A stretch of DNA of 63,900 bases, filler included, from Bigelowiella natans CCMP2755 (lineage: Eukaryota; Protista; Cercozoa): NCBI GenBank assembly GCA_000320545.1. It is 11 parts of 11 records of this genome, joined end to end, with 100 filler letters (N's around TTAATTAATTAA, not from the genome) between each part and the next. Parts side by side here need not be neighbours in the genome. Positions count along the whole stretch, not along the records: positions 44,975 to 50,195 come from ADNK01002915.1; 10 more parts are not named here. The stretch is one strand, 5' to 3'. Below are positions 1-63,900 of the stretch, one piece after another. Under the pieces are notes generated by a model that saw only the letters and a program-made list of their open reading frames with translations, was not told the DNA's origin and searched no databases. Position 1 is the stretch's first letter, and every line of letters starts with the position of its first letter. The translations under genes were made by a program, and so were the position numbers.

Positions 1-27199: not shown

Positions 27200-28770
27200 G
27201 CAACGCAGTGTCACCCTTGCTTTGGGTCGCACGTGCGACGCAGTGCGTCGCCGGGAGGCTCCACCCAGGTCTCAGGACGTTGCGTGTCGCGAGTCGCGCA
27301 CGCAGTGGTGGACAACTGTGGCGTGCAAACTGAGCGCCACACTCGCCCCTCCCCTTCACAAGGAAGGAAAACCTGAACTTTGCGCGCGGTGCAATGCCTT
27401 TGCGCCCGTTCACTTGCTTCGTGGCCCAAGCGCTGGCGACGTTGACTTTTGCAAAGTTCAGCAATCGTGCGATGCGACGGCGCTTGAGGTTTTCTCCTCC
27501 TGCGCCTCGTGGGCTGTCGTTGTCACGAACTTCTTTTTTTGGAGTTGCACTGCGCCAGGGCGTGTGCCCTGCGTCGATGGTGTTCCACGAAGGAGGGGAC
27601 TTCTCTCCTTGGTCGTCGTCGCCAGGAAACTCTGGGGACAACTGGCTTGCCGCAAGGTTGCACGTTGCTTGGTCGTGGGGAGTCTGCTTTCTTGGCCTCC
27701 GCCGAGGGACTTTTCAGCTTGCCTCGCCAAGTGAAGAACTTCCTTCCACCACTTGTCCTCAACGCGCGCTCCTCGATGAGGCCAAAGGACACGAACTTCT
27801 TTGCACCTGCGCTTGCAGCCGAAGGTGACAAGTCCCGTCCTTTGCTCTCACCTCGCCAGCTCGACCGCTCAGGACCAGAGGAGAAAACGCCACCGCCGTG
27901 GCGTGGTGGTTGGAGCTGCACTTGTCAGCGTGACCGCAAGCAAACGAGCCAAACAACCACACGATCAGCGGTGGCAGCAGCAGCACTGGTTTCCCTGCTT
28001 CGTTCACGTTTTCTCACGAGTGGCTTTCCAAGGTCGTCCAGGTCCTTGAAGTGCACGTGGTGCACTCGCACTCCAATCATTCCATTGGAAACGCTTGCAG
28101 TGGCAGTGTTGGGGGCGGTGGTGGAGTTGGCTGCCTCTGAGGGTGGTTTGGTGGCTCCAGGGACTTTGAGCGTTTCCACGACAGTGGAGCAAGGGAGCCT
28201 GTCGGGAGGAACGGGCACAAAAAGGGAGGCTCACACTCGAGGGAGCGCGTCCCTCACCCGAAAAAGAGCTCCACTTCGAACAAAGTGTCGTCCTCGCTGG
28301 CTCGTGTGCTGGCTGGCGACGTCCAGTTTGGGTGCCGTCCACGAGGGCGCGCCGCCAGAGAGCCGGCCAGGAGGACGAAACTCTGCTCACTCTGGCGACG
28401 TGGTTGAACTTCCACGCAGGCACACCCCGCTGGCCCGAGAACGCCTTTGAAGTCGGAGGTGACACGCGGGCGAAGAGCAAGGAACTGCACCACTCGTTTT
28501 GTCTCGATTGGTGGAAACGGGAGGGAGGAAATCCTTGCACCTTGTTCGTTGCCCGTCGTCGTCGGCCAATGAGAGGAGTCGGGCAGCAAGGCTTGGGGTC
28601 TTGGTCAGTGCTCTTTTTGACTTTTTGTGACTCCGCAAAAGCAAGCAGTGCTCTTCCTCTCCTCCCGTTGAAAGCGCAAGAGCGGCAAACGGGGGTTCCA
28701 CGCCAGGGTTGTTCGTGAGCGCACTCTGCCTCTTCCAGTCCTTGGGGTGCACCAGCTGCCTCTTGCACCG
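27200..28770 (-). pseudogene. Copy 1 of unknown repeated gene unit (frameshifted, ~190-bp insertion)
   Basis: Fragments SLPFPPIETKRVVQFLAL..TSDFK, EDDTLFEVELFFG, NHHATAV and DDDQGEKSPPSWN align with the copies at 33480 and 35369; flanking non-coding sequence is also shared with copy 2. Confidence 0.75.
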
Positions 28771-28799
28771 AGGCGTTCAGAGCGGGCCGAAAACGACGG

Positions 28800-30500
28800 A
28801 GGAGTGTTGGAGTTGGACTGGGGAGGGGGAAGCAGGCTGGTGCACGCAGCAGGGGTGGTGACGGCTGAAGGAGCGATGGGAGCGAAGGGAGGCAATTGGC
28901 TGTCTCAGTTCTCTGTGACGACGTTCAACTCGTTTGCATCGCACGTGCGCGCAGCACGAGTTGCACACCACCGTGCTGGTTGGGCGAAAGGACCTGGAGT
29001 GCGTGCGTGGCGTCGTGCTTCTGGCGAGGCAGGAAGGCACGCTGCTTCTTTCCCCGACACAACCAAACGAGGGAGCTGCAGCGTGTGCGTGCATTGGGCA
29101 CAAGTGGGTGACCTTCGTTTCTTGCTCCTGCTTGCCTTTGCATGGCTTGTGGTTGGGATTGTTGACAGCACTTTTCCACTTCAGGAATTCGTGATGGTCC
29201 TTCGCACACTGTCGGCACTCGGAAGCGCAGTGTCCTGTCTTGTTGCAGGCCCAGCAGACTTGATCTCGGGCATTGCGGTTTCGTTTGTTTCGTTTCCAGT
29301 TGTTCTCTGCCGGACAGTTGTGGCCACTTCCTTGGTCGCAGTGCTGGAGTGGCGGTCTTGTTGATGATCACACTGGCGGTCTCGTTGATGACCATGAGAA
29401 CGCTCTCGTTTTGAATTGCGACCGCGTCCTCGTCCGCGTCCACGCCCGCGTCCGCGCCCACGTCCGCGACCACGTTGTGGAGGGCAATGCGGCCCATCTC
29501 GATTGTTGTGGTTGTCGCAAGTGCAGGTCGGGCGAGCGCATTCGTCGTGATGTTGGGGCTCAGCAGGGGGAGGGCAGAAGCCTTTTCCACCAGCACGTTG
29601 TTTCTCCAAGTGTTGGAAGAACAGCTTGAGTTCTTTGCTTTTGTCTTCTTTCGGCTTTTCTTGCTTGGTGTTGCAACTGGATTGGTTGATCTTCTCTCTT
29701 TGTTTCAGGAGGCGCTTGAGATCTTGAGCGGCTGCAGTGAAGGTGTCACGTTTCTTGTCACTCAACGCCATTGCGATCACTGAGCAGTCGTGAACGGGCT
29801 TCAAGGAGGAAGTCAAACGGTGAACTTCCTCTTCGAGCGTTGGCTCAGCTCCGTTCTGGCGCAGTGCGTTGTGCAGTTCGCTGATCCGCGCTGCCAACTT
29901 TCCAGGGTCATCCCCAAAGTCTTTCACGTTGAGCTCCTGGAGTTTCTCTCGCGTGATGGAGGTGGCGTCGGGACCATCGCCCCCAAATTCCAACACGAGG
30001 GCTGACCAGACAGCAGCAGCTTCGTTCCTGTCTTCCTTTGCGCAGTTGTGAGTCTCAGTTGTGAGTCTTGGGGAGGGCCTGAGTGACCACGGAGAAGGCA
30101 AGGTCGCGCTGCTTCTTGGTCGAGTTTCCTTGGGAGACTGCTGAAGCTTGGTCCTTGGGAGTCTGGCTCAAGAGGCAAGTTCTGGCTTCTTTGGAGTCAA
30201 GAACTGAGAGCATCTCCTGTTCGCCTTGTGGCTTGTTGACCATCGTCTTCGTGGAGTCGAAGACGTTGAATTCTTTCATGGTTTCTTGCAGCTCTCTGAG
30301 GAATGGGAGCTGGGTTGCATCATCGAAGGTTGGAGGCTTGGTTTTCACAGCCTTGACTCTGGCGATCACGCTCGCAAGTTCTTTGAAGCTTGCGGAGGCT
30401 TCGTCGTTCTTCGAGTCCACGGCGGCTCCATCGGGGCGAGAGCCATTGGTGCGAGAGCTGGAGGATCGGGTCATTCTTGAGATGCAGCGGAAGCAAAGTT
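28800..30500 (-). mobile_element. gag: Ty1/Copia gag (decayed), with CCHC zinc knuckle
   Basis: AAAVWSALVLEFG..REKLQELNVKDFGDD..RISELHNALRQNG (Copia gag-like), RG-rich tract, CWACNKTGHCASEC knuckle (~29216-29257); 13-bp tandem duplication CAGTTGTGAGTCT (30043-30068) causes a frameshift; PBS directly upstream. Confidence 0.8.
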
Positions 30501-30511
30501 GGCTCACAACC

Positions 30512-30747
30512 TGTCAGAAGCACCAGCAGCAAAGAGGGCGATGCGGCGGCGGCTAGCTGGGTGGCGGACAACAAAGGAGGCAAGTGCAAGACGGCTGGTG
30601 GGCGGTCTCAATTCTGTGTTCAAGGAGAACGCAGTTGCACGCGCGTGCAGCACAGTTTTGCGTGTGCTGCCAGAGGAAGTGAACTTGATGATCGCGTGCC
30701 GCAACACGACACGTTGCACGATGTTGTGTTGCCATGTCGCACCGACA
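30512..30747 (-). mobile_element. Single Copia LTR (236 bp) between pol and gag, followed by PBS (30501-30511)
   Basis: Minus strand TGTCGG...CTGACA termini, immediately followed by GGTTGTGAGCC, resembling the Copia half-tRNA-iMet PBS GGTTATG(A/G)GCC; purine-rich tract upstream. Confidence 0.65.
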
Positions 30748-30749
30748 CG

Positions 30750-32600
30750 TTCGCCTTGCGCTCCTGCTTGTCGCTGCTTCTGCAGCAACCGCTTGTCGCA
30801 CTTCGGCGAACGCTCGCTGACTGCACGTCGCATGTTCACTCTTCGGACATTGAGTGCCAAGCACTCTGACGTTCCCTGTTCGACGTCTTCCTTCACATCG
30901 TCACCACCAGGTGGAGCGATCGAATTGTCTGCACCTGAGGTGTCGTTGTCCTTGTTGTCACTGTCATCGTTTTTTGTGGTCACGATTGGCCAATTGGGAG
31001 CAGAGGCGGTTGTGCAATGGCCATTGCGGCGTGCATGGCCACAAGGCAGTGCATCGTGTGCAAGCTGATGGAGCGCTGTGCTGGGCACGCCTTGGCCCGG
31101 GCACAATGGCAGACAACACCGTGCACCAAGAGCTTCATCTCGAGCTCACGTTGAACGACATCTCACCTTGCAAAACCCTGGGCGACAGCGCATTCTCCAA
31201 GTCCGAGCACTTGGTCAGACCAGAAACAAAGCAAGAGACGTCAGCTCGCACCAGCGCCACAGGTGTGAAGGAGGCCACGGTGAGAAACAAACGTTTGAGC
31301 AGCACTCGCACAGCAGCAGAGTGGGGCGTGCGTGACATGCGAAAGTTCAGCACTTTTTCGAGTCTGTTTCCGACAGACAAGGGTGCTGCGCTGTTGGTGT
31401 GGAGCACTGTTTGTCACTCACACAACGTCGTGTGCAGACCAGAAAACGTGAACCAAACGCGCAACGTGTTTTGGGCCGACAACGTTCACTGATCACAATC
31501 CTGTGCCATTTTTCAACTTGTCCAAACTTTGTCTGCACTCTGCCTGGCTCGTGTCGCCGTTGTCAAGCATCGTGCGCAGTGACCTCACACTTCTGCCTGC
31601 ACTCTGCCATTGATGCGGATGTGCTTGCTTTGTCGACGCCAGTGGCCCTGCTGCGTCCATCACCACCCACGTTGAACGATTGAGTGTGCGTTTGCTTGGC
31701 CGTGATGAGTGCCATTTTGCTCAGCACTGCCCCCACAATGGCCCCCGTGTCCAATGCTTCCTGCCGTTGTTGTCACGAGCTCCTTCCCGGGGTGAATCGT
31801 TTCTCGCCACGGTCGTCGCTCTTTTTTTTCACTTGGCAGTCACTTCACGAGTTCACGAAAGGAGTGGCACGGACGTCTTCGTGTGCTTTGTCCGCCTTGG
31901 AGCTGGTCACGCGTCCGGACTCACTCGTGCACCAGTGAAAACCTGTCCGACCATCGCAGCTCAACACGCGAACGTGTTCAGCACGATCGAGAACGTGCTC
32001 ACTCTTTCGTTTTTCTTCAGGTGCAAAGAAAACGCCAACGCACCCGAAGGCGGCTGTGTGGGCCACCGAGAGGCTCTCAGTTTCGACACTCTCAAGCAAG
32101 CACAACGGCGTTCTTCTGACCTGTTTGTTGTGTGACCTGATTGTTGCGTGTCCTGCGTGCTGCACAGCCCAGCACCAGGAGCGTGCAGGAAGTCCGGATT
32201 GCTTGAGGTTGGCTCGCACTCTTCTCAGCAAGGTTTGCATCGTGCGTTCGGACGTGCCGTTTTGTTGTTGTCGACGAGGCGTTGGTGGAGTGTGCAACGT
32301 TCCTCCATCGTCAAGGAACTTGAGCAGAGGTTTGATTCTGTGCACTTTCTCCACGTCAGACCTGAACTCCACTGTGGAGACCTTCCCTTGCTTTTTTGCA
32401 AACTCCACGCAAGCCTTTGCCTTGTTGGGTGCCTCTGACTTGGGCTCAAGCAGCCCTGCTCTCAGGTGCCTGGGAGGCTCGTGCACAAGTGCTGCAAAGC
32501 GTTTGCACCCCCTTGGACTTCGTGGCACAGTCTCAACGTCGCTCGTTTGTGCACTCCTTGGCGTGCAGGTGCAGTGCTCGACAGTTCACTTGGCAGGGGT
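30750..32600 (-). mobile_element. pol: Ty1/Copia pol remnant: integrase core followed by heavily deleted RT/RNase H
   Basis: SDVE..GCKRF..FRSD..QQNGTSERTMQTL..R..LKQSGLP..WCWAVQHAGH..FGC is a Copia integrase core. Downstream VRADVSCFVSGLTK and VKEDVEQG resemble RT-RH remnants (weak). INT precedes RT, as in Copia. Confidence 0.85.
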
Positions 32601-33479
32601 TGGGGTTTGTGCAGGTCGTCGTCTTCGGAGGGAGTTGAACCCTCCCCTGCCGTCGCAGGGCAGCCCCCGCGGGGCTGTGGGGTTTTCGAAAACTGAGCAA
32701 GCTTTTCCCGCGCCGCGGAACCTGGTGCAGCAAGCAATGAAAAAAAAAAAAAAAAAAAAGATGCCCCCGAAGCACCTTCAAGAAAGTTCAGGAATTTTCA
32801 TCCTGGAATTGCCACTGATGGGTTTGACCAACAATGGCGCCCGGCTGCTGTCTTTTTCCGCTTGGAGGCGGCTGCTTTGCGGTCTCCTTGTGCCCCCGCT
32901 GGTCAATCGGCCGCCCCAGCAGCCAAGGCACCAACGGGGACATCCCCGAGGGTGCATGCCGTGGAGTCTGGGACCCCTGCATGCTGCACAAAGCAAGCGA
33001 GGCAGGGGAGAAAGACAAGCATGCAATGCTGCTCTCTTCTCTCGCCCCCTGCGCCGCCCATGGCAACACGCGGGCCAAGGACCTTCGTGCGTGCCCCCAA
33101 AGTGTGTTTTCACATGGCGCAGGGGATTTCACGAAAATCAGCGCCAATTTCACGCGGAATCGCTGAAAGCGACCTGAAAGGTGCTCATTGGGTGCCAAAA
33201 TGGCCGTGTTTGGTGCTGCGACAACGGCAGAGCCCAAAATTTTTGACAAAAAATCGCCAAGGGGCATGGCACGATGGCCGCCTGAGTTGACATGACCCTT
33301 CTCCGGCCGATGACACGCACCAAAGTGACCCACACAGGCGTTCTCTGACGTCAACTGGCGCTTGCAGCACACCTCCTGGGTCACAAGAGGAACATCCCTG
33401 ATTGGCGAGACTGTTCGCGGTCTGGAGAGGGTTCCTCTTGTGTCTTTTCATCCCACGTCACTCCCGGCCCTTTCCTGTG

Positions 33480-34760
33480 ACTCTGAGAAGAGCTGCTGCA
33501 CCCAAAAGCGGCTCCACGTCACCACGAACAACCCCCTTTCTGCTTTCAGGGTCAACAAAGGAAGCACTGGCTGCTCTTTGCGGTTTCAAAACTCAAGCTG
33601 ACCAGTGACCAAGAAGTGCGAACTCATCAACCGACCCTTCCTTCCGCCAACAAGCATGGACAACGAACAAGCAGCAAGGACTTCACCCCTTCCTTTCCCA
33701 GCAATCGCAATGGAGCGAGCAATGCGTTTCCTTGCACTCCATCCGTGTGTGACTTCAGACTTCAAGGCGGTCCTTGACGTGTGGAAGTTCACCCACACCG
33801 CCAAGGTGACCGGAGTGTCGTTCTTCCAGCCAACTCTCTCTCAACGAGTCCTCGTTGACGGCAAGGAGAGCTCACGTGGCCAATTGCCCCACGAAGACGA
33901 GACATTGTTCGAGGTCAGGCTGTTCTTTGGAGAAGGAACGCACAAACACGAGTGCGAGCCCACCTTCTTGGGACCGCTCCAGCCCACGGGCTCCGCTGCT
34001 CCTCTCGCGGAGGCACTCCAGGCTGGCAGGTGCCCGGATCCACTCTGGCATTGTGCGGTCGTGGAGCTCGTTCGTCAGGGGACACTCGGACAACTGCAGC
34101 TCCAACCACCACGCGACAGCGGTCGTGTTTCGTTCTGAGTGGTCAAGGGAGCAAAGGAAAGGACCCATCACCTTCGGCTGCAAGAGGAGATGCAAGAAGC
34201 TTTGTGTCCTCCGGCCTCATCGAGGAGCTTGTTTGGAGGACGAAAAGTGGCTGGAGGTTCTCCGCTTGGCAAGGCAAGCTGAAAAGGAGGAGCACGAAGC
34301 CAAAGAAGACGAGTGGGCACGAGAGGCGATGTGCAACCTTGCAAAGAGTGAACCATCGCCCGAGCTTTTCGACGACGACGACTCGTTTGACGAGAAGTCT
34401 CCTCCTTCTCGCAACGCAGAATCGACACCGTGGTGCAGTGGGTGCACAGAGTCAAAGTCTTCAAACGCTGACAGTCCAAGCTGGCAAGGAGCCCAAAGCA
34501 AGTGACATTGAAGCGGTGCCGCAATGCACGACAAGTCAATTTCAAAAAGTTCATCACCGCTTCTCACTTTGTTGAGAACAACTTGCACACGGAAAAGACA
34601 TCGAGCATTGCGCAAAGTGCAACCAACCTTTTTTGTGAAGGGGGCGGGGTGTGGCGCTCACTCTGCCCGCCACAGCGTCCCACCTTGTGTGCGACTCGCG
34701 ACACACAACGTCCTGAGCCGTCCCCTGGCGACGCGCTGCGTCGCATGCGTGGAACGGTCT
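33480..34760 (+). pseudogene. Copy 2 of unknown repeated gene unit (frameshift ~34025)
   Basis: ORFs 33605-34138 and 33855-34505: PLPFPAI..FLALHP..TSDFKAVLDVW..EDETLFEV.LFFG..FLGPL..NHHATAVVFRSEWSR..ITFGCKRRCKKL. Inverted relative to copy 1. Confidence 0.75.
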
Positions 34761-35368
34761 GAGAACGTGCAGCTCGCTGCTCTTGTGTTCTTGGAAAGTT
34801 CTTTCGTTCTTCCTTGGACCAGCGCGTTCTTGGACAAGTCCAGGAACTGTCACAGAACGTTCTGCACGACACAGTGTTCGTGCAGCACGACAAAGGCGTC
34901 GGAACGACGCACAGTGAAAAAACAACGCATGGTTGCATTGCAGGTGAAAGCTTTCTCGGAGCCGCACGCGCAACTTGTGCCTGCTTGCATGCAAACACAA
35001 CTCAAAAGACAACACAACTCAAACACCACAACTGCAAACAACAGTTCAAGTTTCATCAACGCTTTCATGAGTCACGCTCAACCGCCACTTGTTGACGCAG
35101 CAGCGATGCATGCGTGCACCCCAATGCCCGATTCAGCGCAGGACGACAAAATCGTGGATCGCTGTCTCGACAGGCCCGGTGCAAAGCAGGCACGGGAACC
35201 TCCTGTCGGCAGGGCCACGTCTCTCAACTCGTCAGCTGAGAGCAAATGCGTGCTCGGCACATCCCCATTGGCACACGCCGCTGACGAGGGCGATGTGCAC
35301 TCCAGAGTGAGCGCGACAACTCCCCTGCGCCCCAGCTGACCCACGCAACCTTTTTTTCGCCGACAACG

Positions 35369-36150
35369 ATGAACACCAGTCCAAGAACCCCTGTTCCCTC
35401 CCTGCCGTTCCCACCCATCGAAACAAAGAGGGTGATGCAGTTCCTTTCTCTGCACTCTTGCACGACTTCCGACTTCAAGGCCGTCCTCAGTGTCTGGCGG
35501 CTCAACCACATCGCCAGGGCGACTGGAACCTCGATTTTCCGCCCAGCTCTTTCGCGGCGGGTCCTGCAGGATGGCAGCGAAAGCAACCGGTTCCAGCCGG
35601 AACACGAAGACACGACTCTTTTCGAGATCGAGCTCTCGTTTGGGGGAGGAACTCACACACGTGAGTGTCCCCTGAGCTTCTTGGGTCCTCTCCTCCCAAC
35701 GGACTCCCTCGTGCCGGTGGCGAAGACTCTCCAAGTCCCAGGAAGCGTTGTGTGGACTTGGAGCTCCTTTGTCAATGGTCACGCTGACAATTGCAACTTG
35801 AACCACCACGCCACGGGAGTGGTGTTCTCTTCTGAGTGGTCCAGGGATGGCAAGGGAGGCTGGGTGACCTTTGGCTGCAAGAGGCGCTGCAAGAAACTTT
35901 TGTGTGCTCCGCCCACACCGTGGGGCGTGCACACCTGACGTGCACTGGCAGCGCGTTCTCAGGAGTGCAAGAGTCGAAGAAGACAAAGAGGCCAAAGCAG
36001 AGGAAGAAGGGGGCACTGTGCAAAGCTCTTGCCACTTGGCAACCGTCTGCAATGCTCCCCTTGAATTGGTCGACGACGATGACTTTGACGAAAAAGGCTC
36101 TCCGCTCAGAAACACGATTGACACAGGGAACACGCCTTGGTCGGGGACTG
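35369..36150 (+). pseudogene. Copy 3 of unknown repeated gene unit
   Basis: ORFs 35369-35938 and 35871-36275 carry the same motifs (SLPFPPIETKRV, TSDFKAVL, TTLFEIELSFG, NHHATGVVFSSEWSR, VTFGCKRRCKK, ELVDDDDFDEK). Confidence 0.75.
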
Positions 36151-37089
36151 AGTGGGTGTCCTCGCTCCCGTGGCAATCACCACTTCACTTGTTCTTGTCG
36201 CGCTGTGCGTGTGCGTCGTGCAACCAGCCAACAGGTGCGCTGCTGGCTGATGCTTGCATTCGAACGTTGATGTGATCGATGCCATTGAAAACAAAACACC
36301 AAAACCCTGATGATGAAAATGCATTGTGAGGAGCTTGAGCATGCATGCCAAAACAAGCTCCCAAGAGGATGTCACCGCTCGCACGCGGGTCTTTTGACTT
36401 TTTGTCCACGATCACCACTGCGCTGCTCGAGTGTGTGATGAGTGTGTGAGCACGAGTGTCTGGGTGTGACAAGTGACGAAGTGCGCAAGTGCAACGCACA
36501 AGTTGTTTCAACGCACGACCACTCGCGAAAACGTTTCAAATTGCTTGCAAACAGTTCCACAGAAAAGTGTTTGCAAACACTCTTTCTTGTTCGAACGTTG
36601 TTTGAACAAAACCAAGCATCAGTTTCGTGACGTGTGGGCATTGTTTGTTCAAGTCAAGTGCTCGTTCAGAAAATGCAAAAGTGTTTCCAAACGAAAAAAA
36701 ACGTTTGTGCCCAGCTCCACCAGTTTGTCCAACCAACAACTTGATTGTCATCAATTGGTGTTTGATTGACGTCGTTGAACGTCGATTGAATTGAGTTGAT
36801 CAGTGCTGGTTGACTCAGGCAGTGCTTGTCAACACTGATCAACCTCACATCAACGCTGGCCGCTCCAATTGTGGCGGACAAGGCTAGGGGGTTGCACTTG
36901 AGTTGCACGGCTTGCACGTGTGTGCACAACAGGGCTGAGTGGGTTGATTTTGATGGACGTCCAACTTTGCATGCCAGCTTGCGTGCCATGTGGCGAGCTT
37001 GCTGCTGAAGTGCAATTTCGTTGCGCTTGTCACAGCAGTCATGCATTGCAACAAGTGCACCATCAGACTGGAAAGTGATGCAGAGAGAG

Positions 37090-38248
37090 TCAACTTTTCC
37101 TTGCGACAATGACAGTTGTGTCCAAACACAGTGGCCTTCCCGAGCTCAATGTCCTCTCAACCTCACCAGCAATTGCCTTCCTCAGCTCCCCCGTTTTCTC
37201 CTTGCTGAGCGTCTTCAGAATGGGGATGCGTGACCCAACAACCTGCAACCACTTTTGCTGAAATTCGTCGCCGTCGAGACACGCAAGGCTGTTCTTGACA
37301 TGGAAAACAATGCATTTGTCAAATCCCTCGGAGAGGAGGAGCTTCCTGAGACCATCGTCTCCGTAAGTCTTCTGCATGTGAAAGTTCGAGCGTGTTTTGC
37401 GCTTTGGAGTGTCGATTCCACAAGCCTTCATCGCGGCAGGGAGGACGCCGAACAGCGTGCTTTCCGATTCGTCGCCCCAGATTCCTGTTGAGCGGGAAAG
37501 ATGCACATTTTTTTCAGTTGCTAGCTGCGTTTTGTTAGTTTGGTTTCGGTGGTGGAACGTCGAAACACTGCGGAAGAGTCGAAGGATTTGAATGGTTTTG
37601 AGAGGGAAAGTTGATGACAGGTTTACCCCAACAAGCCACGCCACCGGGTCTAAGGACACGTGCAGTTTCCTTGATTGCTTTCATGTGATCTGCGAGGTAG
37701 GAGCATGATGGTGATGCTGATGATAATAATGGTGCTGATGAAAATCGTGGCGATGATGATGACGATGAATGACTACGATGATTGTGATGATGATGAGGAT
37801 GGTGATGATGATGATGATGTTGGTGGCGACGATGACCTGGGATGAGCATGAGACATAGATTTGAGAGAAGGCAGTGAAAAGACTTACTCTCAAGAGAGGA
37901 GAGATCACATGCATCCATAGCCTTAAACTCAACGCTTATGTTTGATTCTGAAGCGTTTGATGACACTCTCTTCTTGGCCAGCTTTAGCATCTCGCCGCTT
38001 TAGAAAACACATCATCCTCGTCATTACCGTTGGCACCGTCTCTATCATCATCATCATCATCATCGTAATATTCATCCTCATCATCACGATTGCCTGTAGT
38101 CAGTAGCAAGGATCTTCGTCTTAGCATTTGGACTTCTTTGTTGGAGATAGTGAACCAGTAGCTCCGTGCTTCAAAATAGAGAATAGTAACGATAAATGTC
38201 CGCATGTAGGCGTCAAAAAAATCCTTCATGCTCCACACTCTTCTCTCA

Positions 38249-38285
<37 letters not shown>

Positions 38286-38333
38286 ATATATAATGTTTGA
38301 TCATATTGATCTATTTACGTAATATCATACCCA

Positions 38334-38367
<34 letters not shown>

Positions 38368-39014
38368 CACATGCACATGCACATGCACGAAACGCACGCA
38401 AGTCACGTACGCAAGCGCGTGCACATGATGCCGCACCAATTTCCCGGCCCACATCCAATCTCGAGAATATCGAGATTGCCTTCAAAGCCACCGATACCAA
38501 GATTGGTGATGCATGACCACCTGCGGACAACGACGCACCCAAACATACGCACACAAAGAGATAGCGAGAAAGCCAGGGATAAGAGAGTAGGAGATTAGGG
38601 TTACGTGCGCGTTTGTGTTACACCAAAAAGCAGAGACAATCAAATTCTAAAAATGTAGTACATAATGTACAAACAAACAGCGCATGAACACGCATACGCA
38701 GCACGAAGATATCAACCCCGATGTTGTTGCCCAGTCCCCTAGCACACGATTGTATCCATCCGAAAACTCATCCCATTTCTTCAGAAGGCCTTCGAGGGTT
38801 GGGGCTGATGGTTTCTGTTCAAACCACTTTATCAACATCGTTCTCGCCATTACTATAACTCCCCTTCTTATCATCACTGTCCTTACCGAAGCGCATGGCA
38901 TTACCATCCATGTCAATGCTAACACGCGAGTGAATACACACACACACACACGCATACGCATACGCATATACGCGTATACGCACACGCTCGCACACCGACC
39001 TTCTCCTCCGCCAT
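37090..39014 (-). CDS. Class I SAM-dependent methyltransferase (Methyltransf_11/25-like), multi-exon
   Basis: MAEEK|KPSAP..WDEFSDGY|..ILEIGCGPG (motif I)|..ILATDYS|GEML..MDACDL..FHCLLSNLCLMLIP|DHMKAIKETARVLRPGG..|..VIVARKS*. Confidence 0.85.
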
Positions 39015-39434
39015 AGCTGCTCGTGGTCCAGGTCTCGGCTCCGGGAGATAAAAAAAAGAAGCCGATATTTCCACAATATTCCCTCAAAATCCATGCCGTT
39101 CAAGATAAACCGCATTCAAACATGATGGGCTTTGAGGAGATGAGCGGATCAAGCCCTGCGACAAGAACATCTCCAGGTTAAACTACCAAAAGGAAAGCCG
39201 ACCATCAGAATTTTTGCAGAGGCTCGTATTAATAGACGAAATCTGATCAATTATTACCCTGCGACAACCTAAATATCTCGTCGTAATGCAGTGAAACTAT
39301 CATCGCGTTTTCCTTCCCCGAATCTCCAATCATGCTCGAAGCCGGCCCCAGCCCAACGAGGCCAGCGCCGACGGCAAGAAGTCCTCAAATGAGATAGAGA
39401 GGAGAAAGATGAAACATTTATAACGTTCAGGGAA

Positions 39435-40448
39435 ATGCAGTATCAATACCTTCGCGCTTGTGCTTTTTGGTTATGTTTTGTGGCCTTTTTGTGTGCATGT
39501 TTAGCACGGAAGGGGCGAGGGGCTACCTCCAGAAGAACATCGGCTGATAGAGAGCCTGCAATGTCCGCCCCATCCACGCTTCCGCCACCGCCTCCTGTAG
39601 TCCATCTCGGCGAGAAGAAATCAGATTTAGGTTATTTGAAACTAATGGAATGTTCATAGTAAAAAAAACCGCCTTCAATGCTGACTCTCGATTGCTTCGT
39701 GCCCTTCCGATTCCCCCTCCCCCCCCCCCCCCCCCCTACCCGAACATTCTTCTGCATTTCGTAACTACGCAGAGCACTTTACGATCCCCAACCGGACGGT
39801 TAGCGTTGATAGTAGCAACTGGATGAAATTAAATGAGGAATACCACGAGGTGGTCAACGATTGTTTTTTGATAGTGATATGCTATTCTCACTCTCTCTCC
39901 CCGCCCCTCGCTCCCCCTCCCCGGATTCTTCTTTCCCAATCCGTTAAAAAATTATTTTCTCTGGCATCCTTCTCTTTCCTCTTCCTATCCTCATGATCTA
40001 TACATGATTTATACAGCAAGGGGTGGCTTCATCCTCGAGGTCTCCGGGGAGGCCGAAGAGAACGAAGATACCAATTATTCGCACACCTGCGCCATACAGT
40101 ACGTCATCATCACCTAAAATCGATCATAATCATCTGTCTTATTGTTCTATGCGTTATTTCTCTCCCCCCATCATCCACAATCGTACAACACCGTCGATGA
40201 TGCCATCACGCAACTCGGCCCTTCAGGTGGCAAGGCTGCGAAGAAGGCGTCTGTTATAATAACAGGCATAGCGCAGCACATCTACAATGAACCCAGCAGG
40301 TAAGTCGCCGATGACGGTGTTGTTGATGATATTGACACAGATCATGAGCACCATCATAAGCATGCACGTAAATCATAAAAATATTACATATAAATATATA
40401 TTCAAAGTTTTCTCAAACTGTAAGGACGTAAGCGTCTTAATACATGCC

Positions 40449-40479
<31 letters not shown>

Positions 40480-40781
40480 TCAGGGGACTGTACTTCTGCA
40501 AGAAGCACATGGCGGGTGTCACTCCACGAATACTAGCTGTGAAGGTCTCTCCTCCTCCCTTTGTATTCCCCAAACTGAAGCTGACCACACTCGTCCTAAA
40601 TTCGCCAAAAGAACTTACCCCCCCCCTCCCCCATATATACCATTATCCCCGCGCGCAGAAGGACACGGAGCAGCAGTTGGAAATCGTACAATCTTCTCTC
40701 GACGATATAGAAGCAAATAACATCCTCGTTGACAGCCTTGTGCGTCTTGGCCCTCAGGTAGAATTGGAGGGTCGGCGATGA
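39435..40781 (+). CDS. Hypothetical protein with signal peptide, multi-exon
   Basis: MQYQYLRACAFWLCFVAFLCACLA leader; exons bounded by cag/gt; last exon KDTEQQLEIV..VELEGRR*. Confidence 0.4.
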
Positions 40782-42348
40782 GATCCGGGAAGGGGGGGGG
40801 GGATAGGGAATTGTGGTGAAGAAATATACCGATAACATTTATCTAATTTGAAGCAATATTATGATTCGTCGCGAGAATAAGCTTGGGAAGGCTTTTTGCC
40901 TTTTCATTATCCGAAGTCTGCACATGACTCACCATCATCTATGGGATGATGAGATTTTATGGACGATCGTCGCTCCCCTTCCCCCCCCCCCCCTCCTTCC
41001 CCTGGCTCTGTACTATTAGAAATTCGACGGCATGAACACTACTCTTGAGCGTTTAATTCGGTTGATGCGCAGCAACAACACTAGTCCAGGGGTTTCTCAG
41101 GTTATATAAATAAATATATATATATATATATATATATAATGTAGTTTACAGCCATTATTTAGTCGGGAAGAAGAGAGGAATAGAGTTGAAGTGAGAGAGA
41201 GTATAAAAGACAAATCACGACGAATGTGAGATAACACGAAAACTTCTTTACGAGCCGCTCCTGGATTTGAACGAATCAAGTCCAAACGCTAGTTCCGTGC
41301 CCGTTGGGTCGGTGTTGATACGCGCTCTCTCTTTCCTCCTCAATTGTATTCATTGGCCTTTTCCTTGGATGGGGTTCCTTTTGTCCTCAAAATCGCTCGA
41401 ATTTTCGTGCCAACATCGAATCTTGGCTCCCGCGAGCAGAATAATCCCCGCAAAAATAGCCTATTTTTTTTGGGCCAAAAACATGCCACTTCCACGCCAA
41501 ATTAAGAGGTGTCAGCTTAGACTTCTCGTACCGATACGAATTTGAAATAGAGAGAGAGGGGGAGAGGGGGGGGGGGAGAGGGGGCAACAATGATGATCTG
41601 ATTTTCGTCCCTGTCTGTGTCTCTTCGTCGTCGCATCTTGTCAGGAATGGGGAGAGCCAGTTCAAACTCCACAGCAGCAGCAACGTAGTAGGGACCGTGC
41701 GCTTGTAAGAGCGACTTTCAAGTGATGATGCGACACAGATGATCGATCATGCAGAGCTACACCTACTATGCTTGACCTGCTACGTGGCCAGCATACGTAC
41801 ACGTACACGCGCGCAGAGGGAACATCAATGCCATCATAGTCCCCGCGCTTGCTGCACAATAAGACTGTAAACAATTTAAATTCTATAAAAGACGTGCCAA
41901 CATGTAACGTTCCTTAGCGCCAGATTTTGTTGCGCGCGGCATATTGGATGAGTGCGCTCTATATTTGATCGATGTTCGAAGGCGCCATCTAGCTATAGCT
42001 GTAGTAGCTGACAAGAGTCTATCATGCTGGATGGCGAGAAGTGGCCCTCATATATGTGTTTCATGGCGATTGTGAAACAAGAATGGAACATGCACACGCA
42101 GGTACGTGCATCATGTACGTAATGATTACGCATCAGACTAGCAGAGCCTCATATTCAATACACGATTGCTGCACTCTTATTACATGCAAGGCACATGCTA
42201 GCATGCATGTTGTGTGCATTGTGTTGCCATTTGCTAGATTTAGCGTTCCATGATTTTCCACAGCTACTACCTACACACAAACGCCCAAACAAAACACATC
42301 CCCGTAGTTTGCTAGACAAGCTCTAAAGCTGGGAGATCGATCGCACCA

Positions 42349-42659
42349 TCAGCTTTTCCTGTTTCTCCGATTATTATTATTCGCCTTGTTATTCTTCGCC
42401 CCCGCTCCATTTTTGCTGGGTTCGCTTGGCCTTCCTGCTTTTTTGCTCTTTGAAGGATCGAAAGACGCGCCGGAAATGGCCTTCAGCGAGGCAGCCCACT
42501 TCTCCCGCATCCAAGCCGTCGAGTCCCTGCTGCTGCTGCTGCTGCTGCTGCTGTTGATATGATGTTGGATGGGAACAATGTCGTTTATCGGTATTTCAAA
42601 CCAAAAAGAAAAAAAAAATGGATTATGGATTAATGAGGTTGGCTCGCGCATAATGCTCT

Positions 42660-42709
<50 letters not shown>

Positions 42710-42886
42710 TGTGTCCTTCTCTTCATCACCTCCCCTTCCCGCCCACGCCCTTTCCCTTTCTCAGCATCTCTCTCTCGGGCCACACTGCAGTTTCAACCTG
42801 CTGCTGCTAATCGATTTGCCATAGATATCAAGCATGCTCGTCGCATTCATCCCAATCCTTCCGAATATGCAAAAACATGGAACTCG

Positions 42887-42920
<34 letters not shown>

Positions 42921-43013
42921 CACATGCACATGCACATGCACGCAAGCAAAACTGTGCAAAGCATACTGTTTTGTGTCGCTGTCTATTTGTTTAAAGTGAA
43001 TTATATATATATT

Positions 43014-43054
<41 letters not shown>

Positions 43055-43208
43055 AAAATACATATTTACTATGTTACATTGTAAAAGTATTTTCATCTCC
43101 AATTTCCCTCGCACTGGCCTGGGTATAGCACATAGCATCGTCATCAACTCGCAGAAACCAACACGACTTCCAATAAATACATGTATGCACAACGCTCACG
43201 CATGGGCA

Positions 43209-43245
<37 letters not shown>

Positions 43246-43419
43246 TGATATGTGTGCGTGTATGTGTACGTATGTGTGTGTGCGTGTGTGTGTGTGTGTG
43301 TGTGTGCGACAACAAACCTGCGCTCGACTCGTAGCGGTTGCATACACACCAGCACTTTTCAAGTTGAAGGGCTCATTCTCGCTGATAAAGAGTACACACA
43401 CACACACACAGACACGTAT

Positions 43420-43456
<37 letters not shown>

Positions 43457-43839
43457 AGAGATAAAAACTCGCTGGCACTTTGCAAATATCTTTCTCGAGC
43501 TGCAACTGCACATTCTCTCTCTCCTTTTTATGTCCATTTCATTTCAAAGCCAACAAACACTTTTTTTAAAAAAATAGAGTATTCCGGAGCGCTTCATAAG
43601 CCTTGCCCTCCCCCACTCCTCTCCCCCCCCCCCCCCAGCAAACTGCCAGTCATATTACACTAAAATTTATTAAGAGGAGGGATGTTATCGAATCACCTGG
43701 GGCGAAATGCAAGCATCATTGTAAAGGCCAATTTGTGGTAGAGCTTGACCTGAGGATGAGCAGAGGAATAGGGGGAGACGGAAGAGGAGGGGGAGGAGTC
43801 GAAATTGATGATGGTGCGCACACACACACACACACACAC

Positions 43840-43880
<41 letters not shown>

Positions 43881-44655
43881 AAGCTGGATCATCATCTCAT
43901 CACCCTTTCTCATCACTTCGCACATGGTGCAACGATGACGCTTACAACTTCTTGTCAAGAGCACGCACACATGTGCATAACACTGCATGCAGCGACACGA
44001 TCGTTTCCAATCTTCTTCATCGGAGCGACAACTATCTCGTGCATATAGCCATAACGGTCCCCACGAGTGTCACCATGCATATTGACTGCAAAGCACGTGG
44101 GGCAGAGAAAGATGATGAAAGGGTAAAGGAGGAAAAAGGGCCTACAGCTTCCTCGTGCAGCCCGAGGTGACTTGACGCTATCAATCTAAAAGCACACACA
44201 TTCACATAACTCAAACGCAAAACACATCTGACACATATTCAAGTACATATTTTAATATAATATAATATATATATATATATATATATTTACATGTAAATTC
44301 AATAATAATAATTTGCATGCCGTACCTGAATACTTGTGCTTTGTGCGTTAAGCGCTCCGCTGATGCCGTGGCCGCTGCTACTAAATGGCTTCGTCGGCGA
44401 GGTTGTTCAAACGTTGATATGGTGTACGTGACGATTTTTTGGAGATCGTGTTCTAACTCTAGAATCAAGCCGTATTCCTGAATATGTGTGTTTGTGTGAG
44501 TGTGTGTTTTGGTAAACATTAATCTATTTGTTGGAGATATATACATATATGGCTAATACAGAAATATTAAATTACCAACATATTAGTAAAACCTAATATA
44601 CGTCGCTGTATAACTGAAAGCTCGATTTTTGTATTGAAACACACACACACACACG

Positions 44656-44703
<48 letters not shown>

Positions 44704-44874
44704 ATATATACAGAAAATACAAGGTGCCGGCATCTATGAGCGTGGCACGTTCATAATGTCTTTCCAATCAAACTCGTACCTTTGCCTCGAGGCAAACATG
44801 CATAGTATCGATATAGAGCTCCACGTCAACCTCTCCTGCAACGACATTGTAGCCAAGAACTCCCAAAGTTATAC
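42349..44874 (-). CDS. 3' part of a hypothetical multi-exon gene
   Basis: Short exon-like segments between microsatellite-containing introns (EYGLILELEHDLQKIV.., RVDDDAMCYTQ.., last exon ..WMREKWAASLKAISG..RKS*). No family recognised. Confidence 0.35.
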
Positions 44875-44999
44875 NNNNNNNNNNNNNNNNNNNNNNNNNN
44901 NNNNNNNNNNNNNNNNNNTTAATTAATTAANNNNNNNNNNNNNNNNNNNNNNNNNNNNNNNNNNNNNNNNNNNNCTACAGGGCATACACACATGATGGG

Positions 45000-47342
45000 A
45001 TGGCGTCTGTGTTGTGGGTGTTTGTGTTTGTGTATGTGGATGATGACATAATATGTACCAACACAGTCGTCGCTCAGATCTTCCTCCTGGAAAATATATT
45101 TATTAGGTTTGCACACTTCGGTTTTACTATTAGACTGCAGAAGTGTACATTCCTAGCTACAAGAATCAAGTGGTGTGGATATTACCTGGAGCAAGGCCGC
45201 ATCACCCCAAACCCCGAGAAAGTAGCAGCACTACAGCAAGCCCCTAAACCTAAGAATGCAAAGGAGTTAAAGTCATTCTTGCAGACTGCAGCTTGGATAC
45301 TACGTAGGTTCTCCCCTACCTACGCTAGGACTGCAGCTGCTTTTACTACTGCTTACCGGAAGGAGAACTCTGTAGGCCTCAGCTTCGCTAAGGTGTGGGC
45401 CAAGGCTGGCCTTGATGCCCACTTCGATAACCTAATAAAGTTATGCAGCAACACCCTATTGAATGCTAAGCTAGACACTACTAGACCAGCTACCCTATGG
45501 ACAGACTGGTCTAAGCTAGGTATGGCTGCTGTACTTACCCAAGACCAGCAGATCATACGGGTGTGGGGCAGGGCCTGCACAGCAGCTGAGGCCAAGTACA
45601 GCCCTACAAAAGGAGAGTATAAAGCCATGACTGAGGCGCAGAGGAAACTAAGATACTACCTGCTGTCGGTGCCCAGCTTCACCTTAATGACTGACCACAA
45701 GCCCCTCCTAGGCATCGACCGCAAGCTCGAAGCGCCTAACGATGAGTATGCAGCTATGAGGGCGGACACGGAAGAGTTTAGGGACAAGAGGACAGTGGTC
45801 TACGCACCAGGAGACAAGCAGCTTGCTGACTATTTCAGCAGGCTGTTCGAAAAGAAAGTCCCTACCCAGGTCACCCCTATGGTTAACGCGATTACCTTCG
45901 AGGACGGCGACTTCCTGCCTGAGCCAGAGGAGCTCCAGCACCTTCAAGAACACCTGGATAAATACAAACACAAGCATGAGGTACTTAGTGATAGGATATA
46001 TGTATACACTAATAATGTTAGGCGTACCTACGTGCCACGGCGGACCAGGGGAGCCCTTCTCTTTACCGCCCATGGACCTGCACACGTAGGAGAAAACCAT
46101 ATCACTGCTCTACTCTACCATTACTACTGGCCCTACAAGCTAAAAGAGATAAGGACATACCTGCGTGGCTGCAGGTGCTCCAGCTTGAAGGCGGCAGGCG
46201 TCGCCACCAAGGAGTCCAGCAAGAGCCGTGCATCTAAGAAAATCAAAGCAAGGAACTTCTTAGATATCGTGCAAATTGATGTTTATAAGTACGATGGCTA
46301 TCACTACCTTACCTTCGTTGATGTGGCCACTGGAAAGTGCTGGGTTAAAAAGATTATCAAGGTCAACGTTGCTAAGAAGAACAAAGGCTTATATAAGCAG
46401 AGGCTTACTAACTGCTACCGTACCTGGGAGTCTGAGCTCCAGGCTATCCCTGATGAAGTTAGCATAAACAAGATACCAAAGAAGTTACATGTGGATAATG
46501 AGACCTCTCTTCTACAGCTACCACACCCTAATATTGATGCCTCACCTGTATACTATGCCCAGTCCAACTCCAAGGTAGAGCGACTCCACCGCACCTTGGC
46601 CAACCTAAGCAGGATAAATAGCACCACACCAGACAAGATACAAGGGTTAGTAAACGACACCTTCACGTCTGGGGGAGGTATCAAGGATAAGGAGAGGGAA
46701 GAAGGCGACGACAACGACGACGATACCGAGAGCGAAGACGAGAAGGTCCCGTACGATGGCCGAGTTCTAAAGGAAGGACAGTATGTTAGGGCCAAGGTAA
46801 ATCTGAGATCGAGAAATAAACAAGACCCCTTCTGGGGTGGCGTTGCAAAGGTTACCGAGAGGAAGGGGAGGAAGCAGTACTACATCTATGATGGGAACAG
46901 GGTCACCTTGCGCCACATCAGTCACCTAAAGAATTATGATATCGGTGAGAAGCTCCTAGAGGATGTTAAAGTAAACCCTACTGTGTGGGAGCGAGCAATG
47001 CCTTGTTTAGGACCCCGACCTAAGTTCGATGTGGAATATGGAAACAATAAGGTCAGGGTGAACGACGATTGGCGCATGAAGATTGTCTATCTAGGCTACC
47101 CTGGATTACGAAATATGGAGAGGGTAGCTATGAAAATAAAGGACGGAAAATATCAGCTACTCTACCTAGCTGTTCCCGACTTACCCTTTGAGCACTGGTA
47201 TAAGGTCCTGGGGGACCTTGATGCAGAGGGCTGGTATGGACACGAACCTAAGGACGAAGGTGAGTTCTGGGTAAGCGACAAAGGAGATAAGGTTAGAGAG
47301 GAATCTATTACCTGGTGGTTGGTGAAGTTCCGAAAGCGATGA
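45000..47342 (+). CDS. pol: Ty3/Gypsy pol (RT C-term, RNase H, integrase, GPY/F-like region, C-terminal Dam-like domain); 5' end lost at gap
   Basis: YVDD (RT), LWTDWSKLGMAAVLTQ and FTLMTDHKPL (RNase H), AHGPAHVG..CRC (zinc finger), VQID/HVDN/SNSKVERLHRTL (DDE). Domain order RT-RH-INT; uninterrupted 780 aa. Confidence 0.92.
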   Translation: MASVLWVFVFVYVDDDIICTNTVVAQIFLLENIFIRFAHFGFTIRLQKCTFLATRIKWCGYYLEQGRITPNPEKVAALQQAPKPKNAKELKSFLQTAAWILRRFSPTYARTAAAFTTAYRKENSVGLSFAKVWAKAGLDAHFDNLIKLCSNTLLNAKLDTTRPATLWTDWSKLGMAAVLTQDQQIIRVWGRACTAAEAKYSPTKGEYKAMTEAQRKLRYYLLSVPSFTLMTDHKPLLGIDRKLEAPNDEYAAMRADTEEFRDKRTVVYAPGDKQLADYFSRLFEKKVPTQVTPMVNAITFEDGDFLPEPEELQHLQEHLDKYKHKHEVLSDRIYVYTNNVRRTYVPRRTRGALLFTAHGPAHVGENHITALLYHYYWPYKLKEIRTYLRGCRCSSLKAAGVATKESSKSRASKKIKARNFLDIVQIDVYKYDGYHYLTFVDVATGKCWVKKIIKVNVAKKNKGLYKQRLTNCYRTWESELQAIPDEVSINKIPKKLHVDNETSLLQLPHPNIDASPVYYAQSNSKVERLHRTLANLSRINSTTPDKIQGLVNDTFTSGGGIKDKEREEGDDNDDDTESEDEKVPYDGRVLKEGQYVRAKVNLRSRNKQDPFWGGVAKVTERKGRKQYYIYDGNRVTLRHISHLKNYDIGEKLLEDVKVNPTVWERAMPCLGPRPKFDVEYGNNKVRVNDDWRMKIVYLGYPGLRNMERVAMKIKDGKYQLLYLAVPDLPFEHWYKVLGDLDAEGWYGHEPKDEGEFWVSDKGDKVREESITWWLVKFRKR

Positions 47343-47393
47343 AGGTCTAAGGGAATAAGGAAGGAAGGAAGGAGCAACGTGACTTGGGGGAGG

Positions 47394-47719
47394 TGTAGCG
47401 CGTACCACTACGCGGGCACAAGTCACGTGCGACAACAAAGGGGTTGTCGCGGATATAGAATATAGATAACGTAGATATTAATACAGCATAGGCACGTGGG
47501 TTCCGGCGGGACTCATGGCAGCACACCGGAAGTGTGCTGCCCCACGTGCGGCGGCATTCGCGAAAGCTTCGCGAATGATTACGCAGTGCACGATTTAATA
47601 AAAATATAATCTTTAATAAAAATAAACACAACTCTTCAAAAGGAAGCAAACGTGCCTTTCCCCCCCCCTGCCTACTTGTGCACGTAGCGCCTCGGCCTGT
47701 GAACACCTTACGCGCAACA
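47394..47719 (+). mobile_element. 3' LTR of the Gypsy element (326 bp), preceded by polypurine tract
   Basis: Purine-rich tract after the stop ending GGGGGAGG, then TGTAGCGCGTA...TACGCGCAACA (10/11 terminal inverted repeat, TG..CA); internal AATAAA motifs. Confidence 0.8.
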
Positions 47720-48162
47720 ACCTCAAGATTCAAGATTCGTTCCCTTCATGATTCAAGACCTCGAAGAAAATGTGGGTGGACTCTGGGTGGAGTTGTTGCT
47801 TCGAAGTACAGCAGACATCTCACAATTCGAGTGCGGTGACTAATTCGTATTTACAGCTGTCGCAGCACTGAAATTGATCCCTTTTTCTACATGGATTCGC
47901 TTGCACTGCTGCTTGGATTCATTCTTGAATGAATCCTTGGCGAGGGATGTGGCGGAAGTCGGATCTTTTGGCATTGAAAGTATGTCGCGGGATAAAAAAT
48001 AAGGGCATTTTTGCCCAGGGAGTGGATGTAGTTGTACTTTGACCCCTTGAACCCCTTCACTTTCCATCCCCACCCTCGTCCCGGCGATACACCTGAGGAC
48101 GGGAAATCTGGAAACGTGGCCACGGAAATATTTCTTTCCAAGTTTTAGAGGGCTAGGAAAGG

Positions 48163-48973
48163 ATGTGGAGTGGTCGGTGGGCGGCCATCCCGGGCTTTTT
48201 GCTGCTCTCGATAGTAGGGCCAGAACATGCTCAAGCTTTAATAGTCGAGGACGGCCAAGGCCATGTCAACACATTCACGCAAACCACCGCAAGCTTCGGC
48301 CTGCAATTGGTATGATTATTTTTTTTCTACCAGTATTAACCACAAGTTTTTGTTGAAACGTGCTTGTGCTGCTTCCGCTTCTATTTTTGGAAAGTGCGAT
48401 CGATGATTTTCCACCCACTCTAGCGAAGTATACAGTGCTGTGGCATGATGATAATAAGCCCTGAGTGACAATATTACTGAAGTTACTATGAATATTTAAT
48501 ACTGATGAAGTTACTATGAAGAATTATCTTGTGGAATTTACCTGAGAAAGTTTTACGCGTTCTTACTACAGCAAGATATGCACATATCATCATCATCATC
48601 ATCATCACCCATGAATCTTGATGGTTATTGTCATTAGCCATACAATGTTTCTGGGTCCCTCTTCTTCGTCGACGAGGTGAGATGTAGGAATATCTTTAAA
48701 TGAGAGCCCCCAATACGAAGGGAAAAAGAGCATCATTTCACAACAAATCGCGTCTGTCATACTGATATTGTTCTATTTGTCTTAATTCCACAACGTGATA
48801 ATTTCCTCCTTCGTTCTTGTCTCCTCCCCCCATCTATATTTTTTGTGCAGATATCTCCGCAAGATCCGTATGGATGTTTTTCCTTCGATTCACAGTCACG
48901 CTCAGTTCTTGGCGGAAGTATTGCCCTCGTCATCTCCACCAGGGACTGCCCTTACTCGGTAGTAACAAGTAGC

Positions 48974-49021
<48 letters not shown>

Positions 49022-49519
49022 CCCCCCCCCCTCAATCCCCAATGTGCGCAGTGTTTATTTAGTGGATTACTTGATATGTGCCACTGTTCTCCATGAGGTC
49101 GACTGCGAACGTGCTCGCGTGGTTTGGTTGTATGCAGATGCAAGTACTCAACGCCCAAACAGCTGGAGCAATAGGGATAATAGTCGGAGGTGCCGCTACA
49201 TTGCTCTTTCTATTGTTAACTGCCACCGCCGCAGTGCTGCTGCCTCATTTTCCTGAGGACCGCAGCAAGCCGCATGCTATATAATTGTGCGGAACGAGTG
49301 TGAAATGACGCGTGGTATATCGGAGAGCGGACGGACCCCACTTTCCCCCTCCTCTTCTTCTTCTTCTTCTTCTTCAGATTCCTCACGATGTGTGTTGCTG
49401 CGTATGATAACCACCGTATCAGGGGGCAGCGGCAATAATGACTTATTGCGTATGGGATGTAACGCCGATTACTGTAACAATATCACCATCCCCGCGGTGT
49501 ACGTGACAGGTGGGGAGGG

Positions 49520-49563
<44 letters not shown>

Positions 49564-49732
49564 ATATGCTTTCATCAACAAGCACAGACTACTCCCTTAA
49601 CACTATGTTCTACTCCTTCTTCTTCTCTCCGCCTCCCGCCCTCCTCCCCCCCTCCCCTTGCTGTTCCCGCAGAAACGACAGTGGCAGCGATAAAGGAAAC
49701 CTTCGCCCCAAGATTAGCTACCGTCAATGCTG
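48163..49732 (+). CDS. Secreted/membrane PA (protease-associated) domain protein, 5' part
   Basis: Signal peptide MWSGRWAAIPGFLLLSIVG, TASFG, DPYGC..GSIALVISTRDCPYS|..VLNAQTAGAIGIIVG|..NITIPAVYVT match the PA domain consensus. Confidence 0.75.
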
Positions 49733-50019
49733 TAAGTAGTGATGTGTAGTAGTAGCAAGAGGAGGAGGAGGGGGCGACAGGGAGAAGTACGAATGATTTC
49801 TACGACAACTCTAGGAGAAGATGTGAGAAGTAAATCTCCCCCCCCCCCCCGCCCTCTTTTCCCACTCTTCTCCCCTCTCTGCTGTTCCTGATAAAAATTG
49901 GGGAAAACGAACCCAAGGACCCAACTCCCCCCCAAAAACTCCCATTCTTCCCAATGGGCCGTTATTTAAAAAAAAAAAGGGTGAATGGGTGTGTGTGTGG
50001 GCCTGTGTGTGTGTGTGGG

Positions 50020-50057
<38 letters not shown>

Positions 50058-50063
50058 CCAAAC

Positions 50064-50101
<38 letters not shown>

Positions 50102-50352
50102 TCTCCTTTTTCATCATCATCCTCATCATCCTCAGCCTCATTATTAACATCATCAAAAATTCCCCTTCCCGGGGGTCCTTTACATCCCCAACCCGNNNNN
50201 NNNNNNNNNNNNNNNNNNNNNNNNNNNNNNNNNNNNNNNTTAATTAATTAANNNNNNNNNNNNNNNNNNNNNNNNNNNNNNNNNNNNNNNNNNNNGTCGG
50301 GGGAGGTGAAAAACCATGTGATAGCCACGTCAATACAACATAAATTATAATG

Positions 50353-50395
<43 letters not shown>

Positions 50396-50470
50396 ATTTG
50401 TATGCATGAAGAATCGAAAGAAATCATATTCGCCCCGCCGATCATCTATCGCATGCGACTACGCAAATAG

Positions 50471-50680
50471 GTGATGACGGACGGCGGGTTGGTGGTTCTT
50501 GAAGGCGGCGTGTGTCCCAAAGCGCGCGAGTTCCTCGCAGTGCGCGGCCATAAGCTTGCCAAAGGCCCGAATGGGGGTGGGTACCAAGGCATCATGGTGA
50601 AGGATCACGATGATGCAAACAAGCGCGTGTACATTGGCGCCTCAGAGATGAGGAAGGATGGGCAGGCCTCTGGCTTCTAG
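50471..50680 (+). CDS. ggt: Gamma-glutamyltransferase, final exon
   Basis: LAVRGH..GGYQGIM..VYIGASEMRKDGQASGF* is the typical GGT C-terminus. Confidence 0.8.
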   Translation: MMTDGGLVVLEGGVCPKAREFLAVRGHKLAKGPNGGGYQGIMVKDHDDANKRVYIGASEMRKDGQASGF

Positions 50681-51319
50681 AGCGCGATGAACGTGCGTGA
50701 CGCATGCACAATTTAGTCATTAGAAATTATTCCCTCAATAGCTCTGTACAAATCAGGGATGAGTGCTGCATTTTTCCTCGCCGGGCAAGCATGCTCACAA
50801 AATAATGCCATGGACAAGTGCAATGTGCCGCTCTGCAGCTACTTGTATTGACTCACGGTAATGGAGGGCGCAACGCGAGAGCCCAATTGACCATTAATGG
50901 CATGCACACTGCCTACCAGCCTAGCTATCTTCAAGCAATGAGCGCGTCACAGTCACGTTGCCAAGTACTCGTATAAGTTCATGTTCGGCTGACATTTGCC
51001 TTCACAAACCACGCTAGCACGTGAATCTGCCAACGAAGGTCGCACTGATCAAACGTCTAAAGCGCGCAGCTACATTATGCGGCGCGCGCGCAGCCTAGCA
51101 GGCTAGCATATAGTGTTATCGCTAGCTGTGGCATCGCATCATTGTGTATTATTGGGTCGCACATTATAACATTCGGCGTTGTAGCCTATTATTGCAGAGC
51201 GCAGAGACGCATGACCATACACAGTATTATCAGTAGTAAGTCGAGTGCGTATAGGGGGTTTCTTCAAAATGAACATAAAAATACATCAATAAAACACATA
51301 ATACATCATCTAATGCTAA

Positions 51320-63900: not shown

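What the first reader, a model, noticed from the sequence alone, without database searches (positions are those of the whole stretch)
46938..47342. Gypsy pol ends in a degenerate Dam-like N6-adenine methyltransferase domain
Seen: after the integrase and GPY/F-like region, where chromodomains usually sit, the ORF continues EDVKVNPTVW..LGPRPKFDV..DDWRMKIVYLGYPGLRNMERVAMKI..LLYLAVPDLPFEHWYKVLGDL. Knowledge: this parallels the phage Dam-like MT domain of DIRS retrotransposons (GP..IDLFA..W....Y.(N/F)PP..I.RVL.KI....ILV.P.W...W...L). Here the catalytic NPP(Y/F) is replaced by GYPG and the SAM-binding segment is shortened. Inference: an inactive or repurposed adenine-binding module in an LTR retrotransposon. 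Speculatively it could guide integration or counter an adenine-directed host mutator.
Basis: partly seen in the sequence, partly recalled or inferred. Interest (0 to 1): 0.72.

Follow-up and report, generated by a model that had tools for sequence, protein, structure and literature searches.

The report
Dead adenine-methylase domain on retrotransposon integrase
A young, multi-copy gypsy-type jumping gene of a marine alga ends in a domain predicted to fold like a DNA adenine methylase, whose usual catalytic motif is missing in all 43 relatives scanned, so it is likely a non-enzymatic helper and a new variant of a kind of element first described in 2026.

Summary
Observation confirmed. Window 46938-47342 is the last 134 residues of a Ty3/gypsy-type pol (RT end, RNase H, integrase, SH3-like), followed by a polypurine tract and a 326-bp LTR. 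Identical proteins carry Bigelowiella natans labels. Sequence libraries miss the domain. An MSA-based AlphaFold model (pLDDT 95) matches phage N6-adenine methyltransferases (Foldseek E to 2e-6) and PCIF1, and the family profile matches DIRS-type MT domains (hhalign E 5e-5; 0 of 250 shuffles as high). The 39 aligned relatives (24-39% identity) keep the domain. None of 43 has [NDS]PP[YFW]; Gly starts the motif in 29 of 36; the SAM-side segment is about 12-18 residues short. Best reading: a conserved pseudo-methyltransferase acting as a nucleic-acid-binding accessory of the integrase (inferred, 0.5). DAM-LTR elements are already described (bioRxiv 2026), and this scan noted degenerate ones in other genomes. 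New here: a separate clade with a fixed G-Y-P-G motif, a shortened integrase core, and a host with a TpA mutator. That mutator also hits this family (16 of 18 changes in one copy), which argues against a protective role.

The parts
44976..47342 (+). 3' part of a Ty3/gypsy-type pol ORF (788 codons + stop); 5' part lost in an assembly gap
   Evidence: a 5420-base contig of run X1 matches 44976-47723 with 0 differences; identical gene models give gag and protease upstream
45018..45185 (+). C-terminal end of reverse transcriptase (YVDD at 45033-45044)
   Evidence: Pfam RVT_1 E 8e-4, below the curated cut-off because truncated
45420..45722 (+). RNase H
   Evidence: Pfam PF17917 E 9.7e-15, PF17919 E 1.3e-10
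46032..46175 (+). Integrase zinc-binding domain
   Evidence: Pfam PF17921 E 0.0012
46260..46660 (+). Shortened integrase core; D 46278-80, D 46494-96, E 46578-80; second D to E is 28 residues
   Evidence: 28 in the 9 of 10 family proteins that the pattern matched against 35-36 in the 9 of 23 outgroup Ty3-like proteins that the pattern matched; residue assignment by motif inspection
46749..46937 (+). SH3-like C-terminal domain of the integrase
   Evidence: profile match to eL21 E 0.003; 34-52% identical in 9 long relatives
46938..47342 (+). Dam/DIRS-MT-like domain, predicted minimal Rossmann fold, catalytic motif replaced (the finding)
47028..47030 (+). Asp aligned with the motif-I Asp of DIRS-type MT domains
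   Evidence: aligned; Asp in 25 of 35 rows
47094..47105 (+). G-Y-P-G at the place of NPPY
   Evidence: register from hhalign to phage Dam; the DIRS alignment shifts it by one residue; tally
47386..47393 (+). Polypurine tract abutting the LTR
   Evidence: sequence
47394..47719 (+). 3' LTR, 326 bp, TG...CA, 11-bp terminal inverted repeat with one mismatch
   Evidence: sequence; contigs with other flanks leave at 47393/47394 and 47719/47720; no second LTR in the window

Best explanation
The domain is a DIRS/Dam-derived methyltransferase fold at the end of the pol protein of a young Ty3/gypsy-type element, and it is likely a catalytically dead module that selection keeps as a nucleic-acid-binding accessory of the integrase. 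Shown: position, homology, predicted fold, loss of the catalytic motif across the family, retention across deep divergence. Inferred: it cannot transfer a methyl group, because no Asn/Asp/Ser/His is left to activate adenine N6 in either alignment register and the SAM-side segment is cut by about 12-18 residues. Inferred: it stays attached to the integrase, as it follows the SH3-like domain without a linker, where chromodomains sit in chromoviruses (recalled). Inferred and untested: it uses the remaining base pocket and conserved tryptophans to grip DNA or RNA (the element's own cDNA or transcript, or target chromatin), tethering or steering the integration complex.
For: Fold and homology: top three PDB rows PCIF1/CAPAM, E 0.01-0.02, probability 0.97-0.98; best Z 6.8, rmsd 4.1, 117 aligned, PCIF1; next rows KsgA/Erm-type methyltransferases; ESM Atlas best cluster carries PF05869 on 14% of members, score 0.86, a lead only; 1 of 40 relatives hits Pfam Dam, E 0.032. 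Loss of motif: 0 of 43 family proteins hold [NDS]PP[YFW]; first position Gly 29, Ala 3, Ser 2, Asn 1, Trp 1 of 36. Constraint: Pro86 40 of 40, Trp93 39 of 39, Trp132 39 of 39, Trp105 37 of 38, Trp/Phe117 39 of 39 (numbering from 46920); identity to 9 long relatives 28-37% in this domain against 39-53% in the integrase core. Literature: DIRS1 MT domains called likely inactive and proposed to bind template transcripts (PMC4738411, passages read); representative eukaryotic DAMs added no 6mA in E. coli (bioRxiv 10.64898/2026.05.21.726589, whole main text read).
Against: No binding or activity was measured. I could not inspect model coordinates, so a pocket is not shown. The C-terminal 42 residues, which hold most family-specific tryptophans, do not match Dam or DIRS profiles on their own, so their link to the ancestral base pocket rests on a non-significant forced global alignment. 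VIA-align Z is below 8, which the tool calls middling. The domain evolves faster than RNase H and the integrase core. A protein-protein or folding role explains the conservation equally well. Insertion sites were not analysed (no genome held).
Confidence: 0.5

Rival explanations
1. Dead enzyme with a structural or protein-binding job: it would stabilise or oligomerise the unusually short integrase, or dock it on a host protein such as RNA polymerase II machinery, without touching bases.
For: The clade that carries the domain also has a shortened integrase core (D to E 28 against 35-36); invariant tryptophans that are not matched in Dam/DIRS profiles; PMC4738411 proposes PCIF1 mimicry for DIRS MT domains.
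Against: The motif-IV Pro (34 of 36) and motif-I Asp (25 of 35) are retained, which fits a kept ligand site better than a bare scaffold. Co-occurrence in one clade is a single event and shows no dependence.
Confidence: 0.22
2. Still an active adenine methyltransferase with a non-canonical motif, marking new copies with 6mA as proposed for DAM-LTR elements.
For: Confident fold like N6-adenine methyltransferases; motif-I Asp kept in 25 of 35; two aligned relatives have S-F-P-L/F and one N-Y-V-G; DAM-LTR copies are 6mA-enriched in other hosts.
Against: Gly in place of the residue that bonds adenine N6 (role as described in PMC4738411) in 29 of 36; the stacking aromatic is Gly in 33 of 37 in the phage-Dam register; SAM-side segment 12-18 residues shorter than in Dam and DIRS domains.
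Confidence: 0.1
3. Counter-defence: the domain would cover or mimic TpA adenines and so shield the element from the host's TpA>TpG/CpA mutator.
For: The mutator is reported in B. natans (bioRxiv 10.64898/2026.01.13.699255, parts 1-3 of 5 read). In this window 26229-36884 holds one TpA and transposon remains, while this element keeps a TpA ratio of 1.15 and 17 gene models are 99-100% identical in the domain.
Against: A copy of the same family (P0047) has 16 of 18 amino-acid changes explained by TpA transitions, against 4.5% of possible missense changes. 8 of 46 family proteins examined have no tyrosine at all. Youth alone explains the intact copies. Degenerate Dam-like domains were noted by this scan in gypsy elements of other genomes (unchecked), so degeneracy need not be tied to this mutator.
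Confidence: 0.08
4. A functionless relic of a captured DIRS domain, carried along at the end of pol.
For: Catalytic motif lost; lowest identity among the pol domains in most comparisons.
Against: Kept at about the same length and with several invariant residues in relatives only 24-39% identical, whose RT-RNase H branches are 0.4-0.7 changes per site long; a free C-terminal tail would be easy to lose.
Confidence: 0.05

Closest known systems
DAM-LTR retrotransposons (Fernandez-Moreno et al., bioRxiv 10.64898/2026.05.21.726589; whole main text read, figures and supplements not seen)
   Same: Ty3/gypsy-type element with a DIRS-related Dam domain in pol; small sheet-and-helix fold of about five strands; unicellular eukaryote host.
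   Different: The paper reports Asn-Pro-Pro in almost all sampled DAMs; here it is absent from all 43 proteins. Its five lineages are chlorophyte, chlorophyte-ochrophyte, ichthyosporean, Pyropia and Euglena; Bigelowiella, Rhizaria, Cercozoa and chlorarachn- have 0 occurrences in the main text. The best family member scores only E 0.032 on Pfam Dam, so a screen at 1e-5 would likely miss it. Shortened integrase core. I had no DAM-LTR sequences, so kinship to those lineages was not tested.
MT (Dam-like) domain of DIRS1-type tyrosine-recombinase retrotransposons
   Same: Best sequence-profile match (E 4.7e-5, 96 columns; 11-row subsamples score 24-40, median 30, against 18 for 11 phage Dams); C-terminal position in pol; described as likely inactive (PMC4738411).
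   Different: Here it follows a DDE integrase and SH3-like domain, not RNase H; about 18 residues shorter between motifs I and IV; G-Y-P-G motif; C-terminal third with its own tryptophan pattern. My DIRS-type set was selected by two motifs and is identified by context (59 of 79 have an RNase H end motif in frame upstream; 8 of 10 tested hit Pfam Dam weakly).
Phage DNA N6-adenine methyltransferase, Pfam PF05869 (T1-type Dam)
   Same: Best structural matches in BFVD; the strand-4 to helix region aligns with the NPPY region.
   Different: All 11 phage proteins aligned keep NPP; sequence-profile similarity is weak (E 0.025).
PCIF1/CAPAM cap-specific adenosine N6-methyltransferase
   Same: Best solved-structure match by Foldseek and VIA-align; same clade as DIRS MT according to PMC4738411.
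   Different: 5-10% identity; PCIF1 is a large active RNA enzyme with a WW domain.
Chromovirus chromodomain (functional analogy, recalled)
   Same: Extra domain at the C-terminus of a Ty3/gypsy integrase.
   Different: Unrelated fold; targeting is not shown for this domain.

Membership tests
Ty3/gypsy-type LTR retrotransposon | pol order protease-RT-RNase H-integrase | tested here: met
   (full-length relatives P0020, P0079)
Ty3/gypsy-type LTR retrotransposon | LTR with TG...CA ends and polypurine tract | tested here: met
   3' LTR 47394-47719 and PPT; 5' LTR lies beyond the gap
Ty3/gypsy-type LTR retrotransposon | canonical D,D(35)E integrase spacing | tested here: not met
   D to E 28 in 9 family proteins against 35-36 in 9 outgroup proteins
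Ty3/gypsy-type LTR retrotransposon | placement inside a named Ty3/gypsy clade | tested here: inconclusive
   7 family rows form one side of a long 100/100 branch against 23 unnamed Ty3-like hits; unrooted, no reference clades
DAM-LTR | Dam/DIRS-MT-homologous domain encoded in an LTR element | tested here: met
DAM-LTR | Asn-Pro-Pro triplet conserved | tested here: not met
   0 of 43; tally
DAM-LTR | membership of one of the five described lineages | not testable with these tools
   no sequences of those lineages were available; supplements closed
DAM-LTR | host has AMT1 and element copies carry extra 6mA | not testable with these tools
   no genome or methylation data; B. natans not named in the main text of PMC12695648 (term search)
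Active N6-adenine methyltransferase (PF05869 / PCIF1 group) | Rossmann-type SAM methyltransferase fold | tested here: met
   predicted model
Active N6-adenine methyltransferase (PF05869 / PCIF1 group) | [DNSH]PP[YFW] after strand 4 | tested here: not met
Active N6-adenine methyltransferase (PF05869 / PCIF1 group) | intact SAM-binding segment (motifs I-III) | tested here: inconclusive
   motif-I Asp kept in 25 of 35 but the segment is 12-18 residues short; SAM binding not modelled
Active N6-adenine methyltransferase (PF05869 / PCIF1 group) | Pfam PF05869 score above the curated cut-off | tested here: not met
   no hit for the window's domain; best relative 14.4 bits against 28.1
DIRS1-type retrotransposon | MT directly after RNase H, tyrosine recombinase instead of DDE integrase | tested here: not met
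   a DDE integrase lies between RNase H and the domain

The most novel reading that the evidence does not exclude
A retrotransposon clade turned a captured adenine methylase into a non-catalytic adenine reader on its integrase, and uses it in an arms race with the host's TpA adenine mutator: it reads adenine state in chromatin to place new copies where the mutator does not act, or masks the cDNA's TpA sites. The shortened integrase and the dead Dam fold would be one co-evolved targeting unit, the adenine counterpart of the chromodomain.
Probability: 0.12. Interest if true: 0.82.

Novelty: new variant of a known kind. Interest (0 to 1): 0.42.

Why it matters
The 2026 preprint proposes that retrotransposon Dam domains work by methylating adenine, while earlier work called the DIRS domains dead. 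Here a whole, still mobile-looking clade has kept the fold after losing the catalytic motif, which argues that the domain has a job that needs no methyl transfer. The host is a cultured alga with a young, multi-copy, apparently transcribed family and a newly reported adenine mutator, so binding, insertion-site and 6mA tests are practical. It also shows that Pfam-based screens undercount such elements.

Tried and rejected
Single-sequence searches of the domain: nothing in Pfam, PHROGs, NCBIfam; only a chance collagenase row in PDB sequences; only E 0.7-3 rows in phage genomes; no usable ESM Atlas hit for the window's own sequence. Single-sequence AlphaFold failed (pLDDT 36) and was not used. 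Foldseek against PDB gave no row at E<=0.001. Forced global alignment to phage Dam is not significant (E 0.2), and the C-terminal 42 residues match neither Dam nor DIRS profiles. No DNA context for relatives was found in genome contigs or viral contigs; the family alignment had no stretch conserved enough for a locus scan, so dN/dS, LTRs and hosts of relatives remain open. No whole genome is held, so copy number and target sites were not measured. A homodimer prediction was not obtained, so self-association is untested. I considered a 5' truncation near 45040; rejected, since a run's contig matches from 44976 without a difference. I considered an antisense gene behind the spliced antisense forms; the longest ATG frame over all subsets of 10 introns is 130 codons, the same as unspliced. 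No tRNA gene in the window to test the primer-binding site. Literature searches; none listed a paper on this clade, but the library lacks most subscription journals and the preprint's figures and supplements were not visible.

Full report
What is there. The finding is the last 134 codons of an open frame running from an assembly gap at 44976 to a stop at 47342. Pfam finds the end of a reverse transcriptase, RNase H and an integrase zinc finger in that order. A DDE core follows, then an acidic linker, an SH3-like domain (profile match to eL21, E 0.003) and the domain in question. After the stop come a polypurine tract and a 326-bp LTR, 47394-47719; contigs of other copies leave the sequence at those ends. 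Three runs (X1, X7, X9) hold the element as a 5420-base contig, which in X7 and X9 closes on the LTR, so the whole element is about 5.7 kb. A search with the last 149 residues returned 17 proteins of 71 candidates, all 99-100% identical and all labelled as Bigelowiella natans gene models (species name); some supply the gag and protease missing here. An identical protein is in a transcriptome collection (P0096). This is a young, multi-copy Ty3/gypsy-type family of a chlorarachniophyte alga.

The family. A full HMMER scan of 1.84 billion representatives gave 47 hits at E<=0.001: 8 copies or near-copies, one at 67%, and 38 at 29-41% identity. I aligned those 38 plus P0020 with the window's domain (A2, 40 rows); P0054 and the near-copies were left out. 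The 9 long relatives I compared all carry the domain after the same integrase and SH3-like parts. Seven family RT-RNase H regions form one side of a long branch (100/100) against 23 other Ty3-like hits; the tree is unrooted and has no named reference clades. Of 30 proteins looked up, three are labelled B. natans (P0052, P0058, P0096), two more are unnamed transcriptome proteins, one sits in a bacterial metagenome bin (probably a stray contig, my inference), and the rest are unnamed metagenome or run proteins. The host range is therefore unknown.

Is it a Dam-like fold? Single-sequence searches say nothing. With the alignment, AlphaFold2 gives pLDDT 95.4, pTM 0.88. Foldseek on viral models returns 15 matches at E<=0.001 (best 2.1e-6, TMq 0.58-0.64); 5 are named DNA N6-adenine methyltransferases, one a methyltransferase, one a WW-domain protein, the rest unnamed or uncharacterised. 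On solved structures no row reaches E 0.001, but the top three are PCIF1/CAPAM; VIA-align also ranks PCIF1 first (Z 6.8, rmsd 4.1, 117 aligned), followed by KsgA/Erm-type methyltransferases, at Z values the tool calls middling. For a sequence test I collected DIRS-type MT domains from metagenome contigs with a two-motif pattern (120 loci, 93 in frame, 81 below 70% identity). 59 of 79 have an RNase H end motif in frame upstream, and 8 of 10 tested hit Pfam Dam weakly. The family profile aligns to them over 96 columns (probability 68%, E 4.7e-5). None of 250 shuffled profiles comes near, and masking the selecting motifs does not lower the score. Against 11 phage Dams the match is weak (E 0.025) but puts G-Y-P-G on N-P-P-Y; 11-row DIRS subsamples score higher (median 30 against 18), so the DIRS type is the closer of the two sets I had. 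One of 40 relatives hits Pfam Dam at E 0.032, and the ESM Atlas offers a partly Dam-labelled cluster as a lead.

Is it an enzyme? Probably not. None of 43 family proteins has [NDS]PP[YFW]. Among 36 rows covering the motif, GYPG occurs 15 times, and G-x-P-G variants with Phe, Trp, Cys, His or Arg 12 times more; the first position is Gly in 29. Cys, His and Arg are what TpA transitions make of Tyr codons. Two rows have S-F-P-L/F, closer to an ancestral motif. The register differs by one residue between the phage and DIRS alignments, but neither leaves the polar residue that bonds adenine N6 (role described in PMC4738411). The distance from the motif-I Asp to the conserved Pro is 24 residues against 40-46 and 34-51. 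Yet the domain is not decaying: one Pro and four aromatic positions are invariant or nearly so, and identity to long relatives is 28-37%, against 39-53% for the integrase core.

How it most likely works. A dead fold kept under constraint directly behind the integrase is best read as an accessory module. I put 0.5 on nucleic-acid binding that tethers or steers the integration complex or handles the element's own nucleic acid, 0.22 on a structural or protein-binding role (the clade's integrase core is 7-8 residues short between the second Asp and the Glu), 0.10 on non-canonical activity, 0.08 on shielding from the host mutator and 0.05 on a relic. All functional steps are inference; none was testable here.

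The host mutator. A preprint (10.64898/2026.01.13.699255; parts 1-3 of 5 read) reports TpA>TpG/CpA hypermutation of integrated viruses in B. natans and signs of it in transposons. The window shows the signature: one TpA between 26229 and 36884, in a stretch with a DDE_Tnp_4 transposase (E 3.8e-8) and a weak copia-type gag match. The element studied here has a TpA ratio of 1.15. But the family is not immune: in copy P0047, 16 of 18 changes in the domain are TpA transitions, against 4.5% of possible missense changes, and 8 of 46 family proteins lack tyrosine entirely. Youth is enough to explain the intact copies.

What is known. Fernandez-Moreno et al. (bioRxiv 10.64898/2026.05.21.726589; whole main text read; figures and supplements not seen) describe five DAM-LTR lineages, report the Asn-Pro-Pro triplet in almost all sampled DAMs, and found no activity in E. 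coli. The main text does not name Bigelowiella, Rhizaria, Cercozoa or chlorarachniophytes; its figure of taxa and its tables might. Iyer et al. (PMC4738411; six passages read) place DIRS MT domains with PCIF1 and call them likely inactive. Searches for this clade (listings only) showed no matching paper. Earlier notes of this scan list 57 findings with these words in at least 4 genomes, several with eroded motifs or a 3' position; none matched this sequence (unchecked).

Verdict. The element works like a DAM-LTR in architecture but fails the family's catalytic criterion; it is a new variant: a distinct clade with a fixed non-catalytic motif, a shortened SAM side and a shortened integrase, in a host with an adenine mutator. 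Interest 0.42; 0.82 if the domain proves to be an adenine reader that steers integration.

Noticed in passing
window 26229-36884 (to about 37500): About 10.6 kb with a single TpA and also few ApT (ratio 0.34-0.48), sharply bounded; holds a DDE_Tnp_4 transposase match (30854-31489, E 3.8e-8), a weak copia-type gag match (29181-30167, minus) and old repeats at 64-75% identity. Looks like a transposon graveyard edited to completion by the TpA mutator; the ApT loss was not mentioned in the parts of the preprint I read.
   Followed up: partly
window 45087-47184, minus strand: Many CT..AC joints in runs X15 (RNA by guess), X16 (RNA) and X10 (DNA by guess): ten refine to GT..AG introns on the strand opposite pol, with no long antisense frame. 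Likely spliced antisense RNA across the element, possibly part of silencing.
   Followed up: partly
window 46260-46660: Integrase core with 28 residues from the second Asp to the Glu in 9 family proteins, against 35-36 in outgroups, and a short C-terminal part; a clade feature that I did not search the literature for.
   Followed up: partly
window 47720-47723: The four bases after this 3' LTR equal the four bases that follow the LTR in other contigs just before a TGG-starting primer-site-like sequence; chance (1 in 256) or unprocessed end.
   Followed up: no
window 45000-47750 in runs X1-X14: Runs filed under eleven different organism codes hold 97-99% of the element's words; the three laid from studies P1, P3 and P4 hold it without flanks. 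Could be carry-over from a very abundant sequence or mislabelling; unexplained.
   Followed up: no
window 44976-47719 in run X15: Summed contig depth of several hundred thousand on the element against 285 on the flank; if the run is RNA the element is very highly transcribed, but the tool warns that this depth is a poor measure.
   Followed up: no
window 51320-52534, minus strand: Intronless-looking protein kinase ORF, 403 codons, Pfam Pkinase E 4.5e-30.
   Followed up: no
window 47424, 47493, 47543: Three CACGTG palindromes within the 326-bp LTR, none in the pol part; possible promoter elements.
   Followed up: no
proteins P0052, P0021, P0058: Other, older B. natans families of the same clade (33-40% identity in the domain), all without a single tyrosine, so the host has met and edited this clade repeatedly.
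   Followed up: partly
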